This document shows, piece by piece, positions 1 through 64,000 of a stretch of DNA of 64,000 nt. The position numbers and the translations under genes are program-made. The notes under the pieces were generated by a model. The model did no database searches, was not told the origin of the DNA, and saw only the letters and a program-made list of their open reading frames with translations. Within the stretch, counting starts at the first letter, position 1. Each line of letters starts with the position of its first letter. The stretch covers positions 96,001 through 160,000 of the forward strand of contig CM000430.1 of assembly GCA_000165345.1 (NCBI GenBank), read 5' to 3'.

Positions 1-2
1 CT

Positions 3-221
3 CCGAGTTATAAGCCTAAAACAATTGATTTTTCTTCCTTTGATGGCACTCGTCCAAAACCAAAAAGTTCCTTACCTCGCAATATTCAAAGTGTAAATCA
101 TCATCTCTTGAGTTCACCTCCTCTTCCAAAGAAACCCCCTGTTGGAGATCCTTATAACCCAGAACGTTCTGCTGCCCTACTTTCCCGCAAACTCAAAGGA
201 GTTTATAACTCAAAACAATAA
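3..221 (+). CDS. 3' end of a gene that begins upstream of the window; Pro/Ser/Lys-rich C-terminus, product unknown
   Basis: Frame 3 is open from the window edge and stops at TAA 219..221 (…PLPKKPPVGDPYNPERSAALLSRKLKGVYNSKQ*). No start codon lies inside the window, so it is absent from the ORF track. The composition is unlike the flanking AT-rich non-coding DNA. Confidence 0.3.
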   Translation, partial: PSYKPKTIDFSSFDGTRPKPKSSLPRNIQSVNHHLLSSPPLPKKPPVGDPYNPERSAALLSRKLKGVYNSKQ

Positions 222-618
222 ATTGCTATTGTTCGCATTAAATCATATTTTAACCCACTGATATTGCCATGTAAGTTTTGTAAGAGATAATTGAAACTAG
301 ACTATGCATAAAAATTACTACGAAATCCTTACAATATGTTAATTACTACCTAACAAATGCTCCGACAAAGCCGCTCTTGGTCCTAAATTTTAATGTTTTT
401 GAGCTCAGTTATCTAAAACTAGTTTTATATGATAATTGAGTATATTGTAATGACTTGTGTTTTAAAATTGAATGATTAGTTACTTTAATTCTATTCTTTG
501 AATGATCAAATATTTTTTTTTTAAAACGTCTTAAGAACCGCCTAATTATGATTGAGACAGTTTTCTTCCTTGCTGATCATATGAATGTCAGTTTTTACAT
601 AAATTTTATTTTTTAATA

Positions 619-1167
619 ATGAATACAGTAAAGTTAAATTTTATTCCTCTAGTATTATGTTTGGCTTTTTTGTCAAATTTCCTTGGAATCCATGATCAAA
701 TTTTGAGTTTAAATACCCATGTTGATCATTCTCTTATTAAATTAAGTTCTCCGAGAAGATTTTTAAGAAGATTATGTTGTTGTTGTTCTTCTTCTTGTTC
801 TTCTGATGATAGTTGCTGCTCAAGTAGTTCTAATCGCGGATCTATAGAAATTGGAAACCCGACTCAACCTAAACATGTTTGGTCTGTAACTGGTTATTAC
901 GGAGGATTTGGTGAAGAAATGCCAACAGAACCACCTAGAACACAAGAGGGCGATGGAGGTAATGAGCAATCAGAGGAATCAGAAAAGAAATCTTCTTGTT
1001 GTTCTAGTAGCAGTTGCAAATCCAAAAAGTTGAAATTAAATAATGGTGATAGCAATGGTGATAGCAATAATGATGGCAATAGTGGTGGTAATGGTGGTAG
1101 AGGCGGCCCTCCGAATCCATATGCTGGATATACTGGCAGTTCGAACCCCACATTTACTACGGATTGA
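619..1167 (+). CDS. Hypothetical secreted Cys/Ser-rich protein (N-terminal signal peptide)
   Basis: ATG-initiated 182-aa ORF. It has a hydrophobic N-terminus (FIPLVLCLAFLSNFLG), CCCCSSSC / CCSSSSC clusters, and Gly/Asn/Asp-rich repeats (NGDSNGDSNNDGNSGGNGG). Confidence 0.45.
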   Translation: MNTVKLNFIPLVLCLAFLSNFLGIHDQILSLNTHVDHSLIKLSSPRRFLRRLCCCCSSSCSSDDSCCSSSSNRGSIEIGNPTQPKHVWSVTGYYGGFGEEMPTEPPRTQEGDGGNEQSEESEKKSSCCSSSSCKSKKLKLNNGDSNGDSNNDGNSGGNGGRGGPPNPYAGYTGSSNPTFTTD

Positions 1168-1964
1168 AAACTGAATCCCGTGCAGCTCTACCGATTTTTT
1201 GAACAGAACAAATCGATTGTCTTATTCCACTAAAGTATAATTTATCTCTGGAATAATATTCAAATCGAATTGTTCCTTTTTCTTAATTTCTTCTGCAAAG
1301 GAATTATTTTGTTATGTATGTAATATTGTAAATTATCATTTTCTGAATGAAAAAATTATAATTTGAGTTTGAAAACAAAAAATATAATATTTGAGTTAGA
1401 TAAATTATTAAATTTTTATAATTACATAAAATTTTCTTTTTTCTATTTCTTGATATATTTACACATATTTAATTTGTTTCCAATCTTAAATCGAAGGCTA
1501 CAATTGTCCATTCGAAGGAGAATATTGCAGCTTAACTTTGAATTTTTTTTTTCAATTTTTTAAGTATTATTTCAATTATTATGAGAAACAATCTTTAGAT
1601 AATAAAATTAAATTCAAGAACGAATGAAAATTGTTGTGTAGAATTTTTACTTAAAAATACGATTTTAACAAGTTAATTAAAAAATTAACCTTTATGTTTT
1701 TCAATGAAGTTAAGTACTAAATCTAATATAAATCTAGTATTTATCATTTTTTTAATTTTCTTCATGAAATAATAATATATTAAATTGCAATTAATAATAA
1801 GTTATACACAGTTATTCAATTATTTTCTATGGTAATTATTTCTTTCTTTTTATTAGTAATATTCTTCTGTACAAGTTTTGATTTTCAAATTATTAATGAT
1901 TTATATCTCATTAATATTATTATTAATTAAATATTATTAATCATAATTTCAACGTTTATTTTAT

Positions 1965-4900
1965 TTGNNAGGGTNAGCGAGTTNCGTTATTCGTTTNNNN
2001 NNNNNNNNNNNNNNNNNNNNNNNNNNNNNNNNNNNNNNNNNNNNNNNNNNNNNNNNNNNNNNNNNNNNNNNNNNNNNNNNNNNNNNNNNNNNNNNNATTT
2101 CATTCCAAAAATTATATCAATGGAAATTATATATTAATCATAAATATCTTCAAATTCAACAATTTCTCAATTCTAATATATGTAGAAATATTATTATAGA
2201 ATTAAGAAATTTATCAAAAGAAACAAAATTTACTATACAAATTTCTGATTTATTATATCGTAATTTTATTATGAGAAGAATATTAAATGGAATAATATAT
2301 TGGAAATTTCAAAGTCAATATCAAAAAGAATGTAGAAATAAATATCAATTACTTGAAAATTATATTAATAAAAAATTAATTAATAAAATATTTATTAATT
2401 GGAAAAAAGAATGTCAAGATTATATTATTTATTATAAATTTATTAAAAGTATACAATTACCAATCAAAAAAAGAGTTTTTATTATTTTTAAAGGTAATTA
2501 TATATTCAATAAATATAATTATAATTGTATTCGAATATTTTTTATATCATGGAATTCTTTAACAAATAAAAAAAGAATATTAAAAGAAAAATGTCAAAAT
2601 TTCTATCAATTTTATATTTTAAAAAGATTAATAGAAAGAGTATTTAAACAATGGAGAATAAAATATTATCAGAAATTGAATATATATCAATTTTATGATA
2701 ATATTATTATTAAAAAACCTATGAAAACAATTTTTTATTATTGGAATAATAAAACAATTCAAAGATTAAAAAATGAAAAAGAATTAACAACCAAAATAAT
2801 TAATAGAGAAAAAAAGGATTATTTAAGAATGATGATAATTATTTATAAAATGAATAAAATTTATTATCAAATCAATTTTGGAATTATTAAAAGAATATTT
2901 AATATATGGAAGAAATTATATATGATTGAAAAATTTCATAGAATGAAATTATTAAAACAATATATAATATATTGGAGACATTATTCAATAAAAAGAATAA
3001 TATATAGAGATAAGATTAATATATTTATACAAGAAAGATCAAAAAGATTAATAGAAGAATATTATATAAGAATGATTATATTATATAGAAAAAGAATACA
3101 AATAAAAGAAAAATATGAATATATAAGAAATAGAATAAGAAATAGAAATTTATTAAAAATTATTCAAATATGGAAACAAAGATTTAATAATAGAATAAAG
3201 AAAAAGAATGATTATCAATATTTATTAATAATACATAATAATTATATATTAAAGATGTCAATTCGAATTTGGAAGGAGAGAATGTTAAAAGAGGAAAGAT
3301 ATAGATTAATAATCAATCAAGAAGAAATGAAAAGAATATATAATTTAAAGAGTAGAATATTAAATTATTGGAGAAAAATTTGGAAACCACATCATTATAT
3401 AAAAGTATCAAATGAATTAATAAAGATATTGAATAGAATAATAATACATAATTCATTTCATAAATTATTAAGAATAACATTTTATTCATATAAATATAAT
3501 AAAGATGAGGATAAGAATTGGATTAATATGATAAGAATGAATAATAATATAATAATAAATAAAAGAATTGGATATAGTTATTATATGGAATGTAGATGTA
3601 CTAGTAATGAATTAATAAGAGGATGTTTATTATTAAAAGATAATAATTTATGGATAATGAATATATTATCAAAAATACAAGAAATAAGAAATAATACAAT
3701 ATATGATATGTTATTAAGAATGAGAGAATATATAAGAATAAGAAAGAATTATGAGAAAGGTATAAATGATTTGGAGAAGAATTTAAGAAGAATAATATTA
3801 TCAAGAGTTTGGATAGAGATGATTAATAATATAGAAAGAATATGGATGATAGGAAGATTAATAATAATAATAAGAAATAGAAGAGAGGAGAGAATAAAGA
3901 GACAAGTATTAGTAAGATGGGTGAATAAATATAATGAGAATTATAGGAATAAATGTATAATAGAATATATGAGAAGAATATATGGTAATACAATAAAGAT
4001 TAAATGTTATTTAATTTGGTCAATAAAATTTGAGATAATAAAAAAGAAGAAGAGATTAAAAGAAAGATATGAGAAATATTTAAGAGTTTATATAATAGAA
4101 TATACAATAAGAAGAATGAATGAATATTATTTATATAATAAATGGTTAATATGGTGTAAGAAAGCTTATGATAGAATAGAATGGGTACATGATTTTAGAT
4201 TAAAATCGATATTATTTATAAATTGGAGAAGATATTCAAAAAAGCAGAAAATATTAAGGGATGAATTATATATATTATATAATAAAGTAAAGATAAGAAA
4301 GAAAGGATATATATTAATAGAATGGGTGAATAGGATAAGAATATTATTAAGAATGAGAAATGATGCTGAGAATTATTATTTGAATAATATAATATATAGA
4401 AGAAGATTTAAAGATTGTTTTAATATATGGAGAGGATTATCATTAAGATTAAGAAATCAAAAGAAGAAGATAATGGATTATTTGGAGAATAAGAATAAGA
4501 ATTTGAAGATTACATGTTTTAAACTTTGGAGATTTTTTATTTATTATAGAAAGACAAGGAATTCAAGATTTGAGAAGATAACAAATATAATAAGATTGAA
4601 TCATTTAAATATGATGGTTTATAGAATATTTTATTCATGGAAATTAAAGATGATAGAATTAAGATCTTTAAAGAATTCAATATTTTCATTTTGGAATTCT
4701 GGTATGGGTTTGGAGATGGAGGAGAGTGGATTGGGAGTGGAGGATGGTGAGAGGGGAGGAAGAAGAGGGAGAGGAGTTGGAGGAGAAGGAAGGGTTGGAG
4801 GAAGAGGAAGGGGAGGGATGGGAGGAGAAATGGAAAGGGGAGGGATGGGAGGAGAAATGGAAAGGGGAGAAATGGTAAGAGGAGAAATGGTAAGAGGAGA

Positions 4901-6350
4901 AATGATAAGAGGAGAAATAGAAAGAAGAAGCGAAATAAAAGAAAGAAGAGAGATGAACGAGCTCATTTCTCCATCAACTTTTAATTCTCCTTCTCAATAC
5001 TCTTTGGAGTTTTCAGTGGATTCACCTTCATTTAAGTTAAAAGAGGAGGAGGATGGTGTAGGGGAGGAAGATTTAGATAATGGAGAGAAAAGAAGAAAAG
5101 GAAAGGGGGAGAAAAAAGATGTTGAGAGAAAGGATTATGGATTCATGAGTATATTTTCATCAAGTGGAAATTCTTCATTAGAGTTAGTATCTCAAAGGTT
5201 GGAATCAACACGTCAAGATGATTTGAGAGGTGTAGTTAAAGAAAGAGAAATTCAAGGTCAAGCAAGGAATAATTATGGGAATTCATCTCCATCATCTACT
5301 CGTGAATATGTTAATAGGTTACTTTCCTCTTCTTCTTCTTCTTCTTCTTTGTCTGCTTTATCCGATATTTCAGAAAAAGTTTCAATAAAAGACTCTCCAT
5401 ATACTAATTCCAAGACAAAAAGATCTCATAATTCTTATTCAAAAGCTAGAAGATCATTTTCTCCTTTCCTTCAATATTCTGTGTCTTCTTCTTCTTCCTC
5501 TTTACAGTCACTATCATATTCAGATGGTGACTTGGAGATTGATGAACTACATTCTGCAACAAAGTTAAAGATAAATAGAACTCGTAAGGATCAAAATTCG
5601 TTAGACTGGAATTCACCTTCATTATCTCCACAACAACCACCATCTTCATTATCTCTTCCTCCTCCACCATCTTCATTATCTCCTCCTCCACAAGTGACTT
5701 CATCATCTCTACAACCTTCATTATCTTCTTCACCGCCTCCAATATCTCGACAATCTCTATCTTTACCACAACAGCAATCTAATCCATCTTCACCTTCACT
5801 TCCACATCTATCTTTACCTCCTCCTCCTCCTCCACAATATTCGAGTTATAAATCTTCAAATTCAAGTAATAATGATTCAATGATAATAAATCGATCAAAT
5901 TTATCTTCAAAGTTACCTCTTCCATTTCCAATTCCTATTCAACAACAGCCACAATTACAAATGGTAAATCAGGATGTGAAACAATTGTATGATTCAAATT
6001 TCACTTCTTCTTCTTCTTCTTCTTCCTCTTATTTTTCCTCTGCTTTTTCACCCTCTTCTTACTCAAAGAAAATTACTGAAGATCCAAATTTATTATTAGT
6101 AAAACTTGATACTGATACAAATCAAACAATTAAAGATCTTCCTCAAGATCCTTATCATATCTCAAGTTCTAGTCCAATCTTTAAAACAATCAAGACTGAT
6201 TTAAACAATATTCCTAATCAAAACTTTAAAGATGACCAACAAATTGAGTCCAATATAAACATAAAACCCACTCATTCTCAAAACAATAATATATTCACTT
6301 CTTCTATTTCTTCCTCTTCATCCTCATCTTTCCCTTCTCAGTCTTCATAA
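1965..6350 (+). CDS. Giant Sfi1-like centrin-binding-repeat protein, 5' end lost in the assembly gap; C-terminal half is Gly/Glu/Arg and Ser/Pro low-complexity
   Basis: The 4.4 kb ORF runs through the N run; the track start is a TTG, so the real start is unknown. The N-terminal ~900 aa carry over 20 copies of a roughly 30-35-aa repeat, each ending in [FIL]xxW[KR] (FINWKKE, FISWNSL, FKQWRIK, FYYWNNK, FNIWKKL, IIYWRHY, IQIWKQR, IRIWKER, LNYWRKI …). This matches the Sfi1 repeat consensus as I remember it. The family call is from memory, not a search. Confidence 0.5.
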   Translation: MXGXASXVIRXXXXXXXXXXXXXXXXXXXXXXXXXXXXXXXXXXISFQKLYQWKLYINHKYLQIQQFLNSNICRNIIIELRNLSKETKFTIQISDLLYRNFIMRRILNGIIYWKFQSQYQKECRNKYQLLENYINKKLINKIFINWKKECQDYIIYYKFIKSIQLPIKKRVFIIFKGNYIFNKYNYNCIRIFFISWNSLTNKKRILKEKCQNFYQFYILKRLIERVFKQWRIKYYQKLNIYQFYDNIIIKKPMKTIFYYWNNKTIQRLKNEKELTTKIINREKKDYLRMMIIIYKMNKIYYQINFGIIKRIFNIWKKLYMIEKFHRMKLLKQYIIYWRHYSIKRIIYRDKINIFIQERSKRLIEEYYIRMIILYRKRIQIKEKYEYIRNRIRNRNLLKIIQIWKQRFNNRIKKKNDYQYLLIIHNNYILKMSIRIWKERMLKEERYRLIINQEEMKRIYNLKSRILNYWRKIWKPHHYIKVSNELIKILNRIIIHNSFHKLLRITFYSYKYNKDEDKNWINMIRMNNNIIINKRIGYSYYMECRCTSNELIRGCLLLKDNNLWIMNILSKIQEIRNNTIYDMLLRMREYIRIRKNYEKGINDLEKNLRRIILSRVWIEMINNIERIWMIGRLIIIIRNRREERIKRQVLVRWVNKYNENYRNKCIIEYMRRIYGNTIKIKCYLIWSIKFEIIKKKKRLKERYEKYLRVYIIEYTIRRMNEYYLYNKWLIWCKKAYDRIEWVHDFRLKSILFINWRRYSKKQKILRDELYILYNKVKIRKKGYILIEWVNRIRILLRMRNDAENYYLNNIIYRRRFKDCFNIWRGLSLRLRNQKKKIMDYLENKNKNLKITCFKLWRFFIYYRKTRNSRFEKITNIIRLNHLNMMVYRIFYSWKLKMIELRSLKNSIFSFWNSGMGLEMEESGLGVEDGERGGRRGRGVGGEGRVGGRGRGGMGGEMERGGMGGEMERGEMVRGEMVRGEMIRGEIERRSEIKERREMNELISPSTFNSPSQYSLEFSVDSPSFKLKEEEDGVGEEDLDNGEKRRKGKGEKKDVERKDYGFMSIFSSSGNSSLELVSQRLESTRQDDLRGVVKEREIQGQARNNYGNSSPSSTREYVNRLLSSSSSSSSLSALSDISEKVSIKDSPYTNSKTKRSHNSYSKARRSFSPFLQYSVSSSSSSLQSLSYSDGDLEIDELHSATKLKINRTRKDQNSLDWNSPSLSPQQPPSSLSLPPPPSSLSPPPQVTSSSLQPSLSSSPPPISRQSLSLPQQQSNPSSPSLPHLSLPPPPPPQYSSYKSSNSSNNDSMIINRSNLSSKLPLPFPIPIQQQPQLQMVNQDVKQLYDSNFTSSSSSSSSYFSSAFSPSSYSKKITEDPNLLLVKLDTDTNQTIKDLPQDPYHISSSSPIFKTIKTDLNNIPNQNFKDDQQIESNINIKPTHSQNNNIFTSSISSSSSSSFPSQSS
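1997..2096. other. Assembly gap (run of N, with further ambiguous bases at 1969-1984)
   Basis: An explicit N run is present in the sequence. It removes the 5' end and promoter of the downstream gene. Confidence 0.95.
4700..4930 (+). repeat. In-frame purine-only (GA-rich) tandem repeats (two ~33-nt units, then four 15-nt GGAGAAATGGTAAGA units) encoding GGEMERG / GEMVRGEM
   Basis: Direct repeats are visible in the sequence. There is strong strand asymmetry (purines on the coding strand). Confidence 0.8.
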
Positions 6351-6600
6351 TGACACCACTTATTACAAATATCGCTATTTACTCAACTCAATGTCACCAA
6401 AGGGACAACACTCTTAAAACTACCATAACGAAGCCATTCTTAACACCACCATAAAGACACTACTCTTAACACAACTCATAACATTACTATTAAAATCACT
6501 CCCAACTCTACTTCTACTCTATTACTATTCTCAGTTTTATACCCCAAAGCTAATTTCCTTTAGTCCCACTACCACTACCAAGAATTCCCGCCCATTTCTA

Positions 6601-6653
6601 TGCATGCATGGATTTTACAACTTACGTGTCAATTGACACGTAATTTGCATGCA
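6601..6653. promoter_or_regulatory. Motif cluster: TGCATGCATG, 18-nt perfect palindrome ACGTGTCAATTGACACGT (6624..6641), ACGTAAT, TGCATGCA
   Basis: Read directly from the sequence. TGCATGCA is one of the over-represented upstream motifs of Cryptosporidium genes (established knowledge). The cluster lies between the end of the Sfi1-like gene and the 3' end of the porin gene. Confidence 0.4.
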
Positions 6654-6734
6654 AAAATTATTAATTTATATTGAAAGAGAAGGAGAAAGGGAGGAAAAAA
6701 AGAGAGGAGGGAACAGAAAAAGACATAGTAGGAC

Positions 6735-6893
6735 AAGACAAAGTAAAGCGAGACAAAGCAAAGCAAGACGACAAAGCAAAGCAAGAAGACAAAGCAAAGC
6801 AAGACAAGGTAAAACTAGGCCAAGTTTATTTTAATTTTATCCGTATGCAATTATTATTACTGCTATTACTATTACTATTATTATTACTATTTT
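6735..6893 (+). repeat. Intergenic low-complexity repeats: (ACAAAGCAAAGCAAGA)n purine tract followed by (TTA/TAT)n
   Basis: Direct repeats are visible. The two track ORFs here (6649..6834, 6671..6895) are repeat artefacts. Confidence 0.7.
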
Positions 6894-6999
6894 GAAATTT
6901 TTAAATAATAGAGTAATACATATTGGGAGGTGAAATATTATAATTCTATTTATTTTATTCTCTTCTCTGAATGTAATATTCGTTTACTTGATTCTTAAT

Positions 7000-8415
7000 T
7001 CAAGCACTCATATCTAAAATAAATCCATACTTGACAGAATCAGGATCATTTAGTTTTCGAGGATCAATTTGAGCTCCAAATGTTGCTGAGATATTTTTTG
7101 TAAAATTATGAGTCAAAGAATATGCCATTTTTAAATTATTCATTACTTTAAATCTTAAATCAGTACTCTTCATATTATTAGTCATAGATCCAAAGGAAAT
7201 CTTACCTCCTATTGTATATTGAACTTTATCTGAAAATTTTGTTAAATAATTTTCATAATAAGTTTTTGATACTTTATTTTTGGTGATTAATCCTAATCCA
7301 TTATCTTCAATTTGTTGAATATTATCTTCATTATTATTTCCATTATTATTTTCAGTATTATAAGATATCATTAAGCCTAAAGTTAAATAATTTCTAACTA
7401 AATTGTTTAATATTAATCCTCCTGTAAATCCAGATAACTTATTATTTTGATGATTTGTATTAGTTTGTAATGATAAAACATAATTTGGTGTTAAAATAGA
7501 AATTGGACTTAATGTTGATGATCCTCCTATTCCTTCATATAAATCATTATTATCATTAGTATTATTATTATTACAAATCATACTATTCTTAAAACGTGAT
7601 CCAAAATTTTCTTTCTTATGTATTAAACCTTGATAATTAAATTGTTCATATCCTTGAGATCTTTCATTAATTGTATCTTTACAAGATCTCATAAATAAAG
7701 GTCCTTTAAGCATTAATCCCAACATTAATTTTAATGAATTCTTATTATTATTATTATGGGGTAAATTTATATTTGATGAAGATATCATTGATCCAAGACT
7801 TAAACTATTAATACAAGAAAATGGTCTTAAAGTTATTGTATTACTTAACATCATACCAATACTATCTTTATTTTCTTTATTAGATTTATTCAAACATCCT
7901 AATGTTTTTATTGTAGGAGATATTCTAAATCTTGATTGAATATATTCACCTTGAATATCTCCTCCAATTTCTAAACAACCTGATCCATTATTAGTATTAT
8001 TATATGATCCCAATGAATTTGTTAATTTTGGAAACCTTTCATATTTTGATGTTAAACTTATACCATAATATGGTTTTGTTTTTACTTCCATTATAGAAAT
8101 CCCATTCATATCCATTTTTGTTTCCATTTGTGATGAACATATATTCCATTTTAATGTTGAATTTCCATCCAATGAGAATATTTGTTTACTATTATTATTA
8201 CTATTATTTTCTCCACAACATCCATTTCCATCATTACAACATTTTGACTTATTTCCATTTTTTCCTCCATTAGAAGGTGTTGAAATATTATAACTAAATG
8301 AAGGATTCTTGCAAATACTTGTGAGATTTAACTCTAATAATTTATCTTTTTCTGTTGGATACTTGGACTTAAATAATCCAATTACTTCCTTATTAAAATC
8401 ACCAACTAGTACCAT
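7000..8415 (-). CDS. Eukaryotic beta-barrel porin (VDAC / Porin_3 family-like) with Asn-rich insertions
   Basis: ATG start at 8415. The N-terminus MVLVGDFNKEVIGLFKSKY resembles the VDAC N-helix (…YADLGKSARDVFTKGY). The C-terminus KVMNNLKMAYSLTHNFTKNISATFGAQIDPRKLNDPDSVKYGFILDMSA aligns by eye with human VDAC1 [48 protein letters not shown]. Alternating hydrophobic beta-strand patterning runs throughout. Family assignment is from memory, not a search. Confidence 0.5.
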   Translation of the reverse strand: MVLVGDFNKEVIGLFKSKYPTEKDKLLELNLTSICKNPSFSYNISTPSNGGKNGNKSKCCNDGNGCCGENNSNNNSKQIFSLDGNSTLKWNICSSQMETKMDMNGISIMEVKTKPYYGISLTSKYERFPKLTNSLGSYNNTNNGSGCLEIGGDIQGEYIQSRFRISPTIKTLGCLNKSNKENKDSIGMMLSNTITLRPFSCINSLSLGSMISSSNINLPHNNNNKNSLKLMLGLMLKGPLFMRSCKDTINERSQGYEQFNYQGLIHKKENFGSRFKNSMICNNNNTNDNNDLYEGIGGSSTLSPISILTPNYVLSLQTNTNHQNNKLSGFTGGLILNNLVRNYLTLGLMISYNTENNNGNNNEDNIQQIEDNGLGLITKNKVSKTYYENYLTKFSDKVQYTIGGKISFGSMTNNMKSTDLRFKVMNNLKMAYSLTHNFTKNISATFGAQIDPRKLNDPDSVKYGFILDMSA

Positions 8416-8866
8416 TTTTTTTAATGTGTTTTCTTTTATTTTATATAATTTAAATTGTAAATCTTATTATTAATACTAAATTACTTATTATTAATATTAT
8501 TCTTTTCAATTTATTATTTTATATTAAAATACAAACTGATATATATAATATTATTAAATGTATATTATATTTTTTTCTGTGTTTAAATAAATAATCCCTA
8601 ATTCAATCAAATTTATATTTAACCTTTAAAATTCATTCAATTAATTACTCCCTCTTTATCCAAACAACCAAAAAACTAACCAACAAATCCCCCCCCCCTC
8701 CCACTCCCCCACAAAAAATAAACTATTATTAAAATTATTGAAATTATTAAAAAAAAAAATTATTAAATAGAAAATATCATATTTACTCTATTAAATATAT
8801 ATATATATATCTATATATATTTATTTAATCATTATTCCATATTTTCTATATTAATATTTGTTATTT

Positions 8867-10003
8867 TTACTTTGATAATGTATTTGTTACAATATCTTCA
8901 ATTGTACTAAATACCTGCTTAATCATTTTACCTCCATTTTGATTACTCTTTTTATTATCATTTTTTTTATTATTTTCATCAACATCATCCTCCTTTTCTA
9001 AATCCTTTACTTCATCATTATTATTATTAGACTTCTTCTTTAATCCATCAAAAACATCATTAACCTTCTCTTCAACTCTTTCTAATAAACCCTTCTTTGC
9101 TAATACTCTCAAATTGGATGTATTATTATAATATACAATTTCTGGTGTTTTGATTGGTGATGCTGTATCATTATACCTTTTACCATCACTACTTATACTT
9201 GTTTCATTATATAATGGATTATTCTTAATATTTTTATCACGATTATTATCTTCATTTTCATCATCATCTTCTTCTTCATCCCTATCTTGTACTATAATTC
9301 TCTCATTACCACTCAAACCAGCTCTATTAAAACCTGTTAATGTTGGAAACCTTTGTAAATAATCACTTTCCCTATTCAATAAATTATTAACAGGATTGTT
9401 TCCTGATGAAGAAGTTTGATTTCTTTGCATTAAAGATTCATTAGAATTCTGTAAATCATTATTTTGATTTCCATTAGATAATATTCCATCTTGTAAATCA
9501 TTAATAAATCCAGGTGTCATATTTTCCATAGGAATCATTACATCCATCTTTCTTTCATTTGATTCAGATTCATTACCTAAATATCTAAAATATGGTCCAG
9601 GTAATGGAGCATATGGTAATGGTGAAACATATCCAACTGGTCGTGTAAATACTCCTCCTGGTCTAGAGGTTGTTCTTGTGTATGAATATGAATAATTATA
9701 TGGATATCCTGGCACTCCTGCATATGGATATTGATATGAATATGTATATGGATATTGATATGAATAAGTATATGAATATGGGTATTGATATTGATATGGA
9801 TATGAGTAATACACAGGTTGTTCTACAAAATATGGACGATCCACAAATACTGTTTGATCTCCTACATAGCCTCCTCTTCTATGTCCAAGTGATCTTACTT
9901 CAGTAGTAGAATTCTTTTCTTGTTTTTGAGACTTAACTACATTTCCCAAGCATGCCAATATTAATATTATAACTGTTGTATTTTTTAATGTAAACTTGAC
10001 CAT
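8867..10003 (-). CDS. Secreted tyrosine-rich repeat protein (YPYSYTYSYQ-type repeats), followed by Asn/Asp/Glu-rich tail
   Basis: ATG start at 10003. Signal-peptide-like N-terminus (TTVIILILACLGNVVKS). Residues ~60-110 are almost entirely Y/P/S/T/Q (YYSYPYQYQYPYSYTYSYQYPYTYSYQYPYAGVPGYPYNYSYSY). Confidence 0.5.
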   Translation of the reverse strand: MVKFTLKNTTVIILILACLGNVVKSQKQEKNSTTEVRSLGHRRGGYVGDQTVFVDRPYFVEQPVYYSYPYQYQYPYSYTYSYQYPYTYSYQYPYAGVPGYPYNYSYSYTRTTSRPGGVFTRPVGYVSPLPYAPLPGPYFRYLGNESESNERKMDVMIPMENMTPGFINDLQDGILSNGNQNNDLQNSNESLMQRNQTSSSGNNPVNNLLNRESDYLQRFPTLTGFNRAGLSGNERIIVQDRDEEEDDDENEDNNRDKNIKNNPLYNETSISSDGKRYNDTASPIKTPEIVYYNNTSNLRVLAKKGLLERVEEKVNDVFDGLKKKSNNNNDEVKDLEKEDDVDENNKKNDNKKSNQNGGKMIKQVFSTIEDIVTNTLSK

Positions 10004-10488
10004 CTTTAATACTTGAAAAAAATTGGATATAAATATTGAAAAAAAAATTTCTAAATCTTCTTTATTTAATGTTTAAAAAAAATTGATTTATTTATATTAG
10101 TATTTATTTTATAGCTTCAATTGTCTTTATACCTTCTTCAGTCAATATTGAAACTATAAATATTATCACGATGATAAATAGTATTAATAATATTTTTATT
10201 GATTATTACTTGCAATAAAATATATATATATATATTATCAACTATATTTAATACAATAATTAAAAGTTATTATTATTCTCTTGAACAACCTTCAATTATT
10301 GTTATATATCTGAAAATTGAATTATATTTAAAATAAAAATAAAAATATTTTTATTAAAAATAAAATTCAAATTAATATACAAAAAATAAAAAAAGTAAAT
10401 TTTGTTATCTATTGTCCTCCTCATTATCTTTGGAAATTATTGATTCTTTTTATTACACGAATTTATTGTCCACATTAATATTATGATT

Positions 10489-10514
10489 ATTGCATGCATG
10501 CAATTTTACACGTG
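10489..10514. promoter_or_regulatory. 16-nt perfect palindrome ATTGCATGCATGCAAT plus CACGTG box, upstream of the Tyr-rich protein gene
   Basis: Read from the sequence. It lies ~490 nt upstream of the ATG at 10003 on the minus strand. Confidence 0.4.
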
Positions 10515-10721
10515 TTGTATAAATCTTAATACCGGTATCAAATTAATGATGATATATATACGTAATAAATTACTTAATAATAAAATAATTCGTAATTATT
10601 ACGAATTAATTATTTATTAAAATTATTAATTATTACGTAATTATTATGTAATATATGTATATATATATTTTTTAATAATTAATATTAAAGGAAAAAAATA
10701 TTAAAATAATATTTAAAGGGC

Positions 10722-12149
10722 TTAACTAAATTTAATAGTAGAAAACTCTTTCTCAAAGCTATCAAATCTTTTTATAGCTTTTGATCTATTCAAATTTACA
10801 ATATCCATTGGATTATCATTTGAATATTCAACAAATCCACTCAAACCAGTAATATTCTCAAAATCTGTAAACTTTAAAACAGTATCTAAAAATTCACTCT
10901 CTGATTTAAGTAATTCATTTATAAAAGAAGGTATTGAATATCCAACTTTTGAACCTAATTTGCTTATTAATGGTATAATGTTTTCCTCACAACCTATTAA
11001 TTTATTTATAAAATCTTCAGGATCATTGATTATTCTCATCATCTGAAAATGATGTAAAATCTTATCTTTTTTTTCTTTTGATGCTAACTTTATATTAAAT
11101 ACTACACTTTCCTCTAATATATTGACTAAGTCATACCAGAAATCTTGCTCTTCCATCGGATCATTAAAAACCAATACTATTACTGTATTTTCATCAAAAT
11201 TTAATCCATTCTTTCCATCAATATTTTGAATAAATTTCATGATTTCCCTGCTTGGACGACCTACTTCCATATATTCAATATTATTTATCTTTATCATTAT
11301 ATTATATATCTCAATATGTTTCAAATATACTTGATGGGATATTATCATCTTATATTTAACATTTGCAATACTATTATTCTCTTTTTTAAGTCCTGCATTT
11401 ATTCTCATTTTTTCTTCTTCCCTTTTTTCTTTCTCTCTTTTGCTATTATATATATATTTTTTATAACTCACTATTCTTCCTTCCTCATAACAATCAAATA
11501 ACCAATCTAAATTTACTATTGTTTGGATATTATTTTTTTCTTTAACTTTATCAATAATTTCTCCTTCAAATTCTTCATTATTACAAATAAGTGCCAACTT
11601 TGTAACACTTGCTTTTAGTGGAACTTTGACCAAGTCATTATCATCATTACTTTCATTTTCATTTTTATTGTCATCATCAAATATTACTCTTGCTCCCATT
11701 TGCGTTTCTACAAATGAAACTAAAATACCAATATCATCCTTCTTACGTATATATTTTGGGCTCTTTTCTCTATTATTAAATCCTCCTATTGTTTTACTAT
11801 AACCTATAATATAAATCTGAAACCCTTTCAAAATATTATATTTAAAATTGCCATTTGGTCTAAAAAAAGGATGCCATTCTAATGAATAATTCCATTCGTC
11901 ATTCACTGATAACCATATCCAAAATGGAGTTCTTAATTTCTGATAATCTATACTTGTATGCCTATATCTATATCCTTTTGAATAATTACATATTAAATAA
12001 TCAACATCATCATCCATAATCTCACTATTTAATTCCAAAACTGTTCCCCCATTATTCTCAATATATTTTTTCCTTATCAGATTATTTTCATCATTTTCTT
12101 CAAATCCACTCAGTAGAAACCTCTTATTATTCCATATTTCTGAATTCAT
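10722..12149 (-). CDS. BRCT-domain-containing protein (N-terminal BRCT fold), function unknown
   Basis: ATG start at 12149. The N-terminus KRFLLSGFEENDENNLIRKKYIENNGGTV…VDYLICNYSKGYRY…IWLSVNDEW has BRCT-like spacing (F-x-SGF … GG … hL(I/V)C … W). The remainder has no motif I recognise. Confidence 0.45.
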   Translation of the reverse strand: MNSEIWNNKRFLLSGFEENDENNLIRKKYIENNGGTVLELNSEIMDDDVDYLICNYSKGYRYRHTSIDYQKLRTPFWIWLSVNDEWNYSLEWHPFFRPNGNFKYNILKGFQIYIIGYSKTIGGFNNREKSPKYIRKKDDIGILVSFVETQMGARVIFDDDNKNENESNDDNDLVKVPLKASVTKLALICNNEEFEGEIIDKVKEKNNIQTIVNLDWLFDCYEEGRIVSYKKYIYNSKREKEKREEEKMRINAGLKKENNSIANVKYKMIISHQVYLKHIEIYNIMIKINNIEYMEVGRPSREIMKFIQNIDGKNGLNFDENTVIVLVFNDPMEEQDFWYDLVNILEESVVFNIKLASKEKKDKILHHFQMMRIINDPEDFINKLIGCEENIIPLISKLGSKVGYSIPSFINELLKSESEFLDTVLKFTDFENITGLSGFVEYSNDNPMDIVNLNRSKAIKRFDSFEKEFSTIKFS

Positions 12150-12450
12150 TTTATTATTAATATAAAAATTATTTGTTATTACTCACGCAATAAACAAAAT
12201 AAAAACTTTTTATATCTGAAATATAATCATTTATTATCTGAATATAAATTCGCTAATTTAAATGCATACAATACTGCAAAAAAAATTGAACTCATTTACT
12301 TTCTTATTTATTATTAGAACTTTAAATACAATAAATGTACGTAATTCTTGATTTTTTATTCTCAAACTTATAATATTCTTGGCAGTAAACTAATAGTTAT
12401 TTTTATTATTATATTGTTATTTCCCAATATTACCAATTACATTATTTTTA

Positions 12451-12484
12451 TTTGGGCGCCAATGATTTGTGTGTGTGGGGCGAG
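12451..12484. promoter_or_regulatory. E2F-like TTTGGGCGCCAATG plus GT-rich/GGGGCG box upstream of the BRCT gene
   Basis: Sequence motif. It lies ~300 nt upstream of the ATG at 12149 on the minus strand, and immediately 3' of the HOP2 stop codon. Confidence 0.4.
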
Positions 12485-12515
12485 TTATTATTAATAATGG
12501 TTATATAATGATTAC

Positions 12516-13879
12516 TTAAACCATCTCAATTCCTATTTCTTCCATCAAATCTGAAGCCTAAAAATTAATTACATATTTATAATGATTTTATTCAAGTAAA
12601 ATTATTGATCATAATCCACTTGAATTAAAAACAACTTACCTTCCTTTCCATAGATTCTGAAAAAGTGTCCACTGCAGATTTACATGCAGATTTGAGCTTC
12701 TTTAACTTTGCCTGAAATTCAATAAATGATAAATTTTAAAATTAATATTAAAAAAATAACTTACCTGCTTTTTTAACAAGCTATTCTTTAACTCTTTTAA
12801 TTCATTAACTGGAATAATCTCACAATCGTCATCTAACATTTTTTCCTTTCTTGAAATCTCCTCTTTAAGTGATTTATTCTTTAAAATGCAAATAAAAATA
12901 ATTAAAGATAACATTTTAGAAAAGAATTAATGCGTTATAATATTTTATATATCAAATTTTTAAATTTATATTATAAACTTACCTTAAGATTTTCTTGCAT
13001 TATTTTCTCTTCTAATTCGTCAATAGTTAATGGAACACTTATATTTCTTGTTTCTTGTTTAAGTTGTTTAAGCCTCACTTCCAAATCATTCAATTCTGAC
13101 TCGCAAACAGAAATACTTTTATCCAAAGCTTCCATTTCATCCTTGTTTAATTCTTTACAGTCACTTTGGTCTACTAAATATACTTTTTGTTTTCCATACT
13201 CCTTGCATATAAACTTCCCCTCGACAGCAAGACGTTCCATTTCATCAGTTACTTGCTTCTTTGAGTATACATTATGCAAATTATCAACCACATTTTGTAC
13301 TGAATATGGACGATTCTGCTCTTTCATATAGTTAAATATTGCCTCTCCTGCATCTCCTGCTGCTGATCCTCCCCCTGAATTTGCAACATTCCTCTTTGTC
13401 AAATTCTTTGGAGCAGACAGTTTCTTTTTCTTTGCCGGCTTTGTACTTTTATCTTCATCATCAGATTCTAATTCATCTTCCACTGAACTTTCTTTAGATG
13501 ATTGTTTTTTTGGTTTTGCAGGTTTTGAGTTAATAGACTCCCCCCCTTTTTTCTTTGTTGTACTTTTTTTGCCTTTTTTACCCTTTTCAAATTCTTCTTC
13601 TTCTAAATCCAAGTCATTTTCATCATCTTCATCATCACTATCTTCGTCTCCTTCATCTATAAAATCCATTTCCTCATCAAAATCACTCTCAAAATCATCC
13701 AATTCATCATCTTCATCATCAAAATCTGTGTATTTTACAACTTTTCTAGAATTTCTTGATGGTCTAACTTGAGATTTACTTTCCATATTATCATCTTCCA
13801 TTTTACTCTGTTGTGTTTCATCCAATCCTGTTCCTTCTTCTTCCATATTATTACCTTCTTCTTTGCTTCTTTTTACCAT
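12516..13879 (-). CDS. HOP2: HOP2/TBPIP meiotic homologous-pairing protein, four exons: complement(join(12516..12557,12640..12711,12765..12878,12983..13879))
   Basis: Exon 1 (the track ORF 12971..13879) ends …QENLK directly before GTAAGT. The winged-helix block EAIFNYMKEQNRPYSVQNVVDNLHNVYSKKQVTDEMERLAVEGKFICKEYGKQKVYLVDQ matches the human HOP2 N-terminus (ILRYLQEQNRPYSAQDVFGNLQ…GKIKEKTYGKQKIYFADQ). Three further exons are each bounded by GTAAGT donors and Py-rich…AG acceptors, with introns of 104, 53 and 82 nt. Exon 2 (K-rich coiled coil) was checked base by base and agrees with the track ORF 12702..12914 translation. The last exon ends ASDLMEEIGIEMV*, matching the HOP2 C-terminus (…FFEEVGIETDED). 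There is a long acidic/basic N-terminal extension before the winged helix. Confidence 0.65.
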
Positions 13880-14328
13880 TTTTTCTTGAATTTTTTTATT
13901 TTAATAAACAACTTATTATCTTAATTTAAATTTACTTTTAAATTTATAAATTCATTCATTCACCCTCATTTTAAATTTTTTTTATAATTTATTCCAACTT
14001 TATTTCATATTATTTATTAACTAATCTGCACTGATGCCTCTTACGTGTTAATTTTTGCCCCTCTTGCAATTCCACATGCAAATTTGCATGCAGGTAAAAT
14101 AAAATCATATACCGGTAATTTTGCGGATATATGGATAAATAAATTTAAAAATATTTTGGTAAAATTAAATGAATTATTAAACTGAAAAAACCTTATTAAA
14201 AATTTATAATAAAAGCTAAACTAGAAGAAATAATCAAATCTAAATATATTAAACAAATAGAATGCTTTTTATATAGATTAGTTTCACTCTTTAAGAAACT
14301 GTCTATAAAGAAATTCAATTGTTCATAC

Positions 14329-15255
14329 TTAAGATTTAACTTTGTTTTTACCAGAAACATTTAATCCAATAATAGTCTTGAAAGAATCATAAACCCACCA
14401 TTGCATCCCTGTTAATGTACCAATCATAATAATTCTTGTGCCCAAACCTGCTGTACACAAGTTCTTTATACCGATTTCTCTAGTCATAGATAATACGTTA
14501 ATTCTTTTGGAGCTATTATATGCAGCTTTTCCAAGCTGAGAAATTATAGTATCAGCTGGGTGTGATACAATAGCGCATATAATTCCAGATAAATAGCCTG
14601 ATAAAAATGTTATACCAAGCCTTGATTTCTTACTATATGATTCTTTAGGTTTAGTAAAGACTTTATCATAAAACATTTGATTAATTCTCTCAAAAAAATA
14701 GAATTTTGCCATTGTATAAGGAATTTGACGATACCATAAAGGCTTAATACTTCCAAAAGGAAATTTTGTTTCTGATCTATATTTATACATATTACTAGCT
14801 GATTTTAGAAAAGAGTTTGGTAATAAATCTGGCCTTGTACAAGTTTGCATTTTTATTTTTATCATTTCCATTGGACATAATGCTATGTCTGCAAAAAATT
14901 CTGCTGTTGCTGATGCTCCAAGCCAAATCAATCCTTTATGAGATTCTTTATTTGTTGTTAGAATCTTGCTAGAATATAAATCTTTAAAGTATTCATACAA
15001 GCCATATTTTAACGCACCTTGTGCTGAATAACCAATTAAAGTTGGTGCCCATCCTAATCTCAGTGCCTTTACTCCTTCAAATCTTATTATTTTAGATAAA
15101 GTTGGAACTAAGCTCCTAAATTTATCTGGGTAAACTTGTATTCTGCATTTAGCTACATCTATTGGAACAATTGCGGTGTGGGTTAGACCACAACTTAATG
15201 CTCCACCTAATGCACAGTTTAAGTAATAGTTTACATTTCTTTTCTTTTCTTTCAT
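14329..15255 (-). CDS. Mitochondrial carrier family protein, phosphate-carrier (PiC/Mir1)-like
   Basis: The track ORF starts at a GTG (15264); the first ATG is 15255..15253 (MKEKKRNVNYYLNCALGGALSCGLTHTAIVPIDVAKCRIQV, compare yeast Mir1 …[28 protein letters not shown]). Three Px[DE]xx[KR] carrier signatures are present (PIDVAKCRIQ, PMEMIKIKMQ, PADTIISQLGK). There are six TM-like helices. Confidence 0.7.
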   Translation of the reverse strand: MKEKKRNVNYYLNCALGGALSCGLTHTAIVPIDVAKCRIQVYPDKFRSLVPTLSKIIRFEGVKALRLGWAPTLIGYSAQGALKYGLYEYFKDLYSSKILTTNKESHKGLIWLGASATAEFFADIALCPMEMIKIKMQTCTRPDLLPNSFLKSASNMYKYRSETKFPFGSIKPLWYRQIPYTMAKFYFFERINQMFYDKVFTKPKESYSKKSRLGITFLSGYLSGIICAIVSHPADTIISQLGKAAYNSSKRINVLSMTREIGIKNLCTAGLGTRIIMIGTLTGMQWWVYDSFKTIIGLNVSGKNKVKS

Positions 15256-15740
15256 AAGTAACACTGAATTTTGAAATTTACTCCTCTTTAATAATTTTGT
15301 TTTTTCATTTCAATATATATTATTACTTATTTTACTAATAGGCAATATTCTTTCAAAATTTTACTTTTAATATAATACTACACCTTTTCTTCTTCTAATA
15401 TTAATTATATTAAGATTATATATGTATATATTTATTTAAATATACACATATATCATATCATATCATATATATATATATATATATATATGATATGATATAT
15501 ATATAAATAGATATAATATAAACCTCTGCAGCTATATATGCATGTATTCTTTTAAACCTCTATAATAGTAATTTTTGAATCTAATTATATCGCAAATATT
15601 AAAGCCAACCTGTTTTGCAATCCAATCAATTATTTTTTTTTTTACTACATCACGAAAACATTTTTTACTTTTTCCTTAGTATTTATTATATAATCAATTT
15701 TTCATTTTTATAGTTTTTTTTTCTAGTAATACAATGAGGC

Positions 15741-15830
15741 GCCAACTTCCGATACCCTACCATTTTGCCGCTCATGTGTGGCGGCATGGCTAATGCTGAT
15801 TTTGGGGGGTATGGGGGGCTTACCTTGAGA
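15741..15830. promoter_or_regulatory. GC-rich island with GGCGCCAAC / TTTTGCCGC / TGGCGGC E2F-like boxes in the head-to-head spacer between the phosphate-carrier and proteasome beta-3 genes
   Basis: Read from the sequence. It is flanked by long (AT)n tracts at 15455..15500 and 16035..16060. Confidence 0.4.
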
Positions 15831-16035
15831 AATAGCTGAATTTTTTTTGTGTTAATATATAATTTTTAAAAAGAAATTCTGGAAAACATAAAAAAGAGGG
15901 AAAGTTGGATTAAAAAAATTGTTTACAATCTTTAATACGATTGAATTTGCAATAGTATAGCACAGTAAATATTAAATTGGATTGTATTAAAGAATTTTAG
16001 GATATTTATATATTAATATATAAATACAGATTCTC

Positions 16036-16067
<32 letters not shown>

Positions 16068-16298
16068 TTAAAATCTTTAATAAAGTAAAAGAACAAGGCA
16101 ATTAGATTTATTTTGAAATATATCAAGTGTGTATACAAGTTTGAATATATTATTCAGCTAATACTTTTCTCAATATATACAAATTAAATCTCAGTAAGAC
16201 AATAAACAATAACACTACATTGTATAGATCCTGTGGATTTAGTACTGCTTACGATAAAACTAAGTTTTTTCAGTGAGAAATATACTAGATAATCAAAA

Positions 16299-16981
16299 AT
16301 GGTAAGTTATCTACAGATCAAAATTTTCTAAAAAAATGATTAACGCTTTTCCATTAAAATATTTAGTCTATTATGACTTATAATGGTGGTGCCATTTTGG
16401 CAATGAAGGGAAAAGAGTGTGTTGCATTTGCAACAGATATGAGACTTGGATCTAATGGATACAGAACTATAAGTACTGATTTTGATAAAGTTATTAGACC
16501 AAGCTCAAAAACATTGATGGGATTTTCAGGTTTAGCTACTGATATTCACACTCTAACAAACTTAATCAAATTTAAAACAAACTTGTATCATTTAAGGGAA
16601 GAAAGAGAAATTGGTGTTAAAGCACTTAGCCATATGACAGCTTCAATATTATATAGTAAACGTTTCAGTCCATATTTTGTGGAACCAATTGTAGCAGGTC
16701 TTGATAATAATAATGTGCCTTTTATTGCTGGGTATGATCTTATTGGATGCTTATCAGTATGTAGCGAATTTGCAATTTCCGGAACCGCTGATAATCAACT
16801 TTTTGGTATCTGTGAATCATACTATAGACCTGATTTAGAACCTGATGAACTTATGGAAATCGTCTCACAATGTATGCTTTCCGGTATAGATAGAGATGCA
16901 TTTTCTGGATGGGGTTGCAAAGTTTATCTACTTACTCCTGAAAAGCTCGTCACCAAAACTTTAAAATCAAGAATGGATTAA
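16299..16981 (+). CDS. PSMB3: Proteasome subunit beta type-3, two exons: join(16299..16301,16367..16981), 65-nt intron
   Basis: The track ORF (16373..16981) begins MTYNGGAILAMKGKECVAFATD… The open frame continues 6 nt upstream to S-I, preceded by TTTAG. An ATG at 16299 is immediately followed by GTAAGTT. Splicing ATG|GTAAGT…ATTTAG|TCT ATT ATG ACT gives MSIMTYNGGAILAMKGKECVAF, which matches the human PSMB3 N-terminus [22 protein letters not shown]. The C-terminus (…TKTLKSRMD) also matches (…TRTLKARMD). Confidence 0.8.
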
Positions 16982-17484
16982 TTTCCTATTTCTTGATCCA
17001 CTTAATTGCTACTTTAATAATCAATTTTGTATTGATAATTAAATCCTTTTAATGGTTTTTACTTATCTACTTTAGTCTTCATTATTATTATTATTATCAT
17101 TTTTATTTTTATTACAACACTTCCATAGTAAGAAATTGAAGTAAACCAAGGTTAAATCTAGAGGATTAAGTCTAATCAACCATAATTGTTGAAATAAATT
17201 GAGAAATTTCTAGTAGAAGATAATAGGTTAAACAAAATGGGTATTTTGGTGTTACATCAAAAGCCCGCCATCACTTAAGTAAATCAGTTTCTATGCTATT
17301 GATATATTAATTTGTTTTACCTATAAAACTTGCCAATCTGTGCAAAAAAGTTTAAATATTAGCATTTATTTAAAGTAAATCTTTCCCATTACACTGTTTT
17401 ATCCTAGAACTACACTCTTTAATATCATTAGTCTAAAAACTTTAAAGAAAAAAATTTATAAACTAATATATTGTTGATTTGTTC

Positions 17485-17535
17485 ATGCATGCAAACTAAT
17501 GAAATTAGAACGATGACGTAATGGGCGCCAAAATT
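17485..17535. promoter_or_regulatory. CATGCATGCA … TGACGTAATGGGCGCCAAAATT promoter-type motif pair in a 3'-3' convergent spacer
   Basis: Sequence motifs. Both flanking genes (16299..16981 + and 17982..19700 -) end here, so no annotated gene is available to use the motifs. Confidence 0.35.
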
Positions 17536-17981
17536 CCAATTCGAGATTTTAAAATCTACATTAGATGTAATATTTATAGAATTTTTTTTTCTATAGTTGT
17601 TTTATATTTCATGATACACATACATACACACTGTAATTTTTTCTTTTTGAATTTTTCTCCAACTTATGGTATATTATTGATTAGACCTCACCCGGTCTCA
17701 CTCAATGTTCGAATAATCTCGGGAATAAATTAAATTTTCATTCCGGACTAAATTGAATTAAAATATAGAAATATGTTAGATTTACTAAAAGATATATCTA
17801 AAAAGATTAGATAGATTTAAAAAAAAAGATAAGGTGAGATTAATTTGTGATTCTTTTTTTTAAAATAATATTTATTGAAAACTAATTATTCTTGTAAATA
17901 TTTTTCATTACAACTTATAATGATCAAATAATATATTGCGCAAACAGTTCCCGCATTTTAGTCAAATGTGATATTTGGAAC

Positions 17982-19700
17982 TTAGGTAGCAAGCATTGCT
18001 TTATTTTCGGGAATATTTTCAGAATCTTTGGTTGGTATTGTGAGATTATAAATCTGATAAATTTCTCTGGAATCAATAATTGCCACAGCAGCAAGAGTAC
18101 AGATTGTAGCTACCCCACAAGTAAGCATTAATTTCCAGTAAAGTTTATAAACAATAGAATTATATTCTCTATTTTCATACTTTGCGAGCCTGATAATAGA
18201 ATCAATAACTATAATCAAGAATGATTGAATAACAAGAATCCCAAATTTCCACCCTCCTTGATAAGGTTGAAGAGCTTCTTTACTAGGCCAATAAATAAGC
18301 ATAATTCCATAAATTGAAATAGTTAAAGAAATTATTAGAATTATATTATAAAGAAAGGCCTTAGATGGATGAATAACATTTAGTACCGAAACAAAAATAT
18401 TGATTGGAAGAAGTTGTATCATTAATATATAGCTTACAATGACAATTTTTGGTTGAAAATAAGTTTCTGTACTGGTTGGAATCATAAATGGAGGAACCTT
18501 CCAAACCTGATAAGGGCCTGTTCTCCTTATAGCTGTAACAATTTGTTCTGATCCTCCAAAGTATTCAACAAAAAGATCCCAAAGCCATATATAGCATATA
18601 CTTTGATAAGTAGATTGTATTACATTAAACATTCCATATCCAATTGGAGCAATACACGAGAGGAATTGCATAAGTACAGTAATTGGGAAACTCAAAAATA
18701 TATATAAATATAGACTCACAATTTTTACAGGAAAGACAGTATTTGTAATATTTCTGACCTGTTCTCCACCTTTTCTAAGCTTGCGATATTTTCGAATAGA
18801 AAATCCAATAACCATAATTAAGCTAATAGTAATAAAAATCAGTGCAACTTTAACTTCTTGAAGTCCGTCTTTATTAAATGCTGTTTTAATATCCGGAAAT
18901 TTAGAGTCCAACTCTGATTCTATTAGAGAAAACTTTGTATTTTCTACTGATCTTCTTGAATCTAAGTTAGATCCTATTCCATTTAATTCCACTTGGCTTG
19001 ATACTTGTCCAACTTTACCAACCTGAATTTTTTGTGGAGATATCTTTTGACTATTAGATTTTTGTGAATCCATTTGGGTTTGGGATGGTTTTGAAGAAGG
19101 TGTTGATGAAGATGGCTGAGATGAAGAATTCCGAGGTGGAGGAGCTGGTTGGGATGGAGACTGCTGTGGAGGAGACTGTTTTGGGGGAGACTGCTGCGAA
19201 GAGGACTGCTGCGAAGAGGACTGCTGCGAAGAGGATTGCTGAGGTGGAGGAGCTGGTTGGGATGAAGACTGCTTAGGTGGGGACTGCTGAGAAGAAGGCA
19301 TTGATGGAGCACTGGATGTCTGGCTCTGAGTGTTCCCTCCTTCTTTCGGCACTGAAGGAACTTGTATAACTTCTTTCGAATTTGGAGTTCCAGATCGTTC
19401 GTTTACACTAACTGAAACTATTGGAATATTAATTGGTGCGCTATCCTTGGATAAACCTGGCCCTAGTGTAGGAACTGGAGCAGGAGTAGGTTTAGGTGCA
19501 GGAGTAGGTGCAGGAGCAGGAATGGGTGCAGGAGCAGGAGTAGGCGCAGGCGTAGGAGCAGGAGTAGGCGCAGGAGTAGGCGCAGGAGTAGGCGCAGGAG
19601 TAGGCGCAGGAGCAGGAGCAGGAGCAGCCTGATTTGCGCTCGTGTTTGGAGCGGTGAGAGTTTGAGATGCGTCACTCTTATTGGGAGCCTCTCTAACCAT
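17982..19700 (-). CDS. Membrane protein: N-terminal Pro/Ala/Thr and Ser/Gln repeat region followed by a multi-pass transmembrane C-terminal domain
   Basis: ATG start at 19700. (PAPT)n is encoded by perfect 12-nt tandem repeats GCAGGAGTAGGC (~19478..19630 on the plus strand). (SSQQS)n is encoded by a 15-nt repeat (19187..19236). The C-terminal 280 aa contain at least six hydrophobic helices (…IFITISLIMVIGF…, …YILMIQLLPINIFVSVL…, …ILIISLTISIYGIMLIYW…). Confidence 0.5.
   Translation of the reverse strand: MVREAPNKSDASQTLTAPNTSANQAAPAPAPAPTPAPTPAPTPAPTPAPTPAPTPAPAPIPAPAPTPAPKPTPAPVPTLGPGLSKDSAPINIPIVSVSVNERSGTPNSKEVIQVPSVPKEGGNTQSQTSSAPSMPSSQQSPPKQSSSQPAPPPQQSSSQQSSSQQSSSQQSPPKQSPPQQSPSQPAPPPRNSSSQPSSSTPSSKPSQTQMDSQKSNSQKISPQKIQVGKVGQVSSQVELNGIGSNLDSRRSVENTKFSLIESELDSKFPDIKTAFNKDGLQEVKVALIFITISLIMVIGFSIRKYRKLRKGGEQVRNITNTVFPVKIVSLYLYIFLSFPITVLMQFLSCIAPIGYGMFNVIQSTYQSICYIWLWDLFVEYFGGSEQIVTAIRRTGPYQVWKVPPFMIPTSTETYFQPKIVIVSYILMIQLLPINIFVSVLNVIHPSKAFLYNIILIISLTISIYGIMLIYWPSKEALQPYQGGWKFGILVIQSFLIIVIDSIIRLAKYENREYNSIVYKLYWKLMLTCGVATICTLAAVAIIDSREIYQIYNLTIPTKDSENIPENKAMLAT
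19478..19630 (-). repeat. Perfect in-frame 12-nt tandem repeat array (GCAGGAGTAGGC)n encoding (APTP)n
   Basis: Direct repeats are visible. This is a candidate length-polymorphic minisatellite. Confidence 0.8.
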
Positions 19701-20382
19701 TTAAGTTTGAGTTTGCTAAAATTTTACTGATAGAAAACCGGCACCACTGAGAATCAACTTCTTAAATTGAGGTTAATAAGCTTGTAGAGATTTTTGTCCT
19801 TCATATACCAACTTGATGATTCCACAATTTATACCAAGTTTATTGTTTGATTTTGTAACTTGTTTAAATTAATAGTTAAAAGGTTTTGTTACAAAAAATT
19901 AAGATATACACGTAATGCAAACTAATGATTTAATTACATGTAATTAAAGTGTCATAAATTAACCAAAAAATACACCTAAAATCACCAATTGACGTTGATC
20001 TCAATTTTAACCCAATAACAAGGTAATATTTATGTAATGAAATATTTTATAAACTCTTCTTAAATTGCTTTTTTTAGAATTTCATACATATAGAGGTGAC
20101 AATAACTATAATTTAAGTGTAATTATTTTTCTGCACCCTAATTTAATATAAATTGTGTGTACCCTATAATATAACTAAGATAAATTATCAATTATTAATT
20201 TACCAGAATGAAATAAAAACACATTATCCATATTTAATTTCTAATCAAAACAATTTGAGCCATAAAGACTCAATTGAAAGGAAAAACTAAATTTATAATT
20301 TTTTTTTTTAAATCAATATTCCTGTTTTCAAAGCTGTTGGAATTACTAGTTACTTCTATTTTTATATTAGTTACACACAAAT

Positions 20383-20433
20383 TACCGCCAAATAAATTCC
20401 CAATTATATAGATATTTGTTTTGCCGCCAAATG
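20383..20433. promoter_or_regulatory. Two E2F-like boxes (TACCGCCAAAT, TTGCCGCCAAATGG) in the head-to-head spacer upstream of the MPDU1-like gene
   Basis: Sequence motifs. They lie ~350 nt upstream of the ATG at 20778. Confidence 0.4.
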
Positions 20434-20777
20434 GAACATTATGTTACCCACATTAAAAAAAAAAAGTAAAATCAAATATATTGTTACATGTACTAACTGA
20501 GAAATAATTTTTTTCTAATATATATATATATATTGTATATATATATGTATATATAAAGAAAGTGAATAATAAGCTATTGACGAAGTCTAACATAAAATTA
20601 ATTGTTTGAATTTACTTTATATTTAAAAACTCTTGAAACAAGATTGAGAATTTAAACAATACATCTCTTCTTGGATTTTAATAACTGAATTATTGTATTT
20701 TAGGTATAAAAGGTACCTTAAAACTATCGAATTTAAGGCATTAATTGATAGAGTTTTTTTCTTTGAGAAATAAAAAA

Positions 20778-21479
20778 ATGAATGCATTGGAGTTAATATC
20801 CATTGATTTATTTTTTCAGTTAATCAGTTATTTAATCATTGCAGGCTCTTGTATAGTAAAAATACCGCAAATTATTAAAATATTAAACTCAAGAAGCACA
20901 CAGGGAATTAGTAGCTTTAGCATATATGTTGAGATCCTCTCATCTTGTATATACTCATTTTCAAATTGGAGATTCAATGTTCCATGGTTACTTTGGGCTG
21001 ATAGTGCATTTATAGGTATTCAAAATGCATTTATTCTCATACTATGTGTGGTATATTCACAAAATAAGAAGAAGTTTCCAATTAACCAAATCTTTTATAT
21101 TACATCCATCTCTTTATTAATTGCAGCCCTTTATCAAGATATTATTCCTGTTCAAGTTTTAAGATACCTTTCCATTTCACCTCTTATATTTGTTGTTCTC
21201 TCAAGAGTTCCTCAAATAGTTAAGTGTTATATTGAAAGCAGTACTGGTCAGCTTTCATTTATTTCATTCTTCCTCCTTACTGGAGGCTCCTGGTCAAGAG
21301 TTGCCACTGTTTTATTTAGTGAATCTAAATCAAACACAATTTTACTACTGACTAATGTAATTTCTGCCCTCCTTAACACCGTTCCTTTAATGCAGATTGT
21401 TATTTTTAAGTATTGCTCAAGTATCTCAGAGAAAAATGGAATCGAACAAAAAAGACATAGTAAGAGAAAGGTAGAATGA
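20778..21479 (+). CDS. MPDU1: MPDU1 (mannose-P-dolichol utilisation defect 1 / Lec35)-like PQ-loop protein
   Basis: The track ORF starts at TTG 20745; the first ATG is 20778. CIVKIPQIIKILNSRSTQGISSFSIYVEILSSCIYSFSNWRFNVPWLLWADSAFIGIQNAFILILCVVY aligns with human MPDU1 [69 protein letters not shown]. The second PQ loop SRVPQIVKCYIESSTGQLSFISFFLLTGGSWSRV aligns with [34 protein letters not shown]. Confidence 0.8.
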   Translation: MNALELISIDLFFQLISYLIIAGSCIVKIPQIIKILNSRSTQGISSFSIYVEILSSCIYSFSNWRFNVPWLLWADSAFIGIQNAFILILCVVYSQNKKKFPINQIFYITSISLLIAALYQDIIPVQVLRYLSISPLIFVVLSRVPQIVKCYIESSTGQLSFISFFLLTGGSWSRVATVLFSESKSNTILLLTNVISALLNTVPLMQIVIFKYCSSISEKNGIEQKRHSKRKVE

Positions 21480-21570
21480 TCTGATTTATATTAAATCTTA
21501 TTTAAATATTTGTCTTCAATTTTTTTCTAATCGTAATATCAAGAATATTTGCTTTATTATCGTGCTTATT

Positions 21571-21595
21571 ACATGCATGTTTTGGCGCCAAATGT
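21571..21595. promoter_or_regulatory. ACATGCATG + perfect palindrome TTTGGCGCCAAA (E2F-like) upstream of the MON2-like gene
   Basis: Sequence motif. A second copy, TTGGCGCCAAATTT, lies at 21926..21939. Both are within 500 nt of the ATG at 22078. Confidence 0.45.
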
Positions 21596-22077
21596 ATTTT
21601 TAAATATTATATTTGATAATATATGGGGAATGCCAGCCTAATAAAAAAAACTGATTTATTGAATCAATGAAAGATAGCTGTTGAACAAACTAATTTTATA
21701 ACCGTCAACACTTTTAAATATACTTTAGTTACTGATAAAAAAAAAATTAGTTTGGTGAGATTTACTCATGAACATTTTGTAAAATGTCTTTGTTCCTTGA
21801 ACTCTTTATAAATCATAAGAAATGGTTTGACTTTATTTAAACTTTAAATTCTCATCTGAATATTTCAACTGTCTATGATATCACATCTATCTAATCAATT
21901 AATATTTCCAATACTGAAAAAAATGTTGGCGCCAAATTTCCAATAAATATTTAGAAGATTACGGAAACAAAACAAAAGCAAATCAAAAACAGAATTATTG
22001 CTGTAATTTAATGGTATGATACAATTAAAAGAGTTCTAACTGCTTCTGGAGTTGAATTATAATAGGAGGAGGCTGTG

Positions 22078-25000
22078 ATGTATAGCTTGGAAGCAGACCT
22101 AAAGAACAAAAGTGGGCTAATCAAAAAAAACATGGGAAAAGAAGGTCAATTTGAAGCGAAATTAAGGCCTAGCTGCCCAAATATAGAAGATGAATTAAGA
22201 GCAATTTGTATACCATGCAAGAACAGTAGTCTTAATTATATTAAGGTAATGTGTGAAAAGGCCTTGCTAAGTTTTAGACATTATAGAGATGTAGTATATA
22301 AGACGGATTATGATGAGAATGGTGAAAGATTTAAACAATTTCCTGTTACTGATATATGTTCAGTTTGTAGAGAGGCCATAATAGCATCAACAAAGAACTC
22401 AGATTCAATTCAATTATCAATATTAGGTATGAACTGTATACAACAAATACTAATACCAGGGTTACTAGATACTTCTCACAAAATAACATTATTAGCAGTG
22501 CTTAACGAAGTCACAATTAAAGTTTCTACAACTATTAAAATTAAATCTAAGCAAACTTCAAGTAATTACCATAGTAATCACTCAAGTTCAAACAATGATA
22601 AAGAACAAGTACTGCTCAAAGTTATACAAACTGTACTATTATTTCTGTCTCCAGAAATACTTGAATTTAATGAAGCTATGATCACACTAATTGTTAGCAT
22701 AGTTTCGACTCTATTTAACTTATCAGGCTACTATCAATTAATTCAGATGTCACAACTTGCACTCAGACAGTTAGTAAATATTTCATTAGATTATATTGAT
22801 TCAAACACAGCTATCGAAGAAGATAATAGGGAAGTTTTAGAAGTTGTTCCTCTCTTATTAATTAAAGATATATCAGTAATGATAGATAAGAATATTGTAG
22901 AAAATGTCAAATTAGTTTCAAATAATAAAAGTTCAAAAGATAATTTAACACCACTTTCCTTATTAAAAGGAGGGATAACTATTCCATCGGAAATATGTTT
23001 GGACTTATGGTATGAAATTCTTGATAAGAATATATCTAATAGAAGATCCTTATTGGAAAACAATGAAGACTTAAGAAGCCTAATTCATAATGTACTATTT
23101 CCAACTTTAACAAAATGTATACAAAATGCATGTTCAGATTTAAATCCAAAAATGTCTCAAAATATCCACGAATTTGTTATGTTTGCAAGATTTATTAGAC
23201 TGTTTATAAGGATTTTAGAATTTAACTCGAGTAAGAAACTACAAGGTCCGTTTATTAAGGATTGTATTTGTAATTCCCTAATGAGCTTCATTCAAGCAAT
23301 TTCTGATGGAAATTACTCAAATATTCCAAGCTGGTCACTGCAATGCATTCTTGAAATGTTGAGTGAATTGGTTCAAAACTCAGATATATTGATTATAATT
23401 GGAAATTATAATGTAAAAGTACAAAATAAAAAGAAGGAAGCAGATGAAGAACCAAAAATGACTAACATCCTAGAACTTATTATTTCAACAATCAATCAAA
23501 TTCTAGTTTCTTTAAATGATCAACTTGATATTCTTCATTCAGCTGAAAACACTTTAAATTTATCGGTACCGTCATTTCTAAATGAGAAGATTTCTCTTCC
23601 TTCAATTCTTTTACCTCAACATAACAATACCAGAATTGAATGTGGTTACTTCATTATTAGTTCGTCTAAAAAAGCCTCCGAAAAAAGCATGAGACTAATT
23701 GATATTATTATGGAAGATGATCGTATTTATCATATTTCAAAATATAATTTTGGCGGGAACCTGGCAAATTTGGGGGGCGGCGCACATTTGCATGCAGGCA
23801 ATATGCAAAGTTTGTCAAATTTATCATCAGTTGTATTAATATCTCTAAAACCAATAGAAATATCGCTTCTAGTTTTTGATATTATTTTGAACATTTCAAC
23901 ATGCTTAAATAAAATTTATATGAACCAAATAAATGGTGATAGAGAAAAAACGATAGAATTTGAGAAATTAGTCTTCAATATTTGGGATCAATTTTATATA
24001 TTAATAAAGCAATGCATGGATTACTACCTTTTGAGATATTATGTATATAGAATTATTACTTTCCTATTTATGATCTCAAATTTACCAGAATTTAAAGGGA
24101 AATTGAGCAATATTTTGGAGTTAATTTTTGAAGCATTACAGAAATATTATAAGAATAATCAAATTTTAGAATCTAGAATTCTCAGTGATACAATTATGTT
24201 GGAAAAATTATTCTCAATTTATAAATGTTTTCTATCTATTTCGTATCAATTCAGCGAATGTTTGGATGAAGTTTCTTGGCAATTGTTATTTAGATATATG
24301 GAGTATATAGATCGTATATTGGACATAGGTCTGGGGCCAATGGTAAAATCTAGTGAAATAAAATCTAAATCTACGATAGATGTTGGAGATATAGAAGAAC
24401 TTGATCAAAGCTTATTGAGCCTGAAATCTGAACATTATTCATCAATTGAAAATGGGGAGTCTACTGAGATGAACAATATAAAGGATAAAGACGAAAAGGT
24501 ACGAGACGGACAAATAATTAAAACTCTTATGGCAGAATCAACTATTTTAAGAGCATCTCATCAAGTATTTCTAAAAGATCATATCAAGAATATTTCAGAA
24601 AATACTATGAATTGTGTGATTAAAGGTATTTACAAAGAACTAAGTTATAACATGTACAAAGAAAACCTGGATATTCAAGTTTTTGACTATATGCTTAAAC
24701 AATTGAGCTCTATTATTCAATCAATATACGATAAAATGAGCTATAATCTGTTCATTCCAATATGGAATGACAAAATTATTCCTCTTTTATTGGAAACTAT
24801 CAAGCAAAACAATTATTGTCACACCGGTATTGCATGCGCGCAAAACCAAGATACATGCGATTTGCAAAATTGCATGCACACTAACAATGATTATCCACAT
24901 AAAAAAAATAATGACGTGGAGCTAAATAAAAATAAGAAAATAATCAGAAATAATGTTGAAAATGTTGAAATGTTTAATAGTGTAATGAATTTTTTATCAT

Positions 25001-28000
25001 CAACAATAACAACCATTTTTCAATATGTAGATGAAGATAATTCAATATTGATGGAGAATAATGTTCAGACAAGCCTTTTGAATCCTTATTTAATCTTGAC
25101 TGGTTCATTTCCAATATATAATACTTTGTTATTGCGCTCATTATATTCCATTATGTGTTCAACAATACCAAAACTTGACGACTCTACATGGATATTAATT
25201 AATGTATTGATTAACAATATAATTCAAGAAAGATATTGTAGATATATCAAATACCTCAAGTATGAAAATTCTGAAAGTAATGAAAATATTTTTATTAATG
25301 GTTCATTATCGTTTTTGGAATCATCAACTACTGAAGGTTTAAATTGTGAAAACAATCAAATTGATAGTATAAATATTGATACAGATAATGATATTGAATT
25401 GCTTCAAGCACTATTTTCATTGATAGAGTATATTAGTAATGAATCAGAAATACGTTTTTTAGGAAATACAAATAAGATATCGTCATCTTGGAATCTACTG
25501 ATTGAATCTATTGCCGTATTTGGTCGCATAAATATTTCCATAGAAAACATGGCATTTCAAGCTGTGAGTTTACTTTGGAAATTAACAGATTTAATTGGAG
25601 CATCTCTCTCTAAAAATTCTCAGGAAGATATTGGAAATGAATCAGAAAAGGAATCTAATCAAATTTTGGTCTTTGACCAAAGAAATGTTAAGATTAATAT
25701 GAATAAGGTTAACAAAGTTTATTATTCTGATTATACTAGCATTGATATTATATGGTTGAATATTATACTTCAGTTGGAGGACTTATGTAAGGATCCACGT
25801 CAAGAAATAAGGAATTGTTCACTTAGAAGCTTATTTTCTGCATTAACAACGCATTGTAAATACATTAAGAATCAGCTACTGAAATCAATTATTGTAAGGA
25901 TACTTGAGAACGTTTTAACAGTTAGTATTGAACAGTACAACAACTCGTACAAAGAAACCAATTTTGAGAATTTACAAAGCTTTGATTCTATTTCAAAAGA
26001 TAACTGTGAAAATAAAGAAACTGCATCATTATCTTTATTAACGAAGGATTCTGTTTATTTAAATTACAATTCAATGAATTCATCTTTGGAGTTTGAAAAG
26101 ACTATTCCAGTTCCGCAAAATTATGACTCTAATTTGAATAAGGTTTGTAAAAAAGATGATTTACCGTCGTTATCTACGAGTTTTATAAGAAATTCTCAAC
26201 AAAATCAGCTTTGGGAAGGAACACTAGCTATTTCTATTGATGGAGCTTTAAGAGTAATTAAGGAATTATCCCAGAACAATGCACTGAGTGCACAAGAATC
26301 TCAGAATATATGCTATGAGTGTACAATGTTTCTATACAAAATTATATCTTCTTTGCTATCTTTTAACAATCAAGTCTATGAAAATTCTCTTGGTTTTGAA
26401 AAACATCACTCTATTATATATACAAAAGATATACAAATCACCTCAATTAAAACTTTGTATGAATTACTTGTTATTTCTATGAAAATTGGTAATAAACAAC
26501 TATGGAATTCAGGTTTTAATATTTACAAAGAAATTATTGATCGGATTATTATACAAAGTACTGAAACTTTGAAAAAATTACAAAGAGCTGAAGAATTTAT
26601 TCATAATCCAACTCGCGAGACCTGCAAAGATGATTCAATTTATAAGTTATATAATAGCTATGTTCAAAAGTTAATCAAGTTCTATTTATCTGATAAGTTA
26701 GCAGAATCTTTACTTCAGTCAGTTGTTGACTTACTTATTTTAATCAAAAATGAAGAAAATATGTCAAAATATATCATTTTTGATGAATCTTTTACTCAAT
26801 TGACAATATTATTGGATTTAATTATTTCAATCATTACTTCTACTGATACTTTTATACATCATACAGTACCATTATCCAATTTAAACTATCCAGAATTACC
26901 AGATAACTTTCAAAATAAATTTGATGAAATCACTACAAAGCAATTCATTCATCAAAGAAATAAACAAGGATTATTTCGTAATTTTTGCGAGTATTATAAA
27001 AATCAATATGAAAAAAATAATGATCATGATCAAAGCTTATCTCTAAAACCATTATTATGCTATCCTATATGGGGCAGAGACAAGGAAGATTCTACTTCAT
27101 TGCTTTTTACTCCAAAATTTGTTAACTTTGAAAAAGATCATCAAGAAGCTGCTATTGTTAATTCATGTAAAGATTCTAATCATCATGGAAGAAGTCTAAA
27201 TCGCCTGATATATATTGATTGTTATAACAACAGTGATTTTATACATAGCAATTGTTTTAAAAAAGTTGGAGATATTTCACTTTTGAAAGTATTCTATCAG
27301 AAAAGAAATAATCAATCAGATTATCAACTTGAAGAGTCTCGAGATTATAATATGGTTTATTTACTTAGAAATATTAATAATTTCGATATGTTTAGACCTG
27401 AAGCTAATTATTGTTATTATTTAGAATCCAAACAAAGTGGCTACAAAGCTATTAATCATACAATCAATCCAGAAAAAAGTCATGATACTGGTACCAAATC
27501 ATACTTATGTTCTATCAAAAATAACAATGATTATCTTTCATCCTCTATTAATGGTGAAATTAGATTTATAACAACCATACAAAATATTGGAATGGAGGCA
27601 TTACAATTTTATATGATGAGCTTATTATCATTTGATAAAGTTGATATTAGTAATTTGAAAGAAATCTCTCATCAAAATTTTTTAATACCATTAGTAATTA
27701 AAAAGCTTTTGGATACTTTGGTTATACATAGGGATTTATTTCTTGATACTAATAAAATTGGAATTTCTAGTAAAATCATATCATTACTGGTTGGATTTAA
27801 TCGAAATATTATTTTAAAAAATATGGAAATTCTTCAGTTATTAAATATTAATCAAATTCATTCAATAATTCAAATGATTATAATTTTACCATATATTTTT
27901 GAAAAGTTATTATTAATTATAGAATTAGATCAAGAAAGAATATATGGAATTTGGATGGTAGCAAAAGAAGCTATATTAGTTATTATACATGATTGGATAT

Positions 28001-29094
28001 CATTTATAAGGTTCTTAAAGATCGAATTTGAAAAAATTGATAAAAATTATTCGAATTCTATTAAAAATGATTTAAATCAAATTATTTTGGACAATATTTG
28101 GCCATTATTTATTGATATTATTGCAAATATGATCAAGGAAGAACATGGATTTGGACTTAAAGTTGTTTCAACTAATATATTCAACAAAAATTCACAAAAA
28201 ATTAATAATTATATTGAAAACTATTATTTATATTTTGATATACTATTAGTTAATATTGCTATGGATTTTATTTTTAAATTAAATGAATTTAATAGAAAAG
28301 ATGATATGATTGAAGATCTAGAGATTCTTGAATTACCTTATCAATATTACAAAACTATTATAAGTTATTTTGACGATTTTATTAATGATAATAAATTTAA
28401 AGATGGATTTGAATTAAGAAATAAATGTTATTTAGAAGAATATAAGAGTTTTAATAGTGCAGAAAATACTAATTTTGGAGTATTCAATAGAAATGGTAGT
28501 AATAATAATATGACACAAAATAATCATCAAACTTTGAATATTAATTATCAAACATTGAAGATATATATAATCGAAAAATTATTTGTTTTGTACGATCAGT
28601 TGAATATTAAATTAAGTACAATAAATAGAATGATATTAAAATTAACAATAGAACAAGATGAAAATCAATTGAATCTAGTGAGTTTAAAAGTCAAGGATTT
28701 GATTATTTGTATTGAAGAATTGGGAGACATATTAAATAGAATGACAAGTAATATGTTTAAAAGTTTTTCTATGGAAGATTTACAAAGTGGATTAAGGCCA
28801 ATGCCACATTTAAAAATTGAAGAAATGCAATCTTTATTAGTTATGATTGAGAAACATTATAAAGCATTGAGAAGATTTGAAGAAGAGAATATGGATGAAA
28901 CTAATGAGATACAAATTGAGATTTTGAAGATGAGAAAGAGATGTTTTGGGAATTATATAGAAAATGTATTACCAGAATTAATAGAATGTGTAACATGTAA
29001 AGATCAAAGTATTCGTCAAAGATTGAAGATTATTTTATCTATTTTATCAAAGGATATATCAAAAGATTATAAATCATTATTAGTCCCATATTAA
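22078..29094 (+). CDS. MON2: MON2-like (Sec7/BIG-related, GEF-less) Golgi/endosome scaffold protein, ~2338 aa
   Basis: The track ORF begins at GTG 22075; ATG is at 22078. An alternative start is the Met of NMGKEG 18 codons on. N-terminus IEDELRAICIPCKNS matches human MON2 MQSDLRALSLECKKK. The mid-region CKDPRQEIRNCSLRSLFSALTTHCKYI matches [27 protein letters not shown]. The C-terminus LPELIECVTCKDQSIRQRLKIIL matches [23 protein letters not shown]. The alignments are from memory, not a search. Confidence 0.55.
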   Translation: MYSLEADLKNKSGLIKKNMGKEGQFEAKLRPSCPNIEDELRAICIPCKNSSLNYIKVMCEKALLSFRHYRDVVYKTDYDENGERFKQFPVTDICSVCREAIIASTKNSDSIQLSILGMNCIQQILIPGLLDTSHKITLLAVLNEVTIKVSTTIKIKSKQTSSNYHSNHSSSNNDKEQVLLKVIQTVLLFLSPEILEFNEAMITLIVSIVSTLFNLSGYYQLIQMSQLALRQLVNISLDYIDSNTAIEEDNREVLEVVPLLLIKDISVMIDKNIVENVKLVSNNKSSKDNLTPLSLLKGGITIPSEICLDLWYEILDKNISNRRSLLENNEDLRSLIHNVLFPTLTKCIQNACSDLNPKMSQNIHEFVMFARFIRLFIRILEFNSSKKLQGPFIKDCICNSLMSFIQAISDGNYSNIPSWSLQCILEMLSELVQNSDILIIIGNYNVKVQNKKKEADEEPKMTNILELIISTINQILVSLNDQLDILHSAENTLNLSVPSFLNEKISLPSILLPQHNNTRIECGYFIISSSKKASEKSMRLIDIIMEDDRIYHISKYNFGGNLANLGGGAHLHAGNMQSLSNLSSVVLISLKPIEISLLVFDIILNISTCLNKIYMNQINGDREKTIEFEKLVFNIWDQFYILIKQCMDYYLLRYYVYRIITFLFMISNLPEFKGKLSNILELIFEALQKYYKNNQILESRILSDTIMLEKLFSIYKCFLSISYQFSECLDEVSWQLLFRYMEYIDRILDIGLGPMVKSSEIKSKSTIDVGDIEELDQSLLSLKSEHYSSIENGESTEMNNIKDKDEKVRDGQIIKTLMAESTILRASHQVFLKDHIKNISENTMNCVIKGIYKELSYNMYKENLDIQVFDYMLKQLSSIIQSIYDKMSYNLFIPIWNDKIIPLLLETIKQNNYCHTGIACAQNQDTCDLQNCMHTNNDYPHKKNNDVELNKNKKIIRNNVENVEMFNSVMNFLSSTITTIFQYVDEDNSILMENNVQTSLLNPYLILTGSFPIYNTLLLRSLYSIMCSTIPKLDDSTWILINVLINNIIQERYCRYIKYLKYENSESNENIFINGSLSFLESSTTEGLNCENNQIDSINIDTDNDIELLQALFSLIEYISNESEIRFLGNTNKISSSWNLLIESIAVFGRINISIENMAFQAVSLLWKLTDLIGASLSKNSQEDIGNESEKESNQILVFDQRNVKINMNKVNKVYYSDYTSIDIIWLNIILQLEDLCKDPRQEIRNCSLRSLFSALTTHCKYIKNQLLKSIIVRILENVLTVSIEQYNNSYKETNFENLQSFDSISKDNCENKETASLSLLTKDSVYLNYNSMNSSLEFEKTIPVPQNYDSNLNKVCKKDDLPSLSTSFIRNSQQNQLWEGTLAISIDGALRVIKELSQNNALSAQESQNICYECTMFLYKIISSLLSFNNQVYENSLGFEKHHSIIYTKDIQITSIKTLYELLVISMKIGNKQLWNSGFNIYKEIIDRIIIQSTETLKKLQRAEEFIHNPTRETCKDDSIYKLYNSYVQKLIKFYLSDKLAESLLQSVVDLLILIKNEENMSKYIIFDESFTQLTILLDLIISIITSTDTFIHHTVPLSNLNYPELPDNFQNKFDEITTKQFIHQRNKQGLFRNFCEYYKNQYEKNNDHDQSLSLKPLLCYPIWGRDKEDSTSLLFTPKFVNFEKDHQEAAIVNSCKDSNHHGRSLNRLIYIDCYNNSDFIHSNCFKKVGDISLLKVFYQKRNNQSDYQLEESRDYNMVYLLRNINNFDMFRPEANYCYYLESKQSGYKAINHTINPEKSHDTGTKSYLCSIKNNNDYLSSSINGEIRFITTIQNIGMEALQFYMMSLLSFDKVDISNLKEISHQNFLIPLVIKKLLDTLVIHRDLFLDTNKIGISSKIISLLVGFNRNIILKNMEILQLLNINQIHSIIQMIIILPYIFEKLLLIIELDQERIYGIWMVAKEAILVIIHDWISFIRFLKIEFEKIDKNYSNSIKNDLNQIILDNIWPLFIDIIANMIKEEHGFGLKVVSTNIFNKNSQKINNYIENYYLYFDILLVNIAMDFIFKLNEFNRKDDMIEDLEILELPYQYYKTIISYFDDFINDNKFKDGFELRNKCYLEEYKSFNSAENTNFGVFNRNGSNNNMTQNNHQTLNINYQTLKIYIIEKLFVLYDQLNIKLSTINRMILKLTIEQDENQLNLVSLKVKDLIICIEELGDILNRMTSNMFKSFSMEDLQSGLRPMPHLKIEEMQSLLVMIEKHYKALRRFEEENMDETNEIQIEILKMRKRCFGNYIENVLPELIECVTCKDQSIRQRLKIILSILSKDISKDYKSLLVPY

Positions 29095-29309
29095 AGATAA
29101 ATGATGAAGAAAATACATTAATTTGGTTGATTTTCAGATTCTTCTTTTTTCCTTTTTCTGGATTGATATTAATAATATGTTAAATAAATTTCTCATTAAA
29201 GAAAGAAAAAAAAAGTATTATAATGTTATTAACTTACCTTTCAATCCTTTTCTTCTCAATCATTCTTTTTTCTTAATAATGGAATTCAAATATTAATTAA
29301 CTTAAGGAA

Positions 29310-29954
29310 TTAAAAGGAAAAAAACGTACCCAACTCAGAAGGAAATAAATAATGTCTTATTTTCCCTTTAACATTGGATATATCAATATTATGATTATTG
29401 TTATTATTATTATTATTACTATTACTATCATCTTGAATAATATACTTGGCTCCTTTCTTTGAGGATTCAGTAAATTTGGCCCAAATAGCAAAATGATGAA
29501 ATACTATTGATCCAGCAATAGCAACATTTAATGATGCTGTTCCATTTCCATAAAGAGGAATATGAATTAAATAATCACAAAGTTTAATATATTTTTGACT
29601 AAGTCCAGTACCTTCATTACCAAGTAGAAAAGCCGTCGATCTTTTAAAAGGATGAGGATATATAGGCCTGGATTCATCACTTATTTCAATTCCAACAAGA
29701 TCCATTTCTTTTTCTTTAATAATATCAACAACTTGATCAATGTTTTCATACTGTGTTAAACTCAAATGTGGAAGAGTTCCTTTATTTCCAAAAGTCATCA
29801 ATTTCTTTTCTCCTACTACGAGTACTTCAGAGACTCCAAATCCGCATGCACTTCTAAGTAATGTTCCAAAGTTTTGTCTTTTAGAAATATTGGATAAAAC
29901 TAGATAAAATTCTGGGAGATCCTTAGGATCTTTATTTATTTTAATATCATCCAT
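29310..29954 (-). CDS. SpoU/TrmH-class (SPOUT) RNA 2'-O-ribose methyltransferase
   Basis: ATG start at 29954. Motif 1 is YLVLSNISKRQNFGTLLRSACGFG (N-x-G-x-x-x-R-s-A). Motif 2 is LLGNEGTGLS. Motif 3 is IPLYGNGTASLNVAIAGSIVFH. These are the three canonical SpoU methylase blocks. Confidence 0.6.
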   Translation of the reverse strand: MDDIKINKDPKDLPEFYLVLSNISKRQNFGTLLRSACGFGVSEVLVVGEKKLMTFGNKGTLPHLSLTQYENIDQVVDIIKEKEMDLVGIEISDESRPIYPHPFKRSTAFLLGNEGTGLSQKYIKLCDYLIHIPLYGNGTASLNVAIAGSIVFHHFAIWAKFTESSKKGAKYIIQDDSNSNNNNNNNNHNIDISNVKGKIRHYLFPSELGTFFSF

Positions 29955-30247
29955 TATAATATTAAATTTATTAATATTGGCAAAGACTTCTTTTTCTTTT
30001 TTTTTTTCCTCTCTCCCCTCTTGACTAACTCTAAATAAATATAATTATTCCTTAAGAAGCTTAACAGTCGTCGCTATATATTCCTCTCTTTTTCCAAAAA
30101 TCTTTCTTAATGTTTTATTTGAGCTGATAATATCTAAAAATTCATTAATATTAATGCAATTTTATCATTTATTTCTTTTCAACTTTATTTTCTACATCAA
30201 ATTATTAATATACAATAAATATATATATATATATATTTTTAATATCC

Positions 30248-30284
30248 GGTACCCGTGATGGCGCCGGCGGGTAAATTGGTGGGG
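30248..30284. promoter_or_regulatory. GGTACCCGTGATGGCGCCGGCGGGTAAATTGGTGGGG GC box in the head-to-head spacer between the SpoU gene and the 2231-aa gene
   Basis: This is the only GC-rich segment in a ~900-nt spacer that is otherwise (TA)n-rich. It carries GGCGCC and GGCGGG cores. Confidence 0.4.
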
Positions 30285-30861
30285 TTGACTTTGGAAACAA
30301 AATATTAAAAAGGGATCAAAGGTTTGTAAAATTAAAAAAAATAAAGAGATTTAAAGGAGGAGGAATCAAAGCCAGGAAAAATAATTATATTCAAATTGAT
30401 ATATAAATATATATATATATATATATAAATATATATGTATTTATTTATGTGTTAATATATATATGCATGTATTTTTACGGATGTGGCTATATGAGTTAGT
30501 ATTAAATCGTGGAAAAACACCAAATATTGAAGATAGAAGATAAAACTGAAAAGTAGCTTTATATTAACAGAAACTATATTTATAAAGGACTAAATTATTA
30601 CAAAAATTAACTTTATACTTGTTTTAAGATAGATGTGTTAAAACAAAATCATAAATATTAATATATATATATATATATATATTAATATATATATATATAT
30701 TTACTGTATATATATTAATATTAATATTTAATATTTTAAGCAGAGGAAAAAGAAAAAAAATAGATTATAATAAGGAATTATTAATTACTAATGTGGTAAA
30801 ACAAAACTTTTGATGAAACATTTTTTTTGATTAAAGGCTATTAAAAAAAAAATAATTAAAA

Positions 30862-37557
<6,696 letters not shown>

Positions 37558-38631
37558 AACTCTAGTAGGAGAGAGAGAGGAGAAAGGAAGAGAAAGGGAA
37601 AGAAAAGAAAAGAAAAAAGTAATGAAATTGCAAGTATTTTTGGTATTTGTTATTTTGAATACACAATCTCATATGAATTGCTTGACTTCTCTCTCAACAA
37701 CATATTAATTTCTAGTTTGATTAAGTTTAGACTATGCTAACTCTAAAGTTAAATTCAACTGAAAATATGTATATTTTTTTACGTATATATATTATATATT
37801 AATCCCTTAAATTGATTTATCTTTCTCTCATGGCACTGCATTAGTGTAAATTGCTAATATTTTGCTTTTTTAATTATATGTATTTTCATGAATATGGAAA
37901 TTTAATGTATATCAAGACATACTTCTTGAATACTCTTTTCTCCATATATCATTATTTAAATTTTTTTTTAACTATTACATTTCTAATATATCTCCACGTC
38001 ATCATTTGTATGCAATTAATTTTATTTATTCATACTTTAATTCGAGGACCATGTGTGTGCATAATTTAATAGCCCGCGTACTTTTGTATTAAATTATGTG
38101 CAAATAATATAGGAAAAAAACTATACACGATAAAAAAAAAAAGCATTAATAAGAAAAAGTCTTCTTGACTATTAGGAAGGTTTGTTTAAGATAAAAAGGA
38201 AGAAATAGGAGTTTATCTATCTTTGAAAGTGGAAAATATCAAATTAATTGATAGAAATTTGTAATTAATATTACTAAAAACTACTACTTATATTATTTTT
38301 AGCTTGGTTAGCTATTAAAAAGCTTTTTATTTGCAATAATTTAAGTGAAAAAGTACTTTTCCCTTTTTTTAATTACCAAATTTGTTTCTTAATAAGTTAT
38401 TTGTTTTTATCAAAAGGACGAGATATGAAACCAGAAACTAATATTAAAGAGGTAGGTTTAGATTTATTTTTAATACATTAAATTGGCTATTTATACGTCA
38501 TAAATGTGAATATTTATATACTAATAATTAATTTCCTTATTATTTATTTGAATTCTTGAAAACTTATTGAAAAACAGGAACAGAAACAGAATATAAATGG
38601 TAATAACTCAAATAATAGCGATAATGAATAT

Positions 38632-39912
38632 ATGAAATATGTAGCTTTGTTCTGTTTAATCATTCAAACAGTGGCAGTAATTTTCTTTATGAGGATTTCT
38701 CGTATTAAAAAGTCAGAAAATGATGAATTATATTTTAATTCTTGTGCTGTGGTAATGTCAGAAATCCTCAAGCTTTTAAGTTCATTATTAATAGTATTAT
38801 ATTCTAATAATTTTAATATGGTTGAATTTTACAATACATTGAGATTTGAAGTATTTAACTCATTTAAAACTAATATTCTTGTAGGTGTTCCTGGGCTGCT
38901 CTATGTTGTCCAGAATAACTTACTATTTATTGCATTGTCAAATCTATCAGGAGCAGTATACCATGTTACTTATCAACTTAAGATCCTTGCAACGGCAATA
39001 TTATCAGTTATTATATTGAATAAACAACTTTCAAAAATAAGATGGTTGTCTTTACTTTTACTTACAATTGGAGCAGTACTAGTACAAACAGGAAAATCAT
39101 CGGAGTCAAAAACTCCAAATAACTCAGGTTTAGTTGCTGAAAATACTGACAATTTTTTGGGTCTTTGTTCAGTTTTATTAGCATGCTTTACCAGTGGTTT
39201 GGCAGGAGTTTTTGTTGAGAAACTTTTAAAAGATAGTAAAACCAGTATTTGGGGTAGAAATGTACAGCTTGCTTTGTATGGTATAATTTTTGGATTAATT
39301 GGATGCCTTACAGGAAAAGAAGGATTAGAAATTTCTCAAAAAGGTTTCTTTTTTGGATTCAACACTCTTGTTTGGTTTGTTATTATATTACAAGCTATTG
39401 GAGGAATTATTGTTGCTGCTGTGCTTAAATATGCCGATAACATCCTAAAATGCTTTGGTAATTCGTTTAGTATTATTATGAGCTGTATTCTATCCTGGTA
39501 TCTTGGTGATTATAGCATTACGCTAAATTTCTTTGCTGGTTCAGTTCTTGTAATTTGGTCAATATTTATTTATGGACTTGAAAGAGCTTTTCCTTGCTCT
39601 GAATATCTTCTCAAACTTAAACTAATTTTAAAAAGGAATTCCAGAAACAAAATTATTGCTAAATACAAGAATCTTAGAGAATCTAGCTCGGAAGCTTCTT
39701 TTGACTTTAATGACCAAAACTCTGGAACCAGGAATAATCATCTAAACAGCTTGAATAATCAAAATAAAAATAGCAATATACTGAGCAATAGCAAATTTAA
39801 GAATATCAATAACTTTATCAATCAGCAAAACCAAAATAGAGATAATTATGGCGAAATTGATGATGTTATACCAAAAGGTCTTCAGATGGCAATCATTTCT
39901 TCTGGTGTTTAA
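38632..39912 (+). CDS. Nucleotide-sugar transporter (SLC35A UDP-Gal/UDP-GlcNAc/CMP-Sia family)
   Basis: ATG 38632. The block VPGLLYVVQNNLLFIALSNLSGAVYHVTYQLKILATAILSVIILNKQLSKIRWLSLLLLTIGAVLVQ is the signature core of SLC35A transporters. There are ~10 TM helices and an Asn-rich C-terminal tail. A tentative upstream exon (38424..38450) is described under findings. Confidence 0.7.
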   Translation: MKYVALFCLIIQTVAVIFFMRISRIKKSENDELYFNSCAVVMSEILKLLSSLLIVLYSNNFNMVEFYNTLRFEVFNSFKTNILVGVPGLLYVVQNNLLFIALSNLSGAVYHVTYQLKILATAILSVIILNKQLSKIRWLSLLLLTIGAVLVQTGKSSESKTPNNSGLVAENTDNFLGLCSVLLACFTSGLAGVFVEKLLKDSKTSIWGRNVQLALYGIIFGLIGCLTGKEGLEISQKGFFFGFNTLVWFVIILQAIGGIIVAAVLKYADNILKCFGNSFSIIMSCILSWYLGDYSITLNFFAGSVLVIWSIFIYGLERAFPCSEYLLKLKLILKRNSRNKIIAKYKNLRESSSEASFDFNDQNSGTRNNHLNSLNNQNKNSNILSNSKFKNINNFINQQNQNRDNYGEIDDVIPKGLQMAIISSGV

Positions 39913-40000
39913 ATACTCTTTTAATCTATTTTGAAGAATTATCTTCCCATGTTTAACTAAATTATTACTTCAATTCAACTAAACATATATTTTATACAAC

Positions 40001-40090
40001 CCGCACCAACTCCATGAAATAATTGACTTCGCATGCACCATTGCAATGCATGCTCGAATTTTCGTGGAAGCGGGTCCAATGTGGACAAAT
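40001..40090. promoter_or_regulatory. Inverted-repeat motif cluster (ACCCGC…GCATGCA CCAT TGCAATGCATGC…GCGGGT) in a 3'-3' convergent spacer; a second GC island lies at 40330..40420
   Basis: Read from the sequence. The spacer separates the sugar-transporter 3' end (39912) from the CCT-alpha 3' end (40515). Confidence 0.35.
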
Positions 40091-40514
40091 ATATAATTAA
40101 TATATATAGTTTTACTATTTGCTTTCTTCTTAGTTATAGATTCGTTCTTTTACTAAATTTTCTTCCGAAAGTTTTAGCTGAAAACTGCTAATTAGTATCT
40201 CTAGAATGGCTTTCTATATAAGAACTACTAAAAATAAAAAAAAATAAAAAATTGTTATTCATTATATAAACTTAGTGACTGATATCGTAAATCTAGCTAA
40301 AGTATTTCACTGATAGCTATAAAAAATATATTTGCCGCCTTTTCGGTGTGGGGAGGGAAGTCGTTACATAGAAAAGGTCACCTGGCCCGTTGGGCGGGCT
40401 CTCGAATTAAATAGAGTAAAAGTCAACCAGAACATTTCTTCCCTCTTGAATCCTAATTTACTTGGTTGATATCAAAGAATGAAAAGGAATTAAACTTCAA
40501 ATGATGAAAGTTGT

Positions 40515-42218
40515 TTACTCGTTTCCTTGTTGGTTCTCTACGGGTTTTACTTTAATGTAGTCATCAATACGGAGAAGCGTGATTGCAGCTTCTGTTGCAA
40601 ATCTTAAAGACTTAAGTTTGCTGATAGTTGGTTCCAAAACTCCTGCTTGGACATTATCTCTTACTGTTCCATTAATTAAATCAAGCCCAAAAAATTTGTA
40701 TTTATCTTGATCTTGAGATTTTACTGTTAAATCTGAAGAAGTTGGTTTAGTAGCATAGTTATTGAGTTGTCCTTGTTGGGCGCTTGCATGGTATGCTCTA
40801 AGTCTAGCAACCAAGTCTGTTGCATCTTTAGCGGAATTAATTGCCAAAGTTTTAGGAATAACCAAAAGTGCCTCAGCAAATTCCGCAATTGCAAGCTGTT
40901 CTCTAGACCCAAGAGTGCGAGCAAAGTCTTCTAAGTAAATACTCAAAGCAGCCTCCACTGCTCCTCCTCCTGCAACATATCCATTTGACTCTAAAAGCTT
41001 AGATACGGAACACAAAGCATCATTTAGAGAGCGCTCAAGCTCATCTAATAGAACCTCATTTGCTCCTCTTAATACAATTGAGGCTGCTCTATGAGTCTTG
41101 CAACCAAGGAACATCATATAATCAGTGTCTCCAATACGTTCTTCTCTTACTTCTTGGCATTCTCCAAGATAAGCCGGGTCAAATGATTCCTCTGAATCCT
41201 CTAATTGTGCCATTGTAAGGCAGATTGTCGCTCCTGTTGCCTTGGCAATTCTTCTTAAATCAACCTTCTCTACCCTTCTAACTGCAATACAACCAGCTGA
41301 GACAAAATATTTCATGCATTGATCATCAATACCCCCTGAAGTCAAAACTACATTACAACCTGTAGCCAAAATCTTTTCAATACGTTTGTGAATTACTTCC
41401 TTCTCTTCCAGTCTAATCCTTGCAAGTTCTTTTGGATCTTCCAATTCAACACGAATACCCATTTGCATTCTGTATTGTTTTAAAGGAAAGTCTATACATG
41501 CAATTTTGACATTTTTTACAGACGTTGGCATTCCCTGGCAAGCTCTACCTGTATGGGAGAGAGCATAACCCTCAACCAAAAATGACTCTGATAAACCTTT
41601 ACCATGAGTTTTTAATATGTTCAAAGATTTTACTGGATACTTGACAGCTCCTGTTAAGGGGTCTGTAGCCTTTACTGTCATTATTGAATCTACTACCAAC
41701 TTCCCAAAAAACTCTGAGTCTGCTCCTGCTAGCTTTGATGATAGCACAGTTTTAGCAACATTAAGGCAGCATTCCTCACTAATTGTCTCATTAATAGATA
41801 AAGACCCAGAAATATATCTCACACACTCCTTTAGAGCCAACTTATAACCAGAAATTACATTTGAAGGATGAGACCCATTGCTAACTAAAGATGTACCTCT
41901 CCTTAGTAACTCAGCAGCTAATAAAACTACAGATGTTGTGCCATCCCCCACTTCCTTGTCCTGTAGCTCACTCAAATCTACTAGTACTCGCCCAGCTGGG
42001 TGCTTTACTTCCAATTGGCTTAAAATTGTAGCACCATCATTAGTTACTATTACTTCGCCCACCTCATCAACAAGCATCTTATCCAACCCTTGGGGTCCCA
42101 ATGACGACTTTAATATATTTGCTATCGACATTACTGCTGTCAAATTATTAGACCTCACATCACTCCCATGTTGTCGCTCTCCGTGAATTGATTGATCCTG
42201 AGATGGTTTTGCCAACAT
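40515..42218 (-). CDS. CCT1: T-complex protein 1 (CCT/TRiC chaperonin) subunit alpha
   Basis: ATG at 42218. 567 aa. LGPQGLDKMLVDEVGEVIVTNDGATIL; ISGYKLALKECVRYI (human TCP1 ISGYRLACKEAVRYI); NVKIACIDFPLKQYRMQMGIRVELEDPKELARIRLEEKEVIHKRIEKILATGCNVVLTSGGIDDQCMKYFVSAGCIAVRRV (human NAKIACLDFSLQKTKMKLGVQVVITDPEKLDQIRQRESDITKERIQKILATGANVILTTGGIDDMCLKYFVEAGAMAVRRV); GGGAVEAALSIYLE. Confidence 0.85.
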   Translation of the reverse strand: MLAKPSQDQSIHGERQHGSDVRSNNLTAVMSIANILKSSLGPQGLDKMLVDEVGEVIVTNDGATILSQLEVKHPAGRVLVDLSELQDKEVGDGTTSVVLLAAELLRRGTSLVSNGSHPSNVISGYKLALKECVRYISGSLSINETISEECCLNVAKTVLSSKLAGADSEFFGKLVVDSIMTVKATDPLTGAVKYPVKSLNILKTHGKGLSESFLVEGYALSHTGRACQGMPTSVKNVKIACIDFPLKQYRMQMGIRVELEDPKELARIRLEEKEVIHKRIEKILATGCNVVLTSGGIDDQCMKYFVSAGCIAVRRVEKVDLRRIAKATGATICLTMAQLEDSEESFDPAYLGECQEVREERIGDTDYMMFLGCKTHRAASIVLRGANEVLLDELERSLNDALCSVSKLLESNGYVAGGGAVEAALSIYLEDFARTLGSREQLAIAEFAEALLVIPKTLAINSAKDATDLVARLRAYHASAQQGQLNNYATKPTSSDLTVKSQDQDKYKFFGLDLINGTVRDNVQAGVLEPTISKLKSLRFATEAAITLLRIDDYIKVKPVENQQGNE

Positions 42219-42362
42219 ATTATATATATATGTTTTACTTGACTCCTTTATTTATGTTTTTTTATAAAATATATATATATAAATATTTATTTATGTACAA
42301 TCTTCTCTTTTTCCCTCTTCACTTCCTTCAAGACTTTTTCTTGCACTTTTAAAAGCCCCTTA

Positions 42363-42404
42363 CCGCCCAAACTCAAATACCGGCCTGAGAGACGGCGCCA
42401 AACC
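42363..42404. promoter_or_regulatory. CCGCCCAAA … GACGGCGCCAAACC boxes ~150-190 nt upstream of the CCT-alpha ATG
   Basis: Sequence motif (E2F-like family). It sits correctly for a minus-strand promoter. Confidence 0.45.
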
Positions 42405-43269
42405 TGCCCCAATTAATTAACTGCTTGGCAAAAGTTATTTTTACCAAATTGTTGATGAAAATGTGAATATTTGTTTGATTTACTTTGTGTGGTTATGTGT
42501 GAATTACATTATATTGTAAATTATTGGGTTCTTATTTAGTTTACTTTTACAAATCTTGTGGCCTTTCATACAACTATACTTATACAATATATTTTGTCTC
42601 CGATAGCTAAGATTAGATTCAATGGCACTTATTAGAAATTTTGTCTATTGTAAACGTGTATGCTCACTATTCTAATATTCATTTTTTATTTAACACTTTT
42701 TTTCTCTCTCCAAGCTTAACATGAACTCATTCCTCTATTATTTGAAGAAAAAAAAGAGAACTGTCCCTCGTAACTCTATGCACTTCTACGAATTCTATAG
42801 TTATTCAGAGCCTTCTTTAACTAACAATGACTATCTTTGAACTCACAAATGTAAAAAAATCTCGCATGTTCAAATTCTCCAAACTCTGCTCAGAGAAATC
42901 ACTCAATTCCGCAATATTCAAATTATTCCTAAAAAAAAAAGAAAAACCTAAGATGTACTTATGTTCTACCAATTATCAATCAATTTATTCACAAAAAGAA
43001 AACAAATTTTATATGTTTATTAAAATTTTACTAATTAATATATCGCTAATTTGCATGTTTTTACCGCCAAATAATTGACGAATTTAAAGAATCATCCCTT
43101 GGTAATTGTTATTGCGTGGAGTATAAAAGCCAGAAATTCAAAAACAATCCTTTCATCTTTCGCTCTTTAATTACAATTATAGGCCATTAGAAGACTAAAA
43201 CTATGACTGGTTTCAAATTCAACCAAAACTCGAAATATACACACAATATTTAATAATCTCATCGTAAAG

Positions 43270-44103
43270 TTAATTCTTGAAGATCTTTGTCATCCTCCTG
43301 AGAGCTGAAGAAACCAAATGCACTGGAGTCCTAATTAAATCGCCAATCGCTCCTCCGTTAGTGGTTCCATGATCTGATTCAGCATCATTTGCAGCCATTA
43401 ATGATGAAATTGGTGTTGATGAGTAAGAAAGTCTTGAAGTTCTTGTAGGAGTTCTTAAGCTTGAATCACCTCCATTCTTTGCATCAACTTTCATTGAATT
43501 CTTTCTTGCTGTTAAGGAAGTTGCTGAAGCTGGTAGTTTTTTTAGTTTAGAAGATGATGATGAAGTCTTTGACTTGGGCTTTGTTGCCTTTTCAGTGGAA
43601 GCTGACTTCTTTTCCTTACTATTAGCCTTCGATATCTTGTTTTCCTTTAAATTACTCTCTGGTTTCTTTTTTTTATTTCCGGTTGATATTTCCTTAACAA
43701 TATTGTCCAAAATCTTGTTTTTTGCAACTTCACTCTTTGTGACCTTCTTAGTACTTGATGAGACACCCTTCTTAACTATTTCACTGATAGCTTTGGCTTC
43801 TGATCCCTTTGATTTAATTATCTTGTGATTCAGAATTTCTCCTCCCTTTTTGCTTGTCTTGCTAATTGTCTTCTTAACTACAGGTTTTACGGTTCCCTGC
43901 TCTTTTTTAATAGGATGCGAATTTGAAGCCTTAGTCGTTGCTATTGATGATTTTGACAACGAGCTTTTGCGAGACTTTGAAGATGATAAAGAAGTTGATT
44001 TTGGGGTTTCCTTCTTTACTGAAATCTTACTAGACTTTGAATTACAGCTCTTGGAAGCAGTTTTGCAGATAGACTTCTTTGAATCTGTTGAGCAACCACT
44101 CAT
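43270..44103 (-). CDS. Highly basic Lys/Ser-rich low-complexity protein (possible nuclear/nucleolar protein)
   Basis: ATG at 44103. 277 aa, about 40% K+S, with KK(V/I)TKSE-type repeats. No motif I recognise. The promoter box TTTGCATGCAAA…TTTGGCGCCCGACTGTGGGCGCGC (44695..44737) lies ~600 nt upstream. Confidence 0.45.
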   Translation of the reverse strand: MSGCSTDSKKSICKTASKSCNSKSSKISVKKETPKSTSLSSSKSRKSSLSKSSIATTKASNSHPIKKEQGTVKPVVKKTISKTSKKGGEILNHKIIKSKGSEAKAISEIVKKGVSSSTKKVTKSEVAKNKILDNIVKEISTGNKKKKPESNLKENKISKANSKEKKSASTEKATKPKSKTSSSSSKLKKLPASATSLTARKNSMKVDAKNGGDSSLRTPTRTSRLSYSSTPISSLMAANDAESDHGTTNGGAIGDLIRTPVHLVSSALRRMTKIFKN

Positions 44104-45402
44104 CTAAAATCAAAAAATCATAAATAATATTGTATAAAATCGTTTAATTTCGTATTATTAAAAATAAATATTTTAGTTAATTTGTTATTTAATTATTGAA
44201 TAAATTTATAAAGGCAATAATTCAGAGACTTTCTCAAATTTCTTTATTCAGCTTATCTTTTCCTCCCCTCATTTTTTTGTAGGCTATAATTAGCTTTAAA
44301 AGTCAATTAAATCTGAAGAATTATCACTCATACCATCATGATATAATTTGATGTCAAAATTTTCTAGAAGCATCAACCCCACACCTGTATGTCATAGATA
44401 TTCGCAATTTATTCCCTTCATCTCCCTCCACTCCATCCCTTCTTCTTTGTAACCAAATCATCAAAGTCTCATTATTTGCCTTTCTATTGACTTACCTTTG
44501 ATCCACAAGCTTTTACTGAAGAACTTCCTTTCTTAGTGCAAGCCATTCTTAACTGATAAAAGTTTATCTTTTTTCCTTGTTAATTAAAAATCTATAATTG
44601 GTTTCCCCCAATCCCTTAAATATATTAATACTTGAAATTTAATCGTATTTACTACTTGTTCTGTTTAGTATTCGTGTATTAATTTAAAATTAATTTGCAT
44701 GCAAATAAATACATTTGGCGCCCGACTGTGGGCGCGCATTTTGATCTTCAAGTGGTTAACCACAGTAACATGGCATTAAGTGTATAAATTAAGTTAATAA
44801 GGAAGAATGTGAGCACTAAAAAAAAGATATATTGGGAGAGATGATTTTTTTTTTTTTTTTTAAATCACTCAAGGTCCCAACCCACATTTGAATGTAATAC
44901 AACTCAGTCAAAATAAATCAATAGAGCACTCCTTTCTTTTTTCTTAGATATATTTTTGTGAATTTTTTCATCGACCCTTTGATAGTAAAATTTGTTTCAA
45001 TAACTCTATCATCAAGAGATGTCAACTTTGATCAAATGTAAGATGTAATACAAATGTTTAGTTTTTCGCTATCGTGGCTAATACATAGGAATTGTGAATG
45101 ATAGGCTTTTTAATTAAACGAAAACGTAATATTTAAAACAAGTATAATCAATTTATTAAGAGAGGAACTATTTAAAAGCTGTAACTTTTATCTATTACTA
45201 ACTTGTGGTTGTAGCTTCTTTTGAATAATACCTTCCATCAAAGTTGAAAAATCCAATCATAATTCACTTAAATTAAGCAAAGAAGAAAAGATCTTCGACA
45301 TGTGGAAATATACATATCCGTTACTAATTTAAAGTAAGTGTTTACGCTCGGTGAATTACAAGCTAAACCGGCTGATTATTCCCTACCTCTGATTCATTAC
45401 GC

Positions 45403-45706
45403 TTATCCCATGATCTTTTCCTTAAACTTTCCGAGAATATGAAGTACAATAACTATTGACATGTATGCCAAAGTCATTACGAGAACAGTCATTGGCCCAA
45501 GCTTGAGTCCTGGTGTATCATCAACGTAGTAACTCATCAAATTTTGAGCGAGGTTCTCTCTGCTGCTAGTTACAGAAGATGCCAATGCACGGCGTTGTCT
45601 AATTTATAGAAAGAAAAAAGTGAATAAAGATTCTCACATCCTATTATTTCTTAGCTTACCTCATTGTACTTGATCTTGCAATAGAACCTTTTCCTGCTGC
45701 TCCCAT
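45403..45706 (-). CDS. SEC61B: Sec61 translocon beta subunit, two exons: complement(join(45403..45598,45660..45706)), 61-nt intron
   Basis: The track ORF (45403..45585) starts at TTG; its frame stays open upstream through …IRQRRA. The C-terminus MSYYVDDTPGLKLGPMTVLVMTLAYMSIVIVLHILGKFK matches Sec61β (…[39 protein letters not shown]). Upstream, CCAATATGGGAGCAGCAGGAAAAGGTTCTATTGCAAGATCAAGTACAATGAG|GTAAGC … TTCTTTCTATAAATTAG|A joins in phase 2. The product is an 80-aa protein, MGAAGKGSIARSSTMRQRRALASS…, the right size for Sec61β/Sbh1. Confidence 0.7.
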
Positions 45707-46235
45707 ATTGGATGAGCTTCCTGTTGATTGCGTTGAATTCTTTGTCTAAAAGAATAAGATGATTAATTTAAATATGAACTCTAAATAAGTTTATCATTTC
45801 GAGTTTAATAAACGAAGAGAACCTCCTTTGAAAATAGAATCTCTCCTATATGGAAATAATCCCAGCTAATATACTCGAAAAGATATAAAGATAAATATTC
45901 AAATGACTTACCATCTCTAATTCAATAAAATCTAAACGTTCTTAAAATTCCAAAGAATAAAATATTAGTTTTACTTTCTTTTAATTTTTCTTTTTTTTCC
46001 CCAATTTATTGAGCTTTATCCAGATATGGTAAAATATCTTTTCCCCTCTTATAACTCTATGTTTTTTTATTTTTGTCAATACACTCAAAAATTGAGTGAG
46101 TCTTGCGGTACCTCTTCAATTAATTAATTATTTCTTTATATGAATATACTATATAGTTATTAAGTTACCTTATTTAAATTTTTTTTATTCAAATACCCCC
46201 ACTATTCACTTTCCCGCTACACTTACCCTGAATTT

Positions 46236-46333
46236 ACCGCCAAATTGCAAAACATTAAAATTTCGAAATATCCCATTAATCGAAATAGGAAATAATGACG
46301 ATAAAAATGCAGGCCCCACAGTTTTGGCGGCAC
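46236..46333. promoter_or_regulatory. TTCCCGC, TACCGCCAAATTG and GTTTTGGCGGCAC E2F-like boxes in the head-to-head spacer between the Sec61-beta and Kir-like genes
   Basis: Sequence motifs. They lie 200-300 nt upstream of the Kir ATG (46544) and ~550 nt upstream of the Sec61β ATG. Confidence 0.4.
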
Positions 46334-46543
46334 ATTTTGAGATTCTATTAATGTTAAATTTATAAAGTTAACTAAAAATGGAATCGAAAAAAGAATTGGG
46401 TAAGAAAACAAAATTTTAGAAAAAAAGGAAGAGATGGTCATTCAGCCGTATTCGAATGAGTTTGAAGTACTCCACTTCCCAATTTTTTTAAAGAAAAAAT
46501 CAACTAAATTTGATTATTTTGGTATATATTCCGACAAATAATA

Positions 46544-47749
46544 ATGAACATTGAACTTTCCAAGCCTTTATTAAAAACATACACTCAGGATCAAATGTAT
46601 TACAATAGTAAAAAAAATCAAATAAGTGATACTAGTAGTAATCAAAGCTATGAGAGCCCTGATTTAAGTGACCGAATTGAAACAAAAGCATCCGACTTCA
46701 TTTCATATAGCAACAGAAATCCTCCGAATATACTAATGGAAAATGGAACCTTAAATATAATGCATCACTGGGATAGACTCAGCCAATTCTTTGAATTTTG
46801 TTTACACGACAGATTCCATGTTATGCTTTCAATGAGTTGGGGAAGTCTTATTTTATTTATATTTCTCGTATATATTCTACTTGCAATTATCCTAGCAATA
46901 ATACATTTTATTATTACATTTGGTGATGCTGCTAATTGTATTGGGAGCGATAAATTTGGGAATATAGAATATTTTTTCTTTGCTGTTGAAACTATGTTTA
47001 GTATTGGCTACGGTTCCCCAAGATCACCATGTTGCTTAATTACCAACTACTTTACTTCAATTACGGTTATTAGTGGTTGCATCTTGAATTCAGTTACTGT
47101 TGGAATATTCTTTACAAAATTTTCAGAATCAACTTCTAGAAAATGGTCAATTTGTTTCTCCAAAGAACTTTGTGGAATTGGATTTAAAAGTATAACTCCT
47201 GAAGAAGTACTTGAAGTACCTAATCAATCAAACTTACCACCTATCACTTCATATGCCTTTACTAAGGCAGCTGAAACCACCTGTGAGAATTGTCCATTCA
47301 TTATTTCATTCAGACTTTTTAATATCTCTCAAGAACCATTTTTTTCGCCTGATCTTAAAATTTTCATTCTTATCCACGGTGACAACGGCCCATATATCAC
47401 AGAAATTTCATCATACAAACTTGATGTTCCTCTAGAATTTATGGAAACTCCTATCACTGTTTCGATATACTCAAACCAGCCTGACTCCCCTCTTAAAAAC
47501 TTTACTATTAATCATCTTAGAAATCAAGGGCATCTCATTGAACTCATGATATTGCTACGCTTCTCTGATAACAGAACATCAAAGAATTTGGAGGTCAGGA
47601 AGACCTGGAGACTTAATAATGTCTTCTGGGGATATAAATTTTCTTCTATTATTAAGAAACAAGTTTATCATGGCGGAACTATGTACAAAGTCGGAATTTC
47701 AGATCTCGATAACATTGAGCCTGTTATCTCCGGTACTCCATTTCTCTAA
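46544..47749 (+). CDS. Inward-rectifier potassium channel (Kir/IRK family)-like protein
   Basis: ATG 46544. 401 aa. Slide-helix-like HHWDRLSQFFEFCLHDRFHVMLSMSW. M1 is GSLILFIFLVYILLAIILAIIHFII. The pore helix and filter IEYFFFAVETMFSIGYGSP match KirBac1.1 FTDAFFFSVQTMATIGYGK and Kir2 FLFSIETQTTIGYG. M2 is ITNYFTSITVISGCILNSVTVGIFFTKF, followed by a basic SRKW stretch. A ~210-aa beta-rich cytoplasmic domain follows (ISFRLFNISQEPFFSPDLKIFILIHGDNGPY…). Confidence 0.6.
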   Translation: MNIELSKPLLKTYTQDQMYYNSKKNQISDTSSNQSYESPDLSDRIETKASDFISYSNRNPPNILMENGTLNIMHHWDRLSQFFEFCLHDRFHVMLSMSWGSLILFIFLVYILLAIILAIIHFIITFGDAANCIGSDKFGNIEYFFFAVETMFSIGYGSPRSPCCLITNYFTSITVISGCILNSVTVGIFFTKFSESTSRKWSICFSKELCGIGFKSITPEEVLEVPNQSNLPPITSYAFTKAAETTCENCPFIISFRLFNISQEPFFSPDLKIFILIHGDNGPYITEISSYKLDVPLEFMETPITVSIYSNQPDSPLKNFTINHLRNQGHLIELMILLRFSDNRTSKNLEVRKTWRLNNVFWGYKFSSIIKKQVYHGGTMYKVGISDLDNIEPVISGTPFL

Positions 47750-47853
47750 TTTATAGATCATATTTGCAAATACATAAGTATATAATTTAACTTGACTACC
47801 TTAGCTATTTCTTTTCCTTTCATCGTTTTTTTTATATTCTACAAGCAATGACT

Positions 47854-47893
47854 AATTGGCGCCAAAATCATTTCCATGCAATACTTCCCGCCT
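47854..47893. promoter_or_regulatory. AATTGGCGCCAAAAT (E2F-like palindrome) + CATGCAAT + TTCCCGCC in a 3'-3' convergent spacer; a second box, CACACGTAATATGCATGCAAG, lies at 48126..48146
   Basis: Sequence motifs lying between the Kir 3' end (47749) and the phosphoesterase 3' end (48651). Confidence 0.35.
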
Positions 47894-48650
47894 TGTTTTT
47901 TATTTTAAAAGTTATTCATTGCCTCCAAATTAATTTTGTAACTATTCTTTAGTATCTTTTTTTTAGTAAAAAATATAATCATTGTTATAGTTTTTTTGAA
48001 ATAAAAATCAACATTGTCAACCTAAGTGTTTTCTAGTACTTTTCAAACTTGTACATGTGTTATCCACCACAAGCTACTTCAACCCTTCAATCACTTTACT
48101 CACTATTTTGTGTGGGGGAAAAATGCACACGTAATATGCATGCAAGTTGTAAATAAATAGAGAAAAAAAACTAAAATTGTAGATAAAAATAATTAACTCT
48201 CTTATATTATCACTACAATCTACTGTGCATTATTCACCCCTTCTACATGAAGTATTTAATATACTATTTATAAATCTACATATCCCAAAATGAATAACTC
48301 CAAGAAAGTAATATCCAAAATAAGAAGAGTAAGTGCTTAGTACTTTAAAATGATTACCATTCTTCATCATTTAATTCATTTGCTTGTAACAATAGCCATT
48401 AGCAACTTAATGTATTAATTATTCTTCTTAAAAACTAATAATATTAGCATTCTTCAACTTATGGCACTTTTCCCTGATCTAATTTATGTCTGAATATCAT
48501 TTATACTATATAGTTCATTTTCTATTATCAATATTGATTATATTATTATGCCTCAACATAAACTCTCCTCTCTCTCGCCCCACTCAAAAAAAAAAACTAG
48601 TCTTAATGAAAGATTAAATTCTGACTCGAGATTATCACTTATTCTTCTTT

Positions 48651-49670
48651 TTACTTTTTGTTAATAATCAATGAACCTATACAAGTTGCTAAGATCATTA
48701 ATCCTACAGTTCCAACGATCTTAAGGAAAGCTTCGCGTGATAAATGTTTAGCTCCCTTCTTGAATGTTAATTCAATCATCTCTAAAGCAGGTAATTCATC
48801 GCCAGCAATACCTTGGAATGATAAAGATGGAGATGGTAATTGAGTATTAATTGGTGATAATTCAACTTGATTACCATTTTGAATGATATATGGAACCATC
48901 TTGCTACCATCAACCTTAAATGAGCAATAAGAATCACAGTTCAAGAAAGTAGTACCTTCAATAGTTGAGTTGTATGTACCCCTATTTTGACCACTAATTA
49001 CAAGCTCAACATGAGTATCCAAAATAAGTTGTTGAACCTTCTTTAACGAAGAATCGATTGAATATGAAGAAGCCAAGTATTTGTTTCCAACTACAACAGT
49101 GAAATCATGATGTTTATGACCATAGTGTAAAGTTGCATTCAAATTTTGGAAGGCTTGTTCAGAAACTTTGTGGTCTGGGAAAGAGCTGGAAAGAATAAAA
49201 GTATCAATGAATACAAATAAAACAGTACCATCTCTTCTAGATAACACATTTGAAGTATCAGTATAGTGTGAAACATAATGATAAAAGTAATTTGGGAAAC
49301 TAAATCTTGGGAAAATATCATTATTGCTATCATAAGTTACATTATTTCTCTTCAATAGCAAGTTAGCATTCCCATTATCCCAATCAGCTTGACCCATTGC
49401 TGCGAACAATGGAATCTGGAGAGATTTTTCTGAGTAAATATTCTCAAAACAATGTTTGAAATCAATTCCACCAGGAAAGTTATCTCCAGGACTAACCAAT
49501 AATGAGAATGGAGTCTTCTCTGCTTGGGCTTTTAAAACAGAAGCTACCTTTTTTTGGTTTCCAGAACATCCATAATTTGATAATGATGCAAAATATAATT
49601 CTCCATTAACTCTATTTGAACTAACAAATATACACAAAACGATTCCAAAAACTAGAAGTAATGCTCTCAT
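48651..49670 (-). CDS. Calcineurin-like metallophosphoesterase, purple/tartrate-resistant acid phosphatase (ACP5)-like, with signal peptide and C-terminal hydrophobic anchor; metal-binding motifs partly degenerate
   Basis: ATG 49670. Signal peptide ALLLVFGIVLCIFVSS. LLVSPGDNFPGGID resembles ACP5 VGDNFY. AAMGQADWDN sits where GNHD should be. HYGHKHHDF resembles AGHDHN. The C-terminus IVGTVGLMILATCIGSLIINKK is a TM or GPI-type anchor. Confidence 0.5.
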   Translation of the reverse strand: MRALLLVFGIVLCIFVSSNRVNGELYFASLSNYGCSGNQKKVASVLKAQAEKTPFSLLVSPGDNFPGGIDFKHCFENIYSEKSLQIPLFAAMGQADWDNGNANLLLKRNNVTYDSNNDIFPRFSFPNYFYHYVSHYTDTSNVLSRRDGTVLFVFIDTFILSSSFPDHKVSEQAFQNLNATLHYGHKHHDFTVVVGNKYLASSYSIDSSLKKVQQLILDTHVELVISGQNRGTYNSTIEGTTFLNCDSYCSFKVDGSKMVPYIIQNGNQVELSPINTQLPSPSLSFQGIAGDELPALEMIELTFKKGAKHLSREAFLKIVGTVGLMILATCIGSLIINKK

Positions 49671-50776
49671 CCTTTTATTAAAATATAAACAGTTGCTTTC
49701 ACTTTTTGTAATATTGTTTTATATAAGACTATAATTTTTCTTTTTCGGTAATGTGTTTCTTACTCACAATTTTTAATTAATATTTGGCTATTCAATAACC
49801 CAATAGTGGAATTCTTTAAATTCGATATTTATACTTAATTCCTAATTTTATTATTTAAAAAAAAAAAAAACCTACCTTTTTTACCTTTTCAAAATAATAA
49901 AAATGTCTTTTTTCCTTATAATATGCTTGCTTCCACCTTTTGATTAAGCCTCACACTATTTATAAACCTTGTTCCTCATTACAAAAATCAAATCTGTATG
50001 CAAGCACATCTACATACATTATTGACGACATTACGTCATTACAAATGGATCAAGTCTCCATGTACCCCATTTTACATACATTAACGTTTTGTCCTCACAA
50101 CTTTAAAAATTTAACATATGTCTCGTTTTCTTTTTTTGAATACTGTTAAATATTCGTGTTTTTTTTTTACGATCTCTTTAATTGATTTTTAACAGTTAAA
50201 TCTATTAAGATGAAAATTCTTTCTCATTTTCTTATTTTTCAATATTCCTCATCATTATCCGCATGCACAATTTTTCCCCAATTTGATGCGTGTGCACTGT
50301 GTCTTTTTTGTGAAATTTTATAACACTTAATTTTTGATATCAAGGCTTTTTTTTAATTAATTGAATCAAATATATTCGAATACAATTATCTAAATTCAAG
50401 CAGTATTTGAATCTTCATTTCAAGAATTTTGAATCCATCTTTTTTTTCCTAAAAATATGTGATAATTTGTTTGTCCACATAAGTGGGATATAGAAAAAAA
50501 ATTATGAAAGAGGGGAAAAATGCACGTAGAAAAATTAATAAATAGGAGAAAAAATTATAGCCAAGGGCTTGATTAGTAAAATATATTCATCAACGTAAAT
50601 TCAATATGCCTAATTATTGCATATATGTATAGAAGTAACGTAATTTGTTAATTTTCTTTTGCATCTTTCTCATTGCAATTTTGTAATTTTGAATTAATGA
50701 ATTTGATTTACAAATCATTGTCTTTTTTTTACCCTATTTGTTTTTACTCTTTTATTGATATTAATTAAAAAACCAA

Positions 50777-50831
50777 TTACGTGTTGTTGGCGCCTACTTA
50801 TGTGGGTTAAATTACATGCAATTTATGCAAG
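50777..50831. promoter_or_regulatory. TTACGTGTTGTTGGCGCCTAC … ACATGCAATTTATGCAAG boxes in the head-to-head spacer upstream of the SUN-domain gene; CCGCATGCAC at 50258..50270
   Basis: Sequence motifs. They lie 320-380 nt upstream of the ATG at 51155. Confidence 0.4.
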
Positions 50832-51154
50832 TATGACAGTTGTAAAAGTCATGCAGTATCAAAAGTGTGATTTCTAGAATTTAATAAAGAATAAATCGTT
50901 AAATTATTATTTTGTTAATTGGAAGTAAACTATTGAGATTTTGAAATAATTATAAAAATGAATAAATTGTTAATTTTTCTATGAATATATTTCGGGGAAA
51001 AAATGACTCAAAGATGGTTAAACCTATAAAATAAGAAAATCCTAAATAAATTAAAACCTATTAAATAATTAATATTAAATTTAACGGAAAGTTTTGTTTG
51101 AGTAATGAATTAAAAAGAAACTTACAATACTTATGAAAACGTATTTATGTATGT

Positions 51155-53233
51155 ATGAAGAATAAAAATAATAAAAAAAGAATCCTGGTTGAGAAGGAAA
51201 AAAATTATCATGAGAAGGCAAACTTTGAGATTTGGAAAACAGATGGAATTTATAGAAATGAAAATGATAGAAGTTTTATGTTTGGAAATAGGAAATTGTC
51301 AAATATGAAAAAAATGCAAATCGATTATTACCCCTATAATGAGAAGTCAAAAATTGAGAATGAAATAAGAGGAAATGTTTTAATTAATACTAGAAAAGAT
51401 ACGGAATCAAGAAAAAAAGCCAGTTTAAGAATATGGATATATCGCAAATTAGGGAAAATATTGAATTATATTTTTAAAATTATTAAAACACTCAGTTTAT
51501 TCTTAATAATAGGTACTTTTCTATTTATTATTTGGAACTCAATTAATCATTTTGGACAATATGGAGAAAGTAAGATGATTTCTACTCAATTATTTGATCA
51601 ATTAATAAAAAAGGAAAAGCTTGTAAATTTAATTAAACAAAAAGAAAGTAATGGTTTATTTTCTGCAGATTATTATGATGAGACAGTAAGTTTTGTTGAA
51701 TTCCAGGAAAAATTTGAAGAGATTGAAGATCAAGTTATTGGATTAAATAAAAAAATTGCAATTTTAGCAGAAATTAATGAGTTTTCAAAAATGAATAGAA
51801 GTAATTTAGAACGTGATTTTCGTGAATTAATAAATAACAAGACATTCATCCTTGAAAATGAAATCATTGAATTAAATACAAAGCTTTTAAAAGAAATTAA
51901 ATCTGTTAAAAACGAAAGTTCAACAATATTCAAAAATTTTAATCGTTCGCTGAATGATATTTTAACGAAAGAGAAGAATCAAATTATTTATAAAAATAAT
52001 CATCCAGAGATTGAAAGCCAAATACAATTAATTATTAGAAATCTAACAGAGCACGAGAGATTTTATTTGAAATTGAGAAATGATTTAGAAAATATTTCGG
52101 AAGAAGTTAAGTTAATTGACGAGGCACAAGATGTTTTAAGGAGTTTGATTTGGTCAATGAATAAAAGAAATGAAGAATTATCAACTTTTAATTCAGAAAA
52201 TACAATAGGAAATTCTCAGCTTGAAGCTTTACAAGGTCAAAGCTCAGAAATTGGAGTTTACCTTAAAAAAATACTTGGGACAAAATTGGAAATGCAAGGT
52301 TATAATCAAGTTGACTGGGCACAATCTAGTATGGGAGGAAAAGTATTAAATCCTAAAAGTAATAAATTCTGTGAGGCAAATAAAGATAATAATAATAATA
52401 GTAATTCAATAATCATTAAGAGTTTGAGATACTTTCAAGATCAGCTTTTTAAGTTTTTGATTCAAAAAAACCATAGAACAACAACATTAAAAGTTCCCAT
52501 CTATAATTCTGAGTGTTTTGAGCCCAATCAACTTATCAAATCAAATCAAGAAAAAACTATTGGAAATTGTTTACTTGCTGAAGTTGGTACTAATATTGAT
52601 ATACAATTATCTGTTTTAATTAATGTAACATCAGTGGGAATAGATCATATTTTATTTCCCTTACAATATGATAATGGAGAAACTGTCCCAAGAAAATTTT
52701 CTGTTAAATGTATAAAAGGGAGCTCAATTGAGGAATACGAATATGGTCATTTTATGTATCACTATCCTCAAAATAATCAAGGTCTTGAAATTTTTCAGGT
52801 TAATTCAAATCATTTATGCAACATAATTAGATTTACAATTCACTCAAGTTATGGTGACAAATATTTTTGTTTGTACAAATTGAGAGTATATGGTGAGCAG
52901 GTTAATAATAACATTGAATTTGTTTCTGAGGTTAAAAGAAATTATTTTTTGAAATTATTTTGGAAAATAACCAGAAAAATAACAATTGCTCTTAGAAATG
53001 AAATATCTAATATGAATATTATATTATTAAATTGTTTTAATTATATTAAAGAGAACTTAAAAGTAGAAAATAAAGAAAAAATTGAGTTTGAAGAAGATAA
53101 TAATGATATAATGTTGGATAATGATGTTGAGATTGATGAAGATAAGGATGAATATGTACCAAATTATGGTAATTTTTCAGAAAGTAACAAATTCAAAACA
53201 AAAAATGATAAAAGAAGGAGAGAAATTGAGTAG
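51155..53233 (+). CDS. SUN (Sad1/UNC-84) domain inner-nuclear-membrane protein: single TM, long coiled-coil stalk, C-terminal SUN domain
   Basis: ATG 51155. The TM is LSLFLIIGTFLFIIWNSI. Residues ~150-350 are heptad-rich. In the C-terminal domain, WAQSSMGGKVLNPKS resembles the SUN YALxSxGAxV block. The terminal …HSSYGDKYFCLYKLRVYGE matches the SUN-domain end motif (…TCLYRFRVHGE). Confidence 0.65.
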   Translation: MKNKNNKKRILVEKEKNYHEKANFEIWKTDGIYRNENDRSFMFGNRKLSNMKKMQIDYYPYNEKSKIENEIRGNVLINTRKDTESRKKASLRIWIYRKLGKILNYIFKIIKTLSLFLIIGTFLFIIWNSINHFGQYGESKMISTQLFDQLIKKEKLVNLIKQKESNGLFSADYYDETVSFVEFQEKFEEIEDQVIGLNKKIAILAEINEFSKMNRSNLERDFRELINNKTFILENEIIELNTKLLKEIKSVKNESSTIFKNFNRSLNDILTKEKNQIIYKNNHPEIESQIQLIIRNLTEHERFYLKLRNDLENISEEVKLIDEAQDVLRSLIWSMNKRNEELSTFNSENTIGNSQLEALQGQSSEIGVYLKKILGTKLEMQGYNQVDWAQSSMGGKVLNPKSNKFCEANKDNNNNSNSIIIKSLRYFQDQLFKFLIQKNHRTTTLKVPIYNSECFEPNQLIKSNQEKTIGNCLLAEVGTNIDIQLSVLINVTSVGIDHILFPLQYDNGETVPRKFSVKCIKGSSIEEYEYGHFMYHYPQNNQGLEIFQVNSNHLCNIIRFTIHSSYGDKYFCLYKLRVYGEQVNNNIEFVSEVKRNYFLKLFWKITRKITIALRNEISNMNIILLNCFNYIKENLKVENKEKIEFEEDNNDIMLDNDVEIDEDKDEYVPNYGNFSESNKFKTKNDKRRREIE

Positions 53234-53295
53234 AATTTATTAAAAAAAAAGAAATTCTGAACTTATAATATTTGTTAATAAGTTAAAATATCCTT

Positions 53296-54624
53296 CTAAC
53301 ATAATGAAAATATGGATTTTTGATTTGGTGCACTAATTGAAATATTTTCAATCATTGGGTAAATAATACAGTTATTTTTATTTGGGAGTCTTTCAATATA
53401 TTCACTAATAAAAATAATATCTTGTTTTGAGATTTTAATCATGGAATTTTTCTTTTTAAGATCATTTGCGTTCGAGATTTCAATCTGGGTTGCTAAATCT
53501 GAAGCAGAGTGACTATTTCTAAAGTCCTCAATAAAAGAATTAAATATATTTCCAAAGAAGCTGATAGTAATTCCAAGTATTTGAAGTAAAAAATTTGTTT
53601 GATAGTTATTCCTTCTATCACTAAAGAATTTCAAGAAATGTTTTTTTTGGCTCTTTTTAATATGCTTTTTGGAATATTTATAATATTCTTTAATGCTTTT
53701 AAATTGTTTAAAATTTGGTCCTATAAATTTCATTATACTGGTAATTCTTAGAATATCCTCTAGAAGTAATGCAATAAAGTCTGGCATTGAGTACCAAGGA
53801 GTACTATTTGTATCAATTGCATTATTAATGACAAATAAAAGGGATTGAGCAATCATAATAAGTTTTAAGTGTAATTTATGATCAGATTTACATTTACAAA
53901 AAGCAACTTGTTTATTAACTTTGGAGTTAATCATATGCAATTTCTTAAGACTTCTTTTATTTCCAAAAGCATCAATATTTGTATTTGAGTTCTTCATTTT
54001 GAGAAATGAAATAGGTCTAGCGCTCAAGAATTCAATCTGAGATGCTTCATTTTCAATAAAAGTGGAATGCTCATCTTGTTTATTTTTTGCATCCGAATCT
54101 TTGGTCATTAATCCAAAGTCTTCCAGAGTATTTGTTTTTGCAAATTGACTCTTCTTGATCATTTTTTTACTTAATTTTGGAAGTTTCTTCTTTATTGGTT
54201 TTTGTTGATGGTTTATCAATCTAAAGTAACCATTTGTATCAATTCCCATTAGCTTTATTTCTTCAATTTGAGACATATGATAAGTAAGAATAATTCCAAA
54301 TTCTTCAATATAAAACTTTATAAGCATTTTTCTCAGAATTTTATACAATTTCTTAACTTCTCTATGATTTTGAAGTAGTTCTTTTAATATGTAAACTTTT
54401 GGACCTGGTGAAAATCCATCATTTGCTAATGGAAAATTAACTTTTTCAAGATTATCCACAAAAATGGTATTTTTCAGGCTTCTTGAAATTGTTTCCACTG
54501 AATTCAGCTCAAAATGAGCCATTTTTTCACCATTACATCTTATTATATTAAAGCTTGAAAGTAAATATAAAAAGATTATTATATTAAAAATAATTGTTAA
54601 AGTACTCTTTTCATATTTAACCAT
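53296..54624 (-). CDS. Hypothetical secreted/type-II membrane protein, Lys-rich
   Basis: The track ORF starts at TTG 54693; the first ATG is 54624 (MVKYEKSTLTIIFNIIIFLYLLSSFNIIRCNG, a signal-anchor-like segment). No motif I recognise. Confidence 0.4.
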   Translation of the reverse strand: MVKYEKSTLTIIFNIIIFLYLLSSFNIIRCNGEKMAHFELNSVETISRSLKNTIFVDNLEKVNFPLANDGFSPGPKVYILKELLQNHREVKKLYKILRKMLIKFYIEEFGIILTYHMSQIEEIKLMGIDTNGYFRLINHQQKPIKKKLPKLSKKMIKKSQFAKTNTLEDFGLMTKDSDAKNKQDEHSTFIENEASQIEFLSARPISFLKMKNSNTNIDAFGNKRSLKKLHMINSKVNKQVAFCKCKSDHKLHLKLIMIAQSLLFVINNAIDTNSTPWYSMPDFIALLLEDILRITSIMKFIGPNFKQFKSIKEYYKYSKKHIKKSQKKHFLKFFSDRRNNYQTNFLLQILGITISFFGNIFNSFIEDFRNSHSASDLATQIEISNANDLKKKNSMIKISKQDIIFISEYIERLPNKNNCIIYPMIENISISAPNQKSIFSLC

Positions 54625-54906
54625 CTTAATTAATCCTTTCTGAGTTTTTCCCCAGGTTCTTCCTACTTGAATTTCATTACAGTTTGCATCCAAATTTCTA
54701 TTTTATTTTCAATATATGAATAAATAGATGCCTTTGGATTAATTATTTTTATATAATTATCTTGCCAGAAAAAATGTATTATATCTAATATTATTATAAT
54801 TTTAACAATTTTTATGCTATTTTATTTCCAGATTATTCCTAATAAACACTAATATGGTCCCAAATAAGCATAAATTAATTAATTTAATAAAACAACCAGA
54901 AAAAGA

Positions 54907-54935
54907 ATTGCATGTTTTGGCGGGCGATTTTGGTC
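54907..54935. promoter_or_regulatory. TTGCATGTTTTGGCGGGCGATTTTGGTCC box in the head-to-head spacer between 53296..54624(-) and 55217..56329(+)
   Basis: Sequence motif (E2F-like GGCGGG core plus GCATG). Confidence 0.4.
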
Positions 54936-55216
54936 CACAAATCAGATTATTTAAGGGGTAAAAATAATAATAATAATAATTTGACGGGTGAATGCAAATG
55001 GGATACAGTTAAAAAAAAAAAATGTAAATGCTCGAGAAATCGTTGTGAGGGGAGGGAGGAAAGATGCTGAATAAGGAAAAATAAGAGATAAAAGGCGAAT
55101 ATTAATATTACATATATATACATATATTTATAAATAAGGAAATATAACCAGTGTAAGGGGATATTTGTATATATCAATAATAAGCTTAGAAATCATATTA
55201 TTAAAGAGAAGAAAAA

Positions 55217-56329
55217 ATGAGTGAAAAAAATAGAAATACAGAGGTTATTGGTAAAACTTCAAATTCAACATTATATGAAAAGAGATTAGGATTATATGTA
55301 TTAATGGGTTCTGTATTATATATTTTAGCAATAAAAAATAAGCTTGAAAAAGGTTGGTTAGATACTCCTTATTCATGGATGCTGATACTATTTAGAGCTG
55401 GACCAATAGGAGGAATGATTTTAATGATACCTTATATGATTTCAAATTTAAGGACTCAAATAGAAAATATGTGTGAAACTTTAAGACTTTTTCATATTAA
55501 ATATCAAAAAAAAGAGCCTCTTACAATAGCTTTAGAACTTTTCCCAGATCTAGATAAACAATTCAATATGATGCAAAGTATGAGAAGATATATAGTACTA
55601 GGACTATTTTATTTTTGTATTGGAGAAAGTTTGAGCGAAATTTCTACTCAATATTCCAAAAATTCCAATATTTTTTTTCAAGTAATTCCAATCTCTGCTT
55701 CTTTATCACGTTCTATGGGAACTTACTCTTTTTGTAAATCAATTATATATGACTCAAAAAATACACGTAATCTTGTGCATGTTTTTGGCGCCACAACTGC
55801 ATGTATTTTGACATTTTTTGTATATATATTAGGAATATATATAAGCCATGAATCATTAATTGATGGAGTGAGGATGATATTAAGTCAGAGTTTGGTTGGT
55901 GGGGGGTTGGAAAAGGACTTTTTGAGAATATGTATTTACTTGGAATTATTTGTTCAGAGTATATTATTATCAGAATGTGTAATACGTAGGGGAAAAAATG
56001 AATATGCTTCTTTTGCTTCAAGAATATCTCCTATATTGGGCTCTCTTTTAATGATTATTTCTTTAGTATTAAGATGTTTACATTTGGAAACTAAAATGGT
56101 CCCATATTACATTCCATATTTGGAAATAGGTCCATATGTTTGGGGTTTGTTTATATTTATTCATTGTATAGCTTTTTATATTCGATATGATGATCAAGGC
56201 AATAATAGTAGAGATGAAGAAAATATTGTTTATATGAATAATAAAGTTGGCGAACAGATTAATTCTAAGCAAAATTATAATAATAGAGTTAGTTCTGAAT
56301 CTGTAACTATACAGAAAAAGAATCAATAA
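55217..56329 (+). CDS. Hypothetical multi-pass membrane protein (about 7-8 TM helices)
   Basis: ATG 55217. Hydrophobic helices are LGLYVLMGSVLYILAI, GPIGGMILMIPYMI, YIVLGLFYFCIG, ATTACILTFFVYILGIYI, ICIYLELFVQSILL, ISPILGSLLMIISLVL and VWGLFIFIHCIAFYI. No motif I recognise. Confidence 0.5.
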   Translation: MSEKNRNTEVIGKTSNSTLYEKRLGLYVLMGSVLYILAIKNKLEKGWLDTPYSWMLILFRAGPIGGMILMIPYMISNLRTQIENMCETLRLFHIKYQKKEPLTIALELFPDLDKQFNMMQSMRRYIVLGLFYFCIGESLSEISTQYSKNSNIFFQVIPISASLSRSMGTYSFCKSIIYDSKNTRNLVHVFGATTACILTFFVYILGIYISHESLIDGVRMILSQSLVGGGLEKDFLRICIYLELFVQSILLSECVIRRGKNEYASFASRISPILGSLLMIISLVLRCLHLETKMVPYYIPYLEIGPYVWGLFIFIHCIAFYIRYDDQGNNSRDEENIVYMNNKVGEQINSKQNYNNRVSSESVTIQKKNQ

Positions 56330-56677
56330 ATGATTTCAATAATAAAAAAAGTTAATAAGGTAAAATAGTTATAGTTAAGATTTTTAATATATACTTGAGT
56401 ATTTTATTGTAAAACTTTGTTTTTTTTTAAAAAAAAGTCAATTAAATTTAATTAGTCGAGAATTTTATTCGAAATTTTGTTAAAGTTTAATAAAGAAAAC
56501 ATATAATTGAATGAATGTGTCTATCTATTTTTAAACCAGAATTAAAAAATGTATATTGGATTTTGAGTTAATTAAATACTCTAAATCTACTAAAAAACAA
56601 ACAAAATACATCTTTAATTCTTTTTTTCTATTAATAAATATTTAATATTAAAGGGTATCGAATAAGATCACAGGAAA

Positions 56678-56694
56678 AAGCCCGCCAAAAGAAA
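56678..56694. promoter_or_regulatory. AAGCCCGCCAAAAGAAA E2F-like box ~140 nt upstream of the coiled-coil gene ATG
   Basis: Sequence motif, followed by a purine-rich GA tract. Confidence 0.4.
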
Positions 56695-56833
56695 ATGAAT
56701 TATTTGTGGAAAAAGAAAAAGGAAGAGGAAGAGGGGGAAAAAAAAGAAAGGAAGTTAACAAAATAAAATAAAGGAATAATTTGGGGTGAAAATAGGTTCG
56801 GAGTAGTAGAAAAGGAATACTGGTTGATGGATT

Positions 56834-59800
56834 ATGGACCAAGGAGGTGAATTAGAAACACAGGAAAAGGGAGGAATTTCTTCAGCAAAGGAGTTGTTGG
56901 TAGAGAACAAGGATGATGGAACCATTAATTTAGATACTTCCAACTTATTAGAAGAGAATAAGAAGTTGAAAGATAGAATAAAAGAATTAGAACAGAAACA
57001 TTATGTGGATAATATACAAGATGAGGGACAGGAAGAGAGGAGAAATCAGGTATCGATATTAACAGAGCAATTAGTTCATGAGAGAAATGAAAATGAGAGA
57101 TTACATGAGAATTTGAATGGATTACAGGAGTTATTAGTAAAGAGTAAACAAGAATTATTGGAGTTTCAGCAAAGAGTTTATGATTCAGAGATTATTTCAT
57201 CTAGAAGTCAACATGAAAGTAAGATTTTAGAACAAGAAAAGAATACTTTACAAGAATCTTTGAAGAAATATCAAGAGGAAGCTGGGATTATGGAGTCTAG
57301 GATGAAAGAACTTCATGCTTCTAAGAATAATATTATATTAGAATCAACAAAGAAGATTAGTAGTTTAGAGGTTTCATGTAGAGATTTTGAACATAAGATT
57401 ACTTTAATACAAAAAAGTAGGGATGAATTAGAAATGGAATATTCCAAGACTTGTGATGAACTTAGAAGAGTGAAATCTGAATTAGATTTTGCAAAAGGAC
57501 ATTATGAAGGGAAAATTAAGATAAAAGAAGAAGCAATAAGGCTTAAAGAAGAACAAGTACAGCAAATTCAAAGTCTTTTAGATATGAGTATAAGTACTGC
57601 TCAGAATTTAGAGTCAGAAATGGAGAAACTTCGATCTGGTATGATTGAGGAAGATCGTCATCAGGATGATGAAGCTTTAAGAAGTTCCGTTGAAGGAGGT
57701 TTAAGGGAGAAAACTCAAACAACTACCGGAATAGGTACCAAGCTTGAAAGAAAACAATTTACTGACAAACAAGCTTTAGAAATCCTTATAGGGATTTTTG
57801 GAGAAGAATATATACTAAGTGAGTCACATTCAGGAATTGATAGTCAACTTGTTACTCAAGAAGAAGAAATAGAAACAGGAACAGTAACCAGAAATTCTGG
57901 GGGAAGAAGAATTCTAATTGACCTTTTAACTCAATTAGAAGATTATCAACAAAGTATGGATGATCTAAGACATCAAAATCAAGCTTTAAAAGCAGATTTG
58001 AAGGAATGCCAATACCATCTAAAAGTTACTGTTCCTGATTTTGAATTAACTAGAGAAAAATATGAGTCATTACAAGCTGAAAATAATTTTGCTATTGAAC
58101 AAATACAATCTCTTACTCAAGAAAGACGAACATTAATCCATGAAGTCTCTGAATTAAAAACTTTATGGCAACATGAAACTAAAAAAAGAGAAATCTATGA
58201 AGAACAATGCAAAATAATTACTCAAAACTTTAATAAAATAATCAACAACCTTAATTATCCTGCTAATACTAGTGAAATTGATCCTATTCATGAAAATAGC
58301 GAATTCTATTCATATTCAAATTTGAGACATGATCTTGAAAATAAGGTATCGGATACCTTTAAATCATTTGAGAAAATTGATGATGAAAATTTGAAATATA
58401 ATAAAAATATTGTCGATAAGATATATTCTGATATAGTTGAGCAGAATACTCAATTAAAGATTCAGGTTTCGAGATTGATTGAAGGGATAGAATTGGATAG
58501 TCAGATACAGATAAGAAAGTTGACTTCTGATATTGCTTCATATAAGGATCAATTTGAAAGAATTCATCATGAAAGAGATGAATTAGTTTCTCAATATCAG
58601 GCATTGATAACTAAATTGGAGGATGAAAATGCTAATTTAAAACGTGAAAAGGATTCAATTAGGGAAAGTATTAGTAATGATGATTTACAATATAGAAAAA
58701 GCAAAGATGATCATGATTTTACTCCAATAAATCATGAAAAAGGGATTATATATGATGGAATTACGAATCCAAATATATTTGTTAAACAATTGGGAGAAGT
58801 AACAGAAATGTGTAAAACATTGAGTGAGAAACTTACAAGTGAGATAGAATCTTCTGCTCAGTGTAAGTCTGAGTTGTCACGTTATAAAGCTCAATGTGAA
58901 TATATGGAAAGTATGGGAGAAAGGAATAGAAAGCGTTTGGATGAGTTATTTCAAGAAAGAGATGGACTTTATATGCAAATCAATGATTTAAGAAGACAAC
59001 AAGATAGTAAAGATTTTCAAGTACAAGATCTTAAGGATAGGATTAGTACAAAAGAATCTGAGATTATGGATTTAAAGAGAGAGAATGAGCATCAGAAACA
59101 AAATATATCCAATTTAAATGCTTGTATTTTAGATTTGAGATCTGATATTGAGCAAGGAATAAAACAAAGGAGTCAAGATAATGCATTACAGAGGGATATG
59201 ATTAGTCAATTACAAGGAGAATTGGAAGGTAAATGTGTTGAAATTAATAGTATGAGAAAGAGTCAAGATGCTATTTTACAGAGAGAGTTTGAGGAATCTC
59301 AAAGATTAAGACAACAATTAAGATCAGAGCATGAAAAATACCAGAGTATGGAATCTAAACTTAAAGATTTACAGAATGAGAAAGAGAATCTGGAGAGACT
59401 TTTAGCTCAAATTGAGAAGGATGAAGAAATACAAGAAAAAAAGAGTAGAAAGAGTATATCAGCTTCACCAATTGGAGAATTATTTAATTTATCATTATCT
59501 TCTTCAGAATATCCAGAAAGAAGAATTTCTACAAGAAATAGTATTCATTCATCCAGTGATAATAAAATAGATTTGAATGATTCAGATGAAGGATTTAAAG
59601 ATCATTCAGGTATCGATAATGATGAGGTATCTGAATTACGTGTACAATTAGAAGAAAGTAAGAAATTACAAAATTACTGGAAAGAATTGGTACAATCAGT
59701 AGAGAAACAATTAGAGACAAAGACAAGAGATTTGGATGAATTGAAGATAATAGAGGAGAATTTGAAAGGGGAGTTAGAATCAAGAAGAGAGGAAGCAAAA

Positions 59801-62194
59801 CAAATGGAAGAGGAGAGTCAAAAAGAGCTGACTAGATTGAATGAGAGTATATCAGCAATGACTTTAAGGATATCATCAATAGATGAAGAGATAGCAAAAA
59901 GGGAAGCAGTTTTAAGAGAGAATTTATCACAAGTAACAGAGGAGAATATAATACTTAAGAAAGAGACGGATGAATTAAGGCGTATGGAACAAGATTTAAG
60001 GGGTCAGTACCAAAATATAGTAAGGATGCATAGTTTGGATATAGAGAGACTTCAAAATATGAATAAGCAATGTATGGAATTAAAGGAGGAATTAAGTAAT
60101 TTACAAGATAAATCAAAGAAATCAAATGATGAGAATACAAATTTGGTAATGGAGATGCAGAATGATATAGTTAATTTGAGACGTCAATTAGAATCTTATA
60201 TTAAAAAGTATGAGATAGCAAAGACAGATTATCAGAATTTGAGGGATATGATGAATAAGATTAAGACTGAGAATCAACTTCCAAGTAATTTGGAGAATAT
60301 GTTGGATATGGCAATGGTTTCATCTTCATTAACAGATGGTGTTGATATTATTGAAGGTAACGATAAAGTATCTGATGAGAGAAGATTATCAATACAATCA
60401 TCAGTGAATGGAGTACTTGGAAGTTCAGGAGGAGGTTTAACATCTTCATCTTCATCCTCATCATCAGTAACAGCTTCTTTATTACTGATGAGAAAAGTAC
60501 AGACATTGACAAGTTCTGTGGAAGAGTTGGATGCAAAATTGGATGAGTCAAAGATAGAGATTCAGCGTTTAACATTTGAAAGGAAATCTTTGCGTGAGGA
60601 GAATGAGGTTTTACAGAAAAGATTAAGTGAGGAATTAGAGAGAGCATCTGAATTTGCATCAAAAGCTGAAGCAAATGAGAGTACTTTGATTCGTCTTGGG
60701 GAGTTGGTAACATTAAGAGAATCAAATGATAGATTAAGACGAGAATTAATACAAGCAACAGAGAGACATAGTAATTTGGAGAAGCAATTGGAGCAGGAAT
60801 CAAGACAAAGTGATCCTTTGAGATGTGAGATTTCTAAGCTTGGAGCCCAAGTAGAGAGTTTAAAATCTCTTTGTGAGGAGAAATCAGCATTGAGCAAATC
60901 TTGGGAGGAGCAATATAATCGAGTTTTGTTGAATTATGAAAATATGAATCCAAATGAGATTACTCAGATGAAGGAAGAGATAAGTAAGCTTAAGACTCAG
61001 AATGAGGAGTTACGTGATTCTTTGGGAATGAAGGCCCAGGAGATAGAGAAATTACAGACAGAGAAACAACAAGAACATGTAAGTAATGAAGAGCTTCAGT
61101 TAACTAAACAGCAGATGGAACAGTTGAGGAAGGTTTATATGAGTACTAATCAGAAACTGAAAGAGGAAAGGAATAAGTGCACTCGTTTGGAGAATGACTT
61201 GAAGAGACTCAGTTCCCAAGTTCAGGCTCAAAATCAGAATCAGAGTCAGCCTCAAACTCAACCACAAATCCATATGGGCGGTATGGGTTTAAATTCCAGT
61301 TCAAGTAATTCACAGGATGGTAGCAATAGTAACAATAATAGCAGTAGCACAAGTAGTGGTAATAGCAGTAGTTCTTTGGATTATAAGCCTACTGCTCAGG
61401 AGATTAAGAGCATTTCACAGGCAACAGAAAATTTGGTTGACACAGTTTTGAAGTTAGCAAAACTCTCCATCTTGAGGATCGAGTCTGAAGGAGGAGGAAC
61501 GGGAGCGGGAGGAGGAACGGAAGAAGGAGGAGGTAGTTCGTCATCTTTGGCTGCTACATCCTCAGTGAACTCTATAAATCCTTCCGAAAGTGTTGGTACT
61601 GAAGGTAATTCGGCTGGAGTTACTGGAGATAATGCTGCATTTGGTATTTTTACAACTTCTAATAATACTATTGCTACATTTACAACTACATCTTCCTCTT
61701 TAGTTGATTCTTCTACTACTACTAATAATAATAATAATAACAATAACACAGCGGCTTCAAGTAACAACTTTCCAAGCATTGTAGGCTTTTCAGGAGTATC
61801 AGGGCAAAGCTCAAGTGAAATAACGACAACTTCGGCAATGACCTTGCAGCCTCTTCATTCGCCACCTCTGCTACCACCACCTCCACCTCCACCTCCACCT
61901 CCACCTCCACCACATACACTACCTCATTTGAGTCAATCCCAAAATTCTATCTCAAGTCAAAATTCAATGGAGATACAATCTTATACTTCAGGAAGTGGTT
62001 CTATTCCATGCGAAAATTCTTCTGATTCATCAAAACAACAAAGAATTCAAGATGACTTGGCTGGTATTTCTTCCATTCCTGCACAAAAAAAGAGACCATT
62101 AATGGGGGAAAATACTGAAATAAACGAAACAATAAGTAAAAATGTTCAAGAAAATTCTCAAAATAACACTAATACGAATACACAAATCATATAA
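56834..62194 (+). CDS. Large (1786 aa) coiled-coil protein with Ser/Thr/Asn-rich and poly-Pro C-terminal tail
   Basis: ATG 56834. About 1450 aa are heptad-rich and E/K/L/Q-dominated, with no helix breakers over long stretches. The tail carries SSSSSSSS, NNNNNNNN and PPLLPPPPPPPPPPPPPHTLP. Confidence 0.6.
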   Translation: MDQGGELETQEKGGISSAKELLVENKDDGTINLDTSNLLEENKKLKDRIKELEQKHYVDNIQDEGQEERRNQVSILTEQLVHERNENERLHENLNGLQELLVKSKQELLEFQQRVYDSEIISSRSQHESKILEQEKNTLQESLKKYQEEAGIMESRMKELHASKNNIILESTKKISSLEVSCRDFEHKITLIQKSRDELEMEYSKTCDELRRVKSELDFAKGHYEGKIKIKEEAIRLKEEQVQQIQSLLDMSISTAQNLESEMEKLRSGMIEEDRHQDDEALRSSVEGGLREKTQTTTGIGTKLERKQFTDKQALEILIGIFGEEYILSESHSGIDSQLVTQEEEIETGTVTRNSGGRRILIDLLTQLEDYQQSMDDLRHQNQALKADLKECQYHLKVTVPDFELTREKYESLQAENNFAIEQIQSLTQERRTLIHEVSELKTLWQHETKKREIYEEQCKIITQNFNKIINNLNYPANTSEIDPIHENSEFYSYSNLRHDLENKVSDTFKSFEKIDDENLKYNKNIVDKIYSDIVEQNTQLKIQVSRLIEGIELDSQIQIRKLTSDIASYKDQFERIHHERDELVSQYQALITKLEDENANLKREKDSIRESISNDDLQYRKSKDDHDFTPINHEKGIIYDGITNPNIFVKQLGEVTEMCKTLSEKLTSEIESSAQCKSELSRYKAQCEYMESMGERNRKRLDELFQERDGLYMQINDLRRQQDSKDFQVQDLKDRISTKESEIMDLKRENEHQKQNISNLNACILDLRSDIEQGIKQRSQDNALQRDMISQLQGELEGKCVEINSMRKSQDAILQREFEESQRLRQQLRSEHEKYQSMESKLKDLQNEKENLERLLAQIEKDEEIQEKKSRKSISASPIGELFNLSLSSSEYPERRISTRNSIHSSSDNKIDLNDSDEGFKDHSGIDNDEVSELRVQLEESKKLQNYWKELVQSVEKQLETKTRDLDELKIIEENLKGELESRREEAKQMEEESQKELTRLNESISAMTLRISSIDEEIAKREAVLRENLSQVTEENIILKKETDELRRMEQDLRGQYQNIVRMHSLDIERLQNMNKQCMELKEELSNLQDKSKKSNDENTNLVMEMQNDIVNLRRQLESYIKKYEIAKTDYQNLRDMMNKIKTENQLPSNLENMLDMAMVSSSLTDGVDIIEGNDKVSDERRLSIQSSVNGVLGSSGGGLTSSSSSSSSVTASLLLMRKVQTLTSSVEELDAKLDESKIEIQRLTFERKSLREENEVLQKRLSEELERASEFASKAEANESTLIRLGELVTLRESNDRLRRELIQATERHSNLEKQLEQESRQSDPLRCEISKLGAQVESLKSLCEEKSALSKSWEEQYNRVLLNYENMNPNEITQMKEEISKLKTQNEELRDSLGMKAQEIEKLQTEKQQEHVSNEELQLTKQQMEQLRKVYMSTNQKLKEERNKCTRLENDLKRLSSQVQAQNQNQSQPQTQPQIHMGGMGLNSSSSNSQDGSNSNNNSSSTSSGNSSSSLDYKPTAQEIKSISQATENLVDTVLKLAKLSILRIESEGGGTGAGGGTEEGGGSSSSLAATSSVNSINPSESVGTEGNSAGVTGDNAAFGIFTTSNNTIATFTTTSSSLVDSSTTTNNNNNNNNTAASSNNFPSIVGFSGVSGQSSSEITTTSAMTLQPLHSPPLLPPPPPPPPPPPPPHTLPHLSQSQNSISSQNSMEIQSYTSGSGSIPCENSSDSSKQQRIQDDLAGISSIPAQKKRPLMGENTEINETISKNVQENSQNNTNTNTQII

Positions 62195-63511
62195 ATTAGC
62201 AAACAGTAATAATTCAAACTATCTGAAACAAAATATTGTTTTTCCTCCTTCTCCCTTCCCTCTGTTTCCTTCTTTAAGAAAAAAAAACAATTTTCTACAT
62301 TCACTTTAAAGTAATTTCCTTGACTGATTTTCATTTGTTGAAAAAGCGCTTCCCGCCTTTTGTGTGCATTATTCATAATACAAAATTACTAATAGTAATA
62401 ATAATAATGTTTTCCTTTAATTTACATAATAGGGCAAAACATAGTTGAAATAAAAATAATGTAATACAAATATGTAATATATATATATATATATATATTT
62501 AGCTATATTCTGCGATTTCTTTAATTCAGTCTATTTTATACAAGTTTTACTCTCTTTCTCTTTCTTTTATCAAAAAAAGAAAAAAAAATTCAATTGATAT
62601 AAGTCATATTTAAGACAAAAACTGTTGTTGACTGTATTTAATCCTTTCTTATTTTTTATATTTTTCCCAAAAAAAAACTTCATGTGGAAATTGAAAGATA
62701 TGGGGGTAGTGTAACTTTCATTAATAAATTTAACATAGTAATTATGGATTAATTAAGAAATAATATTAATTACTTAGTAATAATTTAACCAAATTAAATA
62801 AGTAGATATATATTTATGTATTAATATAAATCAATAAATCTAACAATTAAGAATAATTAAGTATTTCTTGATTCATGCCAATATTTGTTTTCATCAATTT
62901 ATATATCACCAGAAATATCTCTTATTTCCTTTTCTTATATATATCATAATAACTTTATATTAACAAAAAAAAAAGAAAAAGAATACATTCACAAATATTT
63001 TCTATTATCATATAACATAAAATATCTGTAACGTTATATTAATATTTGATTTCGAAACCAAAAAAAGACTTGGAGCTTCGAAAATATTTTCCAAAGAAAA
63101 GGAATTAAAAAAAAAAATTAAACAACCTCTATTTTTTGACTCCATTTCATCCCACCATTAGTTAATCAAATTAGGAAAAAACTACACCATTATTTATCCT
63201 GAATTATTCCCTTTTCTCTTCTATTCAAAACCCAAATAAAACAAAGAACAAAAGGAAACAAAAAAAAAAAAAAATACCACGCAATTATAAATTTGGTTGC
63301 ATGCAAAATTATAATATTGACCCCCCTTCCTTTCTTTCTTTTTTCCCGCCTTTCCCCTTTATTTAACTTGAATAATTTAATATTAATTTTCATGTAAATT
63401 AATATTAAAATTAATATTGATATAAGAAAATCACAAAAATTTGATTAATTTAGAATTGCATTCTGTTAAAAAAAATGTTTCCCTTCTTTTTAACAATAAA
63501 AACTACTATTA

Positions 63512-64000
63512 TTAAACACCAAGGCCTCTGAATAAATCAAGTAATTTTGAATCAGAAGAAACAATTTCTTCACTGAAATTATGATTTTTGTTATTTTTAT
63601 TGGAAAAATATTCTTGTAATAATTCACCATTTCCAATTAAATGATCACTTGTAAAAGGATTCCAATTACAAGATGACATCTTTTGTGAATCATTATTATC
63701 ATTAGTATTAGTATTATTGTTATTGTTATTATTATTACTATTGTTATTATTTTTGTTATTACTACTATCATTATTACTATTACCATCATCATTGTTATCG
63801 TCATCTCCTGAAATATTATTAAGTTCTCTATATTTCAAAATTTCATTCTGACCTAGTAATGTTTTTGAATCTAATAGAGATGAATGAGAAGATAATGAAG
63901 TACAAGTTGATGAATTTTTGTTATTAATCCACATATTTCCACGATTAATATCAGTTTCAAGACTTAAACCAAGACCAAAATTAAGATTTACACCAAAATC
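63512..64000 (-). CDS. Hypothetical Asn/Asp-rich protein, possibly 5'-partial (frame stays open to the window edge)
   Basis: The track ORF is 63512..63934. The 66 nt upstream, to position 64000, are in frame without a stop (DFGVNLNFGLGLSLETDINRGN-MW…). The gene may therefore start outside the window. Confidence 0.4.
   Translation of the reverse strand, partial: DFGVNLNFGLGLSLETDINRGNMWINNKNSSTCTSLSSHSSLLDSKTLLGQNEILKYRELNNISGDDDNNDDGNSNNDSSNNKNNNNSNNNNNNNNTNTNDNNDSQKMSSCNWNPFTSDHLIGNGELLQEYFSNKNNKNHNFSEEIVSSDSKLLDLFRGLGV

Follow-up and report, generated by a model that had tools for sequence, protein, structure and literature searches.

Candidate promoter modules in a 3'-3' spacer between two convergent genes of Cryptosporidium parvum

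The feature under study is an entire 3'-3' spacer of about 600 nt in C. parvum (39913-40514). It is bounded by the stop of a nucleotide-sugar transporter ORF on the one side (38632-39912, + strand, Pfam Nuc_sug_transp, stop at 39912) and by the end of the 567-aa ORF for CCT-alpha on the other (40515-42218, - strand), the protein product of which is identical in several Cryptosporidium parvum assemblies. Positions refer to the window, i.e., the whole 64-kb stretch of DNA analyzed, 69% of which is taken up by long ORFs. A first-pass annotation of this DNA had put a spacer of ~600 nt between the 3' ends of the transporter and CCT-alpha genes, in full agreement with the ORF ends at 39912 and 40515. 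In C. parvum IOWA-ATCC CP044421.1, the spacer corresponds to 849,754-850,355 on the opposite strand, its left element (element 1, below) to about 850159-850269 and its GC island to about 849869-849937. The Cryptosporidium genome is very compact and encodes few transcription factors, and antisense RNAs exist for about 10% of the genes. The transporter and CCT-alpha genes were recovered in the same convergent layout from 11 further taxa, namely C. hominis, C. meleagridis, chipmunk genotype I, C. ubiquitum, C. canis, C. felis, C. ryanae, C. andersoni, C. serpentis and two Logan assemblies, L018 (near C. canis) and L019 (near C. ubiquitum). The features of the C. parvum spacer are as follows, with the strand given where one was assigned:

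39999-40004, + strand: ACCCGC, 5' arm of the outer repeat (its CCCGC part is complementary to the E2F-like half-site)
40030-40038: CGCATGCAC, exact match to AP2_1, BGCATGCAH
40040-40053: palindrome ATTGCAAT (40040-40047) and second GCATGC core, TGCATGC (40047-40053)
40054-40075, + strand: TCGAATTTTCG...GCGGGT, conserved spacer and GCGGG E2F-like half-site, 3' arm of the outer repeat
40079-40088, + strand: ATGTGGACAA, reverse complement of the lncRNA-upstream motif 5, TTGTCCACATK
40090-40109, + strand: TATATAATTAATATATATAG, AT-rich TATA-like / TAATTA box right after motif 5
40115-40130, + strand: predicted transcription start, ~40121, by analogy only
40233-40248, + strand: a pair of AATAAA hexamers within an A-rich run, 321 nt past the transporter stop and the first poly(A)-signal matches on this strand
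40258-40330: AT-rich block with TTCATTATATAAACTTAGTG, two TAGCTA (40294-40299 and 40314-40319) and AAAGTATTTCAC
40331-40340: TTTGCCGCCT, exact match to the E2F-like motif DTTGSCGCCH
40346-40357, + strand: GTGTGGGG(AGGG), in which GTGTGGGG (40346-40353) is an exact match to the G-box, DTGTGGGG
40379-40399: CACCTGG and TGGGCGGGC (E2F-like core GGCGGG)
40404-40422, + strand: GAATTAAATAGAGTAAAAG, conserved unpaired stretch with AGTAAA (40415-40420), a poly(A)-signal match
40457-40462, - strand: AGTAAA, likely CCT-alpha poly(A) signal, 58 nt beyond the CCT-alpha stop and the first - strand match

The left part of the spacer contains element 1 (~39999-40109), the core of which is a nested inverted repeat spanning 39999-40075. 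The first-pass annotation had placed this repeat at 40004-40076; it is real, and only its coordinates differ, the start by 5 nt and the end by 1 nt. The GCATGCA cluster described with it is also present and consists of CGCATGCAC at 40030-40038 and TGCATGC at 40047-40053. The first GCATGCA, paired with the segment formed by ATTGCAAT and the second GCATGC, makes up the inner hairpin stem, and GCGGGT resides at 40070-40075. ATGTGGACAA, which directly follows the repeat, is absent from the first-pass annotation. A sequence similar to the adjoining AT-rich box, CAATTAATTAA, occurs in the CCT-alpha promoter proper.

In the right part of the spacer lies the GC island (40331-40399), which is richer in G+C than any other 69-nt intergenic stretch of the 64-kb window. 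Its G+C content is 59% (40332-40400) compared with 24% in the remaining spacer. Intergenic 69-nt windows across the whole 64 kb average 24.5% G+C (sd 8.7), and 0.04% of them reach the value of the island. A second GC-rich island of striking composition for an AT-rich spacer had been proposed at 40330-40420, and both the island, with GCCGCC at 40334-40339, GGGGAGGG at 40350-40357 and GGGCGGG at 40392-40398, and its exceptional composition as the top intergenic peak are confirmed. The other intergenic GC peaks (42343, 15756, 30246 and 44717) are promoters with E2F sites, CCT-alpha's own included. The island also contains a 7-bp local hairpin at 40384-40400.

The poly(A) signal A(A/G)TAAA (bioRxiv 10.1101/2025.01.17.633476) has + strand matches at 40233, 40243 and 40415 and none before +321 from the transporter stop. 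Since the first + strand hexamer lies that far downstream, element 1 may fall within the transporter 3'UTR. The likely CCT-alpha signal occupies the same position in C. hominis, C. meleagridis and chipmunk genotype I (58-62 nt). As it is found only 58 nt after the stop codon, the CCT-alpha mRNA probably ends short of the GC island.

The motifs of both elements match published consensus sequences. The C. parvum AP2_1 motif BGCATGCAH is bound by the ApiAP2 protein cgd2_3490 (Oberstaller 2013, PMC3734150), the G-box DTGTGGGG by the ApiAP2 protein cgd8_810, and the E2F-like upstream motifs DTTGSCGCCH and TTTGGCGGGAAV (core GGCGGG) are over-represented in C. parvum (PMC3734150). Motif 5, TTGTCCACATK, belongs to the five motifs found in the 100 bp preceding C. 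parvum lncRNAs (Li 2021, PMC7840661, table S3). In this table it is often found beside AP2_1, and it has the orientation seen in the spacer in nine of 13 rows, at positions -23 to -93. In the spacer, the matches are provided by CGCATGCAC, TTTGCCGCCT, GTGTGGGG, GGGCGGG and ATGTGGACAA, the latter being the reverse complement of TTGTCCACAT(K). A literature search for the ATGTGGACAA motif returned primer matches only, and a metagenome scan with the loose pattern GCGGG-N3-8-RTGTGGACAA gave 120 chance matches, none of them from Cryptosporidium.

All of these words are over-represented in the window. GCATGC occurs 19 times (3.4 expected), TTGSCGCC 15 times (0.17 expected), TGTGGGG eight times (1.6 expected), and there are five exact copies of ATGTGGACAA (0.14 expected). 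This corresponds to a 5- to 90-fold enrichment, and no shuffle matched the observed counts. The enrichment is accompanied by a bias to non-coding and upstream DNA, as exemplified by TTGSCGCC with 14 of 15 strand-hits in non-coding DNA. The ATGTGGACAA copy at 33208 (-) is located 42 nt upstream of the published 5' end of Cp_lnc_106 (-) at ~33175, and for the three other copies, at 10466 (-), 33266 (+) and 50471 (-), an ATG is found 32-41 nt past the 3' end of the motif. The surroundings of these copies resemble element 1 in containing TTATACAAC, CCCGCACC(A/G)AC and GCGGGT. The initial description of the motifs as promoter-type is supported by exact matches to published motifs, enrichment, non-coding bias and conservation in orthologous spacers.

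Identity to C. parvum at four-fold degenerate CCT-alpha sites is 0.86 for C. meleagridis, 0.73 for chipmunk genotype I, 0.69 for L019, 0.63 for C. ubiquitum and 0.34 for both C. canis and L018. Two blocks of the spacer exceed its middle part by 13-28 points of identity. The first (39973-40122) comprises element 1 including motif 5 and the TATA-like box, the second (40253-40432) the AT-rich block and the GC island. Up to nine intestinal-clade species retain GCATGC, GCGGG, (A/G)TGTGGACAA and ATAATTAAT in their orthologous spacers. All nine have a GCATGC at the syntenic place. TGTGGACAA is unchanged in six species and deviates by a single base in two more; in most species it is flanked by GCGGG and ATAATTAAT. 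The half-site adjoins motif 5 as GCGGG or GGCGG in eight of the nine, the exception being C. felis, with GGCGG in C. ubiquitum and L019, and ATAATTRAT is kept in six of nine. In C. hominis and chipmunk genotype I, the ACCCGC arm reads TCCGC or TCCGT, and L018 lacks it. This assembly has lost the 5' arm of the hairpin and retains GCATGCATGCTCGAATTTTCG..GGCGGG..GTGTGGACAAGTATAATTAATA, including the half-site. In L018, it is the sequence of element 1 that is preserved, not the pairing.

Within the second block, the AT-rich part (40258-40330) is the best-conserved portion of the spacer, with 80-88% identity to three relatives, and it is recognizable as far as C. canis. It contains stops in all frames, yields no consensus structure and matches nothing in published motif lists except for an (A/C)AACTA-like word in some species. 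A search for paralogues of 40258-40432 (nhmmer, window and 19 loci) returned orthologues only, i.e., the block is single copy and specific for the intestinal clade. In the GC island, TGTGGGG is kept in all six close species despite an alignment shift, the E2F-like site TTTGCCGCCT in four of them and ACCTGG in five, the sixth being chipmunk genotype I with ATCTGG. GGCGGG is found in C. parvum, C. hominis and C. meleagridis and is replaced by AGCGGG in chipmunk genotype I; C. ubiquitum and L019 have lost it. The local hairpin at 40384-40400 is retained in C. ubiquitum via a C-G to U-A change and broken in L019 and C. meleagridis. C. canis and L018 are without an alignable GC island, and block 2 of L018 falls under the nhmmer threshold. 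In the right half of the spacer, both have other E2F/G-box-like sites whose positions cannot be aligned, which is the turnover expected of binding sites. Not one of the motifs is present in the spacers of C. ryanae, C. andersoni and C. serpentis; that of C. ryanae measures 109 nt, while those of C. andersoni and C. serpentis are long and AT-rich.

A structured element or an ncRNA had also been considered for the two elements from the letters alone, and the results do not support a structured element or a known ncRNA. Element 1 of C. parvum folds into a single long nested hairpin of -30 kcal/mol with a z-score of -3.8 (tool) or -4.5 (own shuffles) on the + strand and of -1.5 to -1.9 on the - strand. 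Since GCATGC is its own reverse complement, the pairing is partly automatic. This self-complementarity accounts for part of the hairpin stability, not for the outer stems. Across species, z-scores range from -1.7 to -4.5 in seven of nine, again partly forced by the palindromic GCATGC, and amount to +0.9 and +1.6 in the other two. The stable hairpin is missing in L018 and L019 though the motifs are retained, and the hairpins of C. canis, C. felis and C. ubiquitum have differing arm sequences. The fold of the GC island, suggested earlier as a check, is not more stable than shuffles (z -1.5 to -1.7). RNAalifold yielded consensus energies of only -2.6 kcal/mol for element 1 in nine species, of -12.6 (+) and -10.5 (-) kcal/mol for the block 40256-40435 in six close species (188 columns) and of -13.7 kcal/mol for the GC island alone. 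The covariation term was around zero or positive, and the orthologous spacers thus show no conserved structure with compensatory changes on either strand. Rfam, likewise proposed as a check, gave no match in the spacer and no relevant one in 2.5 kb at E<=10, the whole window was empty at gathering score, and ARAGORN detected no tRNA or tmRNA.

Several likenesses were followed up individually and dropped. Comparison by hand with U5, U6, U4, RNase P/MRP CR-I, SRP, H/ACA and C/D RNAs gave single likenesses with missing partners and null covariance models. Among these, a likeness to the U6 3' end (AAUU..CGUG.AAGCG..UCCA) lacks ACAGAGA, and the CR-I likeness of GGGAAGUC lacks a P4 3' strand; the required boxes are likewise absent. 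A putative intron, GTATTT...CTGAT...ATATAG (40302-40331), has no AG in C. parvum, no GT in C. canis and no flanking exons. The pyrimidine tract of a long-range purine/pyrimidine helix, GAGGGAAG/CTTCCCTC (40351-40358 / 40439-40446), is not kept in C. ubiquitum and L019.

The spacer is not an isolated case. The window contains four long convergent spacers (6351-6999, 16982-17981, 39913-40514 and 47750-48650), all of which carry GCATGC and GGCGGG and three of which carry a TTGSCGCC E2F-like site. Two short convergent spacers (62 and 215 nt) are without such motifs. In the spacer 47750-48650, the motif cluster is followed by an ATG (48290) and a GTAAGT donor (48329), and this spacer hides a small intron-containing gene missed by the ORF list. 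Because all long spacers contain motif clusters and one of them contains a gene, long 3'-3' spacers tend to hide transcription units. The spacer 6351-6999 harbors a second GCATGC-armed palindrome hairpin (6600-6654, z -4.5). The motif clusters before genes or before Cp_lnc_106 fold no better than shuffles.

Taking these findings together, we lean towards the view that both elements are promoter modules for unannotated non-coding, possibly antisense, transcription. Judged from their sequences, they appear to act at the DNA level as promoter-type modules and not as structured RNAs. This is supported by the exact published motifs, their enrichment, non-coding bias and conservation, by the spacing seen at Cp_lnc_106, by the absence of the elements from the minimal C. 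ryanae spacer and from C. andersoni and C. serpentis, by the motif clusters in all long and neither of the short convergent spacers, and by the lack of a conserved ORF, an Rfam match and a consensus structure.

Start, direction and product of such transcription we infer as follows. In element 1, two AP2_1 sites (GCATGC), the GCGGG half-site, ATGTGGACAA and the TATA-like box would be read in this order, and by analogy with Cp_lnc_106 RNA polymerase II is predicted to initiate on the + strand near 40121. The GC island packs E2F/DP1-type and G-box (ApiAP2) sites closely together, as do the gene-start clusters in the window. It could fire rightward, giving rise to an RNA antisense to the CCT-alpha 3' end, or leftward, over the conserved AT-rich block and towards the transporter. 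The product would be an unannotated non-coding RNA, either a short intergenic RNA within the spacer or an antisense RNA into the CCT-alpha 3' end; antisense transcription at the 3' end of the sense gene is the commonest lncRNA layout in C. parvum (PMC7840661). It would be non-coding because neither module is followed by a conserved ORF. Downstream of the predicted start, the first ATG (40207) opens only 13 codons and is AGG in C. meleagridis. In the part of the Li 2021 data covered here, the lncRNA sequences contained no 12-20-mers from the spacer or the gene-end antisense strands, and the supplements contained no transcript or gene identifier for the locus.

Four observations speak against promoter modules. 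A stable hairpin, which simple binding sites do not need, is present in seven of nine species; with the first hexamer at +321, element 1 is perhaps inside the transporter 3'UTR; AP2 motifs are not enriched in sporozoite ATAC-seq peaks (bioRxiv 10.1101/2025.01.17.633476); and 40258-40432 is conserved as one 180-nt piece, which is more reminiscent of the body of an RNA than of scattered sites. The last point is central to a different explanation that we regard as possible rather than probable, namely a single non-coding RNA gene of ~300 nt. Element 1 would serve as its promoter (start ~40121), 40258-40432 including the GC island would form a functional 3' domain of the RNA and not a second promoter, and the RNA would end after AGTAAA (40415-40420), tail to tail with the CCT-alpha mRNA. 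Such a gene would fit the continuity of the 180-nt unit, with 67-91% identity compared with ~45-78% in the middle of the spacer, its single-copy occurrence in the intestinal clade only, and the poly(A)-signal match at its end, just past which the likely CCT-alpha signal is found. Furthermore, 43 novel intergenic intermediate-size ncRNAs have been reported for C. parvum, and 15 of 134 ncRNA predictions are conserved only in five close species (PMC9465071). However, neither strand exhibits a consensus structure or covariation, the GC island is no more stable than shuffles and has no Rfam match, and conservation is poor from the predicted start up to the block. In addition, the three GC-rich pieces of the island are exact promoter motifs that are otherwise nearly confined to non-coding, mostly upstream DNA.

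The hairpin itself would find a place in mRNA cis elements, an explanation that we consider unlikely. Here, element 1 would be a stem-loop in a ~340-nt transporter 3'UTR with a role in stability, localization or 3'-end formation, and the GC island a downstream element of CCT-alpha. The latter assignment is at odds with the signal 58 nt after the stop, as the CCT-alpha mRNA should end before the island. For the stem-loop, the alignment-wide consensus is nil (-2.6 kcal/mol), two self-complementary GCATGC copies pair automatically, the hairpin is gone in L018 and L019 although the motifs persist, and the best-conserved parts (GCGGG, ATGTGGACAA and ATAATTAAT) lie outside the stem or at its edge. 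Set against this are hairpin potential in seven of nine species, a better fold on the + strand in four species (in C. parvum z -4.5 vs -1.9), C-to-U changes in the 5' arm of C. hominis and chipmunk genotype I that keep G-U pairs, and a + strand free of A(A/G)TAAA before +321. A GCATGC hairpin is also formed at 6600-6654 (z -4.5), while gene-upstream clusters do not fold. Both the ~300-nt RNA gene and the 3'UTR stem-loop stay alive on account of hairpin conservation, the hexamer at +321 and the AT-rich block.

Clusters of binding sites that give rise to no transcript at all, be it as a boundary or insulator, as a termination roadblock or as distal sites for the neighboring genes, are very unlikely in our estimation. 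A class of this kind is not described in Cryptosporidium, where these motifs are known from the upstream regions of mRNAs and lncRNAs, the AP2 - GCGGG - motif 5 - TATA-like box arrangement is directional, and at least one other long convergent spacer simply contains a gene. The location exactly between two 3' ends, the palindromic motif layout shared with 6600-6654 and the presence of motif clusters in every long convergent spacer would be in line with such a role. Chance composition or a small unannotated protein-coding gene is extremely improbable, for enrichment and conservation exclude chance, and the ORFs of 45 and 52 codons that overlap the elements are, like the other spacer ORFs on both strands, conserved neither in frame nor in length, with 1-2 nt indels inside the spacer ORFs and the GC island in C. 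hominis and C. meleagridis.

A combined scenario is conceivable and, taken as a whole, rather unlikely. In it, the two facing modules would make up a non-coding unit found only in intestinal Cryptosporidium and placed tail to tail between housekeeping genes, and GCATGC palindromes would constitute a boundary-marking class. The unit could be a ~300-nt RNA with the conserved 180-nt 3' block acting by sequence, or an overlapping convergent RNA pair, and the GCATGC-armed palindromes here and at 6600-6654 may combine a binding platform with a hairpin in read-through RNA.

If the two elements are indeed promoter modules, a conserved promoter pair would add an unannotated non-coding unit beside an essential chaperonin gene. 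With ~110 and 70 bp, the modules would be a clean, small test case for the action of the uncharacterized ATGTGGACAA motif and of the AP2/E2F/G-box combination. Because in the window every long convergent spacer has promoter motifs and the short ones have none, long 3'-3' spacers in the C. parvum genome probably conceal transcription units, which may serve as an annotation rule. The current understanding of the parasite is not altered by the spacer modules.

Elements of the promoter-module type have already been described in C. parvum, and four systems lend themselves to comparison. The lncRNA promoters of Li 2021 (PMC7840661), many of which are thought to be bidirectional, share with the spacer the same five-motif vocabulary (E2F/DP1, ApiAP2 GCATGC and motif 5) and the location at the 3' end of a sense gene. 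In contrast to these, the spacer has two modules that face each other across ~220 nt, and no catalogued lncRNA was found for it in the part of the catalogue covered. The C. parvum promoters with E2F/DP1 and G-box sites (PMC3734150; ATAC-seq study bioRxiv 10.1101/2025.01.17.633476), e.g., that of CCT-alpha (42340-42420), contain ~60-70-nt GC-rich islands of TT(G/C)(G/C)CGCC, GGCGGG and G-runs much like the one described here. They reside 100-300 nt upstream of a start codon, whereas the spacer island faces the CCT-alpha 3' end and is not followed by an ORF. The palindrome at 6600-6654 differs from element 1 in its center (TTACGTGTCAATTGACACGTAA instead of ATTGCAAT), in being without motif 5 and in the purine-rich repeat that follows; it resembles element 1 in that two GCATGCA arms enclose a central palindrome, with CCCGCC adjacent, in a 3'-3' location and with a z-score of -4.5. 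Finally, the region upstream of Cp_lnc_106 (~33175-33300) carries two inverted motif-5 copies inside a long ORF, gives rise to a mapped transcript and has a z-score of -0.5, while element 1 combines a single motif-5 copy in a 3'-3' spacer with a strong hairpin and no known transcript. Nevertheless, both contain exact ATGTGGACAA, GCATGC, CCCGCACC(A/G)AC and pieces of GCGGGTGC/GCGGGTCC, and at neither is there an annotated protein-coding gene start, Cp_lnc_106 being a published antisense lncRNA.

The 'convergent' spacer at 47750-48650 carries the following promoter-type motifs.
47856, TTGGCGCCAAAA
47887, CCCGCC
48111-48148, G-box (DTGTGGGG) with ACACGTAAT and ATGCATGCA
On the 3' side of this cluster, an ATG at 48290 is followed by a GTAAGT donor at 48329, and the stretch 47850-48340 is probably a small intron-containing plus-strand gene that was overlooked by the ORF listing.

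Motifs are likewise present in the fourth long convergent spacer, 16982-17981, where they lie within 17264-17531.
17264, GGCGGG, the E2F-like core
17487, GCATGC, the AP2_1 core
17524, TTGGCGCC
In another convergent spacer, within 6580-6820, TTCCCGCCC precedes a nested palindrome, TGCATGCA...TTACGTGTCAATTGACACGTAA...TGCATGCA, with a folding energy z of -4.5 relative to shuffled sequences.
~6740-6810, purine-rich GACAAAGCAAAGCAA-like tandem repeat, downstream of the palindrome

Some words recur in combination. The composite ACACGTAAT-N-TGCATGCA is found in near-identical form at 6636-6654 and 48131-48148, ACGTGT adjoins GCATGC at 10496-10515 as well, and the composite may represent a two-factor site. 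Each of the two elements in the spacer between the transporter and CCT-alpha genes is immediately followed by one copy of CTCGAATT (40053-40060 and 40401-40408). The sequence contexts of these copies are GCATGCTCGAATT and GGGCTCTCGAATT, and in relatives the word is kept as (C/T)(C/T)GAATT.

At the same locus in C. ryanae (L001, 7832-13722), the transporter and the large upstream gene are annotated as a single fused model of 2195 aa. The C. canis CCT-alpha proteins carry the NCBI name 'nucleotide-sugar transporter'. Both the fusion and the naming look like annotation errors.

Copies of ATGTGGACAA, the reverse complement of a motif found upstream of lncRNAs, also occur on the minus strand within 10422-10475 and 50436-50480, with an ATG 41 and 32 nt, respectively, beyond the 3' end of the motif. 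The nearby long ORFs, 8867-10003 and 48651-49670, respectively, begin only far downstream of these ATGs, which could belong to unlisted first exons or to small upstream genes.

A promoter-like dyad module, which also includes CCCGCACCGAC, resides at 33175-33315 within the 2231-aa ORF 30862-37557.
33208 (minus) and 33266 (plus), inverted copies of ATGTGGACAA
33293, GCATGC
33300, GGCGGG
On the plus strand, an in-frame ATG is located at 33313, 37 nt past the ATGTGGACAA motif. The product predicted by the Logan gene calls has 1458 aa as opposed to 2231 aa. The module may be an internal promoter or may mark a shorter isoform. Cp_lnc_106, a published antisense lncRNA of C. parvum, starts at ~33175 on the minus strand (PMC7840661).

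Follow-up and report, generated by a model that had tools for sequence, protein, structure and literature searches.

The Sec61-beta locus of Cryptosporidium parvum chromosome 2

In the window, the whole 64,000-nt stretch of C. parvum chromosome 2 that was analyzed, the minus strand at 45403-45914 very probably carries a Sec61-beta (Sbh) gene with three coding exons, whose predicted product has 94 amino acids. Exon 1 (45912-45914) consists of the ATG alone, from which the deposited gene span of 512 nt starts, and is followed directly by the donor GTAAGT. Intron 1 (45746-45911; 166 nt, GC 25%) is of phase 0 and runs from GTAAGT to TTATTCTTTTAG; the context of its acceptor is TTATTCTTTTAG^ACAAAG (caret, splice junction), and the TAG of this acceptor bounds the frame of exon 2 upstream. 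Exon 2 (45660-45745; 86 nt) encodes TKNSTQSTGSSSNMGAAGKGSIARSSTM and contributes two nucleotides of the codon for R30. Intron 2 (45599-45659; 61 nt, GC 25%) is of phase 2 and runs from GTAAGC to TATAAATTAG. Exon 3 (45403-45598; 196 nt including the TAA stop at 45403-45405) encodes the remaining part of residue 30 and all residues up to 94. Both introns are of the GT-AG type, and the spliced coding sequence of 285 nt, which has no internal stop codon, is translated into MTKNSTQSTGSSSNMGAAGKGSIARSSTMRQRRALASSVTSSRENLAQNLMSYYVDDTPGLKLGPMTVLVMTLAYMSIVIVLHILGKFKEKIMG. The GC content of the exons is 41%, compared with the 25% of the introns, a difference in the same direction as the genome-wide values of C. 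parvum (exons, 32%; introns, 22%; PMC4637869). The GC content of the window (28%) agrees with the ~30% reported for the genome (PMC4637869).

Sec61-beta of C. parvum is an already known and annotated housekeeping gene. The 94-aa product was identical to QOY43173.1 (CPATCC_000889), WKS76355.1, and WRK30848.1, all of which are named "Protein transport Sec61-beta/Sbh [Cryptosporidium parvum]". The deposited CPATCC_000889 gene span of 512 nt corresponds to 45403-45914, and a 6512-nt region centred on the gene showed gap-free 100% identity with CP044421.1 (IOWA-ATCC) and CP029781.1 (chromosome 2). No difference was found between the window gene and CPATCC_000889 in locus, DNA, 512-nt span, or product. 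In a protein homology search, matches were obtained solely from Cryptosporidium, the closest being a 94-aa protein with 95% identity at 100% query coverage. All the contigs carrying the protein were genomic chromosomes or scaffolds, and a search of metagenome contigs for cDNA-like evidence, using the 27-mer that spans the exon 2-exon 3 junction, gave 0 matches.

The introns of the IOWA-ATCC annotation are described as 100% supported by RNA-seq (PMC8744675), a general statement in which the Sec61-beta gene is not named. In the 2015 re-annotation, the proportion of intron-containing genes of C. parvum rose from 4.3% to 10.8% (PMC4637869). The supplement of that study (Isaza 2015; PMC4637869) pairs cgd2_620 with CHUDEA2_620 at an identity of 0.989. 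The 94-aa proteins of C. parvum and C. hominis differ by a single substitution, V39A. Since 0.989 equals 93/94, as expected from this single difference, we infer that cgd2_620 is the Sec61-beta gene. Apparently, cgd2_620 is the same gene as CPATCC_000889, and the 94-aa model has been in place since at least 2015. No mention of cgd2_620 was found in the main texts of the literature, and a literature search combining Cryptosporidium with Sec61 retrieved nothing on this gene; one match concerned the host SEC61G.

Divergently from Sec61-beta, a gene on the plus strand (46544-47749) encodes a protein of 400/401 aa with a domain like the C-terminal domain of inward-rectifier K+ channels (PF17655, IRK_C), the match to PF01007 being weak. 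Downstream of Sec61-beta, the minus strand at 43270-44546 holds a gene for a 294-aa protein, whose span of 1277 nt implies ~390 nt of intronic sequence; no Pfam match was obtained for this protein. The order of the IRK_C-like gene, Sec61-beta, and the 294-aa gene is kept in every Cryptosporidium species compared.

Conservation of the exon-intron structure among Cryptosporidium species

We took the orthologous loci of chipmunk genotype I, C. canis, C. felis, C. xiaoi, C. ryanae, C. serpentis, and C. hominis, and compared the gene structure in seven species (C. parvum, chipmunk genotype I, C. canis, C. felis, C. xiaoi, C. ryanae, and C. serpentis), with the exon models of chipmunk genotype I and C. 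felis adjusted to the deposited gene starts. All seven shared a first donor of the form ATG^GTA(A/G/T)G, a phase-0 acceptor of intron 1 of the form AG^(A/T)C, an exon 2 of 83-89 nt ending in ATGAG^GT, and an intron 2 acceptor of the form AG^(A/G)CAACG. The coding sequence was divisible by three in each and gave a protein of 93-95 aa, which was the deposited protein in four species. The positions and phases of both introns were kept at lengths of 76-182 nt for intron 1 and 53-77 nt for intron 2. The exons of chipmunk genotype I shared 82-91% identity with those of C. parvum, and the introns 68-74%. The Cryptosporidium homologues start with MTKNSTQSTGSSSG(I/M/V)GAAGK....

The current records of Sec61-beta are correct for C. 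parvum, C. hominis, C. meleagridis, C. ubiquitum, C. felis, and C. ryanae. By the conserved three-exon structure, the deposits of C. canis, C. serpentis, and C. xiaoi appear to be mis-modelled. The C. canis model (locus L007, 1861-2387) is an unspliced ORF of 128 aa that passes through intron 2 in another frame; the C. serpentis model (L005, 1838-2265) takes as its start an ATG at the 3' end of exon 2 and gives 65 aa; and the C. xiaoi model (L006, 1976-2456) is a partial one of 106 aa, whose first exon lies inside intron 1 of its relatives. With the three-exon structure, complete proteins of 93, 94, and 95 aa were obtained for C. canis, C. serpentis, and C. xiaoi, respectively. An earlier note on this DNA had supposed that so small a gene would be hidden or mis-modelled in automated annotation; this does not apply to C. 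parvum, where it is annotated as CPATCC_000889, but does apply to the orthologues of these three species.

Intron 2 and the two-exon model

The earlier note had described Sec61-beta as a two-exon gene that starts at ATG 45706 and encodes 80 aa. Every sequence feature that it described was found at the coordinates given. The 60-aa ORF starting with TTG is present at 45403-45585 (minus strand), is merely part of the last exon, and has a frame that can be translated upstream via IRQRRA to a TAA. ATG 45706 opens a segment of 47 nt (45706-45660; MGAAGKGSIARSSTM plus AG), after which come the donor GTAAGC at 45659, the 61-nt intron (45659-45599), and the acceptor ...TCTATAAATTAG; the phase-2 join gives exactly the 243-nt coding sequence and 80-aa product that had been calculated. 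When the frame of the 47-nt segment was read without splicing, a stop followed right after ...STMR. The junction 45660/45598 is kept in the seven Cryptosporidium species and is part of the deposited gene models; since its phase and the GT..AG ends are conserved with it, the 61-nt intron is beyond chance.

The upstream end of that model could not be maintained. The frame of its "exon 1" remains open for 13 more codons upstream of ATG 45706 (TKNSTQSTGSSSN), up to the conserved acceptor of intron 1, and 166 nt upstream of this acceptor lies ATG^GTAAGT at 45914. When C. parvum was compared with chipmunk genotype I, these 13 codons showed five synonymous changes and one non-synonymous change, and five of the seven base differences fell on third positions; the comparison with C. 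felis gave five synonymous and four non-synonymous changes. By these alignments, the pattern of mostly synonymous change in the 13 codons is that of coding sequence. The 45706 Met is not conserved. Of the seven species, C. parvum and C. felis alone have ATG at this codon, and the other five have ATT, GTG, GTC, ATC, or CCA (Ile, Val, or Pro); beyond this set, Met is also found in C. hominis and C. meleagridis, and Ile in C. ubiquitum. Furthermore, the alignment with human SEC61B described below begins at residue 8 of the 94-aa protein and therefore includes residues upstream of the 45706 Met. An exact look-up in a collection of ~15 billion sequences found neither the 80-aa nor the 60-aa version, while the 94-aa sequence has been deposited several times. 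Although the splice arithmetic of the two-exon model is exact, its product contains the full Pfam domain, and ATG 45706 has the favourable bases A at -3 and G at +4, these observations make it very unlikely that an 80-aa Sec61-beta translated from ATG 45706 is the main product. The gene instead has three coding exons, as set out above: intron 1, right after the true ATG, had been overlooked; the start codon is at 45914; and the first 14 residues were missing from the two-exon model, whose product of 80 aa is in no record of the collection, the deposited C. parvum proteins having 94 aa. The 47-nt "exon 1" was correct at its donor end and wrong at its 5' end, being the last 47 nt of the 86-nt exon 2.

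The earlier note had also suggested a search of the 80-aa product against PF03911. This search confirmed the family (55.1 bits at residues 33-72) but not the splice, the 60-aa ORF alone scoring 56.1 bits. Because the PF03911 domain is encoded by the last exon alone, the Pfam check cannot separate the gene models; a domain match that falls wholly within one exon is no validation of a proposed splice.

The start codon at 45914 and its upstream region

ATG 45914 has an A at -3, and the closest ATG upstream of it is at -341. The 338 nt in between (45915-46252, minus strand) are presumed to comprise the 5' leader and promoter, the extent of which is a prediction; this stretch is 72% AT, contains conserved blocks, and is free of ATG, a condition that was reached in 0 of 2000 shuffles. 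Therefore, 45914 would be the first AUG of any transcript starting within that distance. Scanning ribosomes would be expected to use the AUG at 45914, as it would be the first in a leader that is ATG-free over at least 338 nt. In an upstream alignment of five species, a AGATTTTA block was invariant ~15-20 nt before the Sec61-beta ATG. The tryptic peptide NSTQSTGSSSNMGAAGK is specific to translation from 45914. A possible alternative acceptor 6 nt downstream of that of intron 1, ACAAAG^AAT, would likewise keep the frame.

Two palindromic blocks lie farther upstream on the same strand: GACTCACTCAATTTTTGAGTG at 46082-46102, ~170 nt upstream of the ATG, and AGATATTTTACCATATCT at 46022-46039, ~110 nt upstream and preceded by GAGGGG. 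Each occurs once in the window, and both are kept in C. parvum, C. hominis, chipmunk genotype I, C. canis, and C. felis; in the 46022-46039 block of C. felis, a paired A>G / T>C change preserves the palindrome. Neither Rfam at gathering cutoffs nor a search for tRNAs gave a match anywhere in the window, and the palindromes thus belong to no known RNA family. They could act as promoter elements or as hairpins in the 5'UTR. A further block, TTTGGCGG(T/G)AA at ~46200-46230 (minus strand), is kept in C. parvum, C. hominis, chipmunk genotype I, and C. canis, and C. felis has a partial version of it, GAGCGGTAA. This block is in the shared intergenic region, nearer to the IRK_C-like gene than to Sec61-beta, and may resemble the E2F-type sites reported upstream of Cryptosporidium genes.

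We also considered intron 1 as coding sequence and rejected this reading: read-through from 45914 stops after 22 codons, and the corresponding peptides are unconserved, ranging from 2 to >40 codons among the species. A related possibility is that both products are made, 94 aa from the fully spliced mRNA and a minor 80-aa form by leaky scanning or retention of intron 1. On the retention route, the AUG at 45914 would open a 22-codon upstream ORF, and translation would reinitiate at 45706; an internal transcription start would be another route. Leaky scanning or such a start might yield some 80-aa product in the four species that have this Met (C. parvum, C. hominis, C. meleagridis, and C. felis). 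The shortness of the ORF formed by read-through and the good context of ATG 45706 are in keeping with such a minor form, but the internal Met is unconserved across the genus and the read-through peptide varies in sequence as well as in length, and we regard it as extremely unlikely. An unspliced, prokaryote-style 60-aa gene from TTG 45585, which stands in a mechanical ORF list and carries the Pfam domain, can be dismissed: C. parvum is a eukaryote and TTG is not a usual start codon in eukaryotes, conservation of the frame extends past the TTG as far as the conserved acceptor upstream, and the 60-aa sequence is deposited nowhere in the collection.

Start-codon-only first exons

A second gene with a first coding exon that consists of the start codon alone was observed in the window. 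The proteasome beta gene at 16299-16981 (plus strand) begins with ATG^GTAAGT at 16299, followed by a 65-nt intron (16302-16366) ending in ...ATATTTAG and by exon 2 (16367-16981). Its product of 205 aa matches PF00227 with 145 bits and is identical to QOY43182.1 (CPATCC_000899). In other assemblies, the protein has 202 aa from an internal Met, and EAK88932.1 of the original Iowa II is a 204-aa "partial" protein that lacks the Met. Since this gene is annotated with 205, 202, or 204 aa depending on the assembly, an ATG-only start is modelled inconsistently.

Introns directly after the start codon occur in yeast ribosomal-protein genes and in other intron-poor protists. Sec61-beta shares with these genes the ATG-only first coding exon and the intron right after it, a likeness that is one of resemblance only; in C. 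parvum, introns are present in no more than ~11% of the genes (PMC4637869). Our literature search for genes with an intron directly after the ATG as a class in Cryptosporidium found nothing relevant. It is conceivable, though in our view unlikely, that the ATG-only exon, the long, conserved, ATG-free leader bearing the palindromes, and the genus-wide intron 1 in a genome otherwise poor in introns together form a regulatory module, acting through intron-dependent expression or an upstream ORF created by intron retention, and that genes with an intron directly after the ATG are systematically under-called in the annotations of Cryptosporidium. The latter idea comes from the fact that, for both examples in the window, the models differ from one assembly to another. 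First exons of this kind escape ORF-based gene callers and some ab initio ones, and the value of the present case is one of curation; Sec61-beta itself is a universal housekeeping subunit, and the biological significance is small.

The Sec61-beta protein and its relatives in other eukaryotes

The identification as a spliced eukaryotic Sec61-beta, which the earlier note had also reached, was upheld by domain and structure searches. PF03911 (Sec61_beta) matched residues 47-86 of the 94-aa protein (45430-45549, minus strand) over profile positions 2-41 of 41, with 55.1 bits against a gathering cutoff of 27 and an E value of 7.5e-15. When aligned to solved chains, residues 8-89 matched residues 10-94 of human SEC61B (2wwb_C, 96 aa; E=4.5e-12), and yeast Sbh1 and Seb2 matched with E values of 1.6e-5 and 0.0022, respectively. 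The length of 94 aa lies within the range of the Sec61-beta/Sbh family (~80-125 aa).

The N-terminal domain is rich in Ser, Gly, and Arg, and the N-terminal 60 residues are polar by hydropathy calculation. The best 19-aa Kyte-Doolittle window comprises residues 68-86 (mean 2.35), that is, the helix VLVMTLAYMSIVIVLHILG (45430-45486, minus strand) within the PF03911 domain, and an 8-residue tail, KFKEKIMG, follows it. This hydropathy calculation predicts a tail-anchored protein with one C-terminal helix, a short tail, and no signal peptide. The juxtamembrane motif DDTPGLKLGP fits (D/E)-D-(S/T)-P-G-L-K-(V/L)-x-P and aligns with the 10-residue motif of human SEC61B; the Cryptosporidium homologues show no variation at its D, D, T, P, G, K, G, and P. 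From what is established for the family, the Cryptosporidium protein would be inserted post-translationally as a tail-anchored protein with a cytosolic N-terminus, and would be the beta subunit of the protein-conducting Sec61 channel (translocon) of the ER, in association with Sec61-alpha and Sec61-gamma.

The 94-aa protein is similar in size to its counterparts in other eukaryotes, human and canine SEC61B and yeast Sbh1 and Sbh2 (2wwb_C, 6n3q_B, and 2ww9_C; 94 aa compared with 96 aa). It shares with them the disordered Ser/Gly/Arg-rich N-terminus on the cytosolic side, the ST(V/M)RQR(K/R) motif, the (D/E)D(S/T)PGLK(V/L)GP motif, the single C-terminal tail-anchor helix, and the short lumenal tail. 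In contrast, identity with these proteins is low outside the last ~40 residues, and the comparison of exons and introns applies within Cryptosporidium only.

Follow-up and report, generated by a model that had tools for sequence, protein, structure and literature searches.

Is the 401-amino-acid open reading frame at positions 46544..47749 (+) of this 64-kb stretch of DNA (the window) a genuine inward-rectifier (Kir) potassium channel, and if so, how did a Cryptosporidium genome come to hold it and what kind of conductance would it provide? A preliminary description of the window had placed a Kir-type channel at this site, and the ORF list of the window contains an ATG-to-stop frame of 401 codons exactly there. 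We conclude that this frame is a true gene encoding a Kir-family (IRK, TC 1.A.2) channel subunit; it is a complete, intronless coding sequence of 401 amino acids plus stop, with matches to the Pfam domains IRK and IRK_C. The best explanation overall, which we hold with high confidence, is the single Kir subunit of a Cryptosporidium species related to C. ubiquitum, one that is orthologous to the Kirs already described, T. gondii TGME49_284530 included, and is predicted to form a weakly rectifying K+ channel.

The preliminary description regarded a two-transmembrane Kir as unexpected in an apicomplexan, but such proteins have been known for some time. Two-transmembrane Kir homologues were reported from C. 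parvum, C. hominis, C. muris and T. gondii, with the rare GYGS end of the filter, a glutamate equivalent to Kir2.1 E138 and no D172 (Prole and Marrion, 2012, PLoS One; PMC3283738). The channel examined here has the same two transmembrane helices, GYGS, pore-helix Glu and lack of D172 as those proteins (C. parvum XP_626299, C. hominis XP_666498, C. muris XP_002140833, T. gondii XP_002369151/TGME49_284530), and these shared features, together with the sequences from other Cryptosporidium species, suggest that it is orthologous to the Kirs of C. parvum, C. hominis and C. muris. Furthermore, database records already name the orthologues of C. felis, T. gondii and Gregarina "inward rectifier potassium channel protein," and a 2022 review states that protozoan genomes encode inward rectifiers (PMC9799330). 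A literature search for TGME49_284530, cubi_00441 and the XP_ accessions returned the 2012 survey only, and no functional study of any apicomplexan Kir was found in the literature. The gene adds one more orthologue to the catalogued but functionally uncharacterised Kirs of apicomplexans, and its existence was already known.

Gene neighbourhood and conservation within Cryptosporidium

The region around the channel gene has a GC content of about 30% and is AT-rich like the remainder of the window. The neighbouring gene on the opposite strand encodes Sec61beta (45403..45914, -; 94 aa; Pfam Sec61_beta, 55 bits) in three exons, the first of which consists of the ATG (45914..45912), followed by 45745..45660 and 45598..45403. 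The two introns, of 166 nt and 61 nt, have the form GTAAG...TAG, and the first begins directly after the ATG. In the C. ubiquitum annotation, Sec61beta is also 94 aa long and starts with ATGGTAAGT. A single-intron model of 80 aa was rejected and replaced by the three-exon model. The head-to-head orientation and the spliceosomal splicing of this neighbour had been recognized in the preliminary description, which counted one intron where we find two.

The two genes share a divergent intergenic region of 629 bp (45915..46543), within which blocks of sequence are conserved in a pairwise alignment with C. ubiquitum. Two copies of the E2F-like motif TTTGGCGG are located in this region (46237-46244, -; 46323-46330, +), and the whole window has 8 occurrences where 0.28 would be expected. 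The motif GGCGGGAAA is absent from the intergenic region 45915..46543, and among the motifs examined only TTTGGCGG is enriched. A head-to-head promoter with Cryptosporidium-type motifs had been proposed for this locus; the TTTGGCGG copies and the conserved blocks may act as promoter elements.

Orthologues of 378-421 aa with the same start methionine are present in at least nine Cryptosporidium lineages. Those from C. ubiquitum, C. canis, C. felis, C. bovis, C. ryanae and C. serpentis are 56-82% identical to the channel, and others were recovered from three read assemblies. The closest named relative is C. ubiquitum cubi_00441, which is 82% identical, and the exact protein was found only in the raw-read (Logan) assemblies ERR14760746 and SRR18691161. 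Among the Cryptosporidium orthologues the pore sequence does not vary, and neither do large stretches of the cytoplasmic domain. In the comparison with C. ubiquitum, dN/dS was 0.096 with dS near 1, and the constraint was tightest in the transmembrane and C-terminal domains and loosest in the first 60 residues. Likewise, the order of genes is kept in C. ubiquitum, where Cpn60_TCP1, a 297-aa gene, Sec61beta, IRK, a 338-aa gene and Sad1_UNC follow one another. The preliminary description had argued against bacterial contamination, and the synteny with C. ubiquitum, the AT-rich composition in common with the surroundings, the shared divergent intergenic region with its conserved blocks and enriched TTTGGCGG motif, and the dN/dS of 0.10 all support a resident Cryptosporidium gene.

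Long ORFs, mostly without introns, are packed compactly along the entire window. ORFs of 72 aa and 74 aa that are intergenic or overlap the channel gene were taken to be chance ORFs.

Domain profiles, predicted fold and parts of the protein

The assignment to the Kir family, which the preliminary description had made from the order of elements along the chain, is confirmed by sequence profiles and by a predicted fold that covers the whole chain. Pfam IRK (PF01007) matches aa 66-194 with 28.7 bits, spanning profile positions 3-139 of 141, and Pfam IRK_C (PF17655) matches aa 299-394 with 34.2 bits; both exceed the curated gathering cut-offs of 22.7 and 22.5 bits, respectively. An NCBIfam scan of the channel protein gave no match, as expected for a eukaryotic protein. 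In a phmmer search of all PDB sequences the top matches were Kir channels only (Kir2.2, 2e-11; KirBac3.1, 1e-8; KirBac1.1, 3e-6), so that the match to KirBac1.1 is weaker than that to animal Kir2.2. A profile built from the Cryptosporidium orthologues detected Kir6.2 in the PDB with an E-value of 4e-16, with significant alignments for the membrane part and the cytoplasmic part each, and aligned aa ~245-390 to the cytoplasmic domains of Kir6.1, Kir6.2 and Kir2.1.

An AlphaFold2 model was made from an 89-sequence alignment and has a mean pLDDT of 84.2 and a pTM of 0.74, with low confidence limited to aa 1-60 and to an insertion at about aa 216-250. When the model was compared with the PDB by Foldseek, the top 50 matches were all Kir chains, with E-values down to 2.5e-18 and 336-398 aligned columns, which means that the match spans both domains. 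The target-normalised TM-scores were 0.59-0.81, or 0.67-0.81 when three Kir6.1 chains are excluded, and the identity to the solved Kirs in these alignments was 16-19%. The solved chains of Kir2.2, Kir6.2, Kir4.1, Kir7.1 and KirBac3.1 are matched over approximately 350 columns, including the membrane part and the beta-rich cytoplasmic domain, which superposes on the Kir beta-sandwich in the comparison with Kir2 and KirBac structures that the preliminary description had proposed. By its sequence profiles and predicted fold, the protein is a genuine Kir-family channel, and neither of the two outcomes that the preliminary description had named as contrary to this, a missing IRK-domain match or a cytoplasmic domain of another fold, was observed.

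The modelled helices at 80-96, 99-124, 139-152 and 165-194, together with the x-x-G-Y-G filter, correspond to a two-transmembrane topology. The slide helix, M1, pore helix, M2 and beta-rich domain of the preliminary description are all reproduced by AlphaFold2; the PIP2-site-like basic stretch that it placed after M2 is not borne out, as discussed below. The first 60 residues (46544..46723, +) are probably a disordered cytoplasmic tail, since their pLDDT is 47-69 and they are variable in the Cryptosporidium alignment; their pN against C. ubiquitum is 0.25, compared with about 0.05 elsewhere. They are followed by an N-terminal strand motif (LMENGTLNI) and the slide helix (LHDRFHVMLSMSW) at aa 64-96 (46733..46831, +), with helices modelled at 80-88 and 90-96. 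In alignments with Kir6.2 and Kir2.2 this segment falls on the region of the N-terminal strand and slide helix, and G68, L70, N71, H74, D89, R90, F91, H92, L95 and W99 within aa 64-99 are invariant across Cryptosporidium.

The outer transmembrane helix M1 (aa 99-124; 46838..46915, +) is modelled with pLDDT >90 and lies inside the IRK match at 66-194. The pore segment, aa 132-164 (46937..47035, +), begins with the turret residue Cys132 and contains the pore helix at 139-152 with E149, the filter S153-I-G-Y-G157 and the motif GYGSPRxPxC, which ends at Cys164. The whole of this segment, including S153-I-G-Y-G157, is invariant across Cryptosporidium, and the GYGSPRxPxC motif is common to Toxoplasma, Eimeria, Vitrella and the squirmids. 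The inner helix M2 (aa 165-194; 47036..47125, +), as modelled by AlphaFold2, carries the hinge G178, N182 at the rectification-controller position, and G187. The cytoplasmic beta-rich Kir C-terminal domain, aa 203-395 (47150..47728, +), is defined by the IRK_C match at aa 299-394 and by the whole-chain Foldseek matches; thirteen strands are modelled with pLDDT >90 in the strand-rich span 203-393. Near the start of this domain lies a Cryptosporidium-specific variable insertion at aa 216-250 (47189..47293, +; pLDDT 60-76; pN 0.116), which differs in length and sequence between species and is located outside the IRK_C match.

In whole-chain architecture and predicted fold, from the N-terminal strand to the beta-sandwich, the channel is thus like the animal Kirs (Kir2.2, Kir6.2, Kir3.2, Kir4.1, Kir7.1), with which it also has the cysteine pair positions, R257 and N260 in common. 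It differs from them in its 16-19% identity, in a first filter residue that is Ser rather than Thr, and in the extra insertion at aa 216-250. The fold also matches the bacterial channels KirBac1.1 (1p7b) and KirBac3.1 (1xl4), with target TM-scores up to 0.80. The pore sequence FFFAVETMFSIGYGSPRSP corresponds to aa 144-162 of the 401-aa protein, and the pore helix and filter are identical to those of KirBac1.1, FFFSVETLATVGYG, at 10 of 14 positions. The preliminary description had called the filter a match to KirBac1.1 almost residue for residue and had quoted FFFSVQTMATIGYG as the KirBac1.1 string; the actual 1p7b sequence is FFFSVETLATVGYG, and FFFSVQTMATIGYG resembles the family consensus.

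Origin of the gene

The preliminary description left three origins open for the channel: lineage-specific, anciently retained or horizontally acquired. When 1.84 billion representative proteins were searched exhaustively with HMMER, 652 relatives were identified. A word-indexed search with the genus profile contributed Eimeria mitis alone; the other alveolates were reached by the exhaustive search. The best matches after Cryptosporidium were Toxoplasma gondii TGME49_284530, which is the best match outside the genus, Besnoitia and Eimeria, and further top relatives were the blastogregarine Siedleckia, the gregarines Gregarina and Polyplicarium, the chromerid Vitrella and the squirmids Filipodium and Platyproteum. 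Onward, the order by score was Perkinsus, then the dinoflagellate Polykrikos, and then an arachnid KCNJ6, Anaeramoeba, Chara and Mesostigma. This order by score is the organismal order, which argues for vertical descent in the Myzozoa and against horizontal transfer. The coccidian Kirs, at 454-1060 aa, far exceed the 401-aa protein examined here in length and have large extensions at the N-terminus.

In a neighbour-joining tree based on 292 columns, the bootstrap support was 92% for Cryptosporidium, 40% for the node that unites apicomplexans, chromerids and squirmids, 82% when Perkinsus is included and 92% with the Polykrikos group. The alveolate clade is separated from many sequences of 290-330 aa, which is the length of KirBac-like proteins; these are mostly metagenomic proteins, for which a prokaryotic origin is assumed. 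Thus, the channel does not group with the KirBac-like sequences. Within the genus, C. serpentis branches first, followed by C. bovis/C. ryanae, C. felis, and then the C. canis and C. ubiquitum groups, and this branching agrees with the species relationships. Furthermore, the channel has cysteines at the positions of the extracellular pair of eukaryotic-type Kirs, as judged from the alignments: C132 aligns with Kir6.2 C110 and C164 with the post-filter Cys of Kir2.2 (the C122/C154 pair of Kir2.1). C132 is present in 26 and C164 in all of the 31 alveolate-clade sequences, and the pair is mostly absent from the 290-330-aa group.

Taken together, the score order, the tree and the cysteine pair support vertical descent since the myzozoan ancestor or earlier. 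Of the three origins proposed earlier, ancient retention fits these data, and horizontal acquisition is not supported. Acquisition from a bacterium with a KirBac-like channel, or from an animal host, could be proposed from the patchy distribution of the family in the Apicomplexa, with no Kir found in Plasmodium or Babesia by the published survey (PMC3283738), and from the fold, which matches KirBac3.1 (target TM-score 0.78) as well as it does the animal Kirs. We consider such a transfer very improbable, because the relatives nearest in score follow the organismal order from coccidia to dinoflagellate, the alveolate clade with 82-92% bootstrap lies apart from the 290-330-aa group, and the eukaryotic-type cysteines found throughout most of the clade are mostly missing from the short sequences. 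The branching within the genus tracks the species, synteny is kept, and animal Kirs are no more than about 17% identical to the channel. Composition, synteny, the tree and the cysteine pair speak against contamination and recent horizontal transfer, and both were rejected. Under vertical descent, loss of the gene in Plasmodium and Babesia would explain why the survey did not find a Kir there.

Pore, rectification and gating residues

Individual residues were mapped with HMMER alignments to Kir2.2 and Kir6.2 and with the 89-sequence alignment, at an identity to the solved Kirs of 16-19%. The channel has kept G-Y-G, the pore-helix E149, the M2 glycines G178 and G187, R257 and N260, the last two being near-universal Kir residues, and the filter, the pore-helix Glu and the glycine hinges are invariant across the genus Cryptosporidium. 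The first residue of the filter is Ser (S153), a position at which 66 of the 89 aligned sequences have T. With serine at this position, the hydroxyl group that makes up the innermost K+ site is retained. By analogy with the solved Kirs, the channel would consist of four subunits, whose pore helices and S-I-G-Y-G filters create a K+-selective pore; M1 and M2 would flank this pore, and a tetrameric beta-sandwich domain would continue it on the cytoplasmic side. The membrane location of the channel is likewise inferred, and it may be organellar.

In Kir2.1, the acidic residues D172, E224 and E299 give strong rectification by Mg2+ and polyamines. All three are absent from the channel examined here, which has N182 at the position of D172, S268 at that of E224 and R339 at that of E299; N182 aligns with N160 of Kir6.2, at the Kir2.1 D172 position. 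The weakly rectifying animal Kirs are likewise without these acidic residues. Among the PIP2 residues of Kir2.2 (R78, W79, R80, K183, R186, K188 and K189), only the tryptophan (W99) and one lysine (K192) are kept. For the basic cluster this amounts to one of six, K192 corresponding to K183, and the Kir2.2 residues R78, R80, R186, K188 and K189 are replaced by S98, G100, E195, T197 and S198. Additionally, R199 matches Kir2.2 R190, which adjoins the PIP2 residues. It is for these replacements that the PIP2-site-like basic stretch of the preliminary description does not hold. The basic PIP2 cluster is not a family-defining feature, as the KirBacs are also without it; the channel and the KirBacs have the lack of a Kir2-type PIP2 site in common.

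With N182, S268 and R339 all non-acidic and most of the PIP2 residues missing, the channel is predicted to provide a weakly rectifying K+ conductance, and its gating ligand is probably not bound at a Kir2-type PIP2 site. In the parasite, such a channel may help to set the membrane potential and the K+ balance. The number of K+ channel genes in Cryptosporidium is approximately two in published surveys (PMC2234077, PMC3283738), and with so few channels the Kir homologue likely contributes substantially to K+ homeostasis and membrane potential.

Two other functional readings can be weighed against a weakly rectifying K+ channel. One is that the Kir fold is kept while the channel is non-selective or non-conducting, or resides in an internal membrane and responds to a lineage-specific ligand. 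The serine in place of the first filter threonine, the clade-specific GYGSPRxPxC exit, the basic R339 in the presumed cytoplasmic pore, the loss of most PIP2-contact residues and the insertion at aa 216-250 could all be read in this way. However, G-Y-G, the glutamate of the pore helix and the two glycines of M2 do not vary and are subject to strong purifying selection, the serine retains the hydroxyl of the innermost K+ site, and the acidic residues are also missing from weakly rectifying animal Kirs, and we therefore consider this reading unlikely. The other, an ATP-inhibited, KATP-like channel, was suggested by Prole and Marrion (2012) on the basis of similarity to Kir6. The Cryptosporidium profile does score best against Kir6.2 (4e-16), and R78 and K207 of the channel align with the ATP-contact residues R50 and K185 of Kir6.2. 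Against this, the score for Kir6.2 is only slightly above those for Kir2.2 and Kir3.2, K207 is not kept in Toxoplasma or Eimeria, and the position of Kir6.2 G334 is occupied by D389, with Asp or Asn across the Cryptosporidium orthologues. In Kir6.2, the substitution G334D abolishes inhibition by ATP. An ATP-inhibited channel appears to be an improbable candidate as well, and a weakly rectifying K+ channel is the reading that we prefer.

The interest that remains in this channel lies in the clade-specific pore-exit motif, in a rectification predicted to be weak in a channel that lacks a Kir2-type PIP2 site, and in its likely importance to a parasite that has about two K+ channels. The pore and the cytoplasmic gating sites differ from those of the human Kirs, which could permit selective block in a pathogen for which there are few treatment options. 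More tentatively, the myzozoan Kirs, from Cryptosporidium, coccidia, gregarines, chromerids and squirmids, may represent a functionally distinct subfamily with weak rectification and PIP2-independent gating, a possibility that we find plausible but would not yet call probable. If so, one of about two K+ channels in the parasite might set its membrane potential and offer a parasite-selective drug target. The marks of the clade are a pore exit of the form E-T-M-F-[SAT]-I-G-[YF]-G-S-P-R-x-P-x-C, Asn at the rectification site, the lack of an acidic ring in the cytoplasmic pore, where Cryptosporidium has Arg, and the lack of a Kir2-type PIP2 site.

As a separate observation, R339 occupies a position that in animal Kirs belongs to the lining of the cytoplasmic pore, and an arginine there could alter cation conduction unpredictably.

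Sec61beta gene and the intergenic region shared with the Kir gene

The Sec61beta gene (45403-45914, minus strand), which lies head to head with the gene for the inward-rectifier potassium channel (Kir), encodes a 94-aa product. The first exon consists of a single codon, the ATG alone, and is directly followed by an intron of 166 nt (GTAAGT...TAG); the second intron is 61 nt long. An identical exon/intron structure is annotated for Sec61beta in C. ubiquitum.

Despite near-saturated synonymous sites (dS of about 1), several blocks of 15-40 nt in the region between the two genes are nearly identical to those in C. ubiquitum, namely 46010-46040, 46092-46112, 46194-46209 and 46293-46331. These blocks are candidates for regulatory elements or untranslated-region sequence. 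The E2F-like octamer TTTGGCGG occurs eight times in the window (at 20385, 20424, 23749, 43064, 46237, 46323, 54916 and 56682), as compared to 0.28 copies expected from shuffled sequences. Two of the eight are located between Sec61beta and the Kir gene, at 46237 and 46323; the second of these falls within a block conserved in C. ubiquitum.

Genes flanking the Sec61beta/Kir pair

The downstream neighbour is a 339-aa gene (48651-49670, minus strand) with a predicted signal-like N-terminus and a hydrophobic stretch at the C-terminus. Its score for the Metallophos (calcineurin-like phosphoesterase) domain was sub-threshold, at 19.2 bits against a threshold of 21.5, and the counterpart of 338 aa at the same position in C. 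ubiquitum has no Pfam domain on record. A Ser/Lys-rich, low-complexity ORF of 277 aa (43270-44103, minus strand) gave zero matches to Pfam, and a 297-aa gene without a Pfam match occupies its position in C. ubiquitum.

Kir homologues and a low-GC coding stretch

The Kir proteins of C. parvum, C. hominis and C. muris that were described previously (Prole and Marrion, 2012; PMC3283738) were absent among the matches of the word-indexed homology search, unlike those of more distant Cryptosporidium species. Two Kir sequences found solely in the Logan raw-read assemblies, P0004 and P0005, fall together with C. canis, of whose clade they may be representatives.

Elsewhere, the segment 2001-4000, inside a 1461-aa ORF (1965-6350, plus strand), has a very low GC content (15.5%) and strongly positive GC and AT skews. 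The segment, which is followed by purine-rich tandem repeats at 4752-4925, probably represents low-complexity coding sequence within this ORF.
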